DNA from: Escherichia phage vB_EfeM_pEP20
Length of the DNA stretch: 64,000 bases
Sequence record: OQ743992
Reading direction: 5' to 3' (one strand)
Part shown: piece after piece, positions 1 through 64,000 of the stretch
Layout: each line of letters starts with the position of its first letter
Position numbering within the stretch: the first letter of the stretch is position 1
Notes under the pieces: model-generated
Database searches by the model: none
Told to the model about the DNA's origin: nothing
What the model saw: the letters and a program-made list of their open reading frames with translations, nothing else
Position numbers and translations under genes: made by a program

Positions 1-600
1 GGTAGCCCTTAACATCCCTGTAACATCCCCTTTGCAGAATTTTAAAATATCATTAACAATCTCTTAACAGTTACTACATCTTCTTAACAACTCTTCAGAG
101 GTCTTAACAGTCTCTTAACAGTTTTAACAAGGGGGGTAACAGTTTCTTAACAAGTGCTGAATAGTCTTTACAGAGGCTTAACAGATGACTAACAAGAGCT
201 AACAAGTTAATTTTAAAGAGTTATTTTGTTAAGATAATTAACAAGTTCCTAACAAGTGTTTAATCTTTTTAACAAGCTATTAACATGGTCACTATCTCTT
301 CTCTTATCGTTCCCTTTTCTCTCTTAGTGATTCTCTAAACATACCTCTTAAAAGCTCTCTATAGCTCCTTGTAAGCTCTTTTTAGTCTCTTCCTAGTTAC
401 TACACCCCAACTGTACAGATACCTTTTTATAGAGCTTTACAGGAGCTTTTAAGGCTATGCCAAAGGCTCTTACAAGGCTTTTACGTGGTCTTAACAGAGA
501 TTTAACAAGGGGCTAACAAGTTGCTAACAAGTGCCTTAAAAGCATAACTATGTAGGGGTTGTTAAGAAATTGTTAAGAAAATGTTAAGGGGGCTAGCATT
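1..600. repeat. Iteron-like noncoding block: about 25 direct copies of TAACA(A/G), mostly (c)TTAACA(a/g)g, spaced 10-20 bp; no credible ORF
   Basis: Read directly: ttaacag/ttaacaa/ctaacaag recur at ~11, 22, 53, 64, 84, 103, 114, 124, 137, 147, 178, 190, 200, 237, 249, 269, 279, 491, 504, 514, 524, 562, 572, 583. Confidence 0.6.
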
Positions 601-601
601 T

Positions 602-641
602 ACGTAACTTTTAAGCTATCTATCACGTAACTTTTAAGCTA
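602..641. repeat. Two direct copies of 17-bp ACGTAACTTTTAAGCTA separated by 6 bp
   Basis: Exact duplicate read in sequence. Confidence 0.55.
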
Positions 642-1010
642 CTTCAAAGTAACTTTATAGCCCCCTATAACATACTTTTTAGTGACTATCAAGGGGATTG
701 TTTAGTAGTTCACAAGATACTAGCCAACCTATTAGCTTACACCCTTATAAGATTCTTTTAAGCCTCTATAAAGCCCTGTAAAGAGCTTTTAAGGGTGAGT
801 TAATGCAATCCCTTAAGTTAGGTTGATAAGGCTGTTATAGCGCTTTATAGAGCGTTTAAATGGGCCATCCCCTTTCTGGGGTTATTGGCTTATATTTAAG
901 TTGATTTGATAAAAGGCTATAGAGTAGACTATAGAGTTATTGCTTTTAAGGTCTGATAAGATTCTAGAAAGGCGAGGGAAAGGAATTGTATAAGGCTATT
1001 ACATAGACGT

Positions 1011-1044
1011 AAAAAAAAAAAAAAGCCCCTATGAGAAGGAGCTT
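1011..1044 (-). terminator. Intrinsic terminator closing the early ORFan cluster (minus strand)
   Basis: Minus-strand RNA: 7-bp stem AGCUCCU/AGGGGCU (one G-U pair) followed by U14 (A14 run at 1011-1024 on plus strand). Confidence 0.6.
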
Positions 1045-1081
1045 TTCAGGTATCTGGGGCTATTTAGCCCCGTTGCGTCGA

Positions 1082-1330
1082 TTAGTTGCAACCTTGTTTA
1101 TTGTAGTACAGGGAGACAATCAAATCACCCCAATAATGGTAATGATACTCATCGTTCAACGCCTCTTTTACTGCATCTTTCCAGAAGTCATCAGTAGGGT
1201 TATAGTCTGGGATAACTTGCTTGATAACTGTCTTCACTAATGAAAAGCATTCATCAGTTCCACCAATATCAAATTTAACGTCCAGAGTGTAGCAGCCATA
1301 AGAATTTACAATTGCGCGGATAGTTGCCAT
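1082..1330 (-). CDS. Hypothetical early protein (82 aa)
   Basis: ATG 8 nt after GGAGA within conserved type-A cassette; ends just before terminator. Confidence 0.5.
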   Translation of the reverse strand: MATIRAIVNSYGCYTLDVKFDIGGTDECFSLVKTVIKQVIPDYNPTDDFWKDAVKEALNDEYHYHYWGDLIVSLYYNKQGCN

Positions 1331-1403
1331 TTTTTGAATCTCCTAGTTTAAGGACTTTATTTAGTGGGGAAGCTCATTCCCTCCCCGTTGATTAGTAATT
1401 TAC
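1331..1403 (-). repeat. Type-A intergenic cassette (stem-loop GGGGAGGGAATGAgCTTCCCC, then RBS GGAGA, then ATG)
   Basis: About 70-bp element, near-identical at 5 sites. Confidence 0.6.
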
Positions 1404-1930
1404 AGATTTTTGATTGTCTCGTCAATATCTTTTTCAATATCTTTTAAAGTTTTTTCTAAGTTCTTGATATTGAAAGTTAAACCTTCTCCCAGTGTCTTAG
1501 AGTAACCGCTAGGACGTAAATCATAAAGCTCGATTTCTTCCACTAGAGAAAGGTTAACAGTCCAGCCACCTATGCCGTAGGCCATTGAAACGGTATTTAC
1601 AGGGGCTTTATAGAACTTGTTCAAGGACTTGATAGAACGTTCATAAGCCATTTTATAACCATTTAAAAGGTTTTTAACGTGATTGTGAACGTTTTTACAA
1701 TCATCTAAGTAAAGACCTAAAAACATCGGGAGAAGTTCCGCGACAGCTTGCATAAAGTGAGAAACTACCACAGTAGAAACATTACGACGATGGACGTAAT
1801 AAGCCCCGTTTTCTGATTTGGTGATTGTTGCAAAATGTACACCATTACAACGGAATTCATAGGTATCTTTAACAGGCTTTGACATAACACTATTTGAACG
1901 AATGAAGTTGATAGCTTTGAACTTGTTCAT
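1400..1930 (-). CDS. Hypothetical early protein (176 aa)
   Basis: Start moved to ATG (MNKFK...) that sits in the cassette RBS context; the track's longer 5' extension runs through the cassette. Confidence 0.5.
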   Translation of the reverse strand: MNKFKAINFIRSNSVMSKPVKDTYEFRCNGVHFATITKSENGAYYVHRRNVSTVVVSHFMQAVAELLPMFLGLYLDDCKNVHNHVKNLLNGYKMAYERSIKSLNKFYKAPVNTVSMAYGIGGWTVNLSLVEEIELYDLRPSGYSKTLGEGLTFNIKNLEKTLKDIEKDIDETIKNL

Positions 1931-2001
1931 TTTTGAATCTCCTAGTTTAAGGACTTCACTTAGTGGGGAGGTTATTGCCTTCCCGTTGATTAGTAATTTA
2001 C
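1931..2001 (-). repeat. Type-A intergenic cassette (degenerate stem-loop variant)
   Basis: Sequence similarity to the other type-A copies. Confidence 0.5.
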
Positions 2002-2152
2002 TTGTTTTGATAGTTGATTGCAAGTAATTTTTTGAGCTTATCTATAAAGAATCTTTTAAGTTAATCCCTTTTAGATAAACCCCCTCGAACAAAGTTACCA
2101 ATGTCAAGAGGGATTGTCAACATCTTTTTAAAAGTTTTTTGTAAGTTATTGA

Positions 2153-2494
2153 TTAACTGATGAATATTTTTTCAGGCTTTACATAGCTGATACGCTGACT
2201 TTTTAGCAGGCTATCCCATAACAAGGCGGCAATGTGCCCATATCCGGCCTCACGCAGCCCCTTCATCGTTTCAACTCGACTCTCAAAACGATTTGCGTAA
2301 TACTCGCTATTAAGTGTCGTTTTGTTCCCTTCGTTATCTGTATGGATGATTTGCATCACTTGAAAGGGGCTGACATCCTCGCCTTTGTTCCACTGCTCAA
2401 AGTATTTTAGGCACTGCATAGGTGACATCTTATCACTTACTTGAGTTGACCAAGATGAATCTTCTTTATCGGTAATTACAGTTACATAAGCCAT
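2153..2494 (-). CDS. Hypothetical early protein (113 aa)
   Basis: ORF plus cassette RBS. Confidence 0.5.
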   Translation of the reverse strand: MAYVTVITDKEDSSWSTQVSDKMSPMQCLKYFEQWNKGEDVSPFQVMQIIHTDNEGNKTTLNSEYYANRFESRVETMKGLREAGYGHIAALLWDSLLKSQRISYVKPEKIFIS

Positions 2495-2566
2495 TTTAGA
2501 ATCTCCTAGTTTAAGGATTTTATTTAGTGGGGAAGGTCATTCCCTCCCCGTTGATTGACAATTTAC
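2495..2566 (-). repeat. Type-A intergenic cassette
   Basis: ggggaaggtcattccctcccc hairpin plus GGAGA RBS. Confidence 0.6.
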
Positions 2567-2585
2567 AGATTTTTATCAGGCTTGT

Positions 2586-2819
2586 CTAGTCTTTTTCAAT
2601 GATAATTTCATATTGACCATCGACACTGTCAAAATAGACGCCGTCTTCATCTTCTGTCTTAAAGTAGCATTGAATATCATCACTGGCGGGATAGTCTTGT
2701 CTTGCTATCTGGCAAACTTGAATAGCATTTTCTTTACTCCCTGTAAACTCCTCAAGCCCTTTAAAATCACATGAATGACCATTACAAATAGAAAGGATAA
2801 GATAAACGGTTGTAAGCAT
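2586..2819 (-). CDS. Hypothetical small protein with hydrophobic N-terminus (77 aa)
   Basis: ORF; N-terminal MLTTVYLILSICNG; no cassette upstream. Confidence 0.4.
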   Translation of the reverse strand: MLTTVYLILSICNGHSCDFKGLEEFTGSKENAIQVCQIARQDYPASDDIQCYFKTEDEDGVYFDSVDGQYEIIIEKD

Positions 2820-2882
2820 GATTTAAGCCCTTTAAATGGCCCTGTATGGGCCTTAAGTTGGAAGTTGGTGTCTTTGTACTGA

Positions 2883-3446
2883 TTAACCTAAAAAGTCTTT
2901 TAAATTGCGCTCTGTGATGTTTGCCGTGATTTTATCCAGCAAGTCACAAAACACGGAACTATCACCGCTATTCTGTACAATTTTCGCCATACTTAACAAA
3001 TCATCGTCAACATAGCCTAAATTGCGGTTAGTTGCATCTGGTACAAAGAAAGGTGCATACATCGCACTAAATTTCGTCGAGTGAAGGCCAATAATCCAAT
3101 TTTTATCAAAGTGTCCGGTAAAGCTGGCGATATCGCTCATGTTGTCACAAGAATAATCATCCTCTAGCTCTTCCTCTGGGATATCCATCTCAATGACAAT
3201 TACGTCCTGCGTTTCCATTTGGAAAGCTGCCGTAATAAGCCCAGATTCTAAAGCGTTTTGAATGCAGCGTTCACGAATGTAAGAATCTTCCTCATCTTCC
3301 AGACATTCCGTTTTGATAATCTTGTTCATTGGGTAAACGTAGAAACAATCATCCATGTAGGAGCAGTTCCAGATTCCTTCTGGCTTGTCACCACCATTCA
3401 GCAAGTTTACAAAGTTTTTGAGGGTAGTGCCGTGATAGCATTTCAT
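2883..3446 (-). CDS. Putative PARP/diphtheria-toxin-like (H-Y-E class) ADP-ribosyltransferase-like protein (187 aa); tentative
   Basis: N-terminal YHGTTLKNFVNLLNGG resembles PARP HGSRTTNFAGILSQG and toxin SYHGT; followed by SYMDDCFYVY (compare YMFGKGIYF) and a candidate catalytic Glu in VIVIEMD; type-B cassette upstream. Confidence 0.4.
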   Translation of the reverse strand: MKCYHGTTLKNFVNLLNGGDKPEGIWNCSYMDDCFYVYPMNKIIKTECLEDEEDSYIRERCIQNALESGLITAAFQMETQDVIVIEMDIPEEELEDDYSCDNMSDIASFTGHFDKNWIIGLHSTKFSAMYAPFFVPDATNRNLGYVDDDLLSMAKIVQNSGDSSVFCDLLDKITANITERNLKDFLG

Positions 3447-3538
3447 TTTTGAATCTCCAGTTTAGGATTTAGCGGTAAAGCTCTTTATCTGGGGCTTAAG
3501 ATATCAACTTTTAAGCCCCCTGTAAAGTACTTTATTAC
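3447..3538 (-). repeat. Type-B intergenic cassette (palindrome GTAAAGTACTTTAC, hairpin GGGGCTTAA...TTAAGCCCC, RBS)
   Basis: About 90-bp element found at 6 sites. Confidence 0.6.
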
Positions 3539-3736
3539 TTAATTTTTGACAACTTTTAAAACTGCAAGATAACCTAAGCAATAAGAATCACCGAAGAGAG
3601 TTCTACCCATGAAAGAATCCTCTTTGATATCCTTTGCAGTGACAGTTTTTTCTACGCCGTGGGAAAGGACTACATCACCAACTTTGATGTCTTTGATGTG
3701 TGTTGTTTCAATGGTTAAGCCGTTAATAATAGCCAT
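3539..3736 (-). CDS. Hypothetical early protein (65 aa)
   Basis: ORF plus type-A cassette RBS. Confidence 0.45.
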   Translation of the reverse strand: MAIINGLTIETTHIKDIKVGDVVLSHGVEKTVTAKDIKEDSFMGRTLFGDSYCLGYLAVLKVVKN

Positions 3737-3808
3737 TTTAGAATCTCCTAGTTTAAGGACTTTATTTAGTGGGGAAGGTCATTCCCTCCCCGTTGATTAG
3801 TAATTTAC
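3737..3808 (-). repeat. Type-A intergenic cassette
   Basis: Near-identical to the 2495-2566 copy. Confidence 0.6.
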
Positions 3809-3839
3809 TTGTTTTAAAAACCAAAATCAAGAGGAATTT

Positions 3840-4244
3840 TTATAGTTCTGCGTAAATTGCGTCACAGATATCACGAAAATCATGATTTGTTAAATTACGT
3901 TGCAACCATGTTGCGAAAAAGTCAGCGATTGCAAAATTTGCGTCATACTCGACAGATAACCACACTTTAACAGCAAAACGAAACATTTTTAAATCAAGCT
4001 CTTTATTCATTACCTTAGATTTGCCTAACATGTCAGCCATTTCATATTGTGCACCGTCTAGCGTGATACCTGCTGCAACGTCAGCCAGTGAGTTTTTTAC
4101 GTTTTCAACGTCTAAGATAACACTTTGAATCTTCCCGATAATGTTGTGCAATGTCTCATCCGGTGCTGATGATGTAATAACATTAATCCGATTAACGGTC
4201 AAACGTGCTTTTAAGATTGATAACTCACGGTTATTAATAGCCAT
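3840..4244 (-). CDS. Hypothetical early protein (134 aa)
   Basis: ORF plus type-B cassette RBS. Confidence 0.5.
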   Translation of the reverse strand: MAINNRELSILKARLTVNRINVITSSAPDETLHNIIGKIQSVILDVENVKNSLADVAAGITLDGAQYEMADMLGKSKVMNKELDLKMFRFAVKVWLSVEYDANFAIADFFATWLQRNLTNHDFRDICDAIYAEL

Positions 4245-4329
4245 TTTAGAATCTCCAATTTAGGATTGAGTGATAAAGCTCTTTATCTGGGGCTTACTTT
4301 ATCGAACTATAAGCCCCTTGTAAAGTACT
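4245..4329 (-). repeat. Type-B intergenic cassette (variant loop)
   Basis: ggggcttactttatcgaactataagcccc hairpin plus gtaaagtactttat. Confidence 0.55.
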
Positions 4330-4602
4330 TTATGCTAAATGCAGCTTTTTGCCTTTTACTATGATGTAACTTGATGCACTATTGCCGCATACATCTTGAT
4401 AAATTCTACGCAAACGGCCTTCGTAGTATACTTTCCAGCTAGTTGGAATCTTTTTCCCGTATCCGGTAGCAGTTTTTTGGAATCCTGCAAGTTGCCAATC
4501 CAAAATGTGCTGTTCAGCTTGTAAATCCTCGAAGTGCATTACACCGTTCACATAGTGGCGTAGGGTTACGTTTAGAGTGCGACTGTTGTTAGCAGTATAC
4601 AT
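4330..4602 (-). CDS. Hypothetical early protein (90 aa)
   Basis: Start moved to ATG (MYTANN...) directly after a cassette-type GGAGA RBS. Confidence 0.45.
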   Translation of the reverse strand: MYTANNSRTLNVTLRHYVNGVMHFEDLQAEQHILDWQLAGFQKTATGYGKKIPTSWKVYYEGRLRRIYQDVCGNSASSYIIVKGKKLHLA

Positions 4603-4627
4603 TCTAGAATCTCCTAGTTTAAGGATT

Positions 4628-4786
4628 TTATTTTGACAGTTCACTAATTAAGACATCAAAGATTATATCATTATCTGCTACAGTTGCAACACCAGTGATA
4701 TAATCAATTTCTAAGATAACAACAACTTTCGTACATAAACCGTCATCTATATCATTCCAGACAACTTTATCACCTGCACAAAACAT
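4628..4786 (-). CDS. Small hypothetical protein (52 aa), absent from the ORF track (below its size cutoff)
   Basis: Hand translation MFCAGDKVVWNDIDDGLCTKVVVILEIDYITGVATVADNDIIFDVLISELSK; ATG preceded by type-A cassette RBS. Confidence 0.35.
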   Translation of the reverse strand: MFCAGDKVVWNDIDDGLCTKVVVILEIDYITGVATVADNDIIFDVLISELSK

Positions 4787-4856
4787 TTTTAGATTCTCCA
4801 GTTTAGGACTTTATTTAGTGGGGAAGGTCATTCCCGCCCCGTTGATGTGTAATTTA
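4787..4856 (-). repeat. Type-A intergenic cassette
   Basis: ggggaaggtcattcccgcccc hairpin plus RBS. Confidence 0.55.
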
Positions 4857-4875
4857 ATCTATCTGAAAACCAGTG

Positions 4876-5208
4876 TCAACAGTTTTGTTTTCGTTTGTTC
4901 AGTTCTTGGACAATTACAGTGTAATAGTCTTTTAAGTCACTGATATTTAAAGCATTTATCAGAGAGTTATAATCATCGACAAGCTGAAAATCATCTTTGA
5001 AAATGTCGCTGATTTGATAAGTTTTTGATTGAAATCTGAAGCTCATTTCTAACCGTTTTATTTGTTCATCACTTAAACGCTCCAGAAAACTCATTACAAG
5101 GCTATTATTGACCTGTTGCGTGATTGCCTTACTTGCCAGATTGTAGGCGCTGTACGCCTTATATAGCGCCATAATAGCAATGATTGCAGTGACTCCCATC
5201 ATTAACAT
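4876..5208 (-). CDS. Hypothetical membrane protein (110 aa, N-terminal TM helix)
   Basis: ORF; hydrophobic MLMMGVTAIIAIMALY; start overlaps the stop of the upstream gene. Confidence 0.45.
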   Translation of the reverse strand: MLMMGVTAIIAIMALYKAYSAYNLASKAITQQVNNSLVMSFLERLSDEQIKRLEMSFRFQSKTYQISDIFKDDFQLVDDYNSLINALNISDLKDYYTVIVQELNKRKQNC

Positions 5209-5498
5209 GGTGTTACCTCTTTACGTGACACTTTGCCATTTACAGTTATCTCATAGGATTCTAATAAATCGCTTTTAGACTTTACAGGACTTTTAAAAGT
5301 ATCATCATAGATATTAACTTGCAATACAGGTTTTTTATACTCCCTGCAACTATTCCATAAGCAAATCACTACACGACGGCCTTTTATTTTGCCGTGTAAC
5401 CATTCCATAACATCATGACTATTCCTTGATGTCTCGATAAAATCGATTTTATTGAGTAATTTGCTAAGGTTTTCCCTAACTTTATTTGATAATTTCAT
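5202..5498 (-). CDS. Hypothetical early protein (98 aa)
   Basis: ORF plus type-B cassette RBS. Confidence 0.5.
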   Translation of the reverse strand: MKLSNKVRENLSKLLNKIDFIETSRNSHDVMEWLHGKIKGRRVVICLWNSCREYKKPVLQVNIYDDTFKSPVKSKSDLLESYEITVNGKVSRKEVTPC

Positions 5499-5590
5499 TT
5501 TAGAATCTCCTAGTTTAAGGGTTTTATTTGATAAATCTCTTTATCTGGGGCTATCCTACCAGCTTGATAGCCCCGTGTAAAGAGGTCTAT
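5499..5590 (-). repeat. Type-B intergenic cassette (variant)
   Basis: ggggctatcctaccagcttgatagcccc hairpin plus RBS. Confidence 0.5.
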
Positions 5591-6103
5591 TTAGTCCTTA
5601 AAGATATTCATCACTGAATCTTTTAATGCTTCCAAGCGTTCTAATACTTCAGATTCTGCGTCTGCGTTGTTCACTTCCTCTTTTAGTCTGCCATCTAAAT
5701 CATCGCCGTCACTGTAGCACCAATCGAAAGCATAACCAATATAAAAACTGTCTAAAACAGTGTTACCATCTGCATCTACAACTTTCGCGGCAATGTTATA
5801 CTCTGAAGCCTCTAAATCTCTTTCTAGTTCTTTCTGTAAGCTGGTGTAAGCCTCTTTTGATGGATTTTCCCGACCTTGTTTTGCATAGTCACTAGAAAGC
5901 TGTTTAAGGCTGTAATGTAAAGGGATTGCATATTTAAATTCATTATGCTGATGGTTGGGATTTTTAATAGTTACACCGCCTTGATGGTCATCTGTAAACT
6001 GCCAATTATCAAGATTATGGCTTGCTTCAAAGCAGTTTACAGCTTCATAGATGATAGAAAATTTTTCTTTTACAACTTCAAAGGTAGCGTCTACAGTTTT
6101 CAT
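5591..6103 (-). CDS. Hypothetical early protein (170 aa, acidic C-terminus)
   Basis: ORF plus type-B cassette RBS. Confidence 0.5.
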   Translation of the reverse strand: MKTVDATFEVVKEKFSIIYEAVNCFEASHNLDNWQFTDDHQGGVTIKNPNHQHNEFKYAIPLHYSLKQLSSDYAKQGRENPSKEAYTSLQKELERDLEASEYNIAAKVVDADGNTVLDSFYIGYAFDWCYSDGDDLDGRLKEEVNNADAESEVLERLEALKDSVMNIFKD

Positions 6104-6193
6104 TTTTGAATCTCCTAGTTTAAGGATTGAGTGGTAAAGCTCTTTATCTGGGGCTTAAGATATCAGCTTTTAAGCCCCCTGTAAAGTACTTTA
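6104..6193 (-). repeat. Type-B intergenic cassette
   Basis: Same element as 3447-3538. Confidence 0.6.
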
Positions 6194-6451
6194 TCAGATT
6201 AAATTGCCAGTTAATGATAAGTGCATTTTATAGCCTTTTTTGGTAAACACGTTCACTTTACCGAGTGATTTTACACCTTTAAAAAGATTGTTTGAACTGC
6301 GTTTTAAGGTTATTTGCTTATCAGCCTTCACGCTCCACCTTACAGCAGATTGTTTTCCGTTGTCAACAACTTTCCCGCCTAACTTTTTCGCCATGATGCG
6401 AGCGTCATCACGAGTTTTTGCAGGAACTACAACGTTTTTGATAATAGCCAT
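6194..6451 (-). CDS. Hypothetical basic protein (85 aa)
   Basis: ORF plus type-B cassette RBS. Confidence 0.5.
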   Translation of the reverse strand: MAIIKNVVVPAKTRDDARIMAKKLGGKVVDNGKQSAVRWSVKADKQITLKRSSNNLFKGVKSLGKVNVFTKKGYKMHLSLTGNLI

Positions 6452-6539
6452 TTTAGAATCTCCAATTTAGGATTGAGTGATAAAGCTCTTTATCTGGGGC
6501 TTACTTTATCGAACTATAAGCCCCTTGTAAAGTACTTTA
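6452..6539 (-). repeat. Type-B intergenic cassette
   Basis: Near-identical to 4245-4329. Confidence 0.6.
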
Positions 6540-6920
6540 TCAGTTAATTTTGAATATTGTCACATAACCATCACTACCAATTATTTGAGACGCTCCAGCT
6601 TTCTCCACTGAATAGCCCATATTTTCAAGATGGTAAACAGCATCATCATAACCATATGCGCCACCTTGATAACGTCTCTTATTGCAGCTTATCAGGTTTT
6701 TACCACGTCCAGCAAGTGCATTCAATACGGCTTTTTCACTTGATAGCGTACCATCTAACATGGTTGCCGTGTAATGGTTGATTTTATTCCCGTTAATATC
6801 ATACTTAAAATTGAATGCGTGAACAACAATCAATTTGCCGTTAAATTTTTCATCAAGTGACTTCTCCAGTGCGTTGCGGAAGTTGTCTTTGTTGATGAAT
6901 TTCGGTGCACGATAAGCCAT
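6540..6920 (-). CDS. Hypothetical early protein (126 aa)
   Basis: ORF plus type-B cassette RBS. Confidence 0.5.
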   Translation of the reverse strand: MAYRAPKFINKDNFRNALEKSLDEKFNGKLIVVHAFNFKYDINGNKINHYTATMLDGTLSSEKAVLNALAGRGKNLISCNKRRYQGGAYGYDDAVYHLENMGYSVEKAGASQIIGSDGYVTIFKIN

Positions 6921-7009
6921 TTTTGAATCTCCTAGTTTAAGGTTAATGTAGTAAAGCTCTTTATCTGGGGCTTAAGATATCAGCTTTTAAGCCCCCTGTA
7001 AAGTACTTT
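6921..7009 (-). repeat. Type-B intergenic cassette
   Basis: Same element as 6104-6193. Confidence 0.6.
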
Positions 7010-7216
7010 TTATTTATCGTAGTAGTAAATTGCTGTCTGTCTTGTAAACTTCTTAGTGTTTCTTGTAAGGTAGCAATTAGAATTAATAGCCGTTTCTACA
7101 TAGTTGCAATAGTCGGCTTCTGATATTCTGGACCATACGCCACAGATTTTCATGTAAAAACGTTTTGCCTTTGTGTTAACGTTAGTTGTAACCATTAATT
7201 CACGATAGTAAGTCAT
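7010..7216 (-). CDS. Hypothetical early protein (68 aa)
   Basis: ORF; RBS ggaga plus a different upstream hairpin. Confidence 0.45.
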   Translation of the reverse strand: MTYYRELMVTTNVNTKAKRFYMKICGVWSRISEADYCNYVETAINSNCYLTRNTKKFTRQTAIYYYDK

Positions 7217-7472
7217 TTTTGGATTCTCCAGTTTAGGAAGTGGGCTGGCTTGCCCGTCTGATGCAAATATTAGATAACCATACTCAAAGAGTCAATAGGA
7301 ATTTTAAAAATATTTTTGCAAAAAACTGTAATGAAACGGGCGCACGCGACTACCACAAAACAGAACTACAATCAAGAATTATTTTTCAATCAGCTACAAA
7401 TTTTTCTGTTGACTTTTCTTTTCAGATGTGGTAGCCTTGTGAGAAATGGCGACATCCCCACCTGCACCCACC

Positions 7473-7651
7473 TACCTGCACAATTCTAAAATGATTTTTC
7501 TTGCCCGACCTGAGCGGGGTCTGCACGTTTTGAAAATAAAAAAACCCTTTGGAGATTACCTGCACAGTTTGAAAATGAATTTTCTCTTTGGAGTTCAAAA
7601 TTTTCTCTATAGATTTCTCTACAGAACTCTACCTGCACAAATCTGAAATGA
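7473..7651. promoter_or_regulatory. Three direct copies of 22-bp motif TACCTGCACA(a/g)(a/t)T(c/t)TGAAAATGA at ~7473, 7557 and 7630, in a 500-bp intergenic region
   Basis: Read directly; about 80-bp spacing; candidate promoter or operator sites between two minus-strand gene blocks. Confidence 0.4.
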
Positions 7652-7724
7652 AAAAGCCCTCCTTACCTGAAAAATTTACCAGATAAGAAAGGCTTAGTCT
7701 ATTGTGAATATACTACGAAGTTTC

Positions 7725-8510
7725 TTAGTTCTTTGCGTCTAAGAAGGTAAGCTCTGGTGAAGAGAAGATTAACTCAATATCCTCATCAGTTCTTGCATAG
7801 ATATAAGCATCTGCATCACTGCCAAATGTTACTGCAATTCTGTGATTGCTCTTCGACAGGTGGGTAACTAGAGCGTTACTTAGAGACATCTTTTCAACCG
7901 GAGGGTTACTTTGATGTATCTTGCCTTTTCTTCGTCTGAAGAGGGTAACTGCATCATTAGTGAACACTACTACACCTGCAAAGTATTCTGGTTCACAGTA
8001 GTTCTTCCAACCTGAGCGTAACTTGTGGTACATCTCTCCTTCATAGACATATAGATACACATCTACACTCTTCATCACTTGATTAATGATAACTGTGACG
8101 GCTTGAGGGTCTAGTCCACCGATACCTGCACCAATCATAGGTAACCCAACTTTCTTCAACTGATTGACTTCACAGTATCTGTTAAGCTGTTTCAAAGATG
8201 ACTCTAAAGCACTGTATCGGGCATCTTTACCAGTCTTAAGCTGAGTGTAAAGGTTAGCTATACGACCTTGTTTTAAACGTGCTACAGAGAAATTACCTAG
8301 CAAATTTTCACAGGGTTTGTAGCCTATACCACCTGCATACAGATAAACTTCTGTATCAGTCTCATATGCTTTTGGGTAAAGTTTAGAAATCTTGTCAGCG
8401 ATACCTGCACCCATTAAGTTCATACAGTTGCAACCGTGACCGATGACGTCAAACTTACCTTTATCAAATGCTGCAAAGATATCACCATTGATGATTTTTA
8501 CAATACCCAT
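7725..8510 (-). CDS. Macrodomain protein (TARG1/OARD1- and DarG-like N-terminal domain plus about 110-aa C-terminal domain of unknown function)
   Basis: GDIF...HGCNCMNLMGAGIA and LPMIGAGIGGL resemble TARG1 GDLF...MGAGIA and MPRIGCGL; last gene of a coupled operon. Confidence 0.6.
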   Translation of the reverse strand: MGIVKIINGDIFAAFDKGKFDVIGHGCNCMNLMGAGIADKISKLYPKAYETDTEVYLYAGGIGYKPCENLLGNFSVARLKQGRIANLYTQLKTGKDARYSALESSLKQLNRYCEVNQLKKVGLPMIGAGIGGLDPQAVTVIINQVMKSVDVYLYVYEGEMYHKLRSGWKNYCEPEYFAGVVVFTNDAVTLFRRRKGKIHQSNPPVEKMSLSNALVTHLSKSNHRIAVTFGSDADAYIYARTDEDIELIFSSPELTFLDAKN

Positions 8511-8711
8511 TTAACATCTCTCCCAAGATTCTTTATCTTCTGAAGGTTTTACACGTTGTCCTTCGTGGTCTACCCAGATACACCCGCAGCCTTCACAGAT
8601 TACTGGCATTGCATAACCAGCTTTAAAGTCGTCTTCAGTGATAAGACCTTTTAAGTCTCCTGTATCACGTCCGAACATTTCGATAGAACAGTCTTTGCAG
8701 AAGTCAGCCAC
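8511..8711 (-). CDS. Small Cys-rich (zinc-ribbon-like) protein (66 aa)
   Basis: CKDC...CEGCGC; GTG start overlapping the upstream stop; its stop abuts the macrodomain ATG. Confidence 0.45.
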   Translation of the reverse strand: MADFCKDCSIEMFGRDTGDLKGLITEDDFKAGYAMPVICEGCGCIWVDHEGQRVKPSEDKESWERC

Positions 8712-8937
8712 GAATAATTACCTCTTGAGTGATAATACCTTTACCACAACGACTTTTAAAATCTTCTAATGGTTCAGAGAAGAAGTCACGGAAATGGTTA
8801 CTACACTCACGTTTCAGCACCTTCTTGTAAGTTAACACATCTTTTTCTGCAAACGGGATGACTTCATTTCTCCCTATGAATACTGCTGAACTTACAATCT
8901 TACGAGTCTTTTTATTTCTGGCTAGTATTACTTTCAT
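8704..8937 (-). CDS. Hypothetical protein (77 aa)
   Basis: ORF in translationally coupled chain. Confidence 0.4.
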   Translation of the reverse strand: MKVILARNKKTRKIVSSAVFIGRNEVIPFAEKDVLTYKKVLKRECSNHFRDFFSEPLEDFKSRCGKGIITQEVIIRG

Positions 8938-9238
8938 AGTTTACCTTCTCAGTTAGCTCATATAAATCAACATGCTCAATATTGTCAATGTTGATATTAA
9001 TCTTTTTGAAACGTTCTATCACTTCGTTGTCAGTCATCCATATTAGACACCAATGATTCTGAATGGATTCTTCAAGAAGGTCAACACAATCTTTAAAAGT
9101 TTTTGTATCACTTCTCGTTCCGACTACTGCGATTGTTCCATATAACCACTTACCATTACCATAAGTTACTTGTGCTACACCAACTTCTTTATCATTCTCA
9201 TAGTAAACGGCTACAAAATCTCTTCCATTAATCTGCAT
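8912..9238 (-). CDS. Hypothetical protein (about 108 aa)
   Basis: Start moved to ATG (MQINGRDF...) preceded by GAGGAG 7 nt upstream. Confidence 0.4.
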   Translation of the reverse strand: MQINGRDFVAVYYENDKEVGVAQVTYGNGKWLYGTIAVVGTRSDTKTFKDCVDLLEESIQNHWCLIWMTDNEVIERFKKININIDNIEHVDLYELTEKVNYESNTSQK

Positions 9239-9542
9239 TTGTAAGCTCCTCTGTTGGTAACTCACCATTTTCAGCAAAGTACTGAAGGTATGGCAATAAC
9301 TCTTTCACCTGTTCTTGGTTGAGTTTCATTCTTTGGTTACCTACAAAATCTTTGCCTACTAATGCTGGGATATCAAGTGTTTTCCAGCCACCATCTAGGT
9401 ACTGAACAGAGACCTCTTTAGCACCTAACCAGATACATGGTTCATATGATGAACTTTCTTGTAAAGTACAAATCTCTCCTTTAGCATCTTTAAATTCTGC
9501 ATAAGAAAATCCACGATTTGTTGGCTGGAATTGCATAATCAT
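9228..9542 (-). CDS. Hypothetical protein (104 aa)
   Basis: ATGA start/stop overlap with the upstream gene. Confidence 0.45.
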   Translation of the reverse strand: MIMQFQPTNRGFSYAEFKDAKGEICTLQESSSYEPCIWLGAKEVSVQYLDGGWKTLDIPALVGKDFVGNQRMKLNQEQVKELLPYLQYFAENGELPTEELTNAD

Positions 9543-9808
9543 TTCCTCGTTTTAAGAACTGCTAAGATTTCTTTAGAGTCTGGTAAGAACCATGTGTAGT
9601 GATTCTCTTTGATTTCTGGATGAGTGTCAACCTTTATTTTGCACTCTTTACCAACATGCTTAAGCTGTGCTGTGACACCTTGCATAAAGATATGGCACAT
9701 CACGTTATCCATAATGGTTGGTGAGAAATCAACCCGCATATAAGTTTCTTTTGGTCGTGGTAGTAGTAAGTACCCTTCTACATAGAAAGTATCTTCATTC
9801 TCTGTCAT
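9539..9808 (-). CDS. Hypothetical protein (89 aa)
   Basis: ATGA overlap with the lipoprotein gene stop. Confidence 0.45.
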   Translation of the reverse strand: MTENEDTFYVEGYLLLPRPKETYMRVDFSPTIMDNVMCHIFMQGVTAQLKHVGKECKIKVDTHPEIKENHYTWFLPDSKEILAVLKTRK

Positions 9809-10074
9809 TGCTGTTTGTTTCCTAATAAAATCATATCAATAAGGTTATTAGCTTTGATTGTGCACTGGTAAAAACCATCACGATAAAACTCAAGGGCTGC
9901 TGCCACATCGCTGCCAGTATTACCTTTGACAGTGAATCTTGATTCTTCTTGAGTGTACTTGTCACTCTCACTTACTTGGGAGTTTTTGAATGTACTGTTC
10001 ACTTTGTTCGTTGAACACCCTGACATAATTATCAGTAACACAAACATTATAAAACTCTGGCTTAGTCTTTTCAT
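9805..10074 (-). CDS. Lipoprotein (signal peptide plus lipobox IMSGC); o-spanin-like position, embedded in the 3' end of the upstream TM-protein gene
   Basis: MKRLSQSFIMFVLLIIMSGC; own RBS AGAGGT; 107-nt out-of-frame overlap with 9968-10315. Confidence 0.45.
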   Translation of the reverse strand: MKRLSQSFIMFVLLIIMSGCSTNKVNSTFKNSQVSESDKYTQEESRFTVKGNTGSDVAAALEFYRDGFYQCTIKANNLIDMILLGNKQQ

Positions 10075-10315
10075 ACGTTAGTACCTCTTTTGTGTGCTTA
10101 TTCTTAGCAAGCACATCTTTCAAATCATTTTTGTAATTGGTGCTGAGTGTGGCTAAACCTTCCTGATAAGCATCTTTAGCAACACTTATTAGTTTCTCAT
10201 TATTTAGCTCAGCTTCAGCAACTTGGTAGTCTCTGTAAGAGTATCCTCCCCAGACACCTGCCCCAACTAAGAAAACAATTATGAAAGTAGCTTGGCAGAA
10301 CTCTTTAAATGTCAT
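9968..10315 (-). CDS. N-terminally membrane-anchored coiled-coil protein (i-spanin-like), 115 aa
   Basis: TM helix FIIVFLVGAGVWGG then helical region; RBS caGGAGAttgttaaATG; first gene after a terminator. Confidence 0.4.
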   Translation of the reverse strand: MTFKEFCQATFIIVFLVGAGVWGGYSYRDYQVAEAELNNEKLISVAKDAYQEGLATLSTNYKNDLKDVLAKNKHTKEVLTYEKTKPEFYNVCVTDNYVRVFNEQSEQYIQKLPSK

Positions 10316-10334
10316 TTAACAATCTCCTGAAATG

Positions 10335-10355
10335 AAAAAGGCTCCCGAAGGAGCC
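10335..10355 (-). terminator. Intrinsic terminator (GGCUCC-UUCG-GGAGCC then U5)
   Basis: Perfect 6-bp stem with tetraloop followed by a U run on minus-strand RNA. Confidence 0.55.
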
Positions 10356-10367
10356 TGTATCTTAACC

Positions 10368-10832
10368 TTAACCGAGGACTTTAGCAAGGACATTTGCAGC
10401 CATCGAAGAAGCTTTTGCAGCAGCAGCTACTCCAGCTTTGACGGTGCTATCCTTGATAGCAGATACCGTTGCAGCATCAGTAAAGAGATAAGTAGTTGTT
10501 TTAGAACCACTTGTAAAGGAAAGCATAAGAGCAGTTTCCAGATTGAAAGAGCGATACGGAGCACCTTCTTTAACGATACCTTCAGCACCTAACTCTGAAG
10601 CCATACCCATATCATAGATAGTCATCAGGTTTTCTTTGTGTGCAGTCGTTGAACCAGCACCTTTGACGTGTTTCTTAACATTCAGAAGAGCACGATACTC
10701 TCGGATGTTACCGTCTGCTTTTACATTGACAGCACGGAAGATTTTACCCTCAAAGTTGCTTTTGATAATGTTACGAACTACTTCAGATTTGTTTGCCGTA
10801 ACATCCAGTGCTACCGTAATGATATTGTTCAT
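10368..10832 (-). CDS. Hypothetical protein (154 aa, Ala-rich amphipathic C-terminus)
   Basis: ORF. Confidence 0.45.
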   Translation of the reverse strand: MNNIITVALDVTANKSEVVRNIIKSNFEGKIFRAVNVKADGNIREYRALLNVKKHVKGAGSTTAHKENLMTIYDMGMASELGAEGIVKEGAPYRSFNLETALMLSFTSGSKTTTYLFTDAATVSAIKDSTVKAGVAAAAKASSMAANVLAKVLG

Positions 10833-10842
10833 AAGTTTTCTC

Positions 10843-11538
10843 TCAATGTTTTACTAACATAGTTTTAATGTGCGGAAGGATTCTGTTTACCTTCTGAACA
10901 TTCTTCTCTGTATCTTCTATAAAACATACTATATTAAAGTAAGGAAGAATGCAAGACTGAATCATCCTCACTTTCAAACTTTCTGCATTTATAGAGTTAG
11001 TTCCAAAACCACGCATAAAAAGCATGTAATCATGCTCTATGTTATGCCTTAAAAACATCTCAGTAGGTATTCTCTGAGATTCACCTCTAGCTGTCAAGAG
11101 TCCAATGGCAGCATGATTAGCAATTGCATCAATGATACTGAAAACATACGTTGGTTTTGCTCTTACAGAGTCAAGAAGATTAGTGTACTGTGAGAATGAC
11201 CCATCAGTCAATTCCGTTGAGCAATCTTCGTGATTAAAATTTGTAAGAACACCATCAATATCTGCTAAGATGAGGTTACCTTTTTCTACAAGGTCTTTAT
11301 TGACTATGACTAAACTGTCACGTCTTACACCTATAGATTGTCCAGTCTCTTTGTCCACAACGTTCACAATTAGTTCTGATGTGTGGAACTCTTCAAGTGA
11401 ACATACAACTTCTCTTGCAGTATCTTCAAAATCTCTGCACTGTTCTGGAGTCCATACACAGGAATCAAGACCTAACTCATGAGAATGCAAGTCGTAAGCA
11501 TGGCACAGTACTTCATCAGACTTTCTTAATTTTTTCAT
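10843..11538 (-). CDS. HAD-superfamily phosphatase-like protein (231 aa)
   Basis: Motif I ILADIDGVLT (DxDG) and LLTARGE. Confidence 0.5.
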   Translation of the reverse strand: MKKLRKSDEVLCHAYDLHSHELGLDSCVWTPEQCRDFEDTAREVVCSLEEFHTSELIVNVVDKETGQSIGVRRDSLVIVNKDLVEKGNLILADIDGVLTNFNHEDCSTELTDGSFSQYTNLLDSVRAKPTYVFSIIDAIANHAAIGLLTARGESQRIPTEMFLRHNIEHDYMLFMRGFGTNSINAESLKVRMIQSCILPYFNIVCFIEDTEKNVQKVNRILPHIKTMLVKH

Positions 11539-12064
11539 GATTTACCTTAGAAATGTTTGTTGCAAATTCACATTGAGCGATGACTTTCATGTTGTTATAG
11601 ACATCTTGAGAGTATTTCTTAGCTTTAGGAATTTTGTACGAATACCCAGCATTATAAGATGCTAGAACTTTTTGTAAAGTCTTCTTTGACTTTGGCTGAC
11701 CATGTACCTTCGTCCAAAACTCAAGCTCTTTGTGTGTTTCTTTTGCGGCATAATCAAAATCTTTTAAAAGTTTCTTTTTAGCCACATTAGGACTAATTTT
11801 GTTACGCTTTACAACAGTCTTCAAGTGATTCTGGAAAATACCATAGTCATGGGTCTTTTTATTCTCTACCTTCAGACCTAACTCTGACTCTTGTAAGGCT
11901 ATAGCAGCTAGAGTGATACCCCAACCTTTACCCATATTATTCTCACCATACTGGTAAGCTTTTAACATGTTTACTTTTTGGCTAATTGATAGCTCTGGGC
12001 AGTCAACTGCATAAGATAAGTGTGCTGTAAACATTAAGCACAAACCTAGAATCAATTTCTTCAT
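11516..12064 (-). CDS. Secreted lytic transglycosylase (SLT-domain) protein with cleavable signal peptide
   Basis: MKKLILGLCLMFTAHLSYA signal; QESELG...DYGIFQ and ASYNAGYSY resemble SLT motifs ES...GLMQ and AYNAG. Confidence 0.55.
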   Translation of the reverse strand: MKKLILGLCLMFTAHLSYAVDCPELSISQKVNMLKAYQYGENNMGKGWGITLAAIALQESELGLKVENKKTHDYGIFQNHLKTVVKRNKISPNVAKKKLLKDFDYAAKETHKELEFWTKVHGQPKSKKTLQKVLASYNAGYSYKIPKAKKYSQDVYNNMKVIAQCEFATNISKVNHEKIKKV

Positions 12065-12126
12065 TGGTTCTCCTGTTTAGTTTATCGTGACATCAATTAT
12101 ACAGCACTCTGCACAAAATACAAATA

Positions 12127-12151
12127 AAAAAGGCCGCCGAAGCAGCCTTTT
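12127..12151 (-). terminator. Intrinsic terminator after rIIB (GGCUGC-UUCG-GCGGCC then U6AU3)
   Basis: Stem-loop plus U run on minus-strand RNA. Confidence 0.55.
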
Positions 12152-12164
12152 AAGAAATTACTTA

Positions 12165-13274
12165 TTAGATTTCACGTTTACGTTGAGAGATGAGTTCACC
12201 AGCAGTACCAACGATGACATGCAAAGCCTCAGTCTTACCGTCCCATGCTTTCAGCACTTTACGTTGGTTATCAACGATTGCTGTAACTTCATAACGAGAT
12301 GAACGCATCTTCATATCGTTGTAATCAGTTGGAACAGATACAACATCTCGTGGATGGACACGAACCTTCAGAATTGTATCACCTGAGAAGCAGCGAACAT
12401 AATCCCAAGCACCAACATGAAGACCCTGAGAGCAAGTCACGTTACGGTTATTATCAACCATCCAACGTGGCATTTCTACAATGTTACCCAAATCATTAGG
12501 TACTTTGTATGTGCGGGAGTCAACCAGCTTGCCTTCATGAGTAGAGACTTTCTTCCAGCCAATGATGTAGCCTTCTTCATCAATCTCAACATCAAGGTGA
12601 GATACGAATCCCCAAAGTTGTTCTACAGAATCTTTAGATGGGTTTTCCATCAGTTTTTCGAAGAACATTACAAGTCGTTCAAAGCCTTTATCACCAGCCT
12701 TCATCATGTGAAGAATACGGTCAACCAGAGTAGAACGCATCTCAATAGCACCGTAGAATAGCTTGTCACCTTTGATTGTGATAGCCCCCTGAGTGAAGTT
12801 TTCGATAGACTTACGAATGTTCATCAGTTCGAAAGCTTTCTTATACTCACCGGATACAACAGCCATTACGATTTCTTTGTAGTTCGGATGGGTAGATTCA
12901 ACGATTTCAGAATCTGCACCGAAAGTCATGATAACAGAGTCACCAGTAATCATGTACTCAATCTGGTTGCCATTCTGCATAGCTTCATGCAGTTTATTTA
13001 CTGGAGCTTTCTGTACATCCTTGTTAACAGCCTTTTTAACTGGCTTGTCAGCTTTCTTTTTAACTGATTTAGCAACTTGCTTCAAAGTCTTCGTAGCTGG
13101 TTTAGAAGCTACCTTTTTCTTACCTTTTAAGGTTGCTTCATGACGCTCTACAGCACGACCAACTGAACGGGTTGAAGTGTTGAACTTCTGTGCAATCGCT
13201 GTTTTAGTCAGCTTACCTTCTTTAACCAGTTCGTAAATTTCTGCATCAATCTGTGCTTTAGTTTTAGTAGTCAT
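12165..13274 (-). CDS. rIIB: rIIB-like protein (369 aa)
   Basis: Immediately downstream of rIIA; C-terminal VHPRDVVSVPTDYNDMKMR matches my recollection of T4 rIIB. Confidence 0.7.
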   Translation of the reverse strand: MTTKTKAQIDAEIYELVKEGKLTKTAIAQKFNTSTRSVGRAVERHEATLKGKKKVASKPATKTLKQVAKSVKKKADKPVKKAVNKDVQKAPVNKLHEAMQNGNQIEYMITGDSVIMTFGADSEIVESTHPNYKEIVMAVVSGEYKKAFELMNIRKSIENFTQGAITIKGDKLFYGAIEMRSTLVDRILHMMKAGDKGFERLVMFFEKLMENPSKDSVEQLWGFVSHLDVEIDEEGYIIGWKKVSTHEGKLVDSRTYKVPNDLGNIVEMPRWMVDNNRNVTCSQGLHVGAWDYVRCFSGDTILKVRVHPRDVVSVPTDYNDMKMRSSRYEVTAIVDNQRKVLKAWDGKTEALHVIVGTAGELISQRKREI

Positions 13275-13353
13275 CTTATTACTCTCTCTTGTTAGTTAAT
13301 AAATCATTTTGTAAGGCTATTCTAAGGGGCTTTGAAGCCCCTTGTCAAACACT

Positions 13354-15720
13354 TTAATCGTAAATTGTAGTACCTTCTGGAACACACTTCACATCAAAGC
13401 CTAAGAACTTACTCACTTCGATGGGTGACACTTTATTCCAATCTAAATGGGAAAGCAAGAAGTTTTCTTGTTTTCTTTTTGAAAGGTAGTTTGTCAGTTT
13501 GATAACCATGCGGTCACCCGCTTTCTTAATCTTTTTGTACAGTTTTGTATCATTGTCAAGGCATGACTTCAAATCCTGAAGAACACTGATAGTATAAGTG
13601 TATGCAAACGGTGCAGCCACATACTGAATCTTACCAAACATTGCCTCAACAGCATTCTCATTACCTTCTAAGAAGATGGTTTTGTTTGTATCTCGTGAAT
13701 AGCAATACCCGCGAGAAATCTTCCTGTTATTGAATGTAAAGTTTCTGGCAATAATCCAGCTACTTGTAAGGTCAAGAACACCATTCATGTAGATGCGTGT
13801 CATATATCTGTTATGATTAATCCAATGAACATCAGTTAAGCTATCGTTCAAGAGCTTCTCATCTACTTCAATCCAGTCTTCTGGTATCTTTTTCCAATTT
13901 GCTTTTCGGAAAACATAGACTGTCTTTCCAATAACATTCGCAACTGACTTAGCTACATCTTCTGGAGATGAGCAAAAACACTCACCATCAACTGTGTCAC
14001 CAACTGCCTTAATGTAAAGCTGAGGCTCTTCAATTGTGTCTAAGTCTTCTGATACCTCTTTGTAGGAAGCTACACCTTCTGCTGGAACAGCTTTCCAGAG
14101 TTTTACAACACCTCTTACAGCTTCTTTACGCTGGTAATGGTGTTCCTTATCAGACATTTTCACAATCTTTAACAAGCTTTTATCAAGTTTGTGCAGATTG
14201 ATTAAGTCATCTAACTCTTTTTCAGTAGAGAATACAAAGACAATACCATTGTATCTGTGAAACAGACTTGACTCACTGGCATAGTCTCGACATGCACCAC
14301 GCAAGATTTGGTTGCGTCCTACAGTCTTCTCAGTACCGTTTTTATTGCGACGGTCATTTATAATAAACAAAAACTGTTCAATTTGGCTTTTACGCATTGC
14401 GCCAAAGATATTGAACATACTTGCCTCTTGAGTGTAGGAAAGTGCTGTTGCACGAATCTTACTCTCTAAAGAGTTGAACTTGACATAAGCAACTGGGTCA
14501 TAAAGGTAATCTACTTTAGGGATGTTGTTTCCATTCCTATCAACCTTAATATTACCTTTACCATCACGTTCATAAATAACTGAGCCGTCTTCTGCGTAGA
14601 TAATTCCACGACGAATGTTTAGCAATTCTTCTTCCATAGAATCAAGCTTAACGCCTCCCCACTCTAGCTTTGGGCATACAGCATTAAACATCTCTCGTGA
14701 GTTCAAACGTAACTCAGCATAAGCCTGTGCAGCATCCATGAGTGTAGGTTGACTATTAACTTTCTTGATAACATCCTTTGTAATTGCTTCAGTTATCTTT
14801 TTAGTAGCCTCAATGATAACATTTTTTGTCGTATCATTCATCTGCAATGCTTCACGAGAAGCTGCAATAGCAACTGAACCAATAGGCATGTAGATGTTTA
14901 CAAGGTCTACGCTCCTACGGAAAAATTCTGGCAAGACTTTGAAGAAATCATCACCAAGTAATGCTTCCATGTTCACTGGATAGGCAATATTACCCATCAC
15001 CACATTAAACTCTGTCCTGTTACCACTAGAACGCCAGCTTTGCTTATGAATCATGGCATCATAAACACCTTCTTCACGGGCAATGACATTCATATCTGCT
15101 AATACATCGTCATACTCGATATTGCTTTCTGGTTTTACAGCAAAGTATGAGTATACGTGACCAGCTTCTTCAAAGAACTTTGAGATACGATGGTCAGCAA
15201 CTGCTACACGTACAGCTAAACCATTAGGTTCTTTTGTTGGGTTAGTGGTTAGCTTAGTCACTTGAGGAATACCATTCTCAAGATAAACAGAGTATTTATT
15301 AACAACACCATCAACGTAGCTCGATACTGTGAATGACTGAGCAATTGCAAACGGTGACTTTGAGCCGATACCCATTGCACCAATGTAGTCATTAGAGTCA
15401 TTCTTTGTAGAAGCCCCGTAGTTCAGATACAGACTCATCACTTTGTCATGAGTTAATCCAGTTCCAAAATCACGAACTTCAAAGTAAGGCTCAAAACGAG
15501 TAGGTAAATGCACATGGAACGGGATGTTCTCTTTTCCAGCTTCTTTCTGAGCATCTACTGCGTTACATGACAGTTCACGAATGACTGCCCTTTCTTTAAA
15601 GGTATATACACCAGAACTCAAAAGACTGAACATTTCAGGTGTCATTGTAATCTGTGCTTGAGACGTCTCTAAAGAAGTTGAGCTTTTAATCACTTCTGCG
15701 TGGTCGTTTACCATGCGCAT
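13354..15720 (-). CDS. rIIA: rIIA-like protein (788 aa, GHKL ATPase-like N-terminus)
   Basis: RELSCNAVDAQ (compare T4 RELITNMIDAH) and IGAMGIGSKSPFAIAQSFTVSSY (compare T4 IGGFGLGSKSPF...SITSY). Confidence 0.8.
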   Translation of the reverse strand: MRMVNDHAEVIKSSTSLETSQAQITMTPEMFSLLSSGVYTFKERAVIRELSCNAVDAQKEAGKENIPFHVHLPTRFEPYFEVRDFGTGLTHDKVMSLYLNYGASTKNDSNDYIGAMGIGSKSPFAIAQSFTVSSYVDGVVNKYSVYLENGIPQVTKLTTNPTKEPNGLAVRVAVADHRISKFFEEAGHVYSYFAVKPESNIEYDDVLADMNVIAREEGVYDAMIHKQSWRSSGNRTEFNVVMGNIAYPVNMEALLGDDFFKVLPEFFRRSVDLVNIYMPIGSVAIAASREALQMNDTTKNVIIEATKKITEAITKDVIKKVNSQPTLMDAAQAYAELRLNSREMFNAVCPKLEWGGVKLDSMEEELLNIRRGIIYAEDGSVIYERDGKGNIKVDRNGNNIPKVDYLYDPVAYVKFNSLESKIRATALSYTQEASMFNIFGAMRKSQIEQFLFIINDRRNKNGTEKTVGRNQILRGACRDYASESSLFHRYNGIVFVFSTEKELDDLINLHKLDKSLLKIVKMSDKEHHYQRKEAVRGVVKLWKAVPAEGVASYKEVSEDLDTIEEPQLYIKAVGDTVDGECFCSSPEDVAKSVANVIGKTVYVFRKANWKKIPEDWIEVDEKLLNDSLTDVHWINHNRYMTRIYMNGVLDLTSSWIIARNFTFNNRKISRGYCYSRDTNKTIFLEGNENAVEAMFGKIQYVAAPFAYTYTISVLQDLKSCLDNDTKLYKKIKKAGDRMVIKLTNYLSKRKQENFLLSHLDWNKVSPIEVSKFLGFDVKCVPEGTTIYD

Positions 15721-15748
15721 AATACTTTCCTCTTAGTTTACTGTTAAA

Positions 15749-15925
15749 TTACTTATTAAACATTTTACCAGAACCGCCACACATAGGGCAACAACCTGCT
15801 CTTGTATACCCTTCTCCATTACAGTAGTCACACTTCTTGTACTCTGCATAGTACTTGCAAAGAAGGTAAACAAACACTGCTACACTACCAAGTGACAGTA
15901 AAATTTCTATCCAATATGCTTGCAT
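15749..15925 (-). CDS. Small membrane-anchored protein with two CxxCxGxG (DnaJ-type zinc-finger-like) motifs, 58 aa; absent from the ORF track
   Basis: Hand translation MQAYWIEILLSLGSVAVFVYLLCKYYAEYKKCDYCNGEGYTRAGCCPMCGGSGKMFNK. Confidence 0.35.
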   Translation of the reverse strand: MQAYWIEILLSLGSVAVFVYLLCKYYAEYKKCDYCNGEGYTRAGCCPMCGGSGKMFNK

Positions 15926-16242
15926 GACTCACCTCTCATATTCTTGTAAAGGATAAAGCTTCTGTCATGGACGATACTTGTAGATACTGCAAAGTTACTT
16001 TCAAGCATCTGTTTGTTTGGATTGTAGAAGCTTTCTTTAAACTCGTCAAGTGCAAATTGGTGATTGTCTGGAAGACCCTTTACACACACCTTTATTGTGA
16101 TTGCTGCTGCAACCTTGCCAGTCAGTTCTTCTTTAGCTGCTACTAAAATTTTGTTAAGGAACTTATGACCATCTTCAGGCTTCTTGATGTTCTCCCAACG
16201 TTCTTCTAAGACAATGTTGATGTTCATCTCTTTGATTTTCAT
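15907..16242 (-). CDS. Hypothetical protein (111 aa)
   Basis: ORF with RBS ggaga. Confidence 0.45.
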   Translation of the reverse strand: MKIKEMNINIVLEERWENIKKPEDGHKFLNKILVAAKEELTGKVAAAITIKVCVKGLPDNHQFALDEFKESFYNPNKQMLESNFAVSTSIVHDRSFILYKNMRGESCKHIG

Positions 16243-16260
16243 AGTTTTCTCCAGAAATTA

Positions 16261-16285
16261 AAAAGGCTCCCGTAGGAGCCTCTTA
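16261..16285 (-). terminator. Intrinsic terminator after the NAMPT-like gene (GGCUCC-UACG-GGAGCC then U5)
   Basis: Stem-loop plus U run on minus-strand RNA. Confidence 0.55.
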
Positions 16286-16295
16286 TCATATACTT

Positions 16296-18077
16296 TTAAA
16301 GTTGCTTGTCAATATTATTTCGAATATCACCAAGAGTTGTGTAACCATACTGCTCAGAATCACTAAAGACTAAGCGTAGAGCGCAAGCTGGATGTTCAAG
16401 TGCATCTTCAAAGCTTTGGAATCCATAGCCATCTACAGCTTTCAGTTTATCACCATCCCACATAGGTGCTACACCACCAAAAGCAGACTTCTTAACACCA
16501 CTATCTGTTTTAGGGTCTTTTGCAATCATAATCTCTTTACCACCAATGCTTGCAAGAGTTGCTTTAACAGCAAATGCAAAGGTGTCACGAGTCATGTACT
16601 GGTAAGTGTAAGAGCCTACGCCAAACACTACGTTAGAGCTTGCAAAACCCATTTCATACAGACGCTTCAGGATTTCGTTTGCACGTTCCAGTGTGATAGA
16701 GTCACCATAGATAAGGCCAATGTGCTCATCCAGTACCTTAAAACCTTTGGAGTTGATAGTCCCTCCGAAGATGTTATACAGGGTCTTAATAGCCCCATCA
16801 ATCTCTGCTACAGGACGTGTTACAACGTTTGCAGAGCCAACCATATAAGCATTTTTCAACATCACTGTATCGGCAACTTCAAAGTCTTCTCTGTCAACAA
16901 CCATTTCGTAGCCTTCTGACAGTAGCCATCCAGCAATACCATAACTGATGTTTTCAAGCTTCATGTTCAGAACAGCATTCAACATCGTGTCGCTGGCTTC
17001 AAGCTTGCTTAAGTGTTCGTAATAAGCCTTTTTAGCACACTCTAAATGGATTGCTTTGTATCCTGTGACAATATGTACAGGGTCTCCAGAATCAGGACGA
17101 ATTACCAGTTTGCCATCACGTCCCATAATCTCTTTGCGGAGTTCTGGTAATATGACTGATACAGTCCTCCAGAAATTATAAGTATCTGAGACAACACTTG
17201 CAATACCAGTTGGGTAAGTCTCTGTTAAAAAACGATGGAAGGTTTGTAACTCACCTTTAAAACGTCTTTCATCTTCAATCAACTCATTACCACCTTCCCA
17301 AGCAATGTTTGCACACATTACAGAGTGTTCAGTGGCTGGTACAGAGCTACCAATATCAGAGATTGGGTAGGACTGTCCATAGATACGTTTAGCTGTATAC
17401 ACAGCAGGGAAGCTATCAGTTCCTTTAAAGCTGGTTAAGTGACCTACAGCGTTAAATGCGTCATCAGTAAAGCCAGACATACCACGCATAGCGAAGTCAT
17501 GGCACTGATAAGGTAAATGTAAGTCGTTGTCACAAGTAAGGTCAGCCCACTTCTTACAGATACGTTTGTAGTGCAATGCAATAGTTGCAATGGTACAAGC
17601 CTTCCAAATCTCAGCAGAGAAAGCATCTTCCAGATACCCCGCTACCCAATGGAAACCTGAAACAGTGTTCTGGAAGACAATCATTGGTACACGCATAGGG
17701 ACAACTGTGCCTTCTTCTACAGCGTATACTTCAACTGGCAGATAACCTAAGTCGTGAAGTGCTTCCCAATGCTCTCGACCAATAGCATCTTTACCCAGAA
17801 CACCGTTCATGACTTCTAAGATTTCGTCAATTGCTTCTTTTTTGTCACGTTCGAAGAAGGTGGCGTTCCAGTGGTCTATCAGGTAATCTTTAACAAAACG
17901 CTGAATACCAAAAGCAACTACACCATCAATTGCTAAGGGGCTGTTAAACCATTTGTCGCTACGTGGTGTCAGGTTGAACATCAAGTACTCTGTTGCACTA
18001 GGATACTGGTAGATGTGACCAGATTTGTAAGCATCTGCGTTTAAACCTGCTGGTACTGCATAAAGTGATTTAGTCAT
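16296..18077 (-). CDS. Nicotinamide phosphoribosyltransferase family protein (NAMPT/NadV-like; candidate Namat of NARP1)
   Basis: N-terminal NADAYKSGHIYQYP matches NAMPT DSYKxxHxxQYP signature; 593 aa; adjacent to PRPP-synthetase-like gene. Confidence 0.75.
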   Translation of the reverse strand: MTKSLYAVPAGLNADAYKSGHIYQYPSATEYLMFNLTPRSDKWFNSPLAIDGVVAFGIQRFVKDYLIDHWNATFFERDKKEAIDEILEVMNGVLGKDAIGREHWEALHDLGYLPVEVYAVEEGTVVPMRVPMIVFQNTVSGFHWVAGYLEDAFSAEIWKACTIATIALHYKRICKKWADLTCDNDLHLPYQCHDFAMRGMSGFTDDAFNAVGHLTSFKGTDSFPAVYTAKRIYGQSYPISDIGSSVPATEHSVMCANIAWEGGNELIEDERRFKGELQTFHRFLTETYPTGIASVVSDTYNFWRTVSVILPELRKEIMGRDGKLVIRPDSGDPVHIVTGYKAIHLECAKKAYYEHLSKLEASDTMLNAVLNMKLENISYGIAGWLLSEGYEMVVDREDFEVADTVMLKNAYMVGSANVVTRPVAEIDGAIKTLYNIFGGTINSKGFKVLDEHIGLIYGDSITLERANEILKRLYEMGFASSNVVFGVGSYTYQYMTRDTFAFAVKATLASIGGKEIMIAKDPKTDSGVKKSAFGGVAPMWDGDKLKAVDGYGFQSFEDALEHPACALRLVFSDSEQYGYTTLGDIRNNIDKQL

Positions 18078-18122
18078 CTTTTAATCTCTCTCAAAATGGG
18101 GCTTTTAAGCCCCTATAAAGTT

Positions 18123-19004
18123 TTAATCAAGGTTGGCTACAGTAACTTGGCCATAATGTGTTAAGCCACGGTCTTTAGCTTCCCCTAAAGAGTTTGTAGT
18201 GTAGATGTGGTCAATGCCGTTGTCAAGAAGGTTTTCAACATCTTTAGAGAAGATACCATGTGTTACATAGAGTTCCACACGTTTTGCACCTGCTTCACGA
18301 AGATGTTTAGCTGCTTCTATGAAGGTTCGGCCCCCATCACAAATATCATCCAGAATCATGACGGTTTTATCTGTCAAATCAACATCATCAAGGATTCGCA
18401 TACCAGTAATTTCACCAGTCTTAAGGTTACGCACTTTAGACATTGTGATGTATGGTTTATCCACCTCTTTAGCAGTCTCTGCAATCTTCTTAGCAGCACC
18501 TGCATCTGGGGCTACTAAGTAATCAACCAGTGGGTCATTTGCATAGTGGACTGCAATTTCCTTTTGAGGAATACTCTGGAAGCAGTTAAATAGGTTATCT
18601 GGTACATAACTGTGAGGGTCAACTGCACAGACTGCATCAAAATCCATTGCATTAACCTGTTGTGCAAACACTTTCAAAGCTGCTGCATCGCCTTTAAACA
18701 TGTGACGGTCATAACGTGCATTTGGCAAATAGTAAAAGATAATGGTCTTCATAGCAAATTTATGAGGTACTAAATCATCAATTGCTTCTTTAGCAAGTGC
18801 CACAGCAAACAATGTGTCTTTATCATAACCTTTTACAATCATAATCACATTGTTGATGGATGATGCTGCATAAGCAGTGAAATCAACAAACTCTGGTGAA
18901 AAGTGTCCACCAATCTCACCAGAAGGGAATTGGATGATGTTAAACTCTTCTTCGTGAGTCCCTTTAGTGGGTGAATGGACTGTAACACGGATAGATGTTT
19001 TCAT
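18123..19004 (-). CDS. Ribose-phosphate pyrophosphokinase (PRPP synthetase)-like protein; candidate Adps of NARP1
   Basis: PRPP-binding loop VMILDDICDGGRT; start moved to ATG (MKTSIRV...); 293 aa. Confidence 0.7.
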   Translation of the reverse strand: MKTSIRVTVHSPTKGTHEEEFNIIQFPSGEIGGHFSPEFVDFTAYAASSINNVIMIVKGYDKDTLFAVALAKEAIDDLVPHKFAMKTIIFYYLPNARYDRHMFKGDAAALKVFAQQVNAMDFDAVCAVDPHSYVPDNLFNCFQSIPQKEIAVHYANDPLVDYLVAPDAGAAKKIAETAKEVDKPYITMSKVRNLKTGEITGMRILDDVDLTDKTVMILDDICDGGRTFIEAAKHLREAGAKRVELYVTHGIFSKDVENLLDNGIDHIYTTNSLGEAKDRGLTHYGQVTVANLD

Positions 19005-19015
19005 AGTTTTCTCTC

Positions 19016-19294
19016 TCAATCAAAAGTTACGTTTGTTACTGCCATTGCAGATTTGCATTTTGCAGGGTCTACAACGTGATAAAGCACACTACAGTTGCCT
19101 GTGCTGTCTGGTACAGGCTTTACCCATTGTTGCTTGACAGTTGGTTCTCCTAAATCTTTGTATGAACCATCTGTAAAATTGTTTACCATCTCAAGTGCAA
19201 TTGGTTCTGGAACATGACCTCGTATCATGTACATCTCACAACCATTACCACCTTCGCTAACTAATGGTAAAATCTCCCACTTTTCTTTAGCCAT
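19016..19294 (-). CDS. Hypothetical protein (92 aa)
   Basis: ORF; overlaps the HNH gene end by 8 nt. Confidence 0.4.
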   Translation of the reverse strand: MAKEKWEILPLVSEGGNGCEMYMIRGHVPEPIALEMVNNFTDGSYKDLGEPTVKQQWVKPVPDSTGNCSVLYHVVDPAKCKSAMAVTNVTFD

Positions 19295-19802
19295 TGTAAG
19301 TTGCCCTATAAACTGTCTCGAACTTCAACAGGAGAGATATTGCCAAATCTGTATAGTTGTTGTCAAGCACATCTGGCATATTATTTTTGATATATTTCTC
19401 TTGCTCTTCATAGGTCATCTTAGGGGTGCTTAGAAGGTTATTTCCTTGCTTCTGGTTATCAGCTTTAGTTTGGATAAACCAGTTTGCACAGTGATGTTCA
19501 CCACCTTTTGTAACAGGTTTGTGATGACCTAATGTGAAGGCTTGATTACCTGTATATCTGCAAAGTTTATTGAGTACTGTGATGGTGTTCTTCACAACAA
19601 AACATTCATACAGGTTATCTATGGTGTAATGTGGGTAATATCGGAATAATGCTCTTTCACGAGTGCTCTCACGATTCCAGAGAATCATGTGATTGGAGTT
19701 GGAAGGGTCGTATTGGTGGGAGTCAATGAACTCTTGACGTTCCTCAAAGCTGAGTCTTAGAACTGACATTGCAGCCGAACGTTTCAGGTTTGACAGATAC
19801 AT
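19287..19802 (-). CDS. HNH homing endonuclease-like protein (171 aa)
   Basis: LGHHKPVTKGGEHHCANWFIQTKADNQKQ resembles HNH motif HH..P...GG....N....C...N..K. Confidence 0.55.
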   Translation of the reverse strand: MYLSNLKRSAAMSVLRLSFEERQEFIDSHQYDPSNSNHMILWNRESTRERALFRYYPHYTIDNLYECFVVKNTITVLNKLCRYTGNQAFTLGHHKPVTKGGEHHCANWFIQTKADNQKQGNNLLSTPKMTYEEQEKYIKNNMPDVLDNNYTDLAISLLLKFETVYRATYNG

Positions 19803-19810
19803 ATTCTCTC

Positions 19811-19840
19811 CAAAATAAAAAGGGAACCTTTACAGTTCCC
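19811..19840 (-). terminator. Intrinsic terminator (GGGAAC stem then U5AU4)
   Basis: Stem-loop plus U run on minus-strand RNA. Confidence 0.5.
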
Positions 19841-19853
19841 TTATAGTATCTGT

Positions 19854-20174
19854 TTACTGAGCTACTTTCAAGATGCTTGTGAATGAAATCTCACTCTCAT
19901 CCATAAATTCTTTTGCTTCTCCAGTAACTTTTACAAAGTTATCTAGGCAGATAATTTTCTTATCTTTCTTGCTGTAGGTTAACTTAACCTTTTCAATATC
20001 TTTCTTAGAACTTTTCTCTTCATTAAAGAGTTTTACAGCTTCTTTGAATGGTAGATATGAGCCGTCATTATCACTAATGAATCCTGTACCACAATAGTAG
20101 TAGTTATACTCTTTAGCCATAAACTGGCACAGTACGAAAATCTGTAATTTACGAGTGTTATAAACTTTGCTCAT
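19854..20174 (-). CDS. Hypothetical protein (106 aa)
   Basis: ORF. Confidence 0.45.
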   Translation of the reverse strand: MSKVYNTRKLQIFVLCQFMAKEYNYYYCGTGFISDNDGSYLPFKEAVKLFNEEKSSKKDIEKVKLTYSKKDKKIICLDNFVKVTGEAKEFMDESEISFTSILKVAQ

Positions 20175-20176
20175 GA

Positions 20177-20443
20177 TTATTTAGCCTTCTTGTTACGTTT
20201 ACGGTTACGAGCTTTCTTAGCTGCTCGTTTAATAGCTGCTGCACCAGACTTGCGGTGGGCTTGTTTCTTACCACCTTTACCACGTCCAACGTAGATGTAA
20301 GGCTGCTGTTCAATTTGGCTTGTAAGAACCTGTGCAACCGCTGAAGCATCTACACCGACCTGCTTTCCAGCCATAGAAACAATTGCTGCTGCTTTTGCCA
20401 GCGCCTTCAAGAATCCAGCTTTCATATTACCTAAAATTCCCAT
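20177..20443 (-). CDS. Small protein with amphipathic N-terminus and very basic Lys/Arg-rich tail (88 aa)
   Basis: ...KRAAKKARNRKRNKKAK. Confidence 0.45.
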   Translation of the reverse strand: MGILGNMKAGFLKALAKAAAIVSMAGKQVGVDASAVAQVLTSQIEQQPYIYVGRGKGGKKQAHRKSGAAAIKRAAKKARNRKRNKKAK

Positions 20444-20458
20444 TTTTAGTCTCTCTCA

Positions 20459-20734
20459 TTATAGTTTAATACAGAACTTATGAAGTTCTTCTTCAGTGAT
20501 ACCAATTGGAGTGATACCTTCTCTGATGTTTTGAATCCTGTAGAAGTCTCCAAACTTATCTGATTCATGAATGTGAAAGGTAACGTTCTTCACCATCGTT
20601 GCAAGAGCACATAATGAATGTGCACCAAATTTTTCTCTCGTATAAATCATCCAAGCATCTAACTTGTTGATGTCGTAAGTCCACTTGCCAGAATAATCAC
20701 TCTGCTCGCCATTGACAATCACCTTGCCACCCAT
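20459..20734 (-). CDS. Hypothetical protein (91 aa) overlapping the nrdG 3' end
   Basis: Start moved to ATG with RBS GGAGAA 6 nt upstream; 38-nt overlap with nrdG. Confidence 0.4.
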   Translation of the reverse strand: MGGKVIVNGEQSDYSGKWTYDINKLDAWMIYTREKFGAHSLCALATMVKNVTFHIHESDKFGDFYRIQNIREGITPIGITEEELHKFCIKL

Positions 20735-21182
20735 ACTCTTTTCTCCATAGGTTTTGGTTATCAGAACCACGATACGGTTTAACTGTTGGTTTAGATGAAT
20801 CATACTTACCATCAATTACCACGTCAACATATTTCATCACATCTAGGTGAATTTTTTCGTGTAACTGGAATCCTGTCCAGAGCCAGATAGACTTCTCTGG
20901 GTAAACTGTTTTAATACGTTTGCATATGTTGGTAACCTCTTGAATATTTCTATCATCAAGAGGCTCTCCACCAAGTATTGACAACCCACTGATGGCCTCA
21001 TCATCCATTAATTTAATGATGCCGTAGAGGTTTGCATAAGTAAACTCTTTACCAGCATTAAACTTCCAAGACTCCCTGTTAAAGCAGCCTTCACAGTGAT
21101 GTTTGCAGCCAGCTACGAAGAGGCTTACACGAACCCCTTCACCATTAGCTGTGTCAAATGGTCTAATCTCCATGTAATTCAT
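20697..21182 (-). CDS. nrdG: Anaerobic ribonucleotide reductase activating protein (radical SAM)
   Basis: CKHHCEGC cluster (CxxxCxxC); C-terminus GSDNQNLW similar to NrdG; adjacent to nrdD. Confidence 0.75.
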   Translation of the reverse strand: MNYMEIRPFDTANGEGVRVSLFVAGCKHHCEGCFNRESWKFNAGKEFTYANLYGIIKLMDDEAISGLSILGGEPLDDRNIQEVTNICKRIKTVYPEKSIWLWTGFQLHEKIHLDVMKYVDVVIDGKYDSSKPTVKPYRGSDNQNLWRKEYGWQGDCQWRAE

Positions 21183-21217
21183 CTAGTTACCTCACCAATA
21201 TTATTTAAGCCTTTTAC

Positions 21218-21613
21218 TCATTCAAATACCACCTGACAAGGGACTTGTTTAGTAATAAATTCTTCACAGTGTTCTTTAATGAAGTTTTGTAATGGCACAC
21301 AGTCTTGTGCACACGTCATTAGCATAATGTACTCTGGATTCATAATATTTTCAATGGTGTAGAAGACAACATTGTCAAATAATTCATGACCGTCTTCTTC
21401 AGACCAAGTTCCAGTGACTATAGCTAATTTGTCAAGCAATTCATTAGGCAACGCTACACCATCTTCTACGGAATCACTTAGAACGTTGTCACCTATGTAC
21501 AATGTGAAGACCGTATGGAATGTTGAGTATCTTACGTGATTCTTTTCGCAAGAGCCACACTCTGAGGCGTAATCTTTAATCCACTCTAACTGTTTTTTGT
21601 TCAACTTAATCAT
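21218..21613 (-). CDS. Hypothetical protein (131 aa, Cys-containing)
   Basis: ORF. Confidence 0.45.
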   Translation of the reverse strand: MIKLNKKQLEWIKDYASECGSCEKNHVRYSTFHTVFTLYIGDNVLSDSVEDGVALPNELLDKLAIVTGTWSEEDGHELFDNVVFYTIENIMNPEYIMLMTCAQDCVPLQNFIKEHCEEFITKQVPCQVVFE

Positions 21614-21810
21614 AATTTCACCTTAGTTGGTAATGCACTGAATGCTATAGCTAACCCTAAAAATGGTTTGAAGCATGACCATAAATCCATCTGACCATGA
21701 TATGCGAAACTCCATTGTGGGTCTGAAAAACCCCATACCATAACACTAACTCCAAAAAAGAAGATTAGAATGTGAAGTATGTATATCAACGTTTTTGATA
21801 TTTTAAACAT
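21610..21810 (-). CDS. Small membrane protein (66 aa)
   Basis: Hydrophobic ILHILIFFFGVSVMVWGF. Confidence 0.35.
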   Translation of the reverse strand: MFKISKTLIYILHILIFFFGVSVMVWGFSDPQWSFAYHGQMDLWSCFKPFLGLAIAFSALPTKVKL

Positions 21811-21964
21811 TTTAACTTATCTCTCAACTCACAATAAGAGAGTCCTAAAAAGAACCCCAGTAAGACAGAACCTATGAACAGGCCAATGATGCTCTCTGCC
21901 ATATCTAACATCCAATAAAAAAGGTGATGTAAGCCTATCAAGACTCACACCACCTTGTCAAGTT

Positions 21965-24109
21965 TTACATAGAAACCCTGTCACGAATCTCAGCAATTTT
22001 TGCATCATTCATTCGGGATTCACCTTTAATCTTAGTCCACCCAAGATACCCACACACTCTGTTAATCACAGAGATGTCATGTGAATGACAAACCTCACAT
22101 TCTTCAACATCAGCCTTTGGTCTGTTGCCACAATGTTCGCAGATTGCTAAGTCAAAGTTAAGTCCCTGATAAAAGCCTTTCAACATCCCTCTTGTAATAC
22201 AACTTTTAAGTGCTGGTAAGTTTTCTGGGTTAGCTACCCTCACATACTGGATTCTGCCGCCTCTACAGATATGGAAGAATGGCTCTTCTAAGTCCTGCTT
22301 CTCAAATGGTGAGATATCTGCTGCAACATTCATATGGAAACTGTTTGTAAAATATTCCTTATCAGACACACCTTTGATAACGCCAAACATATCTCTGAAC
22401 TGTTTTAGTTGAGTTCCACAAAGTGATTCTGCTGGAGTACCATAGACGGCATATAAGAAGCCATCTTCATTTTTAAACTCTTCAGTTTTCATGTTAATAT
22501 ATGCCAGAACATCATATGCAAAACTATAGCTTCCAACTTCATGAAGTCGTTTACCCTCAGCAAGAACAGATAACTCATCAAGCGCAGTAACCCCAAAAGA
22601 AGCTGTGAAGGACTTCACGATATCCCAACCAACCTTGTCAGTAGGCTTCTTAGTCCCTTTGTACAGACCACCTTGTGTGAATGCAAGAGGGTTAGAACTT
22701 GCTGGCATATTAGCAATCATTTCGTAGCGTTTCTTGTGGAAGCTGCGAATCATCTCTAGGTACTTATCAAGCTCTTTCCAGAAATCTAAACCACTCTCTT
22801 TAGAATACTGGTAAATCATTGGTAAGTTCAAAGATACAGCACCAATGTTAGCACGACCAACGTAGAACTCTTCTCCATTCTCGTTAAGATATGGGGATAA
22901 GAAAGCTCTGCAACCCATCGGTGAAATTACCTTGCCAGAACGCTCAAAAGCCTCTGCTACAGCACCATGACCAGATACACTTAAGAAATCTGGATACATA
23001 GCTTTAGAGCAACACTCGATAGCTTTACTGTACAGTTGGCCTTGACAGATATTCTCATCGTGTCTCTTCTGGTCATGAATATAAACCAGTTTAGGGAATA
23101 CAACAGGCTTCTTACTCTTACCTTGTCCATTCATGCGAACATCAAGAATAGTGTTTGCAATCATGTATTGTAGTCGGTTGTCTTCATTAGACATGTCTGA
23201 GTCAAGCAAACCAAATGTTAAAGTTGTGAATGCGAAATCACCACGGCTACAAGGTACAGTATTTAGCTTCATCTCTAGTGACTGGAAGCCTTGAGTTAAT
23301 TCAATCTGTAGCTGCTCCATGACATAGTTATGGTAATGTTCTTTAGGAATACCGTAAGATGCTGCTTTCTCAGCATGATAGCGTAGAGACTTCTTAGCAT
23401 ACGGTACAAGCACCTTATCAATCTCTGCTAAAGTAAATCCACCAAATTGCTGTGCAGTTGCTGAAAGAACTACATCACCGATAACCTGTAAGGCTGACAG
23501 CACAGACTTTGGTTCACAGTATTCGATGCCAGACATTTCAAAGCCACCTTTCAGTACTTTACCAATGTCGAACAGGCAACAGTTAATACCACCAAAAATT
23601 AGGTCTCTTAAATCATGGATATAGATAAACCCTTTTTCAATGGCTTCAAGTTCCTCTGGTGTTAAATGGTACTGCTTAAAGATTTCTTTAGTCAGATAAC
23701 CACGAATAATTGAACCTTTTGTAGAAATTAAACTACTGTCAAAGTTAGCATTTTCACGGTCACCTAAGAAGAGTGTATCTCTAGTCTTTTGGTAAAGCTC
23801 ATCCCAATTTTGAGCAACCTCTTTACGGTAATTTCTATATGTTGAGTAAGACTCGTAAATCTCGTGGTTGACTTCTGCCAAAGCACCCTCAACAATACTG
23901 TGAATGTCATTTACCGAGATGAGCAAATTATTCTGCTTAGTGGACTTTACCAGAATCCTCATAAATGCTGACTCAAGAGCTTGGGTAACATCTGGTGGAA
24001 GTTCTTTATACCCAACCCTGTTAGCTGACTTAGTTACTGCTGCTAAAACTTTTTTGATATCAGGTTCTTCAAGTGAGCCATTCTTTTTAATAATCTGTAC
24101 TTTGTTCAT
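21965..24109 (-). CDS. nrdD: Anaerobic ribonucleoside-triphosphate reductase (class III, glycyl radical)
   Basis: C-terminal glycyl-radical motif RVCGYLG; zinc site CEHCG...CEVCHSHD; 714 aa. Confidence 0.85.
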   Translation of the reverse strand: MNKVQIIKKNGSLEEPDIKKVLAAVTKSANRVGYKELPPDVTQALESAFMRILVKSTKQNNLLISVNDIHSIVEGALAEVNHEIYESYSTYRNYRKEVAQNWDELYQKTRDTLFLGDRENANFDSSLISTKGSIIRGYLTKEIFKQYHLTPEELEAIEKGFIYIHDLRDLIFGGINCCLFDIGKVLKGGFEMSGIEYCEPKSVLSALQVIGDVVLSATAQQFGGFTLAEIDKVLVPYAKKSLRYHAEKAASYGIPKEHYHNYVMEQLQIELTQGFQSLEMKLNTVPCSRGDFAFTTLTFGLLDSDMSNEDNRLQYMIANTILDVRMNGQGKSKKPVVFPKLVYIHDQKRHDENICQGQLYSKAIECCSKAMYPDFLSVSGHGAVAEAFERSGKVISPMGCRAFLSPYLNENGEEFYVGRANIGAVSLNLPMIYQYSKESGLDFWKELDKYLEMIRSFHKKRYEMIANMPASSNPLAFTQGGLYKGTKKPTDKVGWDIVKSFTASFGVTALDELSVLAEGKRLHEVGSYSFAYDVLAYINMKTEEFKNEDGFLYAVYGTPAESLCGTQLKQFRDMFGVIKGVSDKEYFTNSFHMNVAADISPFEKQDLEEPFFHICRGGRIQYVRVANPENLPALKSCITRGMLKGFYQGLNFDLAICEHCGNRPKADVEECEVCHSHDISVINRVCGYLGWTKIKGESRMNDAKIAEIRDRVSM

Positions 24110-24127
24110 TATTGCCCCTTTACATGC

Positions 24128-24149
24128 TAAAAAGGTCTCCGAAGAGACC
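24128..24149 (-). terminator. Stem-loop plus U5 (GGUCUC-UUCG-GAGACC) between small membrane gene and nrdD
   Basis: Perfect hairpin followed by UUUUUAG on minus-strand RNA. Confidence 0.45.
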
Positions 24150-24157
24150 CTTTCATT

Positions 24158-24364
24158 TTAAATCTTTTTAGAAAACTTTGAAACGAGTTTTCTTAGTTTT
24201 TCAGTAATTCCTAGCTGTATCTCTAATATTTCAAAGATAACCCATAGTAACATGGCTCCAAACAATGAACCTTGTTCAAAATCAGTAAATAGGTTAACAA
24301 CAAGCATACCAATCACAATAGCTGGCGCATCAACAACCAAACCTTCCCAAAGGCGTTTAAGCAT
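24158..24364 (-). CDS. Small membrane protein (68 aa)
   Basis: Hydrophobic VVDAPAIVIGMLVVNLF. Confidence 0.35.
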   Translation of the reverse strand: MLKRLWEGLVVDAPAIVIGMLVVNLFTDFEQGSLFGAMLLWVIFEILEIQLGITEKLRKLVSKFSKKI

Positions 24365-24599
24365 TATTCACCTCTGCCATAAAATTCTGTAGTGTTCCAA
24401 CAGGTTTTAGATTTTGACCATCAGTTCTCATGATGAATGGCATCTGACGAACTGGCATCTGTGCAATATCCATCAGGTCTGATAACTCATAATCCTGCCC
24501 TAACATTCTCACAACATGGTTAATACCACGAGCCTTTGCAAAATTCTTTGCAGTCTCACACTGAGGGCATCCAGTTTTGGAGTAAATTACATAAGTCAT
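24357..24599 (-). CDS. nrdH: Glutaredoxin-like protein NrdH (80 aa)
   Basis: CPQC redox motif (YSKTGCPQCETAK); located between nrdB and nrdD. Confidence 0.65.
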   Translation of the reverse strand: MTYVIYSKTGCPQCETAKNFAKARGINHVVRMLGQDYELSDLMDIAQMPVRQMPFIMRTDGQNLKPVGTLQNFMAEVNNA

Positions 24600-25672
24600 T
24601 AAGGAACCTCTAAAAATCCACTATTCAAATCATCTACAACAGTATTCAATAAATACGCACCGTTCTGCTGCTCCTGATTAGCATTCTGCTCTTTATCAAT
24701 TTCCATCTTCTTAATCATATACTTCAAAGGTGGTTCTTTAGGAGCTACAAAATCTCTGGGAATGCCAAACATATCATACAGTGTGGCAGCATTATAGTAA
24801 ACCCACTCATGAAGAAGCTTTGTATTTAACCCAACTACAGCACGTCCTTCGGAGAAGATATAATACGACCATTTCTCTTCACTTTCAACTACTTCATCTA
24901 AGATTACTTTAATCTCTGGAAGAATTTGTTGGAAAGCTTTTTGCCACTCATCATCTCTTAAAGTTTCTTTTAAAACTTCAATATCAATTTTAGTGTGAAG
25001 GATTTCGTCAAGCATAATCTTCTGGACAGCTTGAGCAATACCTTGAAATTTATCTTGAGCATCAAGTGCAAAAGTACATGCAAAGGATGCCATAAAAGAA
25101 ATACCTTCAAGTGCAGTCACTGCAAATAGACCTTTTAGAATCACTTTATGGAAGTGCAAAGGGTCTTTATCCAGAAGTGAGTCACGGACATAACTCAGTC
25201 GATAGTTTATACCTTCATCCAGCAATTCTTCAAGAACACGATTCACAGTTTTTAATCGGTCTTGTACAGCAATGTTCTGGTTAATCTCATCTAAGATTGT
25301 TTCAGGATTTTTAATACACTGTCTTACAATCTCCGAGTAAGTAAGAGCATGTAGGTTTTCAATCTCAGACTGCTTCATAATTGCAGTTGCATAAATGTCA
25401 TCAGAGATGAATGGTGCAAAGGCAAACGCTAAGCTCTTAGCAACTTGGGTATCTGCTTCCCACTGCCACTTAAGAATCTCAAGCATTACACCTGACATTG
25501 ATGCTGGTACACTCTCAAAATCAAGACGTGATTGTTCAAAAGGGAACTCATCTTCTGACCAGTCTTGTGCTTTTTGTTGTTTATATAGCTCAAAGATTTT
25601 TGGGTAGTGCTTATTAAGTGAGTCGAATGTTTTTCTCTCACCACCTAAAAAGATTGGGTGTTGGTTAATCAT
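24599..25672 (-). CDS. nrdB: Ribonucleotide reductase class I small subunit
   Basis: Start moved to ATG (MINQHPIFLGG...); diiron-type helices; ATGA coupling with upstream gene; downstream of nrdA. Confidence 0.8.
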   Translation of the reverse strand: MINQHPIFLGGERKTFDSLNKHYPKIFELYKQQKAQDWSEDEFPFEQSRLDFESVPASMSGVMLEILKWQWEADTQVAKSLAFAFAPFISDDIYATAIMKQSEIENLHALTYSEIVRQCIKNPETILDEINQNIAVQDRLKTVNRVLEELLDEGINYRLSYVRDSLLDKDPLHFHKVILKGLFAVTALEGISFMASFACTFALDAQDKFQGIAQAVQKIMLDEILHTKIDIEVLKETLRDDEWQKAFQQILPEIKVILDEVVESEEKWSYYIFSEGRAVVGLNTKLLHEWVYYNAATLYDMFGIPRDFVAPKEPPLKYMIKKMEIDKEQNANQEQQNGAYLLNTVVDDLNSGFLEVP

Positions 25673-25926
25673 AGCGTGATTTCTCCTTTCTTTATCATCT
25701 CTAAGGCTTGTTTTCTGTCTAAAACTTCCCAATTTTCTTTGTTAAACATGTCATAAGGTCTTGCATAGATTTTACCATCTGCTGTAGAGATGTAAGAGAC
25801 ACCATCGACCCATGAGTCATCATTTTGTTTTATCATCACATCTGTGCTACTTACATAGTACAGTGTTTTCCGAGGTTTGTGGAGCAAGTATATGGGTCTC
25901 TCATGTTTTTCTATTAAGTCTTTCAT
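25669..25926 (-). CDS. Hypothetical protein (85 aa) between nrdA and nrdB
   Basis: Start moved to ATG (MKDLIEK...) after GGAGAA; stop overlaps nrdB start. Confidence 0.45.
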   Translation of the reverse strand: MKDLIEKHERPIYLLHKPRKTLYYVSSTDVMIKQNDDSWVDGVSYISTADGKIYARPYDMFNKENWEVLDRKQALEMIKKGEITL

Positions 25927-25981
25927 AGTTTCTCCAAAGTTAATTTTAGAGGGTCTTTTACGACCCTCATAGTTATTAAAA

Positions 25982-28216
25982 CTAAACACCACAACCCTCG
26001 CAATAAGCATCTTGCAGTGCAGATTTACCTACACCAATGCGACTGTTAAGGTAGTACATGGTTTTCATACCTACTGAGTTGGCATAAATCATGTACTTCA
26101 AAGCTTGAGCTAATGATACCTTCTTAGCTTTTGCGTAGTCAACATAGAAATCTGAAGAGATAGCTTGACCAGTGAACTTTTGAACAATTGCATAACAATC
26201 AATCAGGTCAAAGGTGTCAATATCCCAAGCAATTTCATAGACATACTTCAACTCTTCGTAATCTGGAACAATAAATAGTACGTTACCAGTTGCAGACTTT
26301 TTAGTTAAAATAAAGTCACGAATTGGATACAAGCCGTTTGTCGTATTAGTTGCCAGTGAAGAACTCTCATTAGGCATGTAAGCTTCTAATACAGAGTTAC
26401 GGATTCCACCATTTTCTTTAATACGTTGTGCTAAGTCATCCCAATCATAACGAAGTTTTGCATCATGCTTCTCATCAATCTTCCTGTTAGCTGTCTTCTG
26501 AGGAACCCAACCTTCAGGATACTTCGTGAACTGCATATACTCAGGTACACCACGCTCTTTAGCAAGTCTTAAAGAAGCTTCGTGTAAGTAGTAAGAGTGC
26601 ATTTCAGCAAGTTCATGAAGCTTCGTCTTACCTGCTCTTGAAGAATAGTTCACGTAGTTTTTTGCAAGGTAATGAGCCACATTTGTAAGGCCAATCCCAA
26701 CAGAGCGACGCTTCTGAACATGGTTGCGCATCGACGGATACGGATAATCCATAAGGTCAATAACGGAGTCAACCATTGCAAGAGCATAATAAGCAACGTC
26801 AGCGTATTCATCTTCTGAAATTCTCCCTGCAACCAAACTAGCTAGGAAGCAAAGAGCTACCTCACCATCCTCTTTCACAGCATCATCTCTGTAAAGGTCT
26901 GTCTCTTTCTCAAAGCCATACACTGGCAACACAATTTCCATACAAAGATTTGACATCTTCAAAGGCTCTTTGAATGGTGTATGTGTGTTTGCATTATTTG
27001 TGAAGAATGGATACACACGACCTGTTGCATAACGCTGCTGGATAAACAGTTTAGCAATTTCACGAGCCTTTACTCGTCTGTGCTTAACACCTGAATGTAC
27101 TGCGTGACCAACTGCCATAGCAAACTCATCAGCAGATGCTGTGTAGAACATGTCATAGAGTCTTGGTGCATCCTTGTAAGAGAATAGCAACCAGTCTGTA
27201 TCATATTGAACGCACTGCCAGAAATAATCATTTGTACCAAATGAGTAGTCCATCTCGTTAATACGTTTAGAAGGAACCGTTGTAGGGTGCTTCAAACGCA
27301 GTAAATCTTCAATCTGCGGGTCTAGAGCAGTGTAGAAGTTGTTAGCTGAACCACCACGGCTCTTCTGTTTGTTTGCCTCTACAGATGAACGTACAAGCTT
27401 GTAATAAGGCAGTTTACCCATATGCTCAATAGTATTTTGACGGATACCATCACCAATAGTGCGAGTCTCCATCAGCATTCCAATACCAGCTTGCTTTGTG
27501 GTCATGTCATAGGCAACCTTTGCGGCAATACCTAGAGATTCAGCAGTATCATTCGCTTTAATCAAACAGCATGACGCATAACCTGATTTAGTAGCTCTTA
27601 AACCATTCAGATAAGGCGTAGGAGCATTAATCTTCAGGTCAGATAGGTAAGTGTACAGCTTAATAACATCTTGTAGTCTACGGTGCTTTGGTTGCTTCTC
27701 AAAGGCTTTCATAGCCATACCCATAAACATAAACTGTGGTGACTCAAAAAGTCTTCCCGTTTTAATATCACGGATACCATACTTGTCTCTAAACTGTTTC
27801 AACACTGCATAGCCGTAAGATATATCTTTTGAGTGCACAATGTACCCTTGCAGATATTCAAGTTCTTCCTGAGAATAGTCCATCTTCTCCCAAAGTCCTG
27901 CTCTCTCCATATTTTTAACGAAGGTAACCAGCGTAGGAACCTTAGTAAAGCCTCCAAAGGCTTCTTTGTAGATAATACCCAGAAGTAGCCGTCCAGCCAT
28001 GTCTGAGTACTCTTGGGTTTGTTTATCAACACAAACATCAATCATGGCTTGGTGCATCTCTTTTGTAGTGCAACCCTCGTAGACACGCTTCATGGCTTCC
28101 ATAGTGACTTCTGACCAGATAATTCCACGCTTGTCTGCCCATGATGCCCACTTATTAAGTCTTTCTGGGTCAAAGCTTACTACTGTACCGTTTGATTTTT
28201 TAATTGTCTTAATCAT
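25982..28216 (-). CDS. nrdA: Ribonucleotide reductase class I large subunit
   Basis: 744 aa; N-terminal ATP-cone-like region; C-terminal CEGCGV redox pair; nrdA-nrdB synteny. Confidence 0.85.
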   Translation of the reverse strand: MIKTIKKSNGTVVSFDPERLNKWASWADKRGIIWSEVTMEAMKRVYEGCTTKEMHQAMIDVCVDKQTQEYSDMAGRLLLGIIYKEAFGGFTKVPTLVTFVKNMERAGLWEKMDYSQEELEYLQGYIVHSKDISYGYAVLKQFRDKYGIRDIKTGRLFESPQFMFMGMAMKAFEKQPKHRRLQDVIKLYTYLSDLKINAPTPYLNGLRATKSGYASCCLIKANDTAESLGIAAKVAYDMTTKQAGIGMLMETRTIGDGIRQNTIEHMGKLPYYKLVRSSVEANKQKSRGGSANNFYTALDPQIEDLLRLKHPTTVPSKRINEMDYSFGTNDYFWQCVQYDTDWLLFSYKDAPRLYDMFYTASADEFAMAVGHAVHSGVKHRRVKAREIAKLFIQQRYATGRVYPFFTNNANTHTPFKEPLKMSNLCMEIVLPVYGFEKETDLYRDDAVKEDGEVALCFLASLVAGRISEDEYADVAYYALAMVDSVIDLMDYPYPSMRNHVQKRRSVGIGLTNVAHYLAKNYVNYSSRAGKTKLHELAEMHSYYLHEASLRLAKERGVPEYMQFTKYPEGWVPQKTANRKIDEKHDAKLRYDWDDLAQRIKENGGIRNSVLEAYMPNESSSLATNTTNGLYPIRDFILTKKSATGNVLFIVPDYEELKYVYEIAWDIDTFDLIDCYAIVQKFTGQAISSDFYVDYAKAKKVSLAQALKYMIYANSVGMKTMYYLNSRIGVGKSALQDAYCEGCGV

Positions 28217-28235
28217 TTTTGAATCCTACAGGTGA

Positions 28236-28256
28236 AAAGAGCCTCCGAAGAGGCTC
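28236..28256 (-). promoter_or_regulatory. Stem-loop (GAGCCUC-UUCG-GAGGCUC) 20 nt upstream of the nrdA RBS; weak terminator or processing/stability element
   Basis: Perfect 7-bp stem followed by only U4. Confidence 0.4.
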
Positions 28257-28262
28257 CCTAGT

Positions 28263-28637
28263 TTAAATCTTGAAAATTTGCTCATTCTGCCACATATCGT
28301 AAAACTTATCACTTACTTTTGTGACTGAAGAAGTGTGCATACAATTCAGTAAGAACCATGAGGATGTATTATCCTCCATAAGTGTTTCAAGTTTTTGTGT
28401 GGCATTCACATCCATGTCTGAAACAACGTAATTACCTCGCATCTTGCAAACAATTCTTCCAAACAAGATTGCACTTCTACCTCTTCGGTCGTCACAGTAC
28501 ATAACTGTGTCTCCGTGCTTAACATCTTGTCCGATACTATCAACACCTAATTTAGCACCTGAGATAATGTCATCATAAGATAACTTTTTTTGCTTTAGAC
28601 ACGGTATTTCTCCAAGTTTCTTTTTAGATATAGCCAA
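28263..28637 (-). CDS. Hypothetical protein (124 aa)
   Basis: ORF. Confidence 0.4.
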   Translation of the reverse strand: MAISKKKLGEIPCLKQKKLSYDDIISGAKLGVDSIGQDVKHGDTVMYCDDRRGRSAILFGRIVCKMRGNYVVSDMDVNATQKLETLMEDNTSSWFLLNCMHTSSVTKVSDKFYDMWQNEQIFKI

Positions 28638-28927
28638 CCATAGTCAGTTCTTTCTACACCCATGAAGAGTGGAGCCATTACAACTTTACCAAAAGTATTC
28701 CTGTGTTGACAGATTTCAAAAGAATACTCTTTCTCAATATCAATCCCGTATTTGTATAGGACTGCTTTTAAAACTTGTTCATTATCCAGAAGTGTATCTG
28801 GAGTCTCACCATACTTCTCAAGTAACGGGTCATTCATAAACACCGTCATAGAGATATTGTAGTTTGAGAAGTGGCTCTTCTGAGCCACACCTTCTTTATT
28901 AATGTTCTGTGAATCCATTATAACCAA
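28595..28927 (-). CDS. Hypothetical protein (110 aa)
   Basis: ORF. Confidence 0.4.
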   Translation of the reverse strand: MVIMDSQNINKEGVAQKSHFSNYNISMTVFMNDPLLEKYGETPDTLLDNEQVLKAVLYKYGIDIEKEYSFEICQHRNTFGKVVMAPLFMGVERTDYGWLYLKRNLEKYRV

Positions 28928-29654
28928 CCCCTTTTAACCAGCACTTCAGGTTATTAGCATCATAATTCAGTTTCGGGTATGAGGTTACATGGAACTGCTC
29001 ACCATCATAGTAGACAATATCTGCAATCCATAGTCCGTTCTCTTTACAGAAATCTTTATCTGCTTTAGAGGTAATTGGATTAACTTCTACAAAACCATCT
29101 ACACCCAAATCCTTTAAGCTACATACAATACCTTTGCAGATAACGCATGTATCAGATACTACCACAAAAAGTTCTTGGCTTTCAAGTTCTACAATGTATT
29201 CACCAAGTTGAACTTTAGGGAGATTTGATTGCTTCATAATCTTCCCATCGGCTGCACGGGCAATCGCATACCACTCTTTACCATCAACTACTGACATTCT
29301 GATGATACACTCTTGACCAGTACGCTTCTCAATATCTGCAAGACGTTTTAAAGCTTCTTCATAGTCGTCTGTGTACTTCAGGTCATTATTATGGCAAACA
29401 GCTTCCATAGCACCATTGTGGTCATGTTGTGACAGATAAATTAGACCGTCAAGAACATATTGCAAATCTGCCTGAGCATCCAGTGTCTCAATGGGGTCTT
29501 TCTCTTCAATTGCTTTTACAAGCTCTTTTGCTTCTTCAAGCATACACAGAGACTGGGATTTCAAAGATTCCCAATACTCATCACTGTAAGGTTGCTTTTG
29601 GGTGTTTCCGCAACGAAGATTCCAGTTTTTTACTGATTCTCTTGAGTTAAACAT
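28899..29654 (-). CDS. Hypothetical protein (251 aa)
   Basis: ORF; no confident motif. Confidence 0.4.
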   Translation of the reverse strand: MFNSRESVKNWNLRCGNTQKQPYSDEYWESLKSQSLCMLEEAKELVKAIEEKDPIETLDAQADLQYVLDGLIYLSQHDHNGAMEAVCHNNDLKYTDDYEEALKRLADIEKRTGQECIIRMSVVDGKEWYAIARAADGKIMKQSNLPKVQLGEYIVELESQELFVVVSDTCVICKGIVCSLKDLGVDGFVEVNPITSKADKDFCKENGLWIADIVYYDGEQFHVTSYPKLNYDANNLKCWLKGVGYNGFTEH

Positions 29655-29892
29655 TCGGACTCCTTAAAAATCTATTAACTTTTAGCTCTCGTGTTTCAAT
29701 ATATTCCAGATGCTCACGTAACTCTTGACGTTTAAGCATTAGGTGCTGCATTTGAGATTCAACAGCTTCAACTTCTTTAATTATTGACTCTCTGGCATTT
29801 GCAAGAATGCGCTCAAGTTCTTCAATCTTGCTGTCAACCTTTGCTACATGGCTCACAGCTTTACTTTTGTTAAACATTTTATTCTCTCTCAA
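29647..29892 (-). CDS. Small coiled-coil protein (81 aa)
   Basis: ORF; charged heptad-like sequence. Confidence 0.4.
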   Translation of the reverse strand: MRENKMFNKSKAVSHVAKVDSKIEELERILANARESIIKEVEAVESQMQHLMLKRQELREHLEYIETRELKVNRFLRSPNV

Positions 29893-29898
29893 TAGTTA

Positions 29899-30396
29899 TC
29901 AAGCACAGTTTGATTTCATTACCTTATGGATTCTTTTTTCAGCATCTTCATAAGTTTCTTTAGTAATAAACTTAATTGCTGCAATATTGGCATTGTAGAA
30001 GAGTCTGAGCTTAGAGTCAATCCTTTTTGTCATGACATCGAATTTATGTTGAAGGTTTGCTTCGCCATAAACTAGACCACCTTTCGTGTAGTAGGTTTGG
30101 ATAATGTAAAAGTCAAAAAATTCTTTTCCAAAGCTCTCAATATCCTTTTTAATATACTCAGAAGAAGTCTCATAAGTCATCCAATCACTCTCCTTAGTGA
30201 CTACCTTCTTCCGAGTCTTACCAGCAACTTTTCTTTTGGTCACACTATTAAGCTGTTTCTTTCCGATATAATATTGTCCGGTTTTCTTACAGTGTACTAA
30301 ATAGACAAAGCCAAAATGTTTAGTGGGGTCAACTTCCCCACATAAAGATACCCAATGACCATAGGTAGGACAATTGCCAAATCCTTTAATCTTCAT
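29899..30396 (-). CDS. Putative GIY-YIG-type homing endonuclease-like protein (165 aa)
   Basis: FGFVYLVHCKKTGQYYIGKK resembles the GIY-x10-YIG motif. Confidence 0.4.
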   Translation of the reverse strand: MKIKGFGNCPTYGHWVSLCGEVDPTKHFGFVYLVHCKKTGQYYIGKKQLNSVTKRKVAGKTRKKVVTKESDWMTYETSSEYIKKDIESFGKEFFDFYIIQTYYTKGGLVYGEANLQHKFDVMTKRIDSKLRLFYNANIAAIKFITKETYEDAEKRIHKVMKSNCA

Positions 30397-31426
30397 TCAT
30401 ACACGGCTCCCAATTATATTTCTTAAAAGAGAAATTATCTTTTGGATTTCTCTCTTGATATGCTATCCAGAAATGCTGCTCCATTAACTCTAATGGTGTC
30501 TTTGTGATAGTCTGTCCATCCCATGATACATAGGTGTATGACTCTTTTTTAGCATAGAGTTCATAGATAGCATCAAGGCACTCTTTATAGGTCTCTTTAC
30601 CATCTAAAGCATTCATCACAGCTACTTTACCAGCACCTTTAAGGCCGAAGTAGTTATCTGCATTATCCCCAGCAACAGCCTGATAACACAAGAATTTAAA
30701 ACCTACACCAACTGTTTTTGCAGCTTTTGGTTTTGATTTGATAGGACAATCCCAGATATCTCCAACATTATTGTCAGCAATAAAAATTAGTGGTGACTTC
30801 TCATAGGTCATATCAATACAATAAGTCCCTTCAGCTTGTCGAAGGTCTTTGTCAATACTCATAAGAGCAGCCTTCTTACCCATCTTTTCAGCTTTAGCAA
30901 TTACGATGGAGTCGGCTTCGAAGCCTCCCTTTAAGAGCTTGAACTCTGGTCTTGACAGAAGATATTCACGACAAGCAACTAAGTGTGTTGGTGTGACAGC
31001 ATCTTTACGGTTACCTTGATATTGGTGCTCAAGACCTTTCACGTCTTTATGTTTATGTACACCTTTCTCTGTTAAGTAACCTACCCAAGTTCTTTCTTTA
31101 CCAACAACCTTAAGCCATTCCTGAAGAACCTGCTGAGTAGCCATGATAGCTTCTTTTTCACTCTTAGCTTCTTTCCAAGTCTGTCTTTCCCATTCATCTT
31201 CATCAAATGCTAGGCCAAGCTCTTCTACAAGGATTCTCTGGTCTGCTAACCATCTTGCAGCATCTTTTGCATTATCAAATGGTTCAGATTCTTCTGCTGT
31301 GAGTTTATTGACATATTTATATTTTGCTTTCTCAACTACACAAGCACCTTTATAGGCAATACTATCAGAGTCAATAAAGACATGTGTAACTGAATCGGGA
31401 AGTTTTGTTAGCGTATACTTCTCCAT
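30386..31426 (-). CDS. 5'-3' exonuclease / flap endonuclease (T4 RNase H-like)
   Basis: VFIDSDSIAYKG (compare T4 ICLIDFSQIA), GFEADSIVIA (EADD-type motif), SIDKD. Confidence 0.6.
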   Translation of the reverse strand: MEKYTLTKLPDSVTHVFIDSDSIAYKGACVVEKAKYKYVNKLTAEESEPFDNAKDAARWLADQRILVEELGLAFDEDEWERQTWKEAKSEKEAIMATQQVLQEWLKVVGKERTWVGYLTEKGVHKHKDVKGLEHQYQGNRKDAVTPTHLVACREYLLSRPEFKLLKGGFEADSIVIAKAEKMGKKAALMSIDKDLRQAEGTYCIDMTYEKSPLIFIADNNVGDIWDCPIKSKPKAAKTVGVGFKFLCYQAVAGDNADNYFGLKGAGKVAVMNALDGKETYKECLDAIYELYAKKESYTYVSWDGQTITKTPLELMEQHFWIAYQERNPKDNFSFKKYNWEPCMNED

Positions 31427-31488
31427 TGTGACTCTCCATATGAAAAAGCCCCATACTAAGTACAGGGCTTTAAAGTAACTTTTAGAGA

Positions 31489-32346
31489 TTAGTCTTCTGT
31501 ATCGAAGTCTTCATCTCCTTCGTCATCTGGGTCTGGCAAGTCTTCGTCGTCACCATCATCAGAATCATTCGAAGGTTTGTGGTCTTTTGCGTCTTCTTCA
31601 GTGATTTCACCGTTATCTTCAACACCATCAAGACCAAGCATAGCCAGTTCGTCTTCATCCAGTTCAGGTTCGCCATTAGCACCGTTACCACCAGTGTAAG
31701 GTACAAGGGTATCAATGATAAACTGTTCCTGAATAGGTTTTGTCAGAACATTGTTCTCAAAGGTGTAGAAGTGAGTAGAAAGAATCACACTACCAAAAGA
31801 ACCATTACCAACTGCAATATCTGGATGAATTACATCATAGTTCTTGTCATCTTCATGCTTATCAGATGCTTGAGCTTTGATTTTCTTCATCGGCTGTTTA
31901 ACAGCTACACGCTTACCATTTACTTCTTCAATCAGCATTACAGGGAATGACTGTTTAGCTGTCCACACAGCACCATCTTTATAAGCTGCTGCACGACTTA
32001 CTTTCAAGATGTAGTAAGTGTCTGCTTCAAAAGGTGGTTTGCAACCAAACTTCTCTTCGAAGTCATCTGCATCAACTGCTTCAGTAGTAACTTTATCCCA
32101 ACCTTCTGGGTTTTTCTTAGACTTAGTGAACTCTTTAAACAGCTTGTTACCATCTTCTGCCAGAATTGAAACACTATAGTTGCAGTCTTTTCCTGGGAAT
32201 TTCTTATCAATGGATTTACCTTTTCCCGGACGTGGTGAAGTGTTCAGGTAATAAAACCAAACATCTTTCAGCAGGTAACGCAGAGTTTGACGTTCAGTAC
32301 CATTGTACTTCTCTACCGGAGCTTTCATTTTAACAACTTTAGACAT
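31489..32346 (-). CDS. Putative ssDNA-binding protein (T7 gp2.5-like architecture: globular domain plus acidic C-terminal tail)
   Basis: C-terminal DDGDDEDLPDPDDEGDEDFDTED; located between primase-helicase and FEN. Confidence 0.45.
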   Translation of the reverse strand: MSKVVKMKAPVEKYNGTERQTLRYLLKDVWFYYLNTSPRPGKGKSIDKKFPGKDCNYSVSILAEDGNKLFKEFTKSKKNPEGWDKVTTEAVDADDFEEKFGCKPPFEADTYYILKVSRAAAYKDGAVWTAKQSFPVMLIEEVNGKRVAVKQPMKKIKAQASDKHEDDKNYDVIHPDIAVGNGSFGSVILSTHFYTFENNVLTKPIQEQFIIDTLVPYTGGNGANGEPELDEDELAMLGLDGVEDNGEITEEDAKDHKPSNDSDDGDDEDLPDPDDEGDEDFDTED

Positions 32347-32418
32347 TATTTAAACCTCTATCTCAATTTATGAAGAGTACCAATTCTAATTTGTTGATAC
32401 TCTATTGTCAAACATTAA

Positions 32419-32568
32419 TTACTGGAAGTTGTGCTTATCTTTAGAAGCTGCTTTACGTGCAGTTTTTCCAGTTCTTACACGCTTCTCTTCATAGTATTTT
32501 GCTGGTTTTCCAGCAGTGGCTTTTAAGGAATCCCCAAAAACTTTTTCAAATGCTTTAGAGTGTTTCAT
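32419..32568 (-). CDS. Small basic protein (49 aa), absent from the ORF track
   Basis: Hand translation MKHSKAFEKVFGDSLKATAGKPAKYYEEKRVRTGKTARKAASKDKHNFQ; RBS GGAGAA; ATGA overlap with upstream stop. Confidence 0.3.
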   Translation of the reverse strand: MKHSKAFEKVFGDSLKATAGKPAKYYEEKRVRTGKTARKAASKDKHNFQ

Positions 32569-32846
32569 GATATTCTCCGATATACTTGATATTCAAACAC
32601 ATTTTCTTTAATTATAAACAGCCAACCAATATTATGTCGAGGTATAGTAATAGTGACTGTTATTATACTGTGATGGAACTTTTCTTCTACCTCAACGCCT
32701 CCATCACATTTCATGTAGAGCATTCTATAGAACCTATCAACCTTTGTCAAACACTCTTCCTGAAATTCATTTAAACTTTTTTCTTCAAAGAAGGGTATGA
32801 ACCCCTCTCTTTTATAACTATCACTCAGTTTCGAATGGGCAGTCAT
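32565..32846 (-). CDS. Hypothetical protein (about 93 aa)
   Basis: Start moved to ATG (MTAHSK...) 6 nt after GAGG; overlaps primase-helicase 3' end. Confidence 0.35.
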   Translation of the reverse strand: MTAHSKLSDSYKREGFIPFFEEKSLNEFQEECLTKVDRFYRMLYMKCDGGVEVEEKFHHSIITVTITIPRHNIGWLFIIKENVFEYQVYRRIS

Positions 32847-34806
32847 CTGCATCCTCACTTAATACAGGTGGAATCGTTGAGCTTTGACGCTGCTCTTCAG
32901 TATAAACTTCACCAGTCTCACGGTCAAACACTTCATCCTCGTAATGAGGTAAGGAGTCATCATAATGGTCTTCAGCTTCACCAATACCAAACTGTTGACG
33001 AATATTCTCTGCTGCACCATCAATGTCAACACCACACCCAGAAGCTTTGATAAGACGTCCTGTGTCTGGATTGTACCAAGTATGACCAGCGATACCTGTT
33101 GACTTACCATGACGACGACACTTAGTTAACTTGATTTTTGTCAAGTTTTTCTTAACAGGGTCTGGGTCAACCTTGTTACGCATTAACAGAATGTTGTTCA
33201 TGGAAATCTGGAAGTATGCACCAGAACCCTTAATGTCCTCTTCAGAGATATCTCCACCTTCAGAGTTAGCTTTCTGACCACCTGCACTCTTACGAACGTG
33301 ACAGACGTTAACCTGTGCATACTGATAGCGTTTGCAACGACGCAGTAGTTCAGACAAAACTTCCTCTTCATCAGTATCAGAACGTGACAGAGCCAACGTA
33401 ATAGGGTCAAGAATAATAATCTTACAGTCTAAACTGTTAACAAGATAGTCAACAAATTCCAGCAGGTTATCTTGGTCAATTGCCCCTTGATGGTCAACGA
33501 TATGGATACGACGGCCTTTAGATAGTTCTGCGTGTGCTTCCTTCAATTCATCCCAATCACGTTCGTCATAAGGAATCTCAGAAATCTGCTTGCTTAGGTG
33601 AATTGCACAGAGCATCTCCATCAACTCTTCATAGGTGTCTTCTACAGGAATTACACCGATATTGTAATCAGTTTCTTTCCAAGCTGAATAAATCATCTCA
33701 CGAGTGTAAGCTGACTTACCTACTGAAGATGGTGCTGCAATAGTTGTAATCTCACCTAAACCATAACCACCATAAGTCAGCCTGTTCAAATCCCCGAAAG
33801 ATTCTGGGAAAGGAATCAATGGAATCTGACCACGATTCTTCATTGCCTCAAAACCATCTGCAAAGTTCTTGATACCAGCAGGACAGTAACGAGGTGCATT
33901 GTAGATACGCTGCTTAAATCCTTCCAGAACTGTGTCTTTCTCTTTATAGAACTTTGTCCACCATTCATTAAGGTCTTTTACACCTTCTGGATACTGGAAC
34001 AAACGAACCTTCTCAATAGGTAAGATGCCAGCAGCCTCTTTTGTTGCTTTAGCACCTGCTTCATCGTTATCAAAGCACAAGTAAATCTCATCAAATGATG
34101 TGATGTACTGATAGTTGTCTTTGATAGACTTAATGTTTGCACCTGATGGAACAGATACGTGACAGTAATTCTTACGACGAGACTTATCTTTAATTGCCAG
34201 AGAAGTCATGTAGATAGCTGTCGCACATTCCATCTCACCTTCCCAGATGAATAGTCGGTTCCCACCTTCTGGAGCAATCCATGAACCGAACATTGCCAGT
34301 TCACCTTTAATATCTCCAACACCACCTGAAAAGTCTTTTAACTTACCACGTAGGTGTTCTTTTGGATGGTCTTCTGGGTAACGGTGACGAACACGGTAAC
34401 CAACATGTTCTAGCTTGCCATCTTCATTACGTTTGTAAGTCGGATAGAAATGTGCATCAATTTCACCGTCACTATCAATGTCAACCTTAATACCTAAACG
34501 CTCAAGGACTTTTGCAGGAATCTTCCTGTCTTTCAAATCCATTGCTTCTAGGTTTTCTTTTACATCATCTAAATCCATTCCACGGAAAGTACGGTTTTTA
34601 TTATCTGAACCAGTAGAATAAGTGCTCACGATTTGTCCTTTATCAAAATCCCACTCTGGGAAACCTTTGTTACAGCTAAAGCAAGTCATCGAATAAGAAC
34701 CATCGTCATGATGGTAGATTGAACCCGCATCTGATGAACCACAACGTGGACATGCACAATGACCAATAAACTGACCAGCCTCTTTCAATTTACGACCTTT
34801 AGACAT
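32821..34806 (-). CDS. DNA primase-helicase (T7 gp4-like: zinc ribbon, primase/TOPRIM region, DnaB-type helicase)
   Basis: CACPRCGSSD...CFSC zinc finger; Walker A GEITTIAAPSSVGKS; start moved to ATG (MSKGRK...). Confidence 0.75.
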   Translation of the reverse strand: MSKGRKLKEAGQFIGHCACPRCGSSDAGSIYHHDDGSYSMTCFSCNKGFPEWDFDKGQIVSTYSTGSDNKNRTFRGMDLDDVKENLEAMDLKDRKIPAKVLERLGIKVDIDSDGEIDAHFYPTYKRNEDGKLEHVGYRVRHRYPEDHPKEHLRGKLKDFSGGVGDIKGELAMFGSWIAPEGGNRLFIWEGEMECATAIYMTSLAIKDKSRRKNYCHVSVPSGANIKSIKDNYQYITSFDEIYLCFDNDEAGAKATKEAAGILPIEKVRLFQYPEGVKDLNEWWTKFYKEKDTVLEGFKQRIYNAPRYCPAGIKNFADGFEAMKNRGQIPLIPFPESFGDLNRLTYGGYGLGEITTIAAPSSVGKSAYTREMIYSAWKETDYNIGVIPVEDTYEELMEMLCAIHLSKQISEIPYDERDWDELKEAHAELSKGRRIHIVDHQGAIDQDNLLEFVDYLVNSLDCKIIILDPITLALSRSDTDEEEVLSELLRRCKRYQYAQVNVCHVRKSAGGQKANSEGGDISEEDIKGSGAYFQISMNNILLMRNKVDPDPVKKNLTKIKLTKCRRHGKSTGIAGHTWYNPDTGRLIKASGCGVDIDGAAENIRQQFGIGEAEDHYDDSLPHYEDEVFDRETGEVYTEEQRQSSTIPPVLSEDADDCPFETE

Positions 34807-34999
34807 TAGCACCTCTTCGTTGCAGTTCTGCCTTCAATCCATTTTCAATCTTGTCCAGTTCATGAATCTCATCTGCAATCTCTTTCCTTCGTGATTCAAC
34901 TCTCTTAAGACGTTCAATCATTACCTCATTGGAAAGAGATGAGAGTTCCACTAAACGATGGTCAATAACCTTAAAATTATCTTTTACTCTCATCTTCAT
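34799..34999 (-). CDS. Small coiled-coil protein (66 aa)
   Basis: ORF; stop overlaps primase start. Confidence 0.4.
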   Translation of the reverse strand: MKMRVKDNFKVIDHRLVELSSLSNEVMIERLKRVESRRKEIADEIHELDKIENGLKAELQRRGANV

Positions 35000-35007
35000 T
35001 CTCTCTT

Positions 35008-35751
35008 TTAAATTTTCAGGATAGCTCTTAGCTTACTTTCAAGGTCTGCAAGAGTACCATTATTATGGATAATGTCACGCGCATATTTGGTAGAAATTCC
35101 ATTTTCTGAAACATGTGATGAAACCTTGTCCACATTGTCTCTTTTTACTTCAATAGTCTGGTGTGCAAATCTACTCAGCCACTCAGCTTCAGAGTCAAAC
35201 CTTAAGTCACTGATTAAAACAACACCCTCTTGATTCATAAGTGAACAAGATTCAAAGAAGCGAGCCATTCGTTTTTCAAGGTCTTTAGCCCAGAATTTGT
35301 CACCCATAACTTTACGGATAACTTCGGTGCCCCAAATCTGTTGAATCTGTCTTGATGAGAATTTATACTTTTTACTAAATCCAAGACGTGTTAATATGGT
35401 AGGTTTAGCAACCTTCTTCAGTTCCATAATTAATCGTCCTGTTAACTCTGACATAAGTTTGAAGTCCGTATGGTAACGTTCGCCTCTGAAGGTAAACTCC
35501 ATAGCTTCTGTAACTTTGAACAGGAGTTCAGAGTATGATAAATCAAAAACCTGTGGAATCTCTTTAGTTTCACCGTACAGGTCATTCCAAGTCAGGTCAA
35601 ATATCTTTGATGCAGAGAGTTTAAGATTATCTGCATAGGCCATCACTTCAACATTGTAGCCGTACTCATCCTCTAAGATGTTCTTCACAATAGAACATGA
35701 AGTGTCTTTTCCAGAACGTGCCTTTCCAGTAAATGCAATAATATTACTCAT
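35008..35751 (-). CDS. Deoxynucleoside monophosphate kinase (T4 gp1-like)
   Basis: P-loop FTGKARSGKDT (compare T4 LSGVKRSGKDT); C-terminus NNGTLADLESKLRAILKI resembles T4 gp1 C-terminus. Confidence 0.7.
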   Translation of the reverse strand: MSNIIAFTGKARSGKDTSCSIVKNILEDEYGYNVEVMAYADNLKLSASKIFDLTWNDLYGETKEIPQVFDLSYSELLFKVTEAMEFTFRGERYHTDFKLMSELTGRLIMELKKVAKPTILTRLGFSKKYKFSSRQIQQIWGTEVIRKVMGDKFWAKDLEKRMARFFESCSLMNQEGVVLISDLRFDSEAEWLSRFAHQTIEVKRDNVDKVSSHVSENGISTKYARDIIHNNGTLADLESKLRAILKI

Positions 35752-35812
35752 TCTATCTCCCTTAATTACTAAAAAGCCCCCAACTAAGGAGGCTTGTAAG
35801 ATTTATAAAGAC

Positions 35813-36625
35813 TTAGTGCAGTTGGTCACTAGTAATCTGTGATTGCTCTTTTTCAGCCATAGCTGAGACTTGCTTCACAAAATCGTCACCAAAGTTAATG
35901 CGCAGTTTTTCTTCAATGATTGAAGCGCCAATGTTTACCAAAACATCATTGATTGCTTGCATACTGACACCACCAGTCATCTCCTCAACGAACTCAATGG
36001 TTACCCCCAACATCTGAGAAAGTTGGATTAGTGCAACGATATTCATCATTGTAGAGATAGCTGGAATCATCAGAGCAACCTTCACCTGTAGCGGTTCTAC
36101 ATCAGCTACAGAGTCATCTTTCACAGCTTCTGCTAAAGAGTCTTTAGTTTGCTGGATAATCTCTTTGATTCGTGGGTTTAACTCTTCTACACCCCAATCA
36201 AGTTTTTCATATCGTGACAGCTTCTCTTCCATTCGCTTCTCAAGAGCAGCCATAACAGCACTTGTTGACGAAATTAACAGGTCAACTAGCTCATCATAAC
36301 CTAAGAGCAGTAGTGAGTCTTTTTCTTCAGAGGTCATGGCAATATAGTCATTTTTCTGCATCTCATAGAAAATGAACTCTGCAAGAGCATCAACACCTAC
36401 AACGATAGATGCTAAAGCAAGTGTTTTATCACACAGCATCATATTAACCTGTTCTGCAAAAGCACCGTTATCAGACTTGTCTTTAGGCAAGTTATAGCTT
36501 GCAGGCATAAACTGTTCTGTGTAGTTGTTTCCACGAAGAATCATAGCCATGCTTTCTACGGCATTGATTAAGAATGCTTCGCCAATACCTTTTTCTTCAA
36601 GCATCTGGTCTACAGTAGTGTTCAT
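35813..36625 (-). CDS. Hypothetical protein (270 aa)
   Basis: ORF. Confidence 0.5.
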   Translation of the reverse strand: MNTTVDQMLEEKGIGEAFLINAVESMAMILRGNNYTEQFMPASYNLPKDKSDNGAFAEQVNMMLCDKTLALASIVVGVDALAEFIFYEMQKNDYIAMTSEEKDSLLLLGYDELVDLLISSTSAVMAALEKRMEEKLSRYEKLDWGVEELNPRIKEIIQQTKDSLAEAVKDDSVADVEPLQVKVALMIPAISTMMNIVALIQLSQMLGVTIEFVEEMTGGVSMQAINDVLVNIGASIIEEKLRINFGDDFVKQVSAMAEKEQSQITSDQLH

Positions 36626-36626
36626 A

Positions 36627-37049
36627 TTATTTCTCTCTCAGTTGGTTAAGTTTCTTTCTAGAACATTTTAAGTTTTCGGATGAAGAAAAGTCAAGTGTCT
36701 TTTCAGAACGTGGATAGTAATGTCTATCCCAAGAAGTTTCAACATCATTAATCAGTGACGCTAGATTACACAGGTCTGTACCACTTTGCAACCTCTTTTT
36801 AAGAGAATCTAGTAAAGCAACCGTGTCTTTAGCTTTACGTCTAGCTGTAGCAACATCTTTCATATGCTCAAATACAGAGCATTTTAAGTCATCTTCGTAG
36901 TCTTCAGACAACTCTATTTCATGTTGTATATCAACCATTCTCCTGTGATGGTGAGCATATTCCCGTTGAGCAGCAATGTCAAGTTCTTCCAACTTCTGCA
37001 AAGCCCTAACAAAGTCAGCTATGTCTGGGTGAACAAACATTTTCTGCAT
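36627..37049 (-). CDS. Hypothetical protein (140 aa)
   Basis: ORF; first gene of the minus-strand unit diverging from the DNA polymerase gene. Confidence 0.5.
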   Translation of the reverse strand: MQKMFVHPDIADFVRALQKLEELDIAAQREYAHHHRRMVDIQHEIELSEDYEDDLKCSVFEHMKDVATARRKAKDTVALLDSLKKRLQSGTDLCNLASLINDVETSWDRHYYPRSEKTLDFSSSENLKCSRKKLNQLREK

Positions 37050-37306
37050 GTAAGCCTCTTTTAAGTAACTATTAAGTTTTAATCTTTTATCTTAACGTAT
37101 TCTATACGTTATACTTTAAAGCTTTTTAAAAGCTATTAAATAATCTTTTAAGAGTTTTAAAGTATCTGTATAGTTAAACTGTTAAGTAACCTTTTAAGTA
37201 AAAACCCACTTCGCAAAGATTAACACCTTGTCAAGTACATTGTCAACTTGCTTTTTATAATTTTTTGCAGTAATGTATGAGGTTAATGATTTTAGAGGGA
37301 GTAAAA

Positions 37307-39449
37307 ATGGAAAACGTAGATTTTAAAAACTTACATTTAGTTGGTGATACAGAAACTGATGGTTTACTCCTTGAGTTCACTAAAGTACACGTAATGGCTT
37401 TCGCAGACTATAAATCTGACGATGAAGAGCCACCTGTATGGGTCTTTACAGATGAGCCTATCCTCGGTCACAAGTATACCAAGTACATTAAGGGTGGTTT
37501 GCGTGAAGGTGTTGAGTTTGCGTTAAAGGCAAAACGGCTTTGCATCCATAATGGTCTGGGTTATGACTGGTGGGTTTTCAATCACATTGCACCTGATTTA
37601 TGGAACTTTGATAATCCAAAGTGTAAGCCGTGGAGTAATTTCTTTCAGGATTCTCTTATCCAGTCTCGTGTTCAGTGGATGGATAGACCAACTCCAAAAG
37701 GCTATAAAGGTGCTCATGGCTTGGCAGCGTGGGGTGCTCGTGTTGGTGTTCGTAAACCAGAGATTGAACATTGGGGTGTGTGGAATGCAGAAATCTTCAC
37801 TCGTGTTGTAGAAGATATCCGTATTAACGCCAAAACTAAACGTGCACTGGATAATGAATATCTCAAACTTAAGAAGTGTGGTATAGACACTTATGAAACC
37901 TATATGAGAGCTAAAGAAACATCTTTCTGGATGAGTCAACAAGCTATCAATGGTTGGAAAGCTGATAAAGAGCTTATGGAGTTCCATGTAAAGGAACTTG
38001 ACAAGTTGACTAATGAGCTTGCTTCAGAAGTTGAACCACATCTTCCTCCAACTATTAAGACCAAAGGTAAAGTCACTGGAGAAGAGTTTGCAAAAGCTTG
38101 GAATGAATATGTTGAAACATTCGGTCATGCAGATGGACTGAAGAGAATTACAAAGTACCCTAAGACGAAGTATCGCCAACAGGTACGTAACGGTGAGATG
38201 CAGACATACGAAATCAAGCCATTTGGGAAGCCAACTACAAAGATTTTTAACATTGAAAAGCGGAATTGCTATACACCAACCAACTCCGTAACTGGTGAAG
38301 AGTACAAGGAAGGTTTTGTAGCAATGAAGGATGCTCGTGCAATTTGCAATGAGTTGAATGCAAAGATTGGTAAGAAGTGCAAAGACTGGAAGCCAGTAAA
38401 AACAGTTAAAACTGTGAAGTACTATAACAGCCATGTTGTTAACCACTTTGAACTTGAGTCAAGTCGCTACACAGGTTTGATTGATGCACCATATACACCA
38501 ATTGAGTTCGAAGTTTCTCGTATGACTCAGGTAGCAGTTGTTAAAGACTACTTGAAATCAGTTGGTTGGATTCCAGATGACTGGAACTACAAGAAAGACT
38601 CAGATGGTCGTCCTGTTAAGGTTTGTCGCTTCAAAGACAACAAAAAGATGATTACAAAACATCCTAAGTGGGATGAGATGGTGGAACGGTGTGGTTTGAG
38701 TTATGTTGAACACGAAGGTGTCCAGTACATTGAACATAACTGGTCTGTTAAGAAGTACACAGATTTGCTTGAGCCTTGCTTAATCCGTACTTCACCAAAA
38801 CTTACTGAATCATCTTATGACACGATTGAAGGTGAGCTTGGACAGAAGATTGCGAAATACTATACTTTGATGCACCGACGTAGAACTATTGAGAACTCAA
38901 AAGATGATGAAAAAGGTTGGTTGAACCAGATTCGTCCTGATGGTCGCCTTAGTGCTGGTGCAATGGTGTTTGGTACTTCAACTGGACGTATGACACAATA
39001 TGGTATTGTAAACGTGCCGTCTGGTGCTGCTGTCTATGGAGCACCTATGAGGGAGGTCTGGACTTGTGAAGAAGGTACTAATATTGTTTCAGCCGACATG
39101 AATAGCGCCCAACTTGTGCTACTGTGTAACTTTATGGGCGATAAAGATTTCACTAAAGCGGTGACAGAGGGTAAAGAAGAGGTTGAATTTGTCAAACAAG
39201 AGGATGGTAGATACTATTGCAAACATTTTGACCAGTATCTAAACCCAGCTATTGACAAGTATTTACATTATGATTCTGAAAATGACTTATACGTGGTGTA
39301 CTCAGGGACTGATGCACACACTTTGAATAGTATCTACTTCAGTCTTAATAAAGAGGAAGACATCTTGACATGTCGAGCTACTCAGGATACAAGTCTTCTT
39401 CAAGAAATTAGTAAAGGTCGTAAGAAAGCCAAAAATGGCATCTATGCGT
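37307..39449 (+). CDS. DNA polymerase, family A (T7 gp5-like), exon 1 (3'-5' exonuclease and most of the polymerase domain, to within motif B)
   Basis: N-terminal HLVGDTETDGL exonuclease motif; ends RKKAKNGIYA (compare T7 RDNAKTFIYGF) at a T; RBS GAGGGAG; continues at 40252. Confidence 0.75.
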
Positions 39450-40251
39450 CAGTGGCGCATGTAAAACGTTGTGAATTGCTGGAAGCCTAAGTCTGTAAAG
39501 ATATGGTAATCAGCAGCGAAGTCTCTGTTAGGACTCCTAAAACAAAGGAGAGAGACAATGGCAGGTTACGAAGAGAGATTATGCACTGAGTGTGGTACGG
39601 AGTTTAAACCATATCAATACAATCAGAAACGGTGCAGAAGTTGTGTATTAAAGTTTGACAGAAGGGCAGAACACAGGGTTCTTACTAAGAAATGCCCTAG
39701 TTGTGAGAAGGTGTTCATGCCGAGAACAGCAAGGCAAGTTTATTGTTCGTCACATTGCGGTGAGAAAGGTAGAGTTAAGAATTACTACCTAAGAACATAT
39801 GGATTGGAAAGAGGAGAGGTTGAGGCTCTACTCCGTGACTGTGATTACAAATGTCAAATTTGTGGCGGTGAAGGTTTTATCATGAATGGTTCACGACACA
39901 AGGCTAAACTTGTTGTTGACCATGACCATAAAACCGGAAAGGTAAGAGGTATGTTATGCCACAATTGCAACAGAGCTTTGGGGTTGCTTGCAGATAGTGT
40001 TGATAACATGCAAAGAGCAATTGACTATCTAAGCAAATGATATAACTATAGAGATTCCTAACAGAGAAACGTTCAGAGACTATCGAAAAGCATACTTAAC
40101 GTATGAACTGAGTAGAGTAGGGTGGTAAGCTAATGACCATTCCCAAGTGCAACGGTAGTATTACTACTACGTGATATAGTCCGACACTCCGTAGAAATGC
40201 GGAGAAGTTCATAAGAGAACTGGTACACCTTGCGAGTGTATTGACCAGATG
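39450..40251 (+). mobile_element. Intervening sequence in the polymerase gene, probably a group I intron, carrying an HNH endonuclease ORF
   Basis: Polymerase homology resumes in frame 802 bp downstream; 5' exon ends in T and insert ends in G; internal ORF has its own RBS. Confidence 0.6.
39558..40040 (+). CDS. HNH homing endonuclease (intron-encoded)
   Basis: Zinc-finger CxxC pairs plus VDHDHKTGKVRGMLCHNCNRALG HNH motif; RBS AAGGAG. Confidence 0.75.
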   Translation: MAGYEERLCTECGTEFKPYQYNQKRCRSCVLKFDRRAEHRVLTKKCPSCEKVFMPRTARQVYCSSHCGEKGRVKNYYLRTYGLERGEVEALLRDCDYKCQICGGEGFIMNGSRHKAKLVVDHDHKTGKVRGMLCHNCNRALGLLADSVDNMQRAIDYLSK

Positions 40252-40808
40252 TATTGTTCGGTGCAGGTGATGAGAAGTTTGCTAAGACGATTAAAGCATC
40301 TACAACTGAGGAAGGTGCTTTAACTAAGCAAACATACTTTGTACGTCTCCCTAAAATTAAGAAGCTGCTGGATAATTTAGAAGCAGACTTCAAAGCCACT
40401 AAGAAGGCTCTTGAAGAGGTATTTGGTAAGACTGCCGCAATCTCTAAAGGGGGTTTTGTAAAGGTTGCTGGAGCTTGGTTGTGGTGTAAATCTCCACATA
40501 AGTTATTGAATTATTTGCTTATGGGTTCTGAAAGTCAGGTTCAGAATGAAGCCATCAACCTTGCTTGTAGAAGAACTTGTGAAGAGGGTCTTACAAAGTT
40601 GAATGGTCGAAAACCAGCTATTGGCGCTAGATTGCTTTTAGCATATCACGATGAGAATAGTTGGGAGTGCCCAGAAGACATGACGCAGGATGTTAAAGCA
40701 GTAATTGACTGGATGTATGGTCAAGCGTCAAGAAATTTAGGGCTTAAGAAAGAAACGCTTGTTACGGGCACTGGTAAGGTTGGTAAAAGCTGGCTTGAAG
40801 TACACTAA
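40252..40808 (+). CDS. DNA polymerase, family A, exon 2 (rest of motif B to motif C and C-terminus)
   Basis: (L)LFGAGDEKF (compare T7 LYGAGDEKIG), SPHKLLNYLL (compare SPHAALNTLL), AYHDENSWEC motif C (compare WVHDEIQVGC), C-terminal GKSWLEVH (compare GPNWAICH). Confidence 0.75.
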
Positions 40809-40869
40809 TTAGTATTGACAAGGTGCTCATGGAAGAGTACCTTATACAATATCTTGTATAGGAGGACAT

Positions 40870-41088
40870 ATGACACTTTCAGAGATTGAAGTTCAGTTGC
40901 AATGTGCAGGTTATTCTCAAAAAGAGATTGAAGGGATGTTTATTGTTCTTTGCAGTAGCTGTAGGAATTTGAAGGTAAACCCTGAAGTTCTACGTAGAGT
41001 AGATATCTTTATTGCTGGAGGTAAAATCGCAAAAGATAAGACAGGCTACTTAAAAGGTGAGCGTGTAAATATTGAGAGTTTACTATGA
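40870..41088 (+). CDS. Small protein (72 aa), paralog of 41291-41503
   Basis: RBS AGGAGG; shared C-terminal IAGGKIAKDKTGYLKGERVNIE with the paralog. Confidence 0.5.
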   Translation: MTLSEIEVQLQCAGYSQKEIEGMFIVLCSSCRNLKVNPEVLRRVDIFIAGGKIAKDKTGYLKGERVNIESLL

Positions 41089-41294
41089 GCCACCGTGGAA
41101 GAACCCATGCAGCAATGATGAAAGGTGCTTCAAAGGAAACTATCAAGAACCGTAAGCAGAAGTTGTTTGAGAGAATGAACAGGCTAATTGACAATTCATC
41201 TCTTTCAGGTTCTGAGAAGGTTTTCTTGAAAGGTAATCTGAAAAGCATTGCACAAGAACTTATTGATATTGAATATTGGAGACATCAAAAATGA
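41085..41294 (+). CDS. Small basic protein (69 aa)
   Basis: ORF; overlapping start/stop with neighbours. Confidence 0.4.
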   Translation: MSHRGRTHAAMMKGASKETIKNRKQKLFERMNRLIDNSSLSGSEKVFLKGNLKSIAQELIDIEYWRHQK

Positions 41295-41503
41295 CACTTG
41301 CAGACGTTATTCAGCAACTTCACGATAATTGCTACACTCCAGAGTTGATTCAAGAGATGCTTATTGTGGTGATGCCTAGTAAGTTCGTAAAAGGTTTTAA
41401 TAGTGAATCTTTAAAGTCTGCGCATATCCTTATTGTTGACGGTAAGATTGCAAGAGACCGCACAGGAGTCCTTAAGGGTGAACGTATCAGTATTGACCTC
41501 TGA
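41291..41503 (+). CDS. Small protein (70 aa), paralog of 40870-41088
   Basis: Start moved to ATG (MTLADV...) after GGAGA; C-terminal IVDGKIARDRTGVLKGERISID. Confidence 0.5.
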   Translation: MTLADVIQQLHDNCYTPELIQEMLIVVMPSKFVKGFNSESLKSAHILIVDGKIARDRTGVLKGERISIDL

Positions 41504-41520
41504 GTATTGGGAACACCAAA

Positions 41521-41676
41521 ATGAAACGCAAAGTAAAATTATTTAGTTTATATGGGAGAGTCGGTAAAGGTTTTGATTGGCAACTGCTACGCTCAGATGT
41601 TAAAAGCAACGAATTAGCACAACTCATCATAAACTACCGGCGTACATACAGAGAAGTAGAACATCGTGAACAATAA
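41521..41676 (+). CDS. Small basic protein (51 aa), absent from the ORF track
   Basis: Hand translation MKRKVKLFSLYGRVGKGFDWQLLRSDVKSNELAQLIINYRRTYREVEHREQ; weak RBS. Confidence 0.3.
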   Translation: MKRKVKLFSLYGRVGKGFDWQLLRSDVKSNELAQLIINYRRTYREVEHREQ

Positions 41677-41691
41677 AACAGGAGATGTGTT

Positions 41692-41928
41692 ATGTGGAAA
41701 GCAGTAATTACACTTGGTGTTATTTTTCTAACTGGCTGCAACCCTTCTTATGAAGATAAGAATGCTTCTTATAGCCTCCCACCAGAAATGCAAGATTGTA
41801 AGGTCTATAAGTTACATGGTGATGCCATAAGCAGAGATATTGTTGTTGTCAGATGTCCAAACTCTCAAACAACAACATCTTATAGCTATGGCAAAAATGG
41901 TCAATCACACACTACTGTTATTGAGTGA
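41692..41928 (+). CDS. Small lipoprotein (78 aa)
   Basis: Signal peptide plus lipobox VIFLTGC; RBS AGGAG. Confidence 0.5.
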   Translation: MWKAVITLGVIFLTGCNPSYEDKNASYSLPPEMQDCKVYKLHGDAISRDIVVVRCPNSQTTTSYSYGKNGQSHTTVIE

Positions 41929-41938
41929 GGTTTTCAAG

Positions 41939-42145
41939 ATGGAAGTCCTAGTAAACTATATCTATTGTTATGATGTTGTTCACTCCACTACAACCGTAGC
42001 TCAACGTAATCCAATCGTCCCACGAGAAGGTGAGTTGGTTCGCATCGAGGGTTGGACTTACACTGTGGGAAGCATCATTCATAAGTTTGATGTTGCTGGT
42101 GATGTTCAAGTTATCGACGTAGAGATTGGTGGTAAGAGAAAATGA
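41939..42145 (+). CDS. Hypothetical protein (68 aa)
   Basis: Start moved to ATG (MEVLVN...) after GTGAGG. Confidence 0.4.
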   Translation: MEVLVNYIYCYDVVHSTTTVAQRNPIVPREGELVRIEGWTYTVGSIIHKFDVAGDVQVIDVEIGGKRK

Positions 42146-42333
42146 ACAAAGAAGACAAGCATAAAAATGCTGTACGAACTCCTGATGGAAAGGTTCAATC
42201 CTTCATCCTGACAGTTGGTGGAAAGCCGTTTCGTTGCCACTGCGGAGCAAACTGTTTTCATAAACCAGATAAAAATGACTTAGAGCTTTACGCATGTAAT
42301 GCTTGCAATACTTGGTATCACTCAGAGGAATAA
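42142..42333 (+). CDS. Small zinc-ribbon protein (63 aa)
   Basis: CHCGANCFHK...CNACNTWYH. Confidence 0.45.
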   Translation: MNKEDKHKNAVRTPDGKVQSFILTVGGKPFRCHCGANCFHKPDKNDLELYACNACNTWYHSEE

Positions 42334-42334
42334 A

Positions 42335-43438
42335 ATGACAATACTGTACAAACAAAATAAAGACGGCTCTTTTAACGTCTGGTCATGCGTTGCTGTAGGT
42401 GACAAAGTTATTACAACCTACGGTAAAGAAAATGGCAAGATGATGTTTGAAGAGTACACAGTAGAACCGAAAAACATCGGTAAAAAGAATGAGCGTAACG
42501 CTGAACAGCAAGCTCTCTTTGAAGTTGCTGCTAAGTATAAAAAGCAAGTTGACCGCAAAGGCTATGCTTACACAAAAGAGTCTGCACAGAATACTGAGAA
42601 GGTAGGTGTGCAGCTTGCTCATGATGCTGCAAAGGTTAGTCATGCAAAGTATTTGAAATTCCCTGCTGATGCTCAACCGAAGCTTGATGGTGTCCGTTGT
42701 AGGATTTCGAGGCACTTAAGCATTGGTAGTGTATTTACAGCATACTCTCGTGAGAATACTGTTTATAAAATCCCTACTGAACTAATACCTGACATTATGG
42801 CAATGTTAAGGCTCCACAAAGATGTTGATGAATTTGATGGAGAGATTTATGCTCATGGGTGGGACTTAGAAGATATCGTCTCCATGATTAAAAATGAAGA
42901 CAATCCTGACAGACACTTGCTCAAGTTTTACTGGTACGATATCTGTGACAGTACTAAGACGTGGCCTGAGCGTAGAGATATTATTGAGACTTCACCACTG
43001 AATGACTTTAGAGACGGCTGTAAAGTTGTTCCTGTTAAGTCTCGTCGTGTAAATTCTTGGGAAGAGTTTGATGAAGCTCATGATAAGTGGGTTGAAGCCA
43101 AGTTTGAAGGTGCAATGTACCGTTCAATCTCTGAAGACTCCTTCTATGAGTGTTGTCACCGTTCATACTTCTTGATTAAGCACAAGAAGATGCACACTGA
43201 AGAGTTTAAAGTGACTGGTGTAAAGACTGATAAGCGTGGTCATGGCAAGTTCGTTGTAGAGACTCTTCCTAACGTCTTTGTAGATGTCTCATGGAAGACT
43301 ACTCATGAGAAGAAACAGTATCTTGCTGAACATCCTGAAGAGTTTATCGGGAAACCTTTGACGGTTCAGTTCCAGAAGATGACTCGTAAAGGTTCTTTAC
43401 AGTTCCCTGTTGGCCTCGTTATACGAGATTATGAATAA
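42335..43438 (+). CDS. ATP-dependent DNA ligase
   Basis: Adenylation motif I KLDGVR (KxDGxR); RBS AGAGGA; 367 aa. Confidence 0.7.
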   Translation: MTILYKQNKDGSFNVWSCVAVGDKVITTYGKENGKMMFEEYTVEPKNIGKKNERNAEQQALFEVAAKYKKQVDRKGYAYTKESAQNTEKVGVQLAHDAAKVSHAKYLKFPADAQPKLDGVRCRISRHLSIGSVFTAYSRENTVYKIPTELIPDIMAMLRLHKDVDEFDGEIYAHGWDLEDIVSMIKNEDNPDRHLLKFYWYDICDSTKTWPERRDIIETSPLNDFRDGCKVVPVKSRRVNSWEEFDEAHDKWVEAKFEGAMYRSISEDSFYECCHRSYFLIKHKKMHTEEFKVTGVKTDKRGHGKFVVETLPNVFVDVSWKTTHEKKQYLAEHPEEFIGKPLTVQFQKMTRKGSLQFPVGLVIRDYE

Positions 43439-43444
43439 AAGTTG

Positions 43445-43472
43445 TTGACATAGAAAATTTGGTGAGTATACT
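43445..43472 (+). promoter_or_regulatory. Sigma70-like promoter (TTGACA, 16 bp, TATACT)
   Basis: Read directly downstream of the ligase stop. Confidence 0.4.
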
Positions 43473-43535
43473 GAGCAGCATAAACCAACTGGTACTCACC
43501 AGCATCACTTAAGAATCTTTAAGAGGGGTTTTTAA

Positions 43536-43635
43536 GTGAGGTATGGTAAGGCGCGGTGAGGTCAGGTAATGTGATGTTTGGTTTGGTGCGGTGATGTGCT
43601 GTCCGGTAATGTCCGGTGCGGTAAGGTATGGGTAG
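43536..43635. repeat. Pentanucleotide-periodic array 1: about 19 units of NNGGT
   Basis: gaggt atggt aaggc gcggt gaggt caggt aatgt gatgt ttggt ttggt gcggt gatgt gctgt ccggt aatgt ccggt gcggt aaggt atggg. Confidence 0.6.
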
Positions 43636-43700
43636 TTAGTCTCAGCTACATTAAAATGAAACTTACCTTTTTAAAAGGTCTTTAAGAGGGTTTTTTAATA

Positions 43701-43770
43701 AGGTCTGGTGTAGTAGGGTTGGGCATGGTATAGTCCGGTGTGGTGTGGCACGGTATGGGTGGATGGTAGT
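43701..43770. repeat. Pentanucleotide-periodic array 2: about 14 units of NNGGT
   Basis: aaggt ctggt gtagt agggt tgggc atggt atagt ccggt gtggt gtggc acggt atggg tggat ggtag. Confidence 0.6.
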
Positions 43771-43848
43771 AGCCACGTTAAAAATCTACCAAGTTTCTAA
43801 AGAGTCTTCTGTTGAGGGTTCTTTACAAACAACTTAACAATCAACTAA

Positions 43849-44454
<606 letters not shown>

Positions 44455-44456
44455 TT

Positions 44457-44897
44457 ATGAATACAAAAGCATTAGCAGCAAAGTTTAGTTACGGTGACAC
44501 TGTATCACATTCTGAGATGGACACCTTCTTAGGTATTGTGAAGCCAACTTATCAAGGCGACATTGTTAAGTACGAAGATGAAATGAAGGCTTATGCACTT
44601 ACACGTCTAAACCGACTTGAGAAGTTTATTGAGAAGCTTCTTAAAGAAGAGAAGATTTATCTGGTTGCTTCAATGGGTGTTGGTTATCGTGTGGTTGAAC
44701 CTAAACATCAAGCAACTATTGCAAAACGTAAAATGTCTGGTAAGATTGGTCGAGCTTTAAAGCAAGCCACTCAAGCTATTGAGAATGTGAACACTATGGA
44801 ACTTAGCCATCAAGAACGCTCACGACTGATTGAACAGCAAAACCACTTAGCTGCTATGAAAGCTAACATTAACAAGCAACGTAGAAAACCTTTCTAA
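44457..44897 (+). CDS. Hypothetical protein (146 aa)
   Basis: ORF 3 nt after upstream stop. Confidence 0.5.
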   Translation: MNTKALAAKFSYGDTVSHSEMDTFLGIVKPTYQGDIVKYEDEMKAYALTRLNRLEKFIEKLLKEEKIYLVASMGVGYRVVEPKHQATIAKRKMSGKIGRALKQATQAIENVNTMELSHQERSRLIEQQNHLAAMKANINKQRRKPF

Positions 44898-44908
44898 GTT
44901 GACTAGGT

Positions 44909-44931
44909 AGCCTCTTCGGAGGCTCCTTTTT
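44909..44931 (+). terminator. Intrinsic terminator (AGCCUC-UUCG-GAGGCU then U5)
   Basis: Hairpin plus U run immediately after the 44457-44897 stop. Confidence 0.55.
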
Positions 44932-44960
44932 AAAAGGTCTTTAAACAGGGTCTTTTAATA

Positions 44961-45026
44961 AGGTGCGGTGCTGTCCTGTTCTGTAGTGTCTGGTAAGACC
45001 TAGTAATGTTCGGTCAGGTATGGGTA
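44961..45026. repeat. Pentanucleotide-periodic array 3: about 13 units of NNGGT
   Basis: aaggt gcggt gctgt cctgt tctgt agtgt ctggt aagac ctagt aatgt tcggt caggt atggg. Confidence 0.6.
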
Positions 45027-45090
45027 GTTAGTCTCAGCTACATTAAAATGAGACTTACATCACTTAAGAGTCTTTTAAGAGGGTTTTTAA

Positions 45091-45176
45091 GTGAGGTGTG
45101 GCACGGTAATGTTAGGTAGGGTCAGGTCAGGTCAGGTGAGGTAAGGTAAGGTAATGTATGGAAGGATGGCAGTAGC
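45091..45176. repeat. Pentanucleotide-periodic array 4: about 16 units of NNGGT, including GGTCA x3
   Basis: gaggt gtggc acggt aatgt taggt agggt caggt caggt caggt gaggt aaggt aaggt aatgt atgga. Confidence 0.6.
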
Positions 45177-45212
45177 CTTATAAAAAATCTGCCAAATAAG
45201 CTATAAAATCTG

Positions 45213-45241
45213 TTGACAAGTCAGGTGTTATAGCCTATTTT
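45213..45241 (+). promoter_or_regulatory. Sigma70-like promoter (TTGACA, 17 bp, TATTTT)
   Basis: Read directly; about 45 bp upstream of the ATG at 45286. Confidence 0.4.
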
Positions 45242-45285
45242 TATACTCAATGTAATACAAAATTTAATATAGCTTTGAGGTTATT

Positions 45286-45669
45286 ATGAAAAAGGTTTTA
45301 TTAGCCGCTGCAATGGTTATGGCAATGAATTTACCAGTCAATGCAACAGAACTTCCAAATGTAGACTTATCAGGTGTTCCAGAAGACACTTGTCAGATTG
45401 TTAAAGGTGTTGCTTTGGCTAATGGTGAGTTACTTAAACCAATCTCTGAAGAGTCTTTAACAGAGATGACTGACAAGGTAACTGACTATCAGTATCGTGT
45501 TCTTGGAGAGTATTTCCTGCAATCTGCAAATATTAAAGAAAAGCACCATGATGATATTGATGTACAGACTATGCTTAATCATCGTATTCAGTTTAAAGAA
45601 GATTTGATGCAAAAAGCTATGTATGGTGTTGAGTATTTCTTAGAAAACAGAAGCTGCACAGGTATTTGA
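45286..45669 (+). CDS. Secreted/periplasmic hypothetical protein (127 aa)
   Basis: Signal peptide MKKVLLAAAMVMAMNLPVNA; RBS GAGG. Confidence 0.5.
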   Translation: MKKVLLAAAMVMAMNLPVNATELPNVDLSGVPEDTCQIVKGVALANGELLKPISEESLTEMTDKVTDYQYRVLGEYFLQSANIKEKHHDDIDVQTMLNHRIQFKEDLMQKAMYGVEYFLENRSCTGI

Positions 45670-45670
45670 T

Positions 45671-45883
45671 ATGGCTCTTAAAAAGTTACATCCCAGAAGC
45701 GGTTATGGTAAGATAATTGATGATACAGATGGCTTTACAGTCTTTACAGTTATCTGTCAAGATGATTCACAGATTGAGAAGACTCTTGATGATTATCTTA
45801 ACGATGTACGTGAAAAGGTTAGGGCTACAAACATAGATTCATTGATTGACACTTCACGTAAACGGAAGAAGAAAGATGAATGA
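45671..45883 (+). CDS. Hypothetical protein (70 aa)
   Basis: ORF. Confidence 0.4.
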   Translation: MALKKLHPRSGYGKIIDDTDGFTVFTVICQDDSQIEKTLDDYLNDVREKVRATNIDSLIDTSRKRKKKDE

Positions 45884-46175
45884 GGTTTTTGACCCTTATG
45901 CTCCACAAGATGGTTGGGAGGCTGACAGAGAGGCTGAAATGGAGAGTTATATTTGTCCAATGGATGTAGACGAAATGAGAGATTTCGTTGCACATCGTTT
46001 TAAGAGAGAGATTAAATCCAGAGGTCTTTCTCAAGAGCAAGTTGCTAAAATTTGTGGTATCTCTCAGGCTCGTGTATCCAACATAATTAATCTCACTGGT
46101 AATGTCTCTCTTGAGTTTATGTTGGAAGTATGTGAAAAATTTGGTGTTAATTTTAATTTAAGGCTGGCAGATTAA
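45876..46175 (+). CDS. Putative helix-turn-helix DNA-binding protein (99 aa)
   Basis: LSQEQVAKICGISQARVSNII is XRE-like HTH; start moved to ATG overlapping upstream stop. Confidence 0.45.
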   Translation: MNEVFDPYAPQDGWEADREAEMESYICPMDVDEMRDFVAHRFKREIKSRGLSQEQVAKICGISQARVSNIINLTGNVSLEFMLEVCEKFGVNFNLRLAD

Positions 46176-46176
46176 T

Positions 46177-46536
46177 ATGAAACGTGAAAACATTATCCAC
46201 TCTGAAAACTTCGCATTAGGTTTTTATGGTGTACCGACTCACCTTGAAAAGTATTATGGTGTGAAGATTCTTTCCAATCTCATTATGGCTTACAAAGATG
46301 GTAAGATTAAGCATACTGAGAAGAAACGTGTCATGGGTTATATGGCTGTAGGTTCAGCAATCTCTAACATTAAGCTGGAAACAACTAGCAGTCAGATTGT
46401 AAAAGACCACTTCATCAAAGAGCTTTACCAGAATCTTGATGGTGTAGATGTTCAGGCTGTTTGGCTGGATGTTGATGGTCACAACTACACAAGTTTCGTT
46501 TTCAAAAACGATGACATTAAGTGTCTGTTCCCATAA
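46177..46536 (+). CDS. Hypothetical protein (119 aa)
   Basis: ORF. Confidence 0.45.
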   Translation: MKRENIIHSENFALGFYGVPTHLEKYYGVKILSNLIMAYKDGKIKHTEKKRVMGYMAVGSAISNIKLETTSSQIVKDHFIKELYQNLDGVDVQAVWLDVDGHNYTSFVFKNDDIKCLFP

Positions 46537-46549
46537 TAGGTGATTAACT

Positions 46550-47065
46550 ATGATTGATATCTACTTACAAGATGCTCATGCAGATTTCCTTAAAGCGATG
46601 CTTAAAAAGTTTATGGCTTCACAGTATGAGAATGAAGCATCTTTTAAAATAGTTACATGTGGCGATGAAGCTGGTTTTGTTGAGATTGAACATGAAGGTT
46701 CTGGAAAGACTGTTTGTAAGTTACCGGATAGCATGTTCTCTAGCACATTCTTAACAAAGAATAGCATAAATGTTAAGCTTGTGCCTCAGATTGAAACATA
46801 CTCTGGTACAGATTACCCTAAAGGTTTTAAGTCACTGATGAAGTACTTCTTAGATGTCTTTGTGAGTAATCTTCTGAGAGAGGTAAAAGAAAGTCGTACA
46901 GTGTTGACTGTAGAGAATATGGGAGGCACTATTAGGGTTACTTCTGACTGTTTTGTTATGAGCCTCTTCGACTTCGTTCCTAAGAACTTTGATGGTATTC
47001 TGGATGAAGAAGACGACTGTGTAGACTTTATATTGGTTCTTGAGCCAGTTTTTGAGGTTAAATAG
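46550..47065 (+). CDS. Hypothetical protein (171 aa)
   Basis: ORF. Confidence 0.5.
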   Translation: MIDIYLQDAHADFLKAMLKKFMASQYENEASFKIVTCGDEAGFVEIEHEGSGKTVCKLPDSMFSSTFLTKNSINVKLVPQIETYSGTDYPKGFKSLMKYFLDVFVSNLLREVKESRTVLTVENMGGTIRVTSDCFVMSLFDFVPKNFDGILDEEDDCVDFILVLEPVFEVK

Positions 47066-47326
47066 ATGAAAATTGAACACTGCTATGAGTCTGATGGAAC
47101 ACCTATCCGTTGTCCACATTGTGGATGTACAGACTTGCAAGGTGAGGTAAGTGAAATAGTAAACGGTCATATCGCTGAAGAGAGTACAAGGTGTACAGGG
47201 TGTAATGAAATTATCGCTTTCTGGGCCTATGGTTCATACCAACCGTCTCCACATTTTATCTACCATCGTAGTAAAGCTGTGAAGATTGTTATCAACTGGT
47301 TTATTAAGAAAGGATTTACAAAATGA
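47066..47326 (+). CDS. Small zinc-ribbon protein (86 aa)
   Basis: CPHCGC...CTGCNE. Confidence 0.45.
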   Translation: MKIEHCYESDGTPIRCPHCGCTDLQGEVSEIVNGHIAEESTRCTGCNEIIAFWAYGSYQPSPHFIYHRSKAVKIVINWFIKKGFTK

Positions 47327-47868
47327 TTAAATTAATCTTTGCAAGTGGTGAAAATGGGGAGTTTGGTACTCCAACTGGTATGCCGTGGCCTAGACATAAA
47401 CAGGACATGCAAGAATTTAAGAGACTCACTAAAAACAACTTAGTGGTAATGGGTAATGAGACTTTTAAGACTCTGGGTAGTAAACCTTTACCAGAACGTG
47501 CAAACCTAATCTTAACAAACTCTGTACCATACTTAGGTATAGACTTTGGCAAAGATGATGTAATGTATGCTAAGACCAGTAAAGAGTCTTTTGGAGCATT
47601 TTTGAAGTATCTTGACAGCTCTATTGATGAAGATGTCTTTGTAATTGGTGGTGCAGGTATCCTTGTCAATGCTTTACCGTATGCTGATGTAGTGTTCCAT
47701 ACAGTTTTCCATAAAGTTACTGAAGAGGCCACTGTTCATTTACCTTTTGAAAACTTCTTTGAAAAGTTGTATGATAACCGTGTATTTACAAAGGTACAGT
47801 CAAAACCATCAGAGGATGGTAAAGCAACTTTTGAAATTTATGTTCCACAAGTAAAAGGACACTTTTGA
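47323..47868 (+). CDS. frd: Dihydrofolate reductase
   Basis: N-terminal IFASGENGEFG...MPW and VVMGNETFKTLGSKPLPERANLILT match DHFR signatures; adjacent to thymidylate synthase. Confidence 0.8.
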   Translation: MIKLIFASGENGEFGTPTGMPWPRHKQDMQEFKRLTKNNLVVMGNETFKTLGSKPLPERANLILTNSVPYLGIDFGKDDVMYAKTSKESFGAFLKYLDSSIDEDVFVIGGAGILVNALPYADVVFHTVFHKVTEEATVHLPFENFFEKLYDNRVFTKVQSKPSEDGKATFEIYVPQVKGHF

Positions 47869-47869
47869 T

Positions 47870-48769
47870 ATGTCACAAGCAGATTCAAGTTATAAAAATA
47901 TCCTGAACCATGTTTTATCAGTTGGTGAACTGCGTACTACACGAACTGGAGATGTTATCTCTGCATTTGCTCCACCTCAGTTTCGTTTTGATATGCGAAC
48001 TGGTTTCCCGCTCTTAACATCTAAACAGGTGTTTACACGGCAAGTTATTGGGGAAGCTCTATGGTTCCTGAACGGTGAGAATAAGCTGGGTGAACTTCGT
48101 TACCGTACTTGGGGTGAAAATGACGGAGAACGCTGGACTATCTGGTCAGATGATTTTAAACGCTGGTTAAGCTCTAACTATTCTTCTGAACAAGATTGGT
48201 TAGAGGATGCAGGTGGAAGAATCTACGGAGTTCAGTGGAGAAACTTTGAAGGTCATAATGGTTGTGTTGTAGACCAGTTAGAGACCTTAGTAACGAAGAT
48301 GAAGGGTGATATCACAGACCGTTACATGCTTGTTAATGCTTGGAATGCAGCAGATATTGCAGCAAACTTAATGGCTCTAGCACCTTGTCATGTTCTGTTT
48401 CAGATTTATATCACTAACGAGGGTGAAGTTGACTTACAATGGTATCAGCGTTCTGTAGACACCTTTTTAGGACTTCCGTTTAATATTGCATCTTATGGAT
48501 TTATTCTGGAAGTTCTTTGTAAGATGACTGGATACACTCCACGGTACTTGATAGGTGTTTTTGGAGATACTCAGATTTATCAGAATCATATGAAGCAGGT
48601 TTATGAACTGATGAACAATGAAGAGTTTCATGCACCGACTTTTGAGATTGGTTTACAGCTTAACACTTTAAGTGACTTAAAACATCTCACTGCAAGTGAC
48701 TTTATCGGTGGTATTAACAATTACCAACATGCAGGAAAGATTGAAGCACCTTTGTCAGTAGGTAAATAA
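47870..48769 (+). CDS. td: Thymidylate synthase
   Basis: Active-site LAPCHVLFQIY (PCH motif); 299 aa. Confidence 0.85.
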   Translation: MSQADSSYKNILNHVLSVGELRTTRTGDVISAFAPPQFRFDMRTGFPLLTSKQVFTRQVIGEALWFLNGENKLGELRYRTWGENDGERWTIWSDDFKRWLSSNYSSEQDWLEDAGGRIYGVQWRNFEGHNGCVVDQLETLVTKMKGDITDRYMLVNAWNAADIAANLMALAPCHVLFQIYITNEGEVDLQWYQRSVDTFLGLPFNIASYGFILEVLCKMTGYTPRYLIGVFGDTQIYQNHMKQVYELMNNEEFHAPTFEIGLQLNTLSDLKHLTASDFIGGINNYQHAGKIEAPLSVGK

Positions 48770-48772
48770 AAC

Positions 48773-48806
48773 AAAAAAAAAAAAAAGGCTCCCGTAAAAA
48801 GGAGCC
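48773..48806. terminator. Convergent terminator between td (plus) and the tail operon (minus): GGCTCC stem, strong for minus strand
   Basis: A14 run then hairpin GGCTCC...GGAGCC; on minus-strand RNA the hairpin is followed by U14. Confidence 0.65.
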
Positions 48807-48813
48807 TTAAACT

Positions 48814-49185
48814 TTACTTTTCAGTATTCTTTGTGTTCTTTTCAGTAATAGCTTGGAGAGCTGATACTGATTGAGCCAGATTGTTCACACTATCAGAGAA
48901 TTTATCAAGAGTCTTAGTAAGTTTTGCGTTCTCACCCTTAACATTCTCTAACTGAACTTTCTGGTTCTCCATCCCTAGCTGAAGCAGCCTCATATCAGAC
49001 TGTAAATCACGAATAGCTGAATAATTACTTTTGGAATAATTATCTAACTGCTGTAACTTTGTTGTGATAGACACTTCTTGTTTACCATCCGAAACTTGCA
49101 TGGTGGTATACATCCCAATAACACTAAAAATACCAACTACAATTGCACCAATATTATTTTTAAAAGCTTCCTCTAGCCACTTCAT
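48814..49185 (-). CDS. Membrane-anchored coiled-coil protein (123 aa)
   Basis: N-terminal TM IGAIVVGIFSVIGMY then heptad-rich region. Confidence 0.4.
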   Translation of the reverse strand: MKWLEEAFKNNIGAIVVGIFSVIGMYTTMQVSDGKQEVSITTKLQQLDNYSKSNYSAIRDLQSDMRLLQLGMENQKVQLENVKGENAKLTKTLDKFSDSVNNLAQSVSALQAITEKNTKNTEK

Positions 49186-49379
49186 TTATTCTCCCCCTTA
49201 AAAGCTTTTTCTAAGTTATCTACGAACTCATCATCAATAGGTGTGTCTGTTTTACTAGCAAGATATCTTGCAAGCCTAAAGAACACTTTCTCAATCATGT
49301 ATTCACTTAGAAGGGATAAAATGAGTTTCCAGAAGAAGCTACCTAGATTTTTTAGAAGAATTGCTAGGATTGTAGGCAT
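49182..49379 (-). CDS. Small membrane protein (65 aa), holin-like size
   Basis: Hydrophobic N-terminus; ATGA overlap with downstream gene. Confidence 0.35.
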   Translation of the reverse strand: MPTILAILLKNLGSFFWKLILSLLSEYMIEKVFFRLARYLASKTDTPIDDEFVDNLEKAFKGENK

Positions 49380-49458
49380 TTAATCACCTCATCAGCCAAG
49401 ATGGTGAGAATACCCATAAAGAATATTAACACCATCTTAACAATCAGTCAACAAGGGA

Positions 49459-51816
49459 TTAAGCAGTTCTTACCCAAGCCATTAACTTATAGAACTGGTT
49501 AGTAACACTAAATGCTGAACCAGAACCAGTACCACCTGTGTTACCGCTAACTGTGTGGCTGTGAGCACCAATACCAACAGTGTGCGCGTGGTTGCCAGTT
49601 GTGTTGGTTACACCTGTCCAAGTTCTTGACGCGTGGAAATCAGCAGCAGCACCGTAAGTGAAGTCAGAGCCTGTGAAGCCATGTGAAGCCTGAGCACTAC
49701 CCATCTGAAACGCACCGCCCGCAGTGTAGAATGCACTGTTATCACTTCTGAACCAACCAACCACACCAGAAATCTCCATGTTACCTCTATCGTGAGCATG
49801 GTTGCCAGTCGTATTTGTCGCCTTAGTACCATAATCAAATGATGAAGTGGTAGAAGAGAAACTATGCGTGTGTGAAGGTAAGTTACCAACAGATAACGTT
49901 ACAGAGTCTGAACCCCCAGTTGTAGCAACATCTGAACCGTTTGCTGCTGCAATTCTAATAGTTCTACCAACACCATTATTCAGGTACGTCCAAGTTAGAC
50001 CAGGAAGTGCTGTATTAGGGTTAACATTACTGTTAAACCACGTCACAATACCTACTGGATAGATTTTATTCAGGTCTGTAGAGTTACTAATTGCTTCTGC
50101 AATCTTCTGGTCAGTTTCAGCTTTAGTGTATGCACCAATCTCTGAAGGGGTAGGTTTCTGAGCTTCAGTGTAAACCTTAGACCATTCAACCTCAAAGCCA
50201 AGTGTGTCTCTGGCTGACCTGTACCACATCCCACCATTTTTCGATTCAAATCTTAATTGTGCAGATGGTGTTAGAGCTTTCGCATTAGAGGCCATGTGCA
50301 AGACTAAACGGTTTTGCCCGCTAGATTTTGTCTCAAGATAGATTCCTGAGGGTTGGTCCCAAGCCACACCACCAGCAGCCTCGGTCTTCGAAGCTCTGAA
50401 TGCTGACCAGAAATACTTTGAATCGGCTTCGGCTTTACCGTAATACCTTGCATCAAAGTTTGTGAAGTTGCTAGGTTGTACTTGACCACCAATTACTAAG
50501 TTTGCATTAATTGATACTTCGGAACCAATGCTTAGGCTTTTACCAGTTTTATAGTTATACAAACTAACAGTGTCACTACCGTCGTCATTGCCAACATACC
50601 ACCTATTCGTTCCATCATAATCCTTACCCCTAATGTAAAGTGCGGCGGTTGATTTTCCTTGTAACACGAGAGCTTCACCATTAGTGTTAATAACCTGCTT
50701 TGCAGTGAACGTGTTACTTCCATTAGTTCTTGCAATCGTACTTAATGTTGCTGCCGGAATATATCTAGAGTCGATGTTAGCCCAATCTGAAGGTTGAACT
50801 TGACCAGTGATTCTGACATTTTTATTTGCTGATACTCCAGCAGCATCTAAGACCAAAGAGGTGTTAGTGGTGTAGTTGTAGATAGTTACACCATCACCTG
50901 AGCTACCTTTACCAAAATACCATAAGTTCCCGCCTTCATAATCTTTTGCAAGTAGATACAGGGATTCGTTTGCTGATGCACATTGCAATGTGATAGCAGC
51001 AGCATTCGAGATAACACTCATAGTCCTAAATGTATTAGCACCTGTAAAAGTGTTATTACCAGCTAACTGTGCAAATCTCTGATTAGCGACTGTCTGAGTA
51101 AAGTATCTAGCATCTAAGTTAGAGAAATCTGAAGGTTGGACTTGACCAGTGATTCTAAGTGACTTATTAAATGCTGCTGTTGCATCAAGGGTTAACATTG
51201 CACCAGTAGCATGATTGTACAAATATACATTAGTACTGTTTGCATTTCCCTGTCCAACATACCAAGTTTGCTGGTTATTAGAATCTCTACCTTGAATATA
51301 TGAAGCACCTGCATTGGTTGCCTTCTTAAGAGTTAACTGCTCACCATCAGTTACGATTGCTTGCCTAATGCTGAAGTTATTTGTGACAGCAAGCCTTGCA
51401 TATCTTGCATCATTCTCTTCATTAGTTCTCATACCAAGTTCATTAGGGCTTGGTTTATTCAAAGTATGATAAACAGTTGCCGACCTTGAAGCATCTGCAA
51501 TAGTGAGTTTAAGACCATTTGAGTTAATTTTAAAAGTCTTTAAAATATCCCCAATAGTAATCTCAGAAGAATCTGTTGGGTCAAATACAGCCTTACCACC
51601 GTAAAGTAACTTGACAATACCTAAATCCCCCGTCATAGTGCTCCCAGCAATCTGAACAAACCTTTCTAGTTTGAAGGAAGCTAAGAAGTCTTGATAGGTC
51701 ATTCTACGGTCTTCGTCGCCCAACATTTCAGGTCTTTTCTTAACTCTGATGTGCAATAGGTCTTCTGAACGAATTGTGTCGATTGAGTTTAATTGACTCA
51801 ATTTGTAATCTGCCAT
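49459..51816 (-). CDS. Tail fibre protein (785 aa) with His-rich C-terminal module
   Basis: Repetitive Gly/Ser/Thr-rich sequence; HTHS/HAH motifs; C-terminus shared with next fibre gene (AFSV...W.RTA). Confidence 0.6.
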   Translation of the reverse strand: MADYKLSQLNSIDTIRSEDLLHIRVKKRPEMLGDEDRRMTYQDFLASFKLERFVQIAGSTMTGDLGIVKLLYGGKAVFDPTDSSEITIGDILKTFKINSNGLKLTIADASRSATVYHTLNKPSPNELGMRTNEENDARYARLAVTNNFSIRQAIVTDGEQLTLKKATNAGASYIQGRDSNNQQTWYVGQGNANSTNVYLYNHATGAMLTLDATAAFNKSLRITGQVQPSDFSNLDARYFTQTVANQRFAQLAGNNTFTGANTFRTMSVISNAAAITLQCASANESLYLLAKDYEGGNLWYFGKGSSGDGVTIYNYTTNTSLVLDAAGVSANKNVRITGQVQPSDWANIDSRYIPAATLSTIARTNGSNTFTAKQVINTNGEALVLQGKSTAALYIRGKDYDGTNRWYVGNDDGSDTVSLYNYKTGKSLSIGSEVSINANLVIGGQVQPSNFTNFDARYYGKAEADSKYFWSAFRASKTEAAGGVAWDQPSGIYLETKSSGQNRLVLHMASNAKALTPSAQLRFESKNGGMWYRSARDTLGFEVEWSKVYTEAQKPTPSEIGAYTKAETDQKIAEAISNSTDLNKIYPVGIVTWFNSNVNPNTALPGLTWTYLNNGVGRTIRIAAANGSDVATTGGSDSVTLSVGNLPSHTHSFSSTTSSFDYGTKATNTTGNHAHDRGNMEISGVVGWFRSDNSAFYTAGGAFQMGSAQASHGFTGSDFTYGAAADFHASRTWTGVTNTTGNHAHTVGIGAHSHTVSGNTGGTGSGSAFSVTNQFYKLMAWVRTA

Positions 51817-51862
51817 TATAAATTTTCCTCTTAAAAGGGGCTACAAAGCCCCTGTAAAGAAA

Positions 51863-53038
51863 TTAAGCTGTTCTCTGCCATACATATACGACAAAAGATG
51901 GCTGCTCAACACTGAAAGCTTGACCACCACCCACAGAACCAGATGTCCCTGAGTGTGTATGTTCAGAGTTAGAGACAGTAACAGTACCCGTATGACTGTG
52001 TGAACCAATATTAACAGTGTGGCTATGAGCACCAATTGCAACAGTATGGCTATGAGCACCAGATGATGCAGTTGTGCCTGAGAAGCTATGGGTGTGAGCA
52101 CCTGCTAAATCAGTATAAATATTATTATCAATCCCAGCATAAGCAGATGCAGTAATAGCATTTGACCCACTTCTATCATTACCCCTCAGTGGTACTCTAT
52201 GGTTATGGTTACCATCATTACTTGTCGTGCCGCTAAACGTATGAGTGTGAGCACCAGCACTATTAGTCGTTTTTGTACCGTAATCAAAAGTTGATGTACT
52301 TTTTGAACCATAATCAAAACTAGAGATAGATACGCTTGCAGAGTGTGTGTGACCACCACCTGTTAGATAGATAGAGTGAGTATGTGCTGGTAAATTATTA
52401 TTTGTTAATGCTACAGTCTGAGAACCAAACGTTGAACCAACAGGTCTAGAATCTGTATCATAACCAACTAGTGCTCTACCTTTAGAAACTAACTCCCAAG
52501 TACCTCCACAAAGCAAGTAAGTGGATGGGTTAGCAGAGTTAACAGATAGATGAATAGTCCCTACTGGATATGATGCTTGAATAGCTTTGTATAAATTATT
52601 CACTGCTCTCGCGGTAGCGTACTTATCAGCATCTTCGTTGTACAGGTTAGATGTTGTCCAGTTCTGAACATTACTTAAACCGACCTGTGCTTTAGTTGTA
52701 TTGTGTGGGTTACTTTTGTCGTCAATATGCTGCTGAATTAAGTTATTCACTTCATCTGACGACATAATTTGTAGATTAGCTCTTGCCTCAGCAACATTTA
52801 CAATGTCTGACAAGTTATTAGCTGCAACTAATTGAAGAGAGTTAATAACATTATCAAGACCTACTTGTGATTTAGTTACACCATGAGGGTTATTCCTCAA
52901 AGATGCGTGAGGTGATAACAACTGTTCAAGCGTACATCTTTTATCCTCAACACCTTGCTTAAGATGGAAGATATCACTCAAATCAATTGGTAAGGCCGCT
53001 TGTGGCAAGGCACTAATTTGAATTTCACCTACTGCCAT
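51863..53038 (-). CDS. Tail fibre protein (391 aa) with HxH repeats
   Basis: GAHTHSFSGTT, GAHSHTV repeats; C-terminal AFSVEQPSFVVYVWQRTA. Confidence 0.6.
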   Translation of the reverse strand: MAVGEIQISALPQAALPIDLSDIFHLKQGVEDKRCTLEQLLSPHASLRNNPHGVTKSQVGLDNVINSLQLVAANNLSDIVNVAEARANLQIMSSDEVNNLIQQHIDDKSNPHNTTKAQVGLSNVQNWTTSNLYNEDADKYATARAVNNLYKAIQASYPVGTIHLSVNSANPSTYLLCGGTWELVSKGRALVGYDTDSRPVGSTFGSQTVALTNNNLPAHTHSIYLTGGGHTHSASVSISSFDYGSKSTSTFDYGTKTTNSAGAHTHTFSGTTSNDGNHNHRVPLRGNDRSGSNAITASAYAGIDNNIYTDLAGAHTHSFSGTTASSGAHSHTVAIGAHSHTVNIGSHSHTGTVTVSNSEHTHSGTSGSVGGGQAFSVEQPSFVVYVWQRTA

Positions 53039-53040
53039 TA

Positions 53041-53343
53041 TTAAGCTCCTACATATTCATATGTGTAAAGGTTTCTTGTACTTGTTGATGCAGTCCCAGT
53101 CTCAGACTTAATCAGATTCCAGCCATTAGCCACTAAATCTGGTTGCTCGGTTGCATATGAGCGAACTTCACCAACAGTGCCATTTACTTTATTCAGCAGG
53201 TAGTTGATAATATAGTTGAACCACTGTCTACCCATAGGCTCACCCTTTAAAAGACCTGTCTCTTGAATTTCTGGTGGTGGTAAAACTTTTAACTGATTAC
53301 CATCAGTATCCACTTCATTTGTAGACCAATTTAAAACTGCCAT
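53041..53343 (-). CDS. Hypothetical tail/baseplate-associated protein (100 aa)
   Basis: ORF in tail module. Confidence 0.4.
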
Positions 53344-54197
53344 TAAGAATTTCCTTCTTGTTGTGATTTATCTTTTCTGCCTTTGACAATTTGTGCAACC
53401 TCAGCCATGATTCCATATGCACCACCTGCAACAGCTTCTTTACCAACGATGAAATATCCACTATTATTAGACCTATCTACAGTCATGTAATCATCACTCT
53501 GTGAGTTTGCTGTTCTGTCAACCTTAAAGTAACCATCAATAACACCAGTATCTGCAAGACTACCTACTAAGTTAGACTCCAGAGAGCCACCAGCGTTATT
53601 TGTGACAAGACCTCTGTTAGCATCAGTTACAAACCAGTTCTCTTTATCATCCACAATAGCAAGTGCTGAATCAGCAACCTCTACAGGTGTCCAAGCAGTC
53701 CCCTTTAAAGTAACATCTCTTAAGATAACAGCAGAACCAGTGGTTGTTGCAGAAATCTTTGATAGCGTATATGCAGCATCAAGAACGTTTTTTCTGGTGT
53801 TAATACGGATAACGATACCACCAGTCTTAGGAGTAATATGCTCAAAAATCTGAGAGAAAGTTGCACCATATAGCGTCATAATTGCTTTTTGCAAGAATGT
53901 TGGAGTAGTGTCAGAGCGTCTTAGGAAGATTTGGATATAAAGCATAGCTCTATATGTTTCATCATCAGCACCTAAAGGTCTAGGAACTTTAATCAGTGAG
54001 CCAATATTATCAAGTTGTTGGCCTACTGACGTCCTAATATTTCTCTCTGTGTGCATCTGCCAGCAAACATCCTCTAATGTTTGTAACTCATCAGTGATTG
54101 CTTTCAAGATACTTGTGTAGATAAACTTATCTTTAAACTGTGTTACAGTTCGTTCATCAAGTGTTTTGTAATAAACACTATCAATCTTTTCAAACAT
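53343..54197 (-). CDS. Putative baseplate wedge protein (284 aa)
   Basis: Position between baseplate-J-like gene and fibres. Confidence 0.4.
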
Positions 54198-54199
54198 TA

Positions 54200-55668
54200 T
54201 TACTCCTTAGTGATGGTATACTGGCTACTTTCCCAAACAGTATATTGGTCACCGTCAACAGTAATTCTTGCTGTAGTATACTGCCCGTCACTAGGTGGAA
54301 CTGATTGGTTATTTGATAATGCTACTTTAACTTCATTAATCTCAATACCTTTAATTACGTCATAGATATGTCCATAGGTTCTGTTAGGGATAACATCATT
54401 ACCAACCTTAAGAGTTCTTCCGTAGGCATTAATACCTTGTACAATGCTGTCTCTGATATCCTCTTCAGGGATTGTCAAGCTTTCTTCATCATATAAAGAG
54501 TAAGAGACTTTAACAAATGCGTATTTTGGTGTTGGTCTGCTGAAATAAATATTATGTGCCAAACCACCTAAATCATGGGCTGTACCAAAAATTGAGCCAT
54601 AAGCCCTAATACCAGCAGGTTTTGTATCCCAGATTGCTTGAGCTACATTATCATTTTGACCACCAACTACGACAATCTTAAAAGATTTTGGTGGGAGACC
54701 TTCTGAGTTTGTCTCTTCAGTATCATTTTCAACACCTGAAGCATCTGAGACACCTTGAACTCTTTTAACAGCAGCTACAATTGCATCTAAAGTCCCTACA
54801 CCAGTAACTGCTAAGGATTCTAAATATCTCTGTCTAAGTTCTGTGTCAGTTTCTTCGTTTCTACCAGTTGTTAAGTCATATCTGTTATAAATACTGTCAA
54901 GACCATCAACAGTTGTCTCAATCTCAATAAGCGTACCAGCCAAAGCAGGGGTAGCACCCACCTCTTCAGCTACTACATCTGAAATAGTTGTAATTTTTGT
55001 AAAGGTCAGAAATGTTGTCGCAGTGACAACCATAGGGTTTGTTCTGGCAATGATATCACCCTCATCTTTATAGACTCTCAATGATGCTCCATCATTAATG
55101 ACTTCTGCCTTTGCTACAATACCACCATTAATAGCTTCTGCTAATTTTGTTAGAAGTGTGGTGATTGTGTCTGATGAGGTTGGTTTATATGAGAAAATGA
55201 CGTTATCAATAATAATAACATAATCTGCATCAGTTCGTAAAGAGTTAACTTCAAGGACAGCTTCAACACAATATGATGGGGTTAGGGTAATGTTGTTAAC
55301 TGGATAAAAGATATTTCCGGCAGTACTTCTTAATCTTGTTGTTGAAGGAATGGTAGCACCAGTCGTTCCAGTAAACTCTACCTGACCTCTTGTTGCCTGT
55401 GCAACATATCTATATACAGCATTTAAAGCTGTAATATCATCAAGGTTAAAGCCTTCGGCCTTGTCAATTGTTCCACCGTCATAGACTTCTGATAGAATCT
55501 CATGGGTATCTGCTAAAGACCTTGCAATTGAAGCTAGGAAGAGTCCTAATTGACTATCTTCAGAAACGTCAAGGTTTGGTGAAATATCTCTAAGAAGTCT
55601 TGATTTGATATTATCAAAAATCTCCTGATATCTTAGAGTTTGTAATCCTGTTGTAGTTAGTCCTGCCA

Positions 55669-55669
<1 letters not shown>
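54200..55669 (-). CDS. Putative baseplate J-like protein (489 aa)
   Basis: Size and position (Mu/P2-like order). Confidence 0.45.
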
Positions 55670-61053
<5,384 letters not shown>

Positions 61054-61054
<1 letters not shown>

Positions 61055-61293
61055 TACATTTTTCCTGCTCTTCTAAGTTCGTTGTAAGCAATTTCCTCTT
61101 TATACGACCTCTGAATTTCAAGAAATTGTCTCAATGATAATAAATCAGAGAATGTCATAGCAAAGAGTTGGTCAAGTGTTTCTTTACACCCTTCCATACC
61201 ATAAATAGCAAGCACAAATTTCATCTCGTCTGCTTCTTCATAGGTTGCCTCTACAGCAGCATCAGTTAGTGGTGTCTGTAGAGTGTTACCCAT
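61054..61293 (-). CDS. Putative tail assembly chaperone (79 aa)
   Basis: Small ORF between tube and tape measure. Confidence 0.4.
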
Positions 61294-61295
61294 GT

Positions 61296-61694
61296 TTACT
61301 GAGAAGTTAGGCTTTTGAAAATGCTTGCTTCGAAAAAACTTCCGAAGTTTGCCTCCAGCGCAAATGCTAAGTAATCAATAAATTCACCATAGTTTGCTTG
61401 GAAGTATGTATCAATATTAAGTGGGAAGTCATCAACAGTTGCCCCTTGAAATAGCAGGGTAGCCATTTCTTCAAGGTTAATTTCTTCAATTCTGTCAAAA
61501 CAAGCCTCAACAAGTTCTTTAAATGGAACCATTGGAACTTCTTTCTTATCTTTATCAGTCAGACTTGATAGCATCTGTGCAAAAGTTGGAACAACAATTT
61601 TACCCAACTTCATAGACATCTTAATACCATCTCTTGCCCCAAGCAGAACGATATTTACTTTCTTACCATTAATTACTCTAGCTTCTGTTTTCAT
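61296..61694 (-). CDS. Putative tail assembly chaperone (132 aa)
   Basis: Position-based. Confidence 0.45.
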   Translation of the reverse strand: MKTEARVINGKKVNIVLLGARDGIKMSMKLGKIVVPTFAQMLSSLTDKDKKEVPMVPFKELVEACFDRIEEINLEEMATLLFQGATVDDFPLNIDTYFQANYGEFIDYLAFALEANFGSFFEASIFKSLTSQ

Positions 61695-61767
61695 TGTGAT
61701 TCCTTAATACTTTTAAAAGAAACAAAAAAGGGGAAGACCTTTTAAAGTCTCCCCCTTATAGGATTTA

Positions 61768-62214
61768 TTAAACACTTGACGCTGGAATTGTAGAAGTGTA
61801 GTCTAGCTTCTCACAACCAAAAATCCAAGTTTTAGAGTTCTGGTCACGACCAAGTTCAATCTGAGGTAGTTCCTGCAACCAAGCATTAATACCGGTTGCC
61901 AGAACAGAGCCTGATGGGTCGTAGATTACGAAGTTAGAAGAGATATCTTCTTCAAGTTCCATATTGTCTTGTTTAGCTTGAATTGCAGAAAGCATCTGAT
62001 TAGAGAGAGAAGTCTGCATTAGCTCAATCTCAATAGTACCTGTCTTGTCTGCATTTCTTGTCAGAGCAACCTGACCACCCGCACCTACAACTGGTGTGAT
62101 AAGTGGTGATGTTCTCTGTAGACGTAAGAATGAATCTGGAGCAAAGCCTTCAATAGCAATGCCGTTCCAGCTACATACAACGTCTTTAGGGGAATATTGC
62201 TGATACATAGCCAT
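61768..62214 (-). CDS. Putative tail tube protein (148 aa)
   Basis: Size and position after sheath. Confidence 0.5.
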   Translation of the reverse strand: MAMYQQYSPKDVVCSWNGIAIEGFAPDSFLRLQRTSPLITPVVGAGGQVALTRNADKTGTIEIELMQTSLSNQMLSAIQAKQDNMELEEDISSNFVIYDPSGSVLATGINAWLQELPQIELGRDQNSKTWIFGCEKLDYTSTIPASSV

Positions 62215-62229
62215 TCCAATTTACCTCTA

Positions 62230-63582
62230 TTATTCGTAAGCCACTGTACCTTTCAAGTCAACATCCAAGATAGCCCCTGCTAAGATACCTGAGAAGGTAA
62301 CATCTTTCAGGATACGAGCTTTCTTGTCTGCTAAAGCAACTTGAGAGGCTTTAGGAACATTAACTGTGTAAGATGACAGGAAGTTTCTGTTGACTGCTCT
62401 TTGTAGAGAGGTTTCAATGACTTGACGAATACGGGTAATACCAGTATCATCATAAGTAATCTTACCACCCTTCTGGTTAATTAGCAAGTCTCTCAGAGAA
62501 GTTTTCAGGTCTGATTCTAACCAGTCAACACCACGGATGATATCAATCCATTCCCCACCAGAAGTAATCCCTCTACGAACCACTGGAACACCACCATCAA
62601 GGTCAATAAAGTTACAGTGACGTGCATCTAAAGCTGACTTCTGAATACTTGTCAGAGGTCTCTGATTAGATGGTTGTAGAGAAGCAGCTACACCAGTTAA
62701 CTGTGCGTTACCCCAAGCAATTGAACCTGCATCATATGGAGCACCATAAGCAATGTATGCCATTTCTGGATAGTCTTCTGCTGCTGTGTGATGCCACAAG
62801 CAAACGGTACGAGTGTACTGACTCTTAGCAAGCTGTGCTGGAACATCATTTGAACTAGCTAATTCTGTACCTTGCAGTGCTGTTACATCAGAGTTAGCTG
62901 TAAAGAAAATCTTCTTACGAGCTTGAATCTCAGAAGCCATTGCTAAGACAAACTGTTGAGTTCTGTCTTCTGCTGCAATGAAATACCAGTCAGTTGAATA
63001 AGCTTCAATAGCTGCCAGAGCAGTCGATGCTGTGTCAGCAGTTGTACTTGCAATTGACACTGTTTGTGCTGTAGTAGTAACCTTCACGAAGTCGTTCACA
63101 CCAGCTTTGGTGATTACCATTGTTGCTGAACCGCCAGCACCAGTTACATTGACAGTGACCTTATCTTTAATTGTTGGGTCAGCTTCAATCTGTGTTTTGA
63201 ACTGCTGTAGCACTTTCTCAGCGGTATCTGATGTCTGTGCTGTATACTGGAATGGCTGGGAAACTCCACCGCTCACAGCTACAGTTAAAGAATAATCTGT
63301 GCTCTCAGCAACCTCATCAGGAATTGATACAGTGTACTGCATAGCACGTCTACCAATATAAAGCTGGGTTACTTTAGGAGTCTGACTCCAAAGTTGTTTA
63401 GCAGCCTTATATGCAGCAGAGTTTTCATCGAAATCTTCAGCAACTTCAGTTAAGGAAGTGTAACCACGGACTCTTTCTTCAAAGTTATCTGTTGAAGCTA
63501 AAAATAGTGGTAGCCCAAAACCTTCTCTTGTAGTTCCTGCGGTGTTCAATGTAATATCTACATTAACAATTGGATTCCACAT
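62230..63582 (-). CDS. Putative tail sheath protein (450 aa)
   Basis: Size and position before tube gene (contractile-tail order). Confidence 0.55.
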   Translation of the reverse strand: MWNPIVNVDITLNTAGTTREGFGLPLFLASTDNFEERVRGYTSLTEVAEDFDENSAAYKAAKQLWSQTPKVTQLYIGRRAMQYTVSIPDEVAESTDYSLTVAVSGGVSQPFQYTAQTSDTAEKVLQQFKTQIEADPTIKDKVTVNVTGAGGSATMVITKAGVNDFVKVTTTAQTVSIASTTADTASTALAAIEAYSTDWYFIAAEDRTQQFVLAMASEIQARKKIFFTANSDVTALQGTELASSNDVPAQLAKSQYTRTVCLWHHTAAEDYPEMAYIAYGAPYDAGSIAWGNAQLTGVAASLQPSNQRPLTSIQKSALDARHCNFIDLDGGVPVVRRGITSGGEWIDIIRGVDWLESDLKTSLRDLLINQKGGKITYDDTGITRIRQVIETSLQRAVNRNFLSSYTVNVPKASQVALADKKARILKDVTFSGILAGAILDVDLKGTVAYE

Positions 63583-63906
63583 TTATTTTACCCCTTTGGA
63601 GTCTACATCTAGATGGATAGTGTATTCTGGTGGCTCTTGCCCTTCTTCGTAAGCTAATTCACCATCAACAATGACACGCTCAATAATACTTCCACGTTCA
63701 TCCTTCAGGACTGAATTTTTTACAAGAGTTACAACAAGAGGCGCAGAATTTTCGAAATCTGTATTAAGATAAGTATAGTCATTTGGGATAGCTCCAGTGT
63801 CTAAAACTGTAGCTCCCGTCTCTTCAAGAATTAAATCCCTGACTGAACTCATCTCTAATCGTTGTTTAAGCTCAAGCATGATGCTGTGAGCACCTTTACC
63901 ATTCAC
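63583..63906 (-). CDS. Hypothetical structural protein (107 aa; start codon uncertain)
   Basis: Track start is a non-ATG codon; an upstream ORF continues past the window end. Confidence 0.35.
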   Translation of the reverse strand: MNGKGAHSIMLELKQRLEMSSVRDLILEETGATVLDTGAIPNDYTYLNTDFENSAPLVVTLVKNSVLKDERGSIIERVIVDGELAYEEGQEPPEYTIHLDVDSKGVK

Positions 63907-64000
63907 CGTAATTAGTACAGGAATCTGAAAAGCAATTCTGTAGCAAACTACATCATCCTCAACAAACTTATCAAGAACCCAACCATAAGGTGTTGCAGCA

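Follow-up and report, generated by a model that had tools for sequence, protein, structure and literature searches.

The window, the whole stretch of 64,000 nucleotides that was analysed, belongs to a Felix O1-like phage (Felixounavirus), and its position 1 is a physical genome end: the 581-bp terminal repeat of Pr103Blw, defined by PhageTerm, maps to window positions 1-593. Inward of the repeat lie a terminal cluster of small ORFan genes, an array of short direct repeats and a macrodomain gene. This order is kept in all lineages, with a distance of 4.8-7.7 kb between array and terminal repeat. The array lies 7.5 kb from the end; in relatives, whose genomes measure 85-90 kb, this distance corresponds to about 8.3-8.9%. 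The features of the locus are the following.

1-593, no strand: direct terminal repeat (physical genome end).
594-7216, minus strand: small ORFan genes forming a terminal cluster whose transcription runs toward the genome end; the array is the inner border of the cluster.
7267-7295, minus strand: conserved sigma70 promoter that drives the ORFan cluster, TTGACT-17-TAATAT; its upstream region is A/T-rich.
7372-7417, no strand: most conserved block of the intergenic region, which includes the -35 element of P_as and 37 nt upstream of it.
7409-7437, plus strand: P_as, a sigma70-like promoter with no gene behind it, TTGACT-17 nt-TAGCCT.
7459-7469, plus strand: half-motif with the TGCAC block only, CACCTGCACCC; lineage-specific.
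7473-7494, plus strand: repeat unit 1, TACCTGCACAATTCTAAAATGA; exact match, 33.7 bits, near-invariant in 25 distinct relatives.
7518-7539, plus strand: repeat unit 2, GGTCTGCACGTTTTGAAAATAA; found by repeat-family search, 29.8 bits.
7557-7578, plus strand: repeat unit 3, TACCTGCACAGTTTGAAAATGA; exact match, 36.3 bits.
7630-7651, plus strand: repeat unit 4, TACCTGCACAAATCTGAAATGA; exact match, 37.5 bits.
7654-7695, minus strand: intrinsic terminator of the macrodomain operon, a 17-pair stem followed by TTTTTCATTTC.
7725-8510, minus strand: macrodomain gene ("phosphatase", Tk.4-like; Pfam Macro, E 1e-7; PHROG 335).

The array occupies part of the 508-bp gap between the ORFan cluster and the macrodomain gene (7217-7724). 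The initial annotation was right to single out this gap for its length: barring the terminal positions 1-1081, the first 37 kb contain no longer stretch without minus-strand ORFs, and no plus-strand gene appears before about 36 kb. The terminator of the macrodomain operon is annotated as such in phages Barry and wV8. A promoter scan of positions 6900-8000 returns a single sigma70-like site on the minus strand, TTGACT-17-TAATAT at 7295-7267, which is also the least stable duplex of the gap; the repeats hold none. Several GenBank records carry spurious gene annotations over the array.

Three copies of a 22-bp two-block motif, about 80 bp apart and with six bases between the blocks, had been described at this locus. 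All three are present on the plus strand (7473-7494, 7557-7578 and 7630-7651) as exact matches to TACCTGCACA-N5-[AG]AAATGA; the two blocks stand, with five bases rather than six preceding [AG]AAATGA. The first reading missed a fourth full unit at 7518-7539. The three copies first described are 84 and 73 bp apart, and the complete array has spacings of 45/39/73 bp. The counterpart of unit 2 in phiEa21-4 has the same CACG and AAATAA peculiarities. What had been taken for a partial fourth copy, cacctgcaccc at 7459, contains the TGCAC half only and falls outside the conserved array because its segment is replaced in about half of the relatives; the variable segment 7418-7470 gives way to unrelated G-rich sequence in wV8, Si3, SUSP1 and Moogle. 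The core reads TGCAC[A/G]-7 A/T-rich bases-AAATGA and is asymmetric, its information profile consisting of two invariant blocks of 5-6 bp that flank a variable but A/T-rich 7-mer. The spacers between units diverge freely in sequence and length. The A-run of unit 4 is the T-tract of the minus-strand terminator, so that the unit overlaps the tail of the terminator.

The four units, all in the same orientation and in non-coding DNA, form an array found at one locus per genome. With up to three mismatches allowed, the pattern has no match in the 64 kb beyond the three copies first described; shuffled sequences give on average 0.47 matches at this threshold, and 1 of 100 shuffles reaches three. Scored with a weight matrix derived from 24 distinct units of five lineages, the four units reach 29.8-37.5 bits, against 18.8 bits for the next best site of the window and 16.3 bits for the best site in 20 shuffles. 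The motif search that the initial annotation had recommended thus leaves nothing above 19 bits elsewhere in the window. In the rest of Bas63, a 95%-identical genome, the next best score is 15.2 bits. The 18.8-bit site, at 12105, was discarded as a terminator T-run beside an unrelated extended -10 promoter. Since the motif occurs nowhere else in the genome, matrix scans of the window and of the rest of Bas63 giving at most 19 bits beyond the array, the units do not represent a phage-specific promoter class. In unrelated bacteria a pattern scan finds at least 10 tandem arrays of TGCAC-N7-AAATGA (21-22 or 42 bp). They lie next to housekeeping genes, among them those for PriA, Ffh, LepA, a GH92 glycosidase and carbamoyl-phosphate synthase, and have no common partner; these look-alikes are most likely chance products of the pattern.

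P_as has its predicted start near 7444-7446 and would read through the array, antisense to the flanking genes. It forms a back-to-back pair with the ORFan promoter, P_as pointing toward the array and the ORFan promoter outward. The units lie at +28 to +207 from the predicted start of P_as and 178-356 bp upstream of the ORFan -35 element. P_as of the window scores 8/12 and is not called by the promoter scan, its counterpart in phiEa21-4 (TTGACG-18-TATACT) scoring 10/12. The -35 element is invariant in 33 distinct Ounavirinae regions while the spacer varies, and the -10 element takes the forms TAGCCT (14), TAGTCT (1), TAAGAG (14), TAATAG (2) and TATACT at 18 nt (2). As P_as is conserved, the array is probably transcribed, and a role at the RNA level would be equally compatible with most of the data.

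Conservation among relatives was one of the tests on which the initial annotation had staked its reading, and the motif is kept in at least five lineages. The array has the same orientation and place, just 3' of the terminator of the macrodomain gene and upstream of the outward-transcribed ORFan cluster, in Felixounavirus, Suspvirus, Mooglevirus, Kolesnikvirus and a very distant uncultured 88-kb phage, with the macrodomain gene as direct upstream neighbour in all five. More than 20 Felixounavirus contigs have four units spaced 45/39/73; in the Si3/phiWec172 lineage unit 3 is replaced by other sequence, leaving three. Spacings are 45/41/75 in Mooglevirus and Suspvirus and 39/37/37 in Kolesnikvirus, and individual units match one-to-one between genera. 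When the window is compared with phiEa21-4 by blastn, the sole aligned stretch is 7477-7579, that is, the array. The distant 88-kb phage (L065/L190) has an amino acid identity of only 30-48% in four neighbouring genes and no homologue of any gene of the ORFan cluster, yet the architecture is retained there: its array has five units with the core, within-core spacing, orientation and macrodomain neighbour of the Felix-type phages. The block 7372-7417 has a column conservation of 90-100% in Felixounavirus, Mooglevirus and Suspvirus. Judged by these comparisons, the array is the most constrained non-coding element found in the Felix O1 group.

Such constraint bears on the origin of the repeats. 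The spacers of units 1-3 resemble collapsed copies of the unit-4 terminator, AAAAAGCCC-TTTGGAG being comparable to AAAAAGCCCTCC...TTTGGAGGGC in SUSP1, and the units could be functionless relics left when the terminator region was duplicated in tandem. Although the hairpins have decayed, phages with 30-48% protein identity still share the TGCAC...AAATGA cores, and unit number, order and orientation are retained in five lineages; neutral remnants would not survive such divergence. Conservation thus strongly disfavours relics, which we consider scarcely credible. Other readings were discarded outright. From lineage to lineage the ORFs that cross the array change strand, frame and length, and none is conserved; any reading frame would be broken by the distances of 37, 41, 73 and 75 nt between units. 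A CRISPR-like mini-array was rejected on account of non-palindromic units, irregular spacing and no evident likeness to type I-E/I-F repeats. The terminal repeat (1-593) is 6.9 kb away, which led us to reject the array as a packaging site or as a physical end of the genome. Metagenome contigs that end near the array are better explained by strain-variable flanks together with dispersed repeats of ORFan cassettes; the contig end of FSL SP-107 falls at the ORFan 5' region, outside the array.

Tandem promoters or operator sites controlling the early cluster, unlike the sigma70 consensus, had been the first interpretation of the units. The promoter scan bears out the absence of sigma70 likeness for the gene (minus) strand. 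Promoters of the early cluster have to be abandoned, as the units have no -35/-10 hexamer pair on that strand and the cluster has a separate promoter at 7295-7267. Units serving as tandem promoters, for host sigma70 or dependent on a phage factor, are highly improbable on either strand. The plus strand does have TAAAAT or GAAAAT in units 1-3, the scan calls two plus-strand sites within the phiEa21-4 array (TTGCCA-17-TAAAAT, 10/12), and T7 carries tandem early promoters in a comparable place. The gene strand of the units, however, holds nothing promoter-like, the plus-strand -35 is unconserved, and the A at -11 is missing in unit 4 (TGAAAT) and in unit 3 of SUSP1 (GGAAAT), which are conserved equally well; AAATGA and TGCAC, rather than a -10 hexamer, are under selection. 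Moreover, no plus-strand gene lies downstream, and every other gene is without the motif upstream.

We favour the hypothesis, to which we give a probability of about 0.3, that the units are double-stranded DNA sites recognised by one conserved sequence-specific protein and act together as a boundary or control element. Their core is asymmetric and consists of two blocks, its spacer is A/T-rich, and conservation runs deep despite diverging flanks, which makes them plausible candidate sites. To this extent the operator part of the first interpretation survives as a plausible reading, although the units overlap or abut neither promoter in the way of classical operators. We infer recognition at the DNA level, binding of a protein and a boundary function. 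The protein could come from the host or be one of the conserved core proteins of the phage, and it would touch two successive major grooves about 13 bp apart. The occupied sites would form a polar boundary or control element, keeping transcription of the macrodomain operon and from P_as apart from the terminal early module; alternatively, they might load a factor at the array. Deep conservation argues against a fast-evolving phage regulator as binder. The proteins encoded next to the array were rejected as the binding factor, Pfam and PHROG assigning no DNA-binding domain to these neighbouring genes. Cooperative binding is not suggested because the unit spacing of 37-75 bp shows no helical phasing. 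It also speaks against recognition sites that the flanking A- and T-runs can be relics of a duplicated terminator (as in SUSP1 units 2 and 4) rather than DNA-shape signals.

None of the known host-factor consensuses compared fits the units, the DnaA box matching at 6/9 positions in this phage and the marbox at 8-9/14. Sites for sigma54, sigmaE, IHF, CRP, OmpR, PhoP, NtrC and Lrp, EcoKI-type sites, the T4 RegA operator, boxA and Chi were compared by eye and rejected, each failing in at least one unit; Chi does not occur in the array region.

A role of the transcript rather than of the DNA is a somewhat less likely but serious possibility. The array could be the body of a non-coding plus-strand RNA that starts from P_as near 7445, extends for about 250 nt or longer, and presents four CUGCAC[R]-W7-AAAUGA motifs, which would serve a conserved RNA-binding factor as a multi-site scaffold, sponge or decoy; it might also act as an antisense RNA to read-through transcripts. 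The P_as hexamers are conserved while the spacer between them varies, with no plus-strand gene downstream. P_as has a fixed place 58-68 nt upstream of unit 1 (171 nt in Kolesnikvirus), the orientation of the array relative to P_as is invariant, and a hairpin lies 3' of unit 4. The plus-strand motif is A-rich and unstructured, fitting single-strand recognition. This hairpin is, however, a terminator for the minus strand only, the plus strand having C-A mismatches and no U-tract, so that the RNA would have no defined 3' end. The promoter candidate of the distant L065 phage is weak (9/12). Folding of the region is not significant (z = -1.8) and the best matches in Rfam 15 have E = 0.15-4, far below the gathering scores and mostly over the terminator; with such weak folding z-scores and no Rfam family, a known RNA family or a stable RNA structure was rejected. 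A literature search for transcriptomes of the Felix O1 group found nothing relevant.

A more specific RNA-level proposal is that the plus-strand RNA is a decoy, or pseudo-antitoxin, directed against a host type III toxin-antitoxin endoribonuclease (ToxN-like), as is the pseudo-ToxI of phage PhiTE. The layout of a promoter, tandem units of 37-45 nt and a hairpin recalls such loci, PhiTE provides the precedent of an intergenic mimic in a phage, and AAAU is invariant in every unit, within [G/U][A/G]AAAUGA. Cleavage sites reported for ToxN are AA^AU and GAA^AU; AAAU is nevertheless a weak feature as toxin cleavage motif because the region is A/T-rich. Type III antitoxin loci, however, have near-identical repeats of 34-48 nt, whereas the units here vary in length and beyond the core; the hairpin acts as terminator for the opposite strand only, and no toxin gene lies nearby. 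Similarity to Pectobacterium ToxI is at the level of shuffled controls, 72,556 plasmids and 5,426 complete E. coli genomes hold no similar sequence, and a tandem-pattern scan of 185,579 species genomes gives no match in Enterobacterales. We regard a decoy of this kind as very improbable.

We know of no description of where replication starts in Felix O1-like phages or of how their DNA enters the cell, two processes in which the array could take part. As a transcription-primed replication origin, which we find unlikely, the array would receive a primer or an R-loop from P_as, and the repeated blocks would be sites of RNA-to-DNA transition or of helicase loading; analogues would be the primary origin of T7, oriF/oriG of T4 and the conserved sequence blocks of the mitochondrial D-loop. 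The T7 primary origin has promoters and an A/T-rich region just after the early genes. A gene-less promoter aimed into a unique direct-repeat array within the largest non-coding gap would suit such an origin, as would T7-like replication genes (a fused primase/helicase and a single DNA polymerase gene) and the fact that no initiator gene is annotated in positions 1-50,000 and 62,000-87,100 of the Bas63 record. G-clusters lie on the non-template strand just 3' of P_as in wV8-type phages, Moogle, SUSP1 and Kolesnikvirus, but are missing from the lineage of the window. The array melts with ordinary ease, its 60-bp duplex stability of -71 to -84 kcal/mol comparing with a genome mean of -76.8, and the least stable DNA of the gap is instead the ORFan promoter. 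GC skew has no inflection at 7.5 kb, and the replication module with its divergent promoter region is located elsewhere in the genome. Four units with a core of 18-22 bp agree with the repeat content of iterons (at least three direct repeats of about 17-22 bp), but their irregular spacing of 45/39/73 bp is not helix-phased, and neither an easily melted region nor an initiator gene adjoins the array. The Kolesnikvirus core resembles a DnaA box (8/9): units CTATGCACA and TTATGCACG of that genus fit TT[A/T]TNCACA with at most one mismatch and the L065 units do so in part, whereas the window units ACCTGCACA and GTCTGCACG have three mismatches each.

The proximity of the array to the genome end also raises the possibility of an injection stop like the iss of T5, although we consider it improbable. 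DNA transfer would halt once the first ~7.5 kb, or about 8.5% of the genome, had entered, a conserved host factor would recognise the array, and the terminal ORFan genes alone, as a host-takeover or anti-defence module, would be expressed before the remaining genome enters. Position 1 of the window is indeed a physical genome end, the array lies at about 8.3-8.9% of relatives' genomes compared with 7.9% for the T5 stop, and, as in T5, strongly conserved non-coding repeats with DnaA-box-like cores border hypervariable early ORFs. The injection-stop region of T5 is repeat region 3 of its first-step-transfer DNA, with ordered repeats and DnaA-box-like elements. Two-step transfer has, however, never been reported for the Felix O1 group, and the distance from end to array varies from 4.8 to 7.7 kb. 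Felix-type and L065-type phages share no ORFan gene that could be a conserved release factor of the A1/A2 kind. The DnaA-box match is poor in the E. coli/Salmonella phages (6/9), a repeat search detected neither palindromes nor inverted repeats such as T5 has, and the array has no paired DnaA boxes in inverted repeats. If the array were an entry checkpoint, T5-like two-step transfer would not be unique to the T5 group.

No published description of the motif was found in the literature, the one phage match being a PCR primer. The original genome paper states that the timing of gene expression in Felix O1-like phages is unknown; it lists longer repeats only, the array not being among them. Felix O1-like phages are widely used in Salmonella typing and biocontrol and are part of the BASEL collection. 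The array marks the junction of a hypervariable terminal early module with the conserved genome. It offers a small and precise target, four 22-bp units and one promoter, and experiments there might bring to light a replication origin, an early non-coding RNA, a boundary of transcription or a checkpoint of DNA entry. In engineered reporter or therapeutic phages it is best left undisrupted.

Compared with known systems, the array shares with the injection-stop region of T5 its large non-coding character, a position about 8% from the end and a conservation that exceeds that of the adjacent hypervariable ORFs. It differs in having four simple direct repeats only, with no palindromes or inverted repeats, in lying outside the terminal repeat, in its poor DnaA boxes and in the apparent lack of a conserved A1/A2-type gene. 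With the ToxI, CptI and TenpI arrays and the PhiTE mimic it has in common a promoter, tandem A-rich AAAU units of ~37-45 nt and a hairpin; here, however, the units are inhomogeneous with no evident pseudoknot-forming core, there is no toxin gene, and the sequence has no counterpart in host genomes. The early promoters A1-A3 of T7 are likewise closely spaced repeated elements beside early genes near a genome end, whereas the array has no gene-strand -35/-10 pair and the ORFan promoter is a separate site at 7295-7267. Iterons (lambda ori, P1 oriR, F ori2) resemble it as 3-5 repeats of ~20 bp in the same orientation at a genome-unique locus, with an asymmetric two-block core as for a two-domain initiator and a DnaA-box-like element; they differ in a regular spacing of about 22 bp, against 37-75 bp in the array, and in the adjacent initiator gene, easily melted region and skew signal that the array lacks.

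Two further systems resemble the array in part. The marbox, the binding site of MarA/SoxS/Rob with the consensus AYnGCACnnWnnRYYAAAYn, is an asymmetric monomer site of ~20 bp read by two DNA-reading heads, and it combines a GCAC element, a 7-bp A/T-rich spacer and an A-rich second element, as do the units; CACGTTTTG is common to the mar marbox and unit 2. The units are nonetheless not canonical marboxes because only 8-9 of the 14 specified positions match and the second element is shifted by 1-2 bp. Orientation-dependent transcription roadblocks are formed by the stoperators of mycobacteriophage L5 and by DnaA on its box. The L5 stoperators are dispersed through the genome and are targets of the phage repressor, whereas the sites described here cluster at one locus of a virulent phage. 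As in these roadblocks, the sites of the array are asymmetric, face one direction relative to transcription and are intergenic, beside a terminator.

Among phage records matching 6900-8600 by megablast (246, with up to 96% identity), nearly all belong to Felixounavirus, the Felix O1-like myophages that infect E. coli, Salmonella and Shigella. In Pr103Blw, PhageTerm had defined a direct terminal repeat of 581 bp; it maps to window 1-593, so that position 1 is a physical genome end. The elements found inwards from it are:

1-593, no strand: terminal repeat (mapping of the Pr103Blw repeat)
594-7216, minus strand: ORFan cluster, small genes transcribed toward the genome end (gene order)
7217-7724, no strand: intergenic gap of 508 bp (gene order)
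7295-7267, minus strand: sigma70 promoter of the first ORFan gene, TTGACT-17-TAATAT, with an A/T-rich upstream region (sequence scan)
7409-7437, plus strand: P_as, a predicted promoter TTGACT-17-TAGCCT aimed into the array with no plus strand gene behind it (conserved hexamers)
7695-7654, minus strand: strong intrinsic terminator of the macrodomain operon, a 17-pair stem followed by TTTTTCATTTC (sequence scan)
7725-8510, minus strand: macrodomain gene (Pfam Macro, PHROG 335)

Within the first 37 kb, and leaving aside the terminal 1-1081, no stretch devoid of minus-strand ORFs is longer than this gap. It holds a genome-unique array of four units in fixed orientation, flanked by the terminator and by two divergent promoters, at the point where the terminal early module has its inner border. 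The three copies proposed in the initial annotation are exact matches to TACCTGCACA-N5-[AG]AAATGA at 7473, 7557 and 7630 (plus strand); further matches with up to three mismatches number 0 in 64 kb, against 0.47 expected. The partial fourth copy that it named, at 7459, is a TGCAC half only, within the variable segment 7418-7470 that is swapped for G-rich sequence in about half of the relatives. The real fourth unit, at 7518 (GGTCTGCACGTTTTGAAAATAA), came from repeat finding and comparison with relatives. With a weight matrix based on 24 distinct units drawn from five lineages, the four units score 29.8-37.5 bits, the next best site in the window 18.8 bits and shuffles at most 16.3 bits. In the 95%-identical Bas63 genome, sequence outside window coverage reaches 15.2 bits at most. 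The motif is thus real, non-random and unique to the locus. The 18.8-bit site (12080-12150, minus strand) is a compact terminator-promoter junction, in which a T-run precedes TTGTGCAG and the extended -10 promoter TGTATAAT serving the next gene; its likeness to the motif looks coincidental.

Invariant in the units are TGCAC, then [A/G], then AAAT-G-A, separated by seven bases that are variable yet A/T-rich. The two bases 5' of TGCAC depend on the clade, YC in the Felix/Moogle/SUSP clade versus TA or AA in Kolesnikvirus and L065. The initial annotation had staked the motif on its conservation in relatives, and at least five lineages carry it:

Felixounavirus (more than 20 IMG/VR contigs and GenBank genomes): 4 units, spacing 45/39/73 bp
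Si3 / phiWec172 lineage: 3 units, unit 3 replaced, spacing 45/75 bp
Mooglevirus and Suspvirus: 4 units, spacing 45/41/75 bp
Kolesnikvirus (Erwinia phage phiEa21-4, Hafnia phage SPARTY): 4 units, spacing 39/37/37 bp
L065-type uncultured phage: 5 units, spacing 38/36, gap, 36 bp

Units correspond one-to-one between genera; in unit 2, CACG and AAATAA are found in the window as well as in phiEa21-4. Within the gap, blastn aligns these two genomes only at 7477-7579, which is the array; its conservation is far deeper than that of its surroundings, and a functionless relic is scarcely credible. For the uncultured phage L065/L190, the GenBank phage set contains no nucleotide relative, and the phage has no ORFan gene in common with the window. 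Its shared genes are only the macrodomain gene and three neighbours of it, with amino-acid identities of 30-48%. Yet five units that read [CT][TA]ATGCAC[AG]-N6-[TG]AAAATGA lie immediately downstream of its own macrodomain gene, oriented as in the window. Every lineage that could be read shows one order, namely terminal repeat, outward ORFan cluster, array and macrodomain gene, with 4.8-7.7 kb between array and repeat region.

L065/L190 (IMGVR_UViG_3300045988_063805, 88,375 bp) has Ounavirinae-like synteny around the macrodomain gene, which a Dam methylase adjoins, and probably represents a new, deeply branching lineage with kinship to Ounavirinae. Its two sub-arrays have a single Chi site (GCTGGTGG) between them. 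Right beside its TGCAC array (766-1020) stand about 11 phased TGTTAA repeats (L065 620-760), which puts the terminal-repeat and array motifs side by side in this one lineage and hints that the two elements may interact. A TGTTAA/TTAACA-rich region where genes converge (about 6500-7500 of joined L190+L065) is its presumed terminal repeat. The window's terminal repeat (1-593; also L007 1-581) is full of TGTTAAG/CTTAACA repeats in both orientations, many 10-11 bp apart; 12 of the 41 TGTTAAG copies in the 64 kb (17 expected for the whole window) fall within its 593 bp. They may be terminase or end-binding sites, and the 11-bp phased TGTTA pattern resembles ArcA-type response-regulator sites. In the Bas63 record (70,493-72,154; L192 8494-10155), the flanking genes at both genome ends are directed outward, to the terminal repeat, and a non-coding region of ~1.7 kb results in circularised maps. 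The 83.4-kb 'complete' record of Escherichia phage Andreotti (MN850610.1; L004 1-90), 3-4 kb shorter than its relatives, begins 35 nt before unit 1, and its first 23 nt repeat, in inverted form, the sequence that separates unit 1 from unit 2; this is an artefact of assembly, or else it hints at breakage or folding back at the array.

The T-tract of the macrodomain terminator overlaps unit 4; units 3, 2 and 1 come next in the minus strand direction, followed after ~180 bp by the ORFan promoter. A GC-rich block at 7341-7352 (CGGGCGCACGCG) is conserved amid A/T-rich surroundings between the two divergent promoters. The -35 of P_as is invariant in 33 distinct Ounavirinae regions, and the hexamer 17 nt downstream reads TAGCCT (14), TAGTCT (1), TAAGAG (14) or TAATAG (2), around a spacer that varies or is wholly swapped. 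Kolesnikvirus has TTGACG-18-TATACT, again with a divergent spacer. Block 7372-7417, the -35 with 37 nt upstream, is the most conserved stretch of the entire gap. Because the hexamers are kept despite spacer change and this block ranks first in conservation, P_as is likely a gene-less rightward promoter, with a predicted start near 7444-7446. Between its -35 and unit 1, segment 7418-7470 exists in two versions of equal length and very different sequence, each able to fold into its own hairpin: C-rich in the window, Barry and phiWec172; purine or G-cluster in wV8, Si3, Pr103Blw, SUSP1 and Moogle, with a similar G-rich stretch in Kolesnikvirus. The array could tentatively be the body of an antisense non-coding RNA driven by P_as. 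It matches no known RNA family, and its folding is not strong (z = -1.8 on the plus strand; -2.4 on the minus strand, owing to the terminator).

The array fits none of the specific families considered. Tandem promoters of the early cluster, as initially suggested, are very doubtful: the units have no hexamer pairs on the minus strand. On the plus strand, units 1-3 do carry TAAAAT or GAAAAT and a promoter scan calls two promoter-like sites in the phiEa21-4 array, but a conserved -35 is missing, the A at -11 is absent from unit 4 and SUSP1 unit 3, which are just as conserved as the others, and selection falls on AAATGA and TGCAC. The array is not coding, since ORFs across it differ in strand, frame and length by lineage; the conflicting small hypothetical genes annotated there (wV8 gene 13, Bas63_0096/0097, Moogle115, Pr103Blw_00144) are most likely annotation artefacts. 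The packaging end lies instead at the terminal repeat (1-593).

We infer that some factor recognises TGCAC[R]-W7-AAATGA. A protein reading two successive DNA major grooves would select such an asymmetric two-block core with an A/T-rich spacer. The free inter-unit spacing argues for independent sites, and conservation at 30-48% protein identity for a host factor or a phage core protein that is itself conserved, and against a regulator that evolves fast. We favour, with a probability of roughly 0.3, an array of protein sites acting at the DNA level as a boundary or control element; the P_as-driven RNA is nearly as probable, and the data favour neither of these two over the other. Readings outside those discussed here take the remaining probability.

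A transcription-primed origin is unlikely, as GC skew does not change at the array and the array is not readily melted (-71 to -84 kcal/mol per 60 bp versus a mean of -76.8); the gap's unstable spot in duplex stability is the ORFan promoter. Kolesnikvirus units (CTATGCACA, TTATGCACG) match the DnaA box TT[A/T]TNCACA at 8/9 positions, L065 units at 6-8/9 and window units (ACCTGCACA) at only 6/9. The box offers no role for AAATGA, and a shared DnaA function leaves the clade-specific 5' flank unexplained, since host DnaA is essentially the same among hosts. The MarA/SoxS/Rob marbox architecture (GCAC, A/T-rich 7-mer, A-rich element) is seen in the core, with only 8-9/14 specified positions matching and the second element out of register. 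At least 10 tandem arrays of 21-22 or 42 bp with the TGCAC-N7-AAATGA layout occur in unrelated bacteria (Prevotellaceae, Clostridia, Ignavibacteriales, Caldilineaceae, Parabeggiatoa; among them contigs L102, L118, L123, L133, L134, L138, L170, L176, L188). Their units read (T)TTGCAC-N7-AAAATGA, are intergenic and in some genomes occupy several loci. They are uninformative because their neighbours are unrelated housekeeping genes, and they may be products of the search pattern.

The layout of promoter, 37-45 nt units, hairpin and invariant AAAU recalls ToxI and PhiTE pseudo-ToxI; reported ToxN cleavage sites are AA^AU and GAA^AU. A type III decoy is nevertheless highly improbable: the units are heterogeneous outside the core, the hairpin terminates the opposite strand only, similarity to ToxI is no better than with shuffles, neither 72,556 plasmids nor 5,426 complete genomes of E. 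coli contain a similar sequence, and a search of 185,579 species genomes for the tandem pattern gave no match in Enterobacterales. In T5, the injection-stop signal is located 7.9% of the way in from the left end, inside a non-coding repeat region that is conserved, contains DnaA boxes and adjoins hypervariable early ORFs. The array stands about 8.3-8.9% from the end, taking the relatives' 85-90 kb genomes, but a comparable entry stop is improbable given its variable distance and the lack of a conserved early gene as candidate release factor between the window and L065/L190; two-step entry is not known in Felix O1-like phages.

The first ORFan gene has a 5' leader (TTTTGGATTCTCCAGTTTAGGA, 7217-7238) that recurs ahead of other ORFan genes (4787-4808, 3454-3467, 4252-4265 and 6459-6472), and between ORFan genes the wV8 record marks direct repeats of 40-80 bp in nine families. 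These elements resemble repeated cassettes of promoter and leader, much like the promoter-stem-loop cassettes known from T4-type hyperplastic regions, and are probably behind assembly breaks. In the Felix O1 genome paper, the repeats listed all measure at least 24 bp and lie elsewhere in the genome, and temporal regulation is described as not understood; a text search of the literature found no paper describing the motif. Cis-acting arrays of direct repeats in phage control regions are a familiar kind of element, to which this array belongs.

What the first reader, a model, noticed from the sequence alone, without database searches (positions are those of the whole stretch)
7725..10315. Eight-gene translationally coupled operon ending in a TARG1/DarG-like macrodomain fusion protein
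Genes from 10315 down to 7725 are chained by overlapping stop/start codons (ATGA or GTG overlaps), starting right after a terminator. The last gene encodes a macrodomain with GDIF...HGCNCMNLMGAGIA and LPMIGAGIGGL (the TARG1/OARD1 and DarG subclass, not MacroD) fused to a 110-aa unknown domain, preceded by a zinc-ribbon protein. DarG-type macrodomains remove ADP-ribose from DNA, so this could be a counter-defence eraser against DarT-like or other ADP-ribosylating immunity, or a partner of the putative ART at 2883-3446. The other six products have no recognisable motifs.
Basis: partly seen in the sequence, partly recalled or inferred. Interest (0 to 1): 0.8.

Follow-up and report, generated by a model that had tools for sequence, protein, structure and literature searches.

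The report
Felix O1 AdfM-like macrodomain gene block
This is the known ORF6-ORF13 block of a Felix O1-like phage: two lysis (spanin) genes, five small genes of unknown function, and a macrodomain enzyme related to phage T4's anti-DarTG2 factor that carries an extra, uncharacterised tail domain.

Summary
The window is a Felixounavirus. The eight tightly packed minus-strand genes at 7725-10315 are real and correspond to Felix O1 ORF6-ORF13, bounded by the published terminators t5 and t13.

The last gene (261 aa) has a confidently modelled macro fold. Its closest solved relatives are TARG1, Poa1p, DarG, BT1257 and SCO6735, not MacroD. The catalytic lysine of TARG1 and DarG is replaced by an invariant glutamine (Q90). 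SCO6735 has the same substitution and has been shown to cleave thymidine-linked ADP-ribose from DNA.

The macro core is 34% identical to T4 Tk.4 (AdfM), which T4 needs to grow on a DarTG2 host. The Felix O1 orthologue peaks 5 min after infection, and the SUSP1 orthologue is dispensable on a lab host. An early anti-DarT2 DNA de-ADP-ribosylase is therefore the best reading (about 0.55).

The 104-aa C-terminal domain has no fold or sequence relative outside Ounavirinae macro fusions. Erwinia-type relatives carry an unrelated tail instead.

The block is mosaic and probably not one functional system. The proposed ADP-ribosyltransferase partner at 2883-3446 has no support. Interest is moderate to low.

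The parts
10339..10356 (-). Upstream intrinsic terminator (AGGCTCC-TTCG-GGAGCCT plus T-run), 23 nt before the first ATG. It is modest in strength and probably leaky.
   Evidence: scan. fold: dG -14 kcal/mol, z -1.2. The sequence is identical to Felix O1 terminator t5.
9968..10315 (-). Gene 1: i-spanin (115 aa, N-terminal TM segment FIIVFLVGAGVWGGYSY).
   Evidence: PHROG 1152 'Rz-like spanin', E 8.9e-42. Annotated as i-spanin in nataliec, SME50 and Felix O1.
9805..10074 (-). Gene 2: o-spanin lipoprotein (89 aa, or 73 aa from the internal ATG; lipobox MSG-C). It overlaps the i-spanin gene in another frame.
   Evidence: sequence. PHROG 4180, plus PHROG 456 'Rz-like spanin' at E 6e-5. Lipoprotein-type NCBIfam hits. 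Annotated as o-spanin.
9539..9808 (-). Gene 3: 89-aa protein of unknown function (Felix O1 ORF8). Its start overlaps the previous stop as ATGA.
   Evidence: PHROG 4391, unknown function. No Pfam or NCBIfam match. SUSP1 orthologue agp088 is 'Not Fit'.
9228..9542 (-). Gene 4: 104-aa acidic protein of unknown function in a variable slot. It is absent in L004 and replaced by unrelated agp089 and agp090 in SUSP1.
8912..9238 (-). Gene 5: 108-aa protein of unknown function (ATG at 9238; the TTG extension to 9277 is unlikely). It contains the candidate internal promoter P11.
   Evidence: PHROG 4453 matches residues 14-121 of the long ORF. Relatives annotate it as 108 aa. No PDB match.
8961..8988 (-). 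Candidate sigma-70 promoter 'P11' (TTGACA-N13-TGATTTATA) inside gene 5, upstream of gene 6. It could drive an early sub-unit made of gene 6, the Zn-ribbon gene and the macro gene.
   Evidence: The sequence is read. The promoter was predicted for Felix O1 by Whichard et al. 2010. The timing data are consistent with it. It has not been tested experimentally.
8704..8937 (-). Gene 6: 77-aa basic protein of unknown function. It is replaced by a DNA-dissimilar 75-aa gene in L004.
   Evidence: PHROG 6082..
8511..8711 (-). Gene 7: 66-aa acidic zinc-ribbon-like protein (C5-x2-C8 ... C39-x2-C42, GTG start).
   Evidence: PHROG 2210, unknown function. It is 100% identical in L004 even though the adjacent macro allele there is only 41% identical. 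SUSP1 orthologue agp093 is 'Not Fit'.
8040..8510 (-). Gene 8, residues 1-157: macrodomain of the ALC1/TARG1-like class, Gln-type (H25-G-C-N28-C, M33-G-A-G-I-A, N86-L-Y-T-Q90, P124-x-I-G-A-G-I).
   Evidence: Pfam Macro, 32.2 bits against a cut-off of 22. AF2 pLDDT 92.7. Foldseek and profile hits. 34% identity to T4 Tk.4. Invariant residues from alignments A1 and A6.
7725..8039 (-). Gene 8, residues 158-261 plus the stop codon: beta-rich C-terminal domain with no known fold or family.
7654..7695 (-). Strong downstream intrinsic terminator (17-bp stem plus T-run) that closes the block.
   Evidence: dG -26.2 kcal/mol, z -6.2, 0 of 200 shuffles as stable. It equals Felix O1 terminator t13.

Best explanation
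The 261-aa product of 7725-8510 is an early-expressed, accessory ADP-ribosyl hydrolase of the T4 Tk.4 (AdfM) family. It is an ALC1/TARG1-like macrodomain whose catalytic lysine is replaced by glutamine.

Proposed mechanism (inferred): it strips ADP-ribose that a host DarT2-type toxin puts on thymidines of single-stranded phage DNA, which keeps replication going on hosts that carry DarTG2.

Shown here: the fold, the class, the conserved ADP-ribose-site residues, and homology to T4 Tk.4. Taken from the literature: T4 Tk.4 is required on DarTG2 hosts; a Gln-type macrodomain (SCO6735) hydrolyses dT-ADPr DNA; Felix O1 ORF13 peaks at 5 min; the SUSP1 orthologue is non-essential on a lab host.

The fused roughly 104-aa C-terminal domain is a lineage-specific add-on. 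It is inferred, with weak support only, to give substrate or toxin targeting.

The other seven genes are co-packed neighbours rather than partners: an i-/o-spanin lysis pair, four small unknowns and a Zn-ribbon protein. They probably form the distal part of a read-through unit that starts after the rIIB terminator, possibly with an internal promoter (P11) serving the last three genes.
For: Identity of the window and block:
- The window is 92.9-96.6% identical to the 25 best-listed Felix O1-like phages. The block equals Felix O1 ORF6-13.

Fold and class:
- Macro fold modelled with pLDDT 92.7 and pTM 0.89.
- Top Foldseek hits: TARG1 (TM 0.86), Poa1p, Taq DarG (0.84), Mtb DarG, BT1257.
- A family profile hits only this class: TARG1 7e-17, BT1257 5e-16, SCO6735 5.5e-15, Poa1p, DarG.
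- The best NCBIfam model is antitoxin_DarG, E 1.7e-12, covering the macro part only.

Link to T4 Tk.4:
- T4 Tk.4 is 34% identical over the whole macro domain, E 2e-24, and shares every invariant motif. Both fall in PHROG 335.
- T4 tk.4 is the single hit required on DarTG2, and a clean knockout is sensitised (preprint 10.1101/2025.11.20.689424).
- PhiKZ AdfM removes DarT2 marks in vitro (PMC13309987). Its N23 aligns with N28 here.

The Gln substitution:
- Invariant Q90 sits where TARG1 has K84 and PhiKZ AdfM has K78.
- SCO6735 has Gln85 at that position, Q85A is inactive, and the enzyme cleaves dT-ADPr DNA and protects from DarT (PMC9411070).

Expression and dispensability:
- Felix O1 ORF13 is maximally expressed at 5 min (PMC3185647).
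- SUSP1 orthologue agp094 (63% identical) is 'Not Fit' on a lab host.

Allele replacement:
- A 41%-identical allele sits in flanks that are 82-95% identical at the DNA level and next to a 100%-identical Zn-ribbon gene. This pattern is typical of arms-race genes.
Against: No experiment exists on this orthologue or any Ounavirinae member. At 34% identity to T4 Tk.4, substrate specificity could differ.

The T4 result is genetic and comes from a preprint. Hydrolysis by a Tk.4-type (Gln) phage macrodomain has not been shown biochemically.

The N-terminal H-x-C-N-C...G-x-G-I-A motif matches Poa1p best, which is a small-molecule ADPr-1''-phosphatase and OAADPr deacetylase.

The gene lies in a unit with spanins that peak at 25 min, and a PNKP-like HAD phosphatase is 2.3 kb upstream. 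This would also suit an RNA-repair or metabolite role.

The CTD shows no conserved charge (net -5 to +4) and almost no invariant residues, so nothing points to DNA or toxin binding.
Confidence: 0.55

Rival explanations
1. Small-molecule ADP-ribose processing. On this reading the enzyme is a Poa1p-like ADP-ribose-1''-phosphate phosphatase or O-acetyl-ADP-ribose deacetylase. It would clear by-products of RNA repair or NAD+ turnover, in line with the database label 'phosphatase'.
For: The N-terminal motif HGCNC..MGAGIA aligns best with Poa1p H23-S-C-N-C..GGGIA. Poa1p is among the top fold and profile hits. A PNKP-like HAD phosphatase lies upstream in the same direction. Felix O1 carries PRPP synthetase and NAD-related genes. 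The viral-macro survey notes that substrates cannot be told apart from sequence alone (PMC9503650).
Against: Poa1p Ser30 is not conserved (L32 here). No Tpt1/KptA or 2H enzyme was detected among the neighbours scanned. The closest characterised homologue, T4 Tk.4, has a defence-specific phenotype. The 'phosphatase' name is inherited from the old A1pp label.
Confidence: 0.15
2. Eraser for a different ADP-ribosylating or ADPr-signalling defence. Candidates are mRNA ADP-ribosylation by CmdT-like toxins, protein-targeting ART toxins, or degradation or sequestration of Thoeris-type ADPr-derived signals. DarT2 would not be the target.
For: The macro fold and ADPr-site residues are conserved. ALC1-like macrodomains act on several linkages (PMC11833690; PMC9411070). 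The gene is an early, dispensable, mosaic accessory gene.
Against: No specific evidence points to these targets. SCO6735 was inactive on 2'-OH RNA ADPr. The only phenotype known for the family is anti-DarTG2.
Confidence: 0.15
3. Largely non-catalytic antitoxin mimic. The protein would neutralise a toxin by binding it, through the macro cleft or the C-terminal domain, as DarG's second domain and ICP1 AdfB do. The Gln substitution would then reflect loss of hydrolysis.
For: The catalytic Lys is absent. Catalytically dead SCO6735 Q85A still inhibits DarT by interaction. AdfB acts by direct interaction. The extra domain is lineage-specific and fast-evolving, and Erwinia-type relatives carry an unrelated tail in the same position.
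Against: The ADPr-site residues (H25, N28, G34-A38, Q90, G127-I130) are invariant across very distant phages, which argues for retained catalysis. The macro-only T4 Tk.4 is sufficient for the phenotype. The CTD does not match the DarG C-terminal region.
Confidence: 0.1
4. Partner of a phage-encoded ADP-ribosyltransferase (the 187-aa protein at 2883-3446). The macrodomain would reverse or limit the phage's own modification of host targets.
For: T4 does encode both ARTs and Tk.4 (own knowledge).
Against: The 187-aa protein has no Pfam hit at E<=1 and falls in PHROG 3303 with unknown function. It has no PDB match by sequence or by family profile. Its homologues occur only in Ounavirinae, and H5 is not even invariant. 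It lies 4.3 kb away in a separate cassette-type transcription unit.
Confidence: 0.03

Closest known systems
Phage T4 Tk.4 = AdfM (anti-DarT factor, macrodomain; preprint 10.1101/2025.11.20.689424)
   Same: Same PHROG (335). It is 34% identical over the whole macro domain (E 2e-24) and shares all family-invariant motifs, including NLYTQ. Both are accessory genes in the early region of a virulent myovirus.
   Different: T4 Tk.4 is macro-only (155 aa). The Felix O1-type protein adds a roughly 104-aa C-terminal domain. The gene neighbours differ: vs and tk.3 in T4, a Zn-ribbon gene and a terminator here. Only the T4 protein has a demonstrated anti-DarTG2 phenotype.
Streptomyces coelicolor SCO6735 (PDB 5E3B) and Bacteroides BT1257 (2FG1)
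   Same: ALC1/TARG1-like macro fold with Gln at the position of the TARG1/DarG catalytic Lys. Profile E-values are 5.5e-15 and 4.8e-16, and the Foldseek TM-score to 2FG1 is 0.82. SCO6735 hydrolyses dT-ADPr DNA and protects from DarT.
   Different: These are cellular, single-domain proteins. The Q90 to Q85 equivalence is by transitive alignment through TARG1 K84, not by direct superposition. The SCO6735 DNA-contact lysines (K34, K89) are not conserved here.
DarG2 antitoxin macrodomain (T. aquaticus 5M31/5M3E, M. tuberculosis 5M3I) and PhiKZ gp104 AdfM
   Same: Same macro class. N28 aligns with DarG N22 and PhiKZ N23. DarG is the best NCBIfam model.
   Different: The catalytic K80 (K78 in PhiKZ) is replaced by Q90. 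Identity to PhiKZ gp104 is only 24%. The NCBIfam score is 47 bits against a cut-off of 250. There is no DarT-binding C-terminal domain and no adjacent DarT gene.
Human TARG1/OARD1 (4J5R)
   Same: Best structural and profile match (TM 0.86, E 7e-17). It shares the H...MGAGIA and P-x-IG-x-G motifs.
   Different: The K84/D125 catalytic dyad corresponds to Q90/G131 here.
Yeast Poa1p (6LFQ-6LFU), an ADP-ribose-1''-phosphate phosphatase and OAADPr deacetylase
   Same: Near-identical N-terminal motif, H-x-C-N-C-x3-G-x-G-I-A, including catalytic His23 = H25. It is a top-5 fold hit.
   Different: Poa1p Ser30 corresponds to L32. Overall identity is about 22%. Poa1p acts on small molecules, and no link to defence is known for it.
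Two-component spanins (lambda Rz/Rz1 type, overlapped arrangement)
   Same: Genes 1 and 2 are an N-terminal-TM i-spanin and a lipobox o-spanin whose gene starts inside the i-spanin gene in another frame.
   Different: The endolysin is elsewhere in Felix O1 (ORF35). The spanins sit in the rII-proximal region rather than in a lysis cassette.

Membership tests
Macro domain superfamily (PF01661) | Profile match above the curated cut-off, and a macro alpha/beta fold | tested here: met
   Pfam 32.2 bits against a gathering score of 22. AF2 pLDDT 92.7, with 238 PDB matches at E<=1e-3, led by macrodomains.
ALC1/TARG1-like macro class (TARG1, DarG, Poa1p, SCO6735, BT1257), as opposed to MacroD-type | Closest sequence-profile and fold relatives belong to this class | tested here: met
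   Family profile A6 hits only this class at E<=0.01. The Foldseek top ranks are the same proteins.
TARG1/OARD1 | Catalytic Lys84/Asp125 dyad | tested here: not met
   K84 corresponds to invariant Q90 and D125 to G131 in phmmer, MAFFT and profile alignments.
DarG antitoxin (NCBIfam NF048014 equivalog) | Whole-protein score above the cut-off | tested here: not met
   47.3 bits against a cut-off of 250. Only profile positions 12-153 of 338 are matched.
DarG antitoxin | Catalytic Lys (Taq K80; PhiKZ AdfM K78) | tested here: not met
   PhiKZ K78 aligns with Q90 (BLASTP) or L91 (MAFFT). Neither column holds a conserved Lys.
DarG antitoxin | C-terminal DarT-binding domain and an adjacent darT gene | tested here: not met
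SCO6735-type (Gln) dT-ADPr hydrolases | Gln at the position of the TARG1/DarG catalytic Lys | tested here: met
   Q90 is invariant in 31 of 31 (A1) and 13 of 13 (A6) sequences. The equivalence to SCO6735 Q85 is transitive, through TARG1 K84.
SCO6735-type (Gln) dT-ADPr hydrolases | Hydrolysis of thymidine-linked ADP-ribose on ssDNA | not testable with these tools
   Needs a biochemical assay.
T4 Tk.4 / AdfM family (PHROG 335) | Full-length macro homology with shared invariant motifs | tested here: met
   PHROG 335, E 1.5e-112. BLASTP against T4 Tk.4: 34% identity, E 2e-24. T4 tk.4 is also listed under phrog_335.
T4 Tk.4 / AdfM family | Required for growth on a DarTG2 host | not testable with these tools
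   Known only for T4. The SUSP1 orthologue is dispensable without DarTG2, which is consistent but not a test.
Poa1p-type ADPr-1''-phosphatase | Catalytic His23 and Ser30 | tested here: inconclusive
   His23 = H25 is conserved, but Ser30 corresponds to L32.
Two-component spanin | An i-spanin with an N-terminal TM segment, plus an o-spanin lipoprotein whose gene overlaps it | tested here: met
   PHROG 1152, E 9e-42. Lipobox MSGC at Cys20. Overlap of 107 nt.
Single operon (one transcript, one function) | One promoter, no internal starts, co-expression, co-conservation | tested here: inconclusive
   The packing and flanking terminators fit an operon. Against it: there is no promoter after t5, a candidate internal promoter P11 exists, RT-PCR peaks at 5, 10 and 25 min for different members, and slots 4 and 6 vary between close relatives.

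The most novel reading that the evidence does not exclude
The C-terminal ~100-aa tail could be a swappable specificity module. Two unrelated versions occupy the same position in Ounavirinae macro proteins. The tail might bind the DarT toxin, or another host ART, or tether the enzyme to phage DNA or the replisome. That would make this an independently evolved two-domain 'orphan DarG' that neutralises the toxin both by erasing its mark and by direct interaction. The upstream Zn-ribbon protein could possibly act as a cofactor.
Probability: 0.15. Interest if true: 0.6.

Novelty: new variant of a known kind. Interest (0 to 1): 0.35.

Why it matters
If the prediction holds, Felix O1-like phages carry a built-in anti-DarTG2 eraser. 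These phages are widely used for Salmonella and E. coli typing, biocontrol and therapy, so this would help predict host range on DarTG-positive strains.

The family-wide Lys-to-Gln change is shared with T4 Tk.4 and about 2,850 phage records. It implies that most phage 'AdfM-like' macrodomains use the SCO6735-type, lysine-independent chemistry rather than the DarG mechanism. That can be tested directly.

The alternative, unrelated C-terminal tails give a handle on how orphan antitoxins acquire specificity.

The rest of the finding is ordinary phage genome organisation that has already been published for Felix O1: the gene packing, the terminators and the spanins.

Tried and rejected
- CTD profile against 1.84 billion representatives: only macro fusions and fragments were real hits. 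The PQQ beta-propeller and repetitive-protein hits were judged spurious multi-stretch matches.
- Erwinia-type tail: hhalign of the CTD profile against it gave probability 0.1%, so the two tails are unrelated.
- Zn-ribbon partnership: the upstream ORFs of 79 related loci were surveyed. A homologous Zn-ribbon gene is seen directly upstream in most Felix O1-type loci, including the two with the 41% allele; in the Suspvirus-type loci the script picked a longer ORF, leaving a 194-nt gap, so a Zn-ribbon gene is only inferred there. One unrelated Zn-ribbon occurs in L005 and one in L053. Macro-only phages have helicase, methylase or signal-peptide genes upstream. A conserved functional pairing is therefore not shown.
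- ART hypothesis for 2883-3446: Pfam, PHROG, PDB phmmer and a PDB profile search were all negative.
- Genes 3-6: Pfam, NCBIfam and PHROG gave no function for any of them, and PDB sequence searches of genes 4 and 5 found nothing.
- tRNA scan of the window: none found.
- Attempt to display a direct alignment to DarG or SCO6735: the PDB output lists only the top five hits, which were all TARG1 entries.
- One viral-contig scan with P0013 timed out.
- CTD charge analysis: no conserved acidic or basic character.

Full report
**What the window is.** The 4.6 kb around the finding is 92.9-96.6% identical to the 25 best-listed phage records, including Salmonella phage Felix O1, and 197 records cover at least 80% of it. 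The window is therefore a Felixounavirus genome. In Felix O1 coordinates, the eight genes are ORF6-ORF13. They lie downstream of rIIA, rIIB, a T4 Vs.1-like protein, a PNKP-like HAD phosphatase and a 154-aa protein.

**The observation.** Eight minus-strand ORFs occupy 7725-10315.
- Every junction has a gap of 0 or less: -107 (or -59), -4, -4, -11, -26, -8 and 0 nt. Each start has a plausible Shine-Dalgarno sequence.
- The 13 small genes further downstream are instead mostly separated by spacers of about 85-105 nt. The tight packing is thus a real local feature.
- A hairpin plus T-run sits 23 nt before the first ATG (10356-10339). A much stronger one (7695-7654; dG -26 kcal/mol, z -6.2) follows the last gene.
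- Both terminators are identical in sequence to t5 and t13, published for Felix O1 in 2010.
- The quoted macro motifs, the CxxC...CxxC 66-aa protein and the roughly 104-aa extension are all present.

- Gene 1 is an i-spanin (PHROG 1152, E 9e-42, N-terminal TM segment).
- Gene 2 is an o-spanin (lipobox MSG-C) whose gene starts inside gene 1 in another frame. Relatives annotate both this way.
- Genes 3-6 and the Zn-ribbon protein match only PHROGs of unknown function. They have no Pfam or NCBIfam hits, and genes 4 and 5 have no PDB hits.

**Is it one operon?** This is not established.
- There is no room for a promoter between t5 and the first ATG.
- The nearest convincing promoter lies just after the rIIB terminator (TGTGCAGAGTGCTGTATAAT, about 12110-12090). 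The block is therefore probably the distal, attenuated part of an 11-gene unit.
- Whichard et al. predicted an internal promoter, P11 (TTGACA-N13-TGATTTATA). It is present here at 8988-8961, upstream of gene 6.
- Their RT-PCR puts ORF13 (macro) at maximal expression at 5 min, ORF9 and ORF12 at 10 min, and ORF6 and ORF10 at 25 min.
- The block is also mosaic. A metagenomic relative (L004) is 95% identical at the DNA level through gene 3. It lacks gene 4, has an unrelated gene in slot 6, and has a 100% identical Zn-ribbon protein. Its macro allele is only 41% identical from about residue 48 onwards.
- SUSP1 fills slot 4 with two unrelated genes.
- Overall this is a packed row of largely independent accessory genes plus the spanins, not a demonstrable eight-part machine.

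**The macrodomain.**
- Pfam Macro scores above its threshold.
- An AlphaFold2 model built on 31 homologues is confident (pLDDT 92.7, pTM 0.89).
- Foldseek against the PDB ranks TARG1 (TM 0.86), Poa1p, T. aquaticus DarG (0.84), M. tuberculosis DarG and BT1257 first.
- A profile of phage macro-only relatives hits only that class at E<=0.01: TARG1 7e-17, 2AFC, BT1257 4.8e-16, SCO6735 5.5e-15, Poa1p 2.5e-14 and DarG about 1e-13.
- The best NCBIfam model is antitoxin DarG (E 1.7e-12). The score is 47 bits against a cut-off of 250, and only the macro part of the model is matched.

**The active site differs from TARG1 and DarG.**
- In phmmer, MAFFT, BLASTP and profile alignments, TARG1 K84 and PhiKZ AdfM K78 (the equivalent of DarG K80) fall on Q90 of the invariant motif N-L-Y-T-Q. 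TARG1 D125 falls on G131.
- Q90 is invariant in all 31 homologues and in T4 Tk.4. No neighbouring lysine is conserved.
- There is an experimental precedent. S. coelicolor SCO6735 has Gln85 at the same structural position. Q85A is inactive, and the enzyme cleaves thymidine-linked ADP-ribose from DNA and protects against DarT (PMC9411070).
- The N-terminal motif H25-G-C-N28-C...M-G-A-G-I-A is closest to Poa1p, including its catalytic His23 but not its Ser30. N28 aligns with DarG N22 and PhiKZ N23.

**Closest characterised relative.**
- tblastn finds the macro core in 2,850 phage records. Only 257 of them cover at least 80% of the query, that is, include the tail.
- In T-even phages the hit is tk.4, next to vs. 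T4 Tk.4 is 34% identical over its whole 155 aa (E 2e-24) and belongs to the same PHROG 335.
- A transposon screen (HIDEN-SEQ preprint) found tk.4 to be the single T4 gene needed on a DarTG2 host. A clean knockout confirmed this, and the gene was named adfM.
- A more distant macrodomain, PhiKZ gp104 (24% identical), removes DarT2 marks from DNA in vitro.
- Three further observations fit a conditionally needed counter-defence gene, although none of them is a test: the early expression of Felix O1 ORF13, the dispensability of the 63%-identical SUSP1 orthologue on a lab host, and the allele replacement seen in L004.
- I put an anti-DarT2 DNA de-ADP-ribosylase role at about 0.55.

**The C-terminal domain.**
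- Residues 158-261 are modelled as a beta-rich domain (pLDDT 87-94 in the full model, 81 when modelled alone).
- An exhaustive profile search of 1.84 billion representatives finds only four clusters of macro fusions and some fragments. The remaining hits are PQQ-propeller or repetitive proteins and are judged spurious.
- It has almost no invariant residues and no conserved charge.
- It shows no similarity to the DarT-binding part of DarG.
- Erwinia-type Ounavirinae carry a 260-aa macro protein whose tail is unrelated to this one (BLASTP negative; hhalign probability 0.1%).
- The tail thus looks like a fast-evolving, exchangeable module. Targeting or toxin binding is a reasonable guess, but it is unsupported.

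**Zn-ribbon neighbour.**
- Where the survey script picked up the ORF directly upstream of the macro gene, most Felix O1-type loci carry the homologous Zn-ribbon gene there, including the two loci with the 41% allele. In the Suspvirus-type loci the script chose a longer ORF, leaving a 194-nt gap that would fit a Zn-ribbon gene; SUSP1 itself does have a 66-aa PHROG 2210 gene in that position.
- A distant relative (L005) has an unrelated 63-aa CxxC...CxxC protein in the same position.
- L006, T4 and nearly all macro-only phages do not have one.
- The SUSP1 orthologue is non-essential. A functional pairing is possible but has not been shown.

**The proposed ART partner.** The 187-aa protein at 2883-3446 has no Pfam hit and a PHROG of unknown function. 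It has no PDB match by sequence or by family profile, and its homologues occur only in Ounavirinae. The ART idea rests on a 'YHGT' motif alone.

**Verdict.**
- The counter-defence interpretation is the best available, and it now has a published homologue behind it.
- The 'eight-gene system' and 'ART partner' readings are not supported.
- The gene itself has been annotated since the Felix O1 genome paper as a Tk.4-like 'phosphatase'.
- What is new is modest: the Gln-type active site links the whole Tk.4 family to SCO6735-like chemistry, and the Ounavirinae versions carry alternative uncharacterised tails.

Noticed in passing
window 2495-2585, 3447-3538, 3737-3839, 4245-4329, 5499-5590, 6104-6193, 6452-6539, 6921-7009 (weaker copy at 7217-7310), minus strand: The spacers between the small genes downstream of the block are copies of one roughly 90-nt regulatory cassette. 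Each has a -35-like TTTACA, a 9-bp GC hairpin (GGGGCTTAA...TTAAGCCCC) that overlaps a -10-like TATCTT, and a conserved leader ending in CTAGGAGATTCTAAA-ATG. They resemble the T4-type 'promoter-early stem-loop' cassettes thought to mediate gene shuffling (own knowledge). None occurs inside the eight-gene block.
   Followed up: partly
window 7217-7724 (gene-free, 508 nt); repeat copies at 7473-7501, 7521-7554, 7557-7593, 7630-7666; also 4772-4780, 40903-40911 and about 12100-12115: Four direct copies of a 29-34-nt unit (minus strand ...ATTTTCAAAnTGTGCAGGTA) lie just after the strong terminator. TGTGCAGGT occurs 5 times in the window against 0.45 expected. A similar TGTGCAGAG box sits immediately upstream of a perfect TATAAT after the rIIB terminator. 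This may be a phage-specific promoter or activator box, or iterons. Its function is unknown.
   Followed up: partly
window 9228-9542 (gene 4) and 8704-8937 (gene 6); L004 6259-6800; L009 887-1445: Slots 4 and 6 of the block are hypervariable among close relatives. [quoted passage not shown]
   Followed up: partly
L039 and L040, 2998-3780 (Erwinia-phage-like Ounavirinae contigs): These encode a 260-aa macro protein with a Tk.4-type core (44% identical) and a roughly 105-aa C-terminal tail unrelated to the Felix O1-type tail. An i-spanin-like gene ends about 150 nt upstream of the macro gene.
   Followed up: partly
window 2883-3446, minus strand: The 187-aa protein proposed as an ART is restricted to Ounavirinae and highly conserved there (59 invariant columns).
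   Followed up: partly
window 10843-11538 and 11516-12064, minus strand: The protein annotated 'polynucleotide kinase' (231 aa) matches only the HAD phosphatase part (DxDGT motif; PF25109 HAD_PNKP in relatives), with no kinase domain. The upstream 182-aa 'lysin' is the T4 Vs.1 homologue. Tk.4-like and Vs.1-like genes are thus linked in both T4 and Felix O1.
   Followed up: no
L004 7001-7143 / window 8368-8510: The recombination junction of the divergent macro allele lies inside the gene, at about codon 48. [quoted passage not shown]
   Followed up: no

Follow-up and report, generated by a model that had tools for sequence, protein, structure and literature searches.

The gene pair at 10315..9805 is, with a probability we put at roughly 90%, the two-component spanin of a Felix O1-like phage, its genes in the 'overlapped' arrangement and the nearby SLT gene not part of any lysis cassette, as judged from sequence. 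The pair is already known: it is catalogued in the literature (Kongari 2018) and annotated in GenBank, in agreement with the spanin-like reading of the initial annotation. For discovery it matters little, being catalogued in a well-known phage genus and in an unusual context that repeats a T4 pattern. For annotation it has value, since many GenBank records of Felix O1-like phages truncate or omit the o-spanin and the lipoprotein signal is thereby lost; the same records label a Vs.1-like transglycosylase 'lysin' and an HAD-phosphatase-like gene 'polynucleotide kinase'. The biological question nearby is the role of the widespread Vs.1-type exported transglycosylase in infection.

The window (the whole 64-kb stretch analysed, from Escherichia phage vB_EfeM_pEP20) is part of a Felixounavirus (Felix O1-like myophage) genome of roughly 87 kb, and many phages in GenBank match it at 96–98% identity. 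The gene structure and sequence features, the dual coding, and the homologies and synteny are shown here; features are mapped in Table 1. Spanin function of the Felix O1 pair is predicted from architecture and homology; our literature search found no experimental test of Felix O1 spanins.

Table 1. Mapped features of the window, with the evidence or sequence that defines each
Feature	Coordinates	Strand	Description
Macrodomain gene	7725..8510	-	Pfam Macro, E = 1e-7; 34% identity to T4 Tk.4, E = 2e-24
o-spanin gene	9805..10074	-	ORF of 270 nt; 89-aa predicted prolipoprotein; annotated o-spanin in relatives
ATGA junction	9805..9808	-	o-spanin TGA stop shares bases with the ATG of the next gene (9808..9539); CAATGACAG
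i-/o-spanin overlap	9968..10074	-	107 nt, dual-coding: i-spanin C-terminus and o-spanin signal peptide/lipobox
i-spanin gene	9968..10315	-	ORF of 115 aa; predicted type II inner-membrane protein, N-terminal TM domain at residues 6–22
Rho-independent terminator-like hairpin	10339..10356	-	AGGCTCCTTCGGGAGCCT then TTTTTCATTT; 23 nt upstream of the i-spanin ATG
PseT-like HAD phosphatase-domain gene	10843..11538	-	phrog_3970, E = 1.5e-132; 'polynucleotide kinase' in databases; neighbour of the spanins, not part of the pair
Vs.1-family periplasmic lytic transglycosylase gene (predicted; GH23/SLT fold)	11516..12064	-	182 aa; phrog_600, E = 1e-57
rIIB terminator hairpin and sigma-70-like promoter	12087..12151	-	Hairpin 12151..12128, then promoter TTGTAT, 17 nt, TATAAT, driving the SLT gene
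Homolog of Moogle 'putative holin'	48817..49185	-	tblastn, 93% identity; unlinked, ~39 kb from the spanins

The two genes and their overlap

A gene for a TM-anchored protein had initially been described here, with an out-of-frame lipoprotein ORF in its 3′ end that has its own RBS, and all of these elements are present at the coordinates given. The upstream gene has the RBS AGGAG 8 nt 5′ of its ATG and encodes a small protein of predicted type II topology with a single N-terminal TM domain (hydrophobic segment FCQATFIIVFLVGAGVW, Kyte-Doolittle mean 2.0). For its periplasmic domain a largely helical structure is predicted: in the Felix01 i-spanin 58 of 88 periplasmic residues are helical, with zero coiled-coil segments predicted (Kongari 2018 supplement), and a single-sequence AlphaFold model of the present protein has helices at residues 27–71, at a pLDDT of 51, that is, with low confidence. 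A coiled coil, the label first given to this protein, is not established, the census counting no such segment in Felix01 and the model being too weak either way. The conserved periplasmic Cys92 sits in the motif YEKTKPEFYNVCVTDNYVRVFNE. Homologs include phrog_1152 'Rz-like spanin' (E = 9e-42) and the i-spanins of phiEco32 (E = 3e-17) and Yersinia phage YenM324 (E = 9e-13).

The o-spanin gene, with the RBS GAGG 9 nt 5′ of its start, encodes a predicted lipoprotein whose N-terminus is MKRLSQSFIMFVLLIIMSG followed by CST: a basic n-region, a hydrophobic core and a lipobox M-S-G-C (cleaved as IMSG/C). Lipidation is predicted at Cys20, and the residue at +2 is Ser, not the retention signal Asp, which would favour outer-membrane sorting. 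Across all relatives examined the lipobox is I/M-S-G/A-C, with TASC in SeKF_13. The mature protein would have 70 aa, among them the conserved Cys71 and no proline, so the earlier remark that it is not Pro-rich was right. It matches phrog_4180 (E = 9e-51) and, less closely, phrog_456 'Rz-like spanin' (E = 6e-5), and is homologous to the o-spanins of YenM324 (E = 2e-11) and phiEco32 (E = 1e-9). Homology to recognised spanins thus covers phrog_1152, phrog_456 and the pair in the YenM324 lysis cassette; Pfam and NCBIfam scans of both subunits gave sub-threshold noise only. The same 270-nt ORF is annotated as o-spanin in the Moogle, Mordin and phiSUSP1 records, and i- and o-spanin are both annotated at the homologous site in these three, skuden, JN01 and others.

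The o-spanin gene is in the +1 frame relative to the i-spanin gene, with its start 107 nt ahead of the i-spanin stop and its last 163 nt beyond it. This is the overlapped architecture, and the 'embedded' Rz/Rz1 architecture proposed initially must be given up, both for this reason and for the proline-free mature lipoprotein. Substitution patterns were compared among nine Ounavirinae genomes. In the part that is i-spanin only, 52 of 85 variable sites fall at codon position 3 of the i-frame, and in the part that is o-spanin only, 44 of 64 fall at position 3 of the o-frame. In the overlap, diversity is about half (π 0.085, versus 0.163 and 0.190) and codon periodicity is absent, as expected for dual coding; the pattern indicates that both frames are coding and under purifying selection. 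Within the overlap, a 68-bp stretch has 79–85% DNA identity to phiEco32-like phages, and a 74-bp stretch overlapping that one is 78% identical to YenM324.

Operon setting and the SLT-like protein

The lipoprotein gene had been described as coupled through ATGA to an operon ending with the macrodomain, and so it is: the macrodomain gene is the last of a tightly coupled gene run that starts with the spanins, and a terminator (7695..7654) follows it. Moogle has the same 4-nt overlap between o-spanin and next gene. Upstream, the hairpin at 10356..10339, with an equivalent terminator annotated in the AYO145A and Mordin records, divides the spanins-to-macrodomain unit from a unit of SLT and PseT-like genes. 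No sigma-70-like site was found between this hairpin and the i-spanin ATG, and matches to the T4 late motif TATAAATA are no more frequent than expected (3 versus 4.1, none near the spanin genes); no relevant Felix O1 transcriptome came up in the literature searched. The spanin region adjoins rIIA/rIIB and is of early type. The promoter upstream of the SLT gene fell below the threshold of our promoter scan; the AYO145A record has the counterparts of this promoter and of the terminator annotated. The PseT-like gene overlaps the SLT gene by 23 nt, and its protein has a DIDGV motif at residue 93, no P-loop and a BLAST E value against T4 PseT of only 0.11.

The upstream SLT-like protein with a Sec signal, another element of the initial annotation, also stands. 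Its signal peptide (MKKLILGLCLMFTAHLSYA, residues 1–19, followed by VD) is predicted to be of the cleavable Sec type, and it has the motifs of GH23 enzymes: a Glu59-Ser60 catalytic pair, with Ser after Glu as in family 1, Gln78 in G-x-x-Q, and Tyr137-Asn138-x-Gly140 (YNxG), besides the conserved Cys22 and Cys165. Among 15 homologs, down to 29% identity, E59, Q78, Y137, N138 and G140 are invariant and S60 nearly so. The Pfam SLT model (PF01464) scores 18.8 bits (E = 0.0012), under its cut-off of 21.3, and five more distant homologs bear precomputed PF01464 matches; a marginal SLT match of vs.1 orthologs has been noted previously (PMC1524935). A sequence search of the PDB gave no match at E ≤ 1. 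Structure comparison points to a lysozyme-like GH23 fold: with the AlphaFold model (pLDDT 84.8) as Foldseek query, the top 13 PDB matches are all GH23 (g-type lysozymes, a GH23 chitinase, EtgA, MltF and Cj0843), with probabilities of 0.82–1.00, TM-scores of 0.39–0.52 and E values of only 6.5e-3 to 0.28.

By tblastn the SLT-like protein matches 2128 phage records, T4-like vs.1 genes among them (RB14, Acj61 and PEi20 are annotated vs.1). It is homologous to T4 Vs.1 over its full length (32% identity over 174 columns, E = 2e-16), and the Felix O1 record notes the gene as 'protein in vs-regB intergenic region'. Sequence and model together identify it as a putative Sec-exported GH23 lytic transglycosylase of the T4 Vs.1 family.

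Role in lysis and the alternatives

For the spanin pair we infer localisation, disulfide dimers, membrane fusion and expression timing, as follows. The i-spanin would insert into the inner membrane through its N-terminal TM domain, its largely helical domain reaching into the periplasm; the o-spanin would be exported and acquire its lipid at Cys20, and the Lol pathway would then, given Ser at +2, deliver it to the outer membrane's inner leaflet. Each subunit has one predicted periplasmic Cys, as homotypic disulfides would require, and probably homodimerises through it (Cys92, Cys71). The C-terminal domains of the two would bind each other, giving complexes that span the periplasm through the peptidoglycan mesh and are inactive for as long as the wall is whole. 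After the putative holin had released the soluble lysozyme endolysin and the wall was degraded, the spanins would finish lysis by fusing the inner membrane with the outer. With intact peptidoglycan as a restraint, spanins could be expressed from an operon that is neither late nor dedicated to lysis, as happens in T4.

In an extension of this scheme, the Vs.1-type transglycosylase would form, together with the spanins and the macrodomain protein, an 'envelope-conditioning' module that precedes lysis and is conserved across Ounavirinae. The transglycosylase may locally widen the peptidoglycan mesh early, so that spanin complexes thread through and assemble before the endolysin acts. The order SLT, PseT-like, spanins, macrodomain is kept from Felixounavirus to Kolesnikvirus, and spanin-macrodomain adjacency is found also in phiEco32. 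We consider this module very unlikely, and in T4 a distance of 73 kb separates vs.1 from the spanin genes; if true, it would give the orphan Vs.1 family (~2100 phage records) a function.

Very unlikely is the atypical early lysis cassette that the initial annotation raised, in which the true endolysin would be the secreted SLT-like protein with its Sec signal, acting jointly with the spanins next to it, after the manner of signal-peptide or SAR endolysins elsewhere. The protein does combine a signal peptide with intact lytic-transglycosylase catalytic motifs, its gene lies 1.2 kb upstream of the spanins, and some GenBank or UniRef records name it 'putative lysin' or 'Lysin'. But a terminator and two unrelated genes intervene, no holin gene adjoins it (the closest candidate being 39 kb off), and a separate soluble lysozyme is annotated as the group's endolysin. 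Its N-terminus resembles a cleavable signal peptide and not a SAR anchor: the SAR-endolysin reading was rejected on the short hydrophobic stretch (~13 residues) and the A-x-A-type cleavage site conserved in all homologs. The T4 homolog Vs.1, moreover, coexists with the endolysin E. T4 e mutants do not lyse, and therefore Vs.1 cannot replace the endolysin in T4; most of the phages in the ~2100 records of the family are T4-like and have endolysins of their own. In Felix O1-like phages the lysis genes, namely those for a soluble lysozyme endolysin, a putative holin and the i-/o-spanins, are scattered (PMC4319497). The Moogle lysozyme endolysin has no tblastn match within the 64-kb window; the group's endolysin lies in the part of the genome beyond it. 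An atypical lysis cassette is not supported, and the SLT-like protein would be accessory in infection, not the group's main lysis enzyme.

The initial annotation had also offered, for the membrane protein and the lipoprotein, another role (exclusion or injection). Non-lysis envelope proteins for superinfection exclusion, receptor masking (T5 Llp/Cor-like) or injection would suit the early-type region beside rIIA/rIIB, the coupling to non-lysis genes and the lack of proline in the lipoprotein. This is nevertheless highly improbable: both partners are homologous to the pair in the canonical holin-endolysin-spanin cassette of YenM324, and T4 shows such a context to be compatible with spanin function. 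Pairing is obligatory and the +1 overlap is kept across Ounavirinae, Kuravirus and one Peduoviridae phage; the phiEco32, YenM324 and SeKF_13 homologs keep the periplasmic cysteines (Cys92 in the i-spanin, Cys71 in the o-spanin); and in the Felix O1-like genomes examined no other spanin candidate is annotated.

That the ORF of the 89-aa lipoprotein arose out of frame by chance and is not translated would fit its omission or truncation in many GenBank records but is almost certainly wrong: ORF, lipobox and RBS are conserved down to ~78% nucleotide identity and beyond, homologous lipoproteins occur in phiEco32, YenM324 and SeKF_13, and the nine-genome substitution pattern (o-frame third-position variation past the overlap, halved diversity within it) refutes this reading as far as sequence analysis goes.

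Comparison with known systems

The closest counterparts are the spanins of Felix O1, wV8 and Moogle, listed as 'ovl' with a 348-nt i-spanin gene, an 89-aa o-spanin and a 107-nt overlap (Kongari 2018 supplement, Felix O1 as Felix01). They agree with the present pair in subunit length (115/89 aa), the 107-nt +1 overlap and the AGGAG RBS context, at 77–100% protein identity, and differ from it by few amino-acid substitutions only; the present pair is that of another isolate of the same genus.

The spanins of phiEco32 (Kuravirus) and Yersinia phage vB_YenM_324 (YenM324; P2-like) belong to the same sequence family in both subunits, at 26–40% identity. They share the overlapped architecture and the C-terminal motifs KP-F-N-C-D-Y-FNE (i-spanin) and E/A-Y-R/Q...C (o-spanin). 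The phiEco32 pair, too, is followed by a macrodomain gene, whereas in YenM324 the pair comes directly after the holin and endolysin genes, in a canonical cassette of holin, endolysin, i-spanin and o-spanin. Lambda Rz/Rz1 likewise joins a type II inner-membrane protein to an outer-membrane lipoprotein in the +1 frame, with periplasmic cysteine(s) in each. Rz1, however, is fully embedded in Rz, proline-rich and 40 aa when mature, compared with an overlapped, proline-free protein of 70 aa here, and the lambda pair is part of the late lysis cassette S-R-Rz/Rz1, while the present pair is not in a cassette.

For the SLT-like protein the nearest known relative is T4 Vs.1, a conserved ORF between regB and vs. 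The two are of similar length (181 aa in T4 versus 182 aa), with an N-terminal signal sequence and SLT motifs in both; T4 vs.1 is co-transcribed with the macrodomain gene tk.4, and T4 Vs.1 carries, behind its first helix, an insertion that the present protein lacks. EtgA-type secretion-system transglycosylases and g-type lysozymes, the top Foldseek matches, resemble the SLT-like protein in being Sec-exported single GH23 domains of ~150–180 aa with a catalytic Glu, but identity is only 14–17%, the TM-score is ~0.5 and no secretion machine is associated with the gene here.

T4 PseT.3/PseT.2 are proven two-component spanins and, like the present genes, lie far from the holin and endolysin genes (t and e), within a run of genes of prereplicative type and beside a gene for PseT or a PseT-like protein. 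The T4 order is alc, pseT.3, pseT.2, pseT.1, pseT with 4-nt overlaps, and the one between pseT.2 and pseT.1 couples the o-spanin to a downstream non-lysis gene. The T4 o-spanin also has no proline-rich region, and sizes are similar: 117 aa for the i-spanin and 99 aa for the annotated o-spanin CDS (83 aa in Kongari 2018), compared with 115 and 89 aa here. The T4 genes are, however, 'separated' (a 4-nt overlap only, versus 107 nt), and PseT.3 has no periplasmic Cys and PseT.2 two, where each subunit here has one. Similarity of the present pair to PseT.3 and PseT.2 is not detectable (E = 17 and 8.3), and the T4 comparison is therefore one of organisational analogy, not family membership. By that analogy every supposed anomaly of the Felix O1-like pair, namely its early-type position, its coupling to a non-lysis gene and its lack of a Pro-rich stretch, has a precedent in T4.

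Structure and identity of the overlapping gene pair

Many Felixounavirus genomes share the region 9500-12300 at 96-98% nucleotide identity, among them those of Escherichia phages SME50, skuden and AYO145A and Salmonella phage S19cd, and at least 80% of it is covered in 255 phage records. The records of Staphylococcus phage SA1 (GU169904) and Campylobacter phage A126 (MG065668) also contain sequence with 97-100% identity to the Felix O1-like region, probably through contamination or mislabelling of the records.

Features of the spanin locus and its surroundings (window coordinates)
Feature	Coordinates	Strand
rIIA	15720..13354	-
rIIB	13274..12165	-
Terminator, then sigma-70-like promoter	terminator 12151..12128	-
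SLT-like protein with signal peptide	12064..11516	-
PseT-like protein	11538..10843	-
154-aa hypothetical protein	10832..10368	-
Terminator hairpin	10356..10339	-
115-aa membrane protein (i-spanin)	10315..9968	-
89-aa lipoprotein (o-spanin)	10074..9805	-
Small ORFs, tightly coupled run	9808..8511	-
Macrodomain protein	8510..7725	-
Strong terminator	7695..7654	-

The features that the initial annotation described for the spanin pair are all present at the locus. The i-spanin has a single hydrophobic segment (residues 6-22), and its ATG is preceded at 8 nt by a ribosome-binding site, AGGAG. The o-spanin ORF starts 107 nt before the i-spanin stop, in the +1 frame, and is preceded by its own ribosome-binding site (GAGG). 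Its product begins with a lipoprotein signal peptide (MKRLSQSFIMFVLLIIMSG/CST), in which Ser at +2 predicts sorting to the outer membrane; the mature 70-aa protein is, as described, not Pro-rich, having no proline at all, and the expected ATGA coupling is found where the TGA stop overlaps the following ATG. Of the proposed Rz/Rz1 architecture, the two-frame overlap stands and the lambda ‘embedded’ type does not: because the o-spanin gene runs 163 nt beyond the i-spanin stop, the arrangement is ‘overlapped’. Nor is the term ‘coiled-coil’ established for the 115-aa protein; the published census predicts 66% helix and no coiled-coil segments for the Felix O1 i-spanin (Kongari et al. 2018, PMC6139136), and our single-sequence structure model (pLDDT 51) is too weak to decide the matter.

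That both genes are real and under selection is seen in the 511-nt unit aligned from nine Ounavirinae genomes, with identity down to 78%. In the part coding only for i-spanin, 52/85 variable sites fall at third positions of the i-frame (pi 0.163), and in the part coding only for o-spanin 44/64 fall at third positions of the o-frame (pi 0.190); the overlap has no periodicity and a pi of 0.085. The remaining third frame has 15-20 stops. It is this substitution pattern, together with the stops in the third frame, that establishes the dual coding.

The pair belongs to the two-component spanin class, with overlapped architecture, and is already catalogued. For the i-spanin the match is to PHROG 1152, ‘Rz-like spanin’ (E 9e-42); the o-spanin has one to phrog_4180 (E 9e-51) and a weaker one to a spanin PHROG (E 6e-5). 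Overlapped two-component spanins are listed for Felix01, wV8 and Moogle with an i-spanin of 348 nt, an o-spanin of 89 aa (70 aa mature) and an overlap of 107 nt (Kongari et al. 2018 supplement, PMC6139136). The geometry of our pair is exactly the same, and the census Felix01 i-spanin differs from ours at a few residues. Corresponding ORFs are annotated as i-spanin and o-spanin in Moogle and Mordin (CPT annotations), phiSUSP1, skuden, JN01 and others. Further afield, both subunits have homologs in an overlapped pair of phiEco32 (i-spanin 36% identity, E 3e-17; o-spanin E 1e-9) and in the P2-like Yersinia phage vB_YenM_324 (i-spanin E 9e-13, o-spanin E 2e-11), where holin and endolysin genes precede the i-spanin and then the o-spanin gene. 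The single periplasmic cysteines, Cys92 of the i-spanin and Cys71 of the o-spanin, are conserved in the pairs of phiEco32, vB_YenM_324 and the Kolesnikvirus SeKF_13, in agreement with the rule that spanins require homotypic disulfide links (Kongari et al., PMC6139136). Judged by sequence, the pair is of a family common to phiEco32-like and some P2-like phages, not of the lambda or T4 family.

Many GenBank records of Felix O1-like phages place the o-spanin start too late (29-73 aa instead of 88-91 aa), so that the lipoprotein signal peptide is lost, and others label the protein hypothetical; late-start or mislabelled loci are L001 5644-5841, L002 5274-5495, L006 675-893, L007 690-896 and L008 807-896 in relatives, and L015 7891-8019 in SeKF_13. 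A published remark that phage vB_Si_DR094 has an i-spanin only (PMC8300805) may, by conjecture from these other records, reflect the same artefact.

Our analysis demonstrates how the genes of the pair are arranged, their sequence features, the selection on them and their homologies; localisation, dimerisation, fusion activity and timing would follow the established spanin model, which we apply here. The i-spanin in the inner membrane and the lipoprotein in the outer membrane would bridge the periplasm, joined by their conserved C-terminal regions; intact peptidoglycan would keep the complexes inactive, and once the unlinked holin and the lysozyme had destroyed the wall they would fuse both membranes.

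The SLT-like protein

The upstream protein is, as first noticed, a Sec-signal, SLT-like protein. Its N-terminus has the form of a typical cleavable signal peptide (cleavage between MKKLILGLCLMFTAHLSYA and VD), whose cleavage-site pattern is conserved among homologs. In 15 homologs with identity down to 29%, the lytic-transglycosylase motifs Glu59, Gln78 and Tyr137-Asn138-x-Gly140 are invariant and Ser60 nearly so; Cys22 and Cys165 are also conserved, suggesting a periplasmic disulfide bond. The Pfam SLT score (18.8 bits) is just below the 21.3-bit threshold. With an alignment as input, AlphaFold gave a confident model (pLDDT 84.8), whose top PDB matches are GH23 enzymes without exception (g-type lysozymes, a GH23 chitinase, EtgA, MltF, Cj0843 and phiKZ gp144), with high probabilities, modest E-values and TM-scores of ∼0.5.

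Relatives were found by tblastn in 2128 phage records; most of these are T4-like, and there the gene is vs.1. In pairwise comparison, identity to T4 Vs.1 is 32% (E 2e-16), and the similarity is noted within the Felix O1 record itself. Vs.1 was recognised long ago as an ORF conserved in the T4 type, of no known role, whose match to SLT is marginal (PMC1524935). The protein is a member of this known, functionally uncharacterised family. Felix O1-like phages have a separate lysozyme. Moreover, in classical genetics T4 e mutants do not lyse although vs.1 is present. Both points argue against the secreted endolysin initially considered, and in favour of an accessory enzyme that cleaves peptidoglycan in the periplasm as the most likely identity.

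Transcription and neighbouring genes

The hairpin ahead of the spanins (within 10316-10367 (-)) is conserved and leaves only 23 nt before the i-spanin gene. Between the two no recognisable promoter was found, and the window shows no enrichment of the T4 late motif TATAAATA; transcription of the unit from spanins to macrodomain must therefore come from read-through or from a phage promoter that escaped recognition.

The succession of spanin pair and macrodomain gene recurs in three lineages: Felixounavirus (here 7725-10315 (-)), with five or six small ORFs in between; phiEco32 (L011 2267-3202), where the o-spanin stop overlaps the macrodomain gene start by 1 nt; and SeKF_13 (L015 7524-8809), where that gene begins 8 nt after the o-spanin stop codon. 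Our macrodomain protein is homologous to T4 Tk.4 (E 2e-24) and phiEco32 gp37 (E 7e-10); in T4, vs.1 is co-transcribed with tk.4. Beyond the terminator that follows the macrodomain gene, relatives have no annotated gene in 7240-7700 (∼450 nt), where the ORFs, on both strands, are all short and overlap.

In the PseT-like product, which databases call ‘polynucleotide kinase’, the sole motif is a HAD-type DxDGV at residue 93; a P-loop kinase motif is absent, and direct BLAST against T4 PseT reaches E 0.11. The database name goes too far for what is probably a phosphatase-only protein.

Dispersed lysis genes and the T4 parallel

The initial observation is thus confirmed and its interpretation supported in part, for the spanin reading. 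The alternative of an exclusion-type role for these envelope proteins gives way to the spanin homologies, in a context paralleled in T4. The atypical lysis cassette that the nearness of SLT-like and spanin genes had suggested is opposed by the terminator and two unrelated genes between them, and by the same T4 parallel.

A homolog of the Moogle holin lies at 49185..48817 (-), with 93% identity; the Moogle lysozyme has no match in the 64-kb window, so the lysozyme gene of this phage lies outside. The putative holin (∼123 aa; 124 aa in Moogle), assigned in Felix O1-like phages from annotation, has a hydrophobic N-terminal stretch and then a long, mostly polar tail, a topology by eye closer to an i-spanin or the T4 T holin than to a classical multi-TMD holin.

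Early-region location, coupling to non-lysis genes and lack of prolines are each matched by the experimentally proven spanins of T4. These likewise lie away from holin t and endolysin e, and their o-spanin family lacks a proline-rich region (Kongari et al., PMC6139136). The order in the T4 record is alc, pseT.3 (i-spanin), pseT.2 (o-spanin), pseT.1, pseT, with 4-nt overlaps at the pseT.3/pseT.2 and pseT.2/pseT.1 junctions. Pairwise comparison finds no similarity of the Felix O1 spanins to PseT.3/PseT.2, and the likeness of the locus to T4 is one of organisation only.

Follow-up and report, generated by a model that had tools for sequence, protein, structure and literature searches.

The pathway closest to the locus described here is NARP1, which was defined by the deletion of genes 79-80 in the Felixounavirus Bas63 (JohannRWettstein; MZ501086.1) (bioRxiv 10.1101/2024.02.11.579819). 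Without these two genes, Bas63 was ~20-fold sensitised to SIR2-HerA; ADPR-PP was seen only when the wild-type phage infected defence-carrying cells, and the rescue was independent of both pncC and nadR (10.1101/2024.02.11.579819). The in vitro biochemistry of the two enzymes, Adps and Namat, comes from the homologues of SPbetaL1, ICP1, DyoEdafos and P. foliorum. The catalytic residues of ICP1 Adps were defined from apo, ADPR/ATP-bound and product structures, with Phe18 of the neighbouring protomer and Phe92 as aromatic contacts to the adenine of ADPR (PMC13586617). The selectivity clamp of Namat consists of the SCH motif GS-X-Phi-X-Phi-X-Phi-TRD, where X is aromatic, plus a stacking residue in the SCL (PMC12774641). 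Two variants have the same Adps and Namat core, namely NARP1-AP (Adps-Adpp-Namat, Vibrio phage Gary; 10.64898/2026.01.28.702374) and the RyDEP-containing NARP1 of phage DyoEdafos (10.64898/2026.05.28.727677), and the PRPS and NAMPT superfamilies are also found in NARP2 (NadV/Nampt plus Nmnat, Vibrio phage KVP40) and in cellular Prs/NadV salvage.

We compared with these systems a pair of adjacent minus-strand genes at positions 16296-19004 of the window, that is, the whole 64,000-nucleotide stretch of Escherichia phage vB_EfeM_pEP20 (OQ743992) analysed here. The window belongs to a Felixounavirus (Felix-O1-type) and has a DNA identity of ~95% (94-96%) to many E. coli and Salmonella phage records. 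The pair is very probably the Felixounavirus copy of the two-gene NARP1 (Adps plus Namat) counter-defence operon, a reading to which we give a probability of about 0.93. The first gene, adps (18123..19004, minus strand), was assigned as a PRPP-synthetase-like ADP-ribose diphosphokinase of 293 aa from the ORF list, profile matches, identity to Bas63 gp79, the published Adps table and residue alignment. The second, namat (16296..18077, minus strand), was assigned as a NAMPT-like nicotinamide ADP-ribose transferase of 593 aa from the ORF list, its match to phrog_448, identity to Bas63 gp80, PDB and fold matches and NAD contacts. The ORF list contains adps in a TTG-start form (18123..19019), with an internal ATG at 19004 giving the 293-aa protein (MKTSIRV...); the TTG at 19019 is unlikely to be the start. 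A spacer of 45 nt separates the two same-strand genes in an operon-like arrangement, and each is preceded by a GAGAG-type ribosome-binding site. The sequence-only reading had described a 293-aa PRPP-synthetase-family gene directly upstream of a 593-aa NAMPT-family gene, which agrees with these ORFs, and the two motifs that it quoted were located in the translations: the PRTase loop VMILDDICDGGRT at aa 215-227 of Adps and the NAMPT-family motif NADAYKSGHIYQYP at aa 13-26 of Namat. In profile searches, Adps matched Pfam Pribosyltran/Pribosyl_synth, TIGR01251 (1.7e-34) and phrog_619 (1.7e-97), and Namat matched PF04095 (1.3e-34), NF006629 (3.9e-140) and phrog_448 (1.3e-201), so that both family assignments are far beyond chance.

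The founding operon (bas63_0079 for Adps, bas63_0080 for Namat) comes from the same genus and has the same gene order, neighbours and protein lengths (293 and 593 aa) as the pair in the window. Namat is 97% identical to Bas63 gp80 (578/593, gap-free) and Adps 80% identical to gp79 (234/293, gap-free). Both phages are collinear over nrdD, nrdG, gp77-80, rIIA and rIIB. They agree further in the terminator and the hairpin of the spacer and, within Namat, in the insertion and the residues of the selectivity clamp (all described below), whereas two small genes of Bas63, bas63_0081 (directly downstream of its namat) and bas63_0072, are absent from the window. The two genes are under purifying selection: comparison with Bas63 gives a dN/dS of 0.036 in Namat and, over the C-terminal half of Adps, of 0.056. 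The exact N-terminal allele of the window Adps has 63 entries among the Adps homologues tabulated in the NARP1 paper (10.1101/2024.02.11.579819), and the Bas63-type Namat carries the label 'Adps-associated' in the published table. Judged from identity and collinearity, the relationship of the pair to the founding operon is one of orthology, beyond mere similarity. The earlier proposal that it encodes the Adps/Namat pathway of NAD+ reconstitution is supported because the operon is orthologous to, and collinear with, Bas63 genes 79-80 and its Adps allele is in the published table. The NARP1 system found here is thus already known: it is re-identified in the genus of its discovery, carriers of the same Adps allele have already been catalogued, and the finding as such matters little. 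Its practical value lies in annotation, almost all GenBank records still naming the pair as ribose-phosphate pyrophosphokinase and nicotinamide or nicotinate phosphoribosyltransferase.

By orthology to Bas63, the window proteins are predicted to have the corresponding enzyme activities and anti-defence phenotype. NAD+ would be split into ADP-ribose and nicotinamide by an NADase of the host's defences, for example SIR2-HerA, DSR or type I Thoeris. Adps would then transfer the beta-gamma pyrophosphate of ATP to the 1'' position of ADP-ribose, giving ADPR-PP, and Namat would convert nicotinamide and ADPR-PP into NAD+ and pyrophosphate by NAMPT-type chemistry. Such a direct route back to NAD+ would bypass NMN and would work without NadR or PncC of the host. 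For Felixounavirus therapy candidates, resistance to NAD+-depleting defences can be expected.

The residues of Adps agree with this predicted activity. Like the window protein, ICP1 Adps is a PRPS-like two-domain enzyme, with 29% identity between them, and residues R97, H131, D167, K190, D219, D220, D223 and F228 of the window Adps align with ICP1 R87, H121, D161, K185, D212, D213, D216 and F221. R97, H131, D167, K190, D219, D220 and D223 occupy invariant columns of a six-sequence Adps alignment, and K190, the catalytic beta-hairpin lysine, also aligns with K162 of SPbetaL1. The donor site differs, ICP1 having the PP loop CDGAAS and F223 whereas the window protein has CDGGRT and E230. MAFFT put T16 and M102 in the columns of the adenine contacts Phe18 and Phe92 of ICP1, N-terminal alignments being unstable at this divergence; we dropped the mapping of these two residues as unreliable. 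From the sequence, F26 in the QFPSGE motif of Adps may be a candidate equivalent of an ICP1 adenine-contact Phe. A PDB sequence search with Adps returned, for the copy searched, canonical PRPS matches only (best 4TWB, 6e-18).

Namat was compared with that of SPbetaL1. The SPbetaL1 NARP1 has the same two-gene order, with identities of 29% for Adps and ~48% for Namat, the catalytic lysine (K162/K190) is conserved, and the SCH motif occurs in both. The best PDB sequence match of the window Namat was SPbetaL1 Namat (9W5W/9W5X, E 6e-128), and its AF2 model (pLDDT 92.6) had the same entries as best fold match (TM 0.95, target-normalised), the Namat crystal structures ranking ahead of HdNadV and mammalian NAMPT. 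All the NAD-contact residues of SPbetaL1 (contacts per PMC12774641) are conserved or conservatively replaced. In the NAMPT-type core, SPbetaL1 D13, Y15, F189, R192, D215, the catalytic His (in a TEHS motif), R306 and D308 correspond to window D15, Y17, F195, R198, D221, H251, R327 and D329, all invariant in an alignment of 31 sequences. The SCH motif reads GSYTYQYMTRD (aa 488-498), and the SCL (...TPRSDKWF...) contains the stacking pair K42-W43, identical to that of Bas63, where SPbetaL1 has R40. The window Namat also differs from that of SPbetaL1 by an extra 85-aa subdomain and by a second insertion of ~15 aa at aa 257-275.

A 261-aa ORF at 7725-8510 encodes a macrodomain protein, Tk.4/Poa1p-like, at 7.8 kb and ~15 genes from namat. 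It was the sole macrodomain ORF found among the ORFs scanned, and none of the ORFs flanking the pair within two genes contained a Macro domain. We looked for an accessory Macro/Adpp or RyR/RyDEP gene in or beside the operon by domain searches of the flanking ORFs and found neither; the window operon thus differs from NARP1-AP in having no Macro gene and from the RyDEP-containing NARP1 in having no RyR-domain gene. It differs from NARP2 in the partner, here an Adps-clade PRPS homologue and not an NMNAT, none of which was detected among the neighbouring ORFs scanned, and in the adenine clamp, present in Namat and absent from Nampt.

The alternative that survives best keeps the core pair and adds the unlinked macrodomain protein as a distal Adpp, in a split NARP1-AP that could dephosphorylate ADPR-1''-phosphate to ADPR and so counter aRES-type defences. 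In the 261-aa ORF the Macro model PF01661 scores above its cutoff (E 1.1e-7), and an alignment of aa 3-154 spans almost the full length of the characterised Gary Adpp (E 9e-14 at 26% identity), with the motifs CNC...MG.GIA and GLP.IG.G in common; tblastn matches of the ORF include Adps-adjacent 'phosphatase' genes of the Vibrio phages Thalassa, Ceto and Direpillow8. A distal copy would also escape the published survey, which covered two genes either way from NARP1. Nevertheless, the gene lies far from namat, it belongs to a very broad family with 2860 phage records, and the protein, which has an additional C-terminal region of ~100 aa of unknown function, is nearer to T4 Tk.4 (~35% identity) than to Adpp. 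We know of no NARP1 in T4. The DarG macrodomain model matches as well (E 3e-13), and the protein could equally be a de-ADP-ribosylase acting against DarT-like toxins. On balance we consider a split NARP1-AP doubtful.

A second alternative is ordinary salvage, in which a true PRPP synthetase and a NadV/NAMPT would yield NMN, with ribose-5-phosphate, ATP and nicotinamide as starting materials, and NadR or PncC of the host would complete NAD+. The annotation by Pfam, NCBIfam and PHROGs, like that of almost every GenBank record, follows this reading, and the scores of TIGR01251 and NF006629 are just above their curated cutoffs (Adps reaches 119 bits in TIGR01251, a broad subfamily model whose cutoff is 113). 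Namat homologues, moreover, retain PRPP-dependent NMN synthesis in vitro, at about half of the activity of human NAMPT (PMC12774641), and by analogy the window Namat may have a minor NadV-like activity. However, in the equivalog models for Prs, Adps stays far below cutoff (106 vs 296 for NF002095, 62 vs 438 for NF002844 and 56 vs 536 for NF003428), which, together with its 80% identity to Bas63 and the published-table allele, identifies it as an Adps-clade PRPS homologue and not a cellular Prs. The Adps of both SPbetaL1 and ICP1 use ADPR. The profile comparison of characterised Adps/Namat with canonical Prs, put forward together with the NARP1 reading, came out in favour of the former, with the catalytic residues of Adps and the clamp residues of Namat both present. 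We reject a canonical Prs plus NadV, which we regard as very unlikely, because the Bas63 orthologue rescues independently of pncC and nadR with accumulation of ADPR-PP (10.1101/2024.02.11.579819), the Prs equivalogs fail and the Namat-specific adenine clamp is present. It is scarcely credible that the pair has a housekeeping role, raising NAD+ for phage nucleotide and DNA metabolism even in defence-free hosts, as its location in an early nucleotide-metabolism cluster beside nrdA, nrdB, nrdD and nrdG might suggest, since in Bas63 ADPR-PP formed only with an NAD+-cleaving defence present and the NARP1 substrate ADPR is scarce without NADase activity (10.1101/2024.02.11.579819).

The NARP1 pair appears to be part of a larger transcription unit. 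Downstream of namat, as the sequence-only reading had noticed, there is a minus-strand intrinsic-terminator-like hairpin (16261..16284) with a 10-bp G+C-rich stem, a 4-nt loop and a T-run; it begins 11 nt past the namat stop codon, is identical in Bas63 and probably marks where the unit ends on its 3' side. Within the 45-nt gap between the two genes, a second minus-strand hairpin (18098..18113), GGGGC-TTAAAA-GCCCC followed by ATTTTG, has a stem identical in Bas63 despite differing flanking bases, and may act as a partial terminator or RNA-stability element. Upstream of adps are two more minus-strand genes, identified from the ORF list and PHROGs: ORF92 (19016..19294; 92 aa, phrog_4726, orthologue of bas63_0078), which stops 11 nt short of the adps ATG, and ORF171 (19287..19802; 171 aa, phrog_3500, of unknown function, orthologue of the hypothetical bas63_0077), which overlaps ORF92 by 8 nt. 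Both are probably co-transcribed with adps and namat. A sigma-70-like promoter (TTGAAA-17-TACTAT) directly followed by a terminator-like hairpin (19820..19871, minus strand), conserved in Bas63, is the probable 5' boundary of this four-gene unit of ORF171, ORF92, adps and namat; the same layout of promoter, hairpin and ribosome-binding site also occurs at 16312 and 24182. Since ORF92 and ORF171 are restricted to Ounavirinae-type phages, their co-occurrence with NARP1 provides no independent evidence.

An HNH endonuclease had also been described as flanking the pair. What remains of it is the weakly HNH-like ORF171, in which a string HHKPVTKGGEH...N...N is visible by eye and a single model, phrog_2214, matches at E 5.5e-5; Pfam, NCBIfam and PDB sequence searches gave no HNH match, and ORF92 lies between ORF171 and adps. 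PDB matches of ORF171 to protein A repeats were discarded as a summed-repeat artefact, each single domain having E >= 26. Its position is the same in Bas63 and most relatives, unlike that of a sporadic homing element. The idea that the pair is a separately and recently acquired, HNH-flanked module did not hold: at least 226 of the 258 matching phage records carry the block in the same place and between the same genes, its G+C content (0.39-0.42) is unremarkable against the window range (0.36-0.42), and the HNH signal is weak, with ORF92 intervening.

Three features of the locus are modest leads on how NARP1 may be tuned or extended in this lineage: an insert in Namat, two allele classes of Adps and the distal macrodomain. 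That Ounavirinae have a NARP1 with all these extras, combining a functional Namat insert, recombining Adps alleles at a counter-defence hotspot and a distal Adpp-like macrodomain, seems improbable to us. The insert is a lineage-specific alpha/beta subdomain at aa 342-427 (85 aa; 16797..17054, minus strand), Ounavirinae-specific and lacking in the homologues of SPbetaL1, ICP1, bacteria and humans. It is confidently folded in the model and under strong purifying selection, and a fold search detected no relative. Conceivable roles are regulation of Namat, docking of Namat to the Adps hexamer and protection of the enzyme against a host inhibitor.

The N-terminal half of Adps, which forms the hexamer core and the acceptor side, exists as two old allele classes. 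In the window, the first ~500 nt of adps are an allele differing from that of Bas63, the first 300 nt having 62-68% nucleotide identity and synonymous sites being saturated, and the N-terminal ~180 aa are ~65-70% identical to the Bas63 allele tested in vivo. These classes may be ancient, and recombination may swap them at a variable junction next to the allele region, between ORF92 and adps. At this junction, 0-4 tandem phrog_29478 genes occur, differing among relatives (Pr103Blw and vB_CECAV_041 are examples of phages that have them), which suggests a counter-defence hotspot.

Both genes of the pair are present on the minus strand exactly where the sequence-only reading had placed them: adps, which encodes a PRPP-synthetase-family protein of 293 aa, at 18123..19004 (from an internal ATG at 19004; a longer ORF, 18123..19019, begins with TTG), and namat, which encodes a NAMPT-family protein of 593 aa, at 16296..18077. 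The two peptides quoted in that reading were also found, VMILDDICDGGRT at aa 215-227 of Adps and NADAYKSGHIYQYP at aa 13-26 of Namat. Profile matches made the family assignment of both proteins unambiguous: Adps matched Pfam Pribosyltran and Pribosyl_synth, TIGR01251 (1.7e-34) and phrog_619, "ribose-phosphate pyrophosphokinase" (1.7e-97), and Namat matched PF04095/PF18127, NF006629 (3.9e-140) and phrog_448, "nicotinamide phosphoribosyl transferase" (1.3e-201). The pair is flanked by rIIA, rIIB, NrdD and NrdG. By megablast, the window shared 94-96% DNA identity with ~250 Felixounavirus phages of Escherichia, Salmonella, Shigella and Citrobacter, in whose records the two genes are nearly always labelled "ribose-phosphate pyrophosphokinase" and "nicotinamide (or nicotinate) phosphoribosyltransferase".

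NARP1 was discovered in a Felixounavirus (bioRxiv 10.1101/2024.02.11.579819), the phage Bas63 (JohannRWettstein, MZ501086.1), which is collinear with the window from nrdD to rIIB. Its bas63_0079 and bas63_0080 proteins (293 and 593 aa) are equal in length to the window Adps and Namat, with which they align gap-free at 80% (234/293) and 97% (578/593) identity, respectively. Furthermore, the N-terminus of the window Adps (MKTSIRVTVHSPTKGTHEEEF...) occurs 63 times in the supplementary table of Adps homologues of the same study (10.1101/2024.02.11.579819), for example in wV8 and SPT-1. Judged by sequence, the window pair is an orthologue of the founding NARP1 example and, given this orthology and the 63 entries in a published table, has already been catalogued. 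The genes of NARP1, their orthology, their residues and their operon anatomy can be read directly in this phage. The core system is a textbook case of published NARP1 in its genus of discovery; the side observations around the pair are minor, testable leads.

By orthology, Adps would use ATP to pyrophosphorylate the ADP-ribose released by a defence NADase, and Namat would condense ADPR-PP and nicotinamide directly into NAD+. We infer this activity, and the associated phenotype, for this particular phage from work on its homologues. Osterman et al. reported that Bas63 without genes 79-80 plated ~20-fold more poorly on SIR2-HerA cells, that rescue needed neither host pncC nor nadR, and that ADPR-PP (m/z 720.01) appeared only when wild-type phage infected cells carrying the defence; their enzyme assays then used the SpbetaL1 homologues (10.1101/2024.02.11.579819). 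The main rival explanation, an ordinary Prs and NadV producing NMN, is contradicted by these genetics; with the scores of Adps against Prs equivalog models under threshold and a selectivity clamp in Namat also speaking against it, we consider it very improbable. The proposal that the pair constitutes NARP1 was thus upheld by the Bas63 orthology, the catalytic residues and the Namat clamp, its mobile-module part excepted.

The selectivity clamp of Namat comprises the SCH motif, GS-X-Phi-X-Phi-X-Phi-TRD (X being aromatic), and the SCL stacking residue (PMC12774641). The window Namat carries GSYTYQYMTRD at aa 488-498 as SCH and TPRSDKWF as SCL, the latter including K42-W43, which follows the same Lys-then-stacker order as Bas63 Namat (PMC12774641). 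All NAD+-contact residues of SpbetaL1 are identical or conservatively replaced in the window protein (D15, Y17, F195, R198, D221, A248, H251, R327 and D329, as well as G458, D459, S460, G488, S489, Y490, Y494, T496, R497 and D498). The best fold matches of an AlphaFold2 model built with 31 homologues as input (pLDDT 92.6) were the crystal structures of Namat, 9W5X and 9W5W (target-normalised TM 0.95); NadV of H. ducreyi and NAMPT from mammals ranked lower.

The window Namat has an insertion of ~85 aa (aa 342-427, window 16797-17054) that its SpbetaL1, ICP1 and bacterial homologues lack. This insertion is confined to the Namat genes of 253 Ounavirinae-type records and is not discussed in the Namat structure paper (PMC12774641). 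Its dN/dS of 0.015 indicates strong purifying selection, and it was confidently modelled as a small alpha/beta domain, which had no match in Pfam and no fold relative in the PDB or BFVD. Other Namat lineages carry different insertions in the same loop. A further insertion, of ~15 aa, lies at aa 257-275.

Alignment of Adps from the window, Bas63, ICP1, SpbetaL1 and two other published sequences placed K190 in the column of the catalytic Lys (SpbetaL1 K162, ICP1 K185). Likewise, R97, H131, D167, D219, D220, D223 and F228 correspond to ICP1 R87, H121, D161, D212, D213, D216 and F221, which have been structurally defined (PMC13586617). No position could be confidently assigned to counterparts of Phe18 and Phe92, which stack on adenine in ICP1 Adps, because N-terminal alignments were unstable. 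Every score against the Prs equivalog models fell far under its cutoff, only the broad TIGR01251 subfamily model being just exceeded, a pattern that fits a divergent PRPS-family member. Comparison with Bas63 gave dN/dS values of 0.036 (Namat) and 0.056 (C-terminal half of Adps); therefore, selection maintains both genes.

The sequence-only reading had further proposed a separately acquired module flanked by an HNH endonuclease and a terminator. The supposed endonuclease gene, ORF171 (19287..19802, minus strand, 171 aa), best matched phrog_3500 ("unknown function"). Its HNH signal came solely from a marginal match to phrog_2214 (E 5.5e-5), with no support in Pfam, NCBIfam or the PDB, although some GenBank records label it a homing endonuclease and its string HHKPVTKGGEH...N...N resembles an HNH/HNN core. 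Moreover, a 92-aa ORF (ORF92, 19016..19294, minus strand) lies between it and adps. Most relatives, and Bas63 with its bas63_0077 and bas63_0078, have counterparts of both ORFs at the same site, and the G+C content of the pair is unremarkable. Since the HNH signal is weak, the neighbours conserved and the G+C ordinary, nothing marks the pair as a recent separate module, and we rejected its recent acquisition in this phage.

The terminator proposed in the sequence-only reading corresponds to a hairpin with a G+C-rich 10-bp stem and a T-run (minus strand, 16284..16261), which begins 11 nt past the Namat stop. It belongs to a recurring cassette, conserved in Bas63, in which a sigma-70-like promoter leads directly into a terminator-like hairpin, with a T-run, RBS and ATG after it. 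On the minus strand, one copy precedes ORF171 (19871-19820), another lies between namat and the next gene (16312-16261) and a third precedes nrdD (~24182). Transcription would be expected to start where the 5' arm of the hairpin lies; the hairpin may therefore stop only read-through transcripts from upstream. The first two copies bracket ORF171-ORF92-adps-namat, an anatomy that suggests a four-gene transcription unit. Within this block, adps and namat are 45 nt apart, each preceded by a GAGAG-type Shine-Dalgarno sequence, and their spacer contains a hairpin (GGGGC-TTAAAA-GCCCC followed by ATTTTG; 18098-18113, minus strand) whose stem is kept in Bas63 while the flanking bases differ. This hairpin may act as a partial terminator or serve RNA stability, as an element that sets the Adps:Namat ratio.

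A gene for a 261-aa Macro domain protein, labelled "putative phosphatase" in Bas63 and relatives, lies 7.8 kb from namat (7725-8510, minus strand). The survey that covered NARP1-AP (Adps-Adpp-Namat, Adpp being an ADPR-1''-phosphate phosphatase with a Macro domain) scanned two genes on each side of NARP1 and would therefore have missed a copy at this distance (10.64898/2026.01.28.702374). The protein aligned with nearly the full length of the characterised Adpp (26% identity, E 9e-14) and has ~100 additional C-terminal aa. A role in feeding NARP1 is only a lead, because the protein belongs to a very broad family, with 2860 phage records, is nearer to Tk.4 of T4 than to Adpp and matches the macrodomain model of DarG as well, and T4 is not known to carry NARP1.

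The 5' half of adps (window 18500-19004, minus strand) shows a sharp drop in identity to Bas63 from a level of ~95%. Nucleotide identity is 90-99% 5' of the gene, falls to 62-68% from exactly the ATG for ~300 nt, reaches 78-83% in the 200 nt after that and recovers ~500 nt past the start codon; codons 1-100 show saturation at synonymous sites (pS 0.78). By tblastn, the N-terminal 180 aa were at least 90% identical in 155 phage records and 60-80% in 97, with none at 80-90%. This bimodality, the saturated sites and the sharp breakpoint are best explained if the N-terminal domain of Adps exists in two old allele classes, swapped by recombination in this phage group. The breakpoint coincides with a variable hotspot directly 5' of NARP1, the ORF92/adps junction (window 19005-19015), where tandem phrog_29478 paralogues, absent from the window and Bas63, number two in the related Felixounavirus Pr103Blw (L004:3891-4841) and four in vB_CECAV_041 (L005:3375-5101). 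Bas63 also has two genes that the window lacks, bas63_0081 (114 aa, phrog_20372) immediately 3' of namat (~16240-16260) and bas63_0072 (99 aa, DUF5499-like, phrog_1774; ~21200-21212), both cases being presence/absence polymorphisms of small genes at the boundaries of cassettes.
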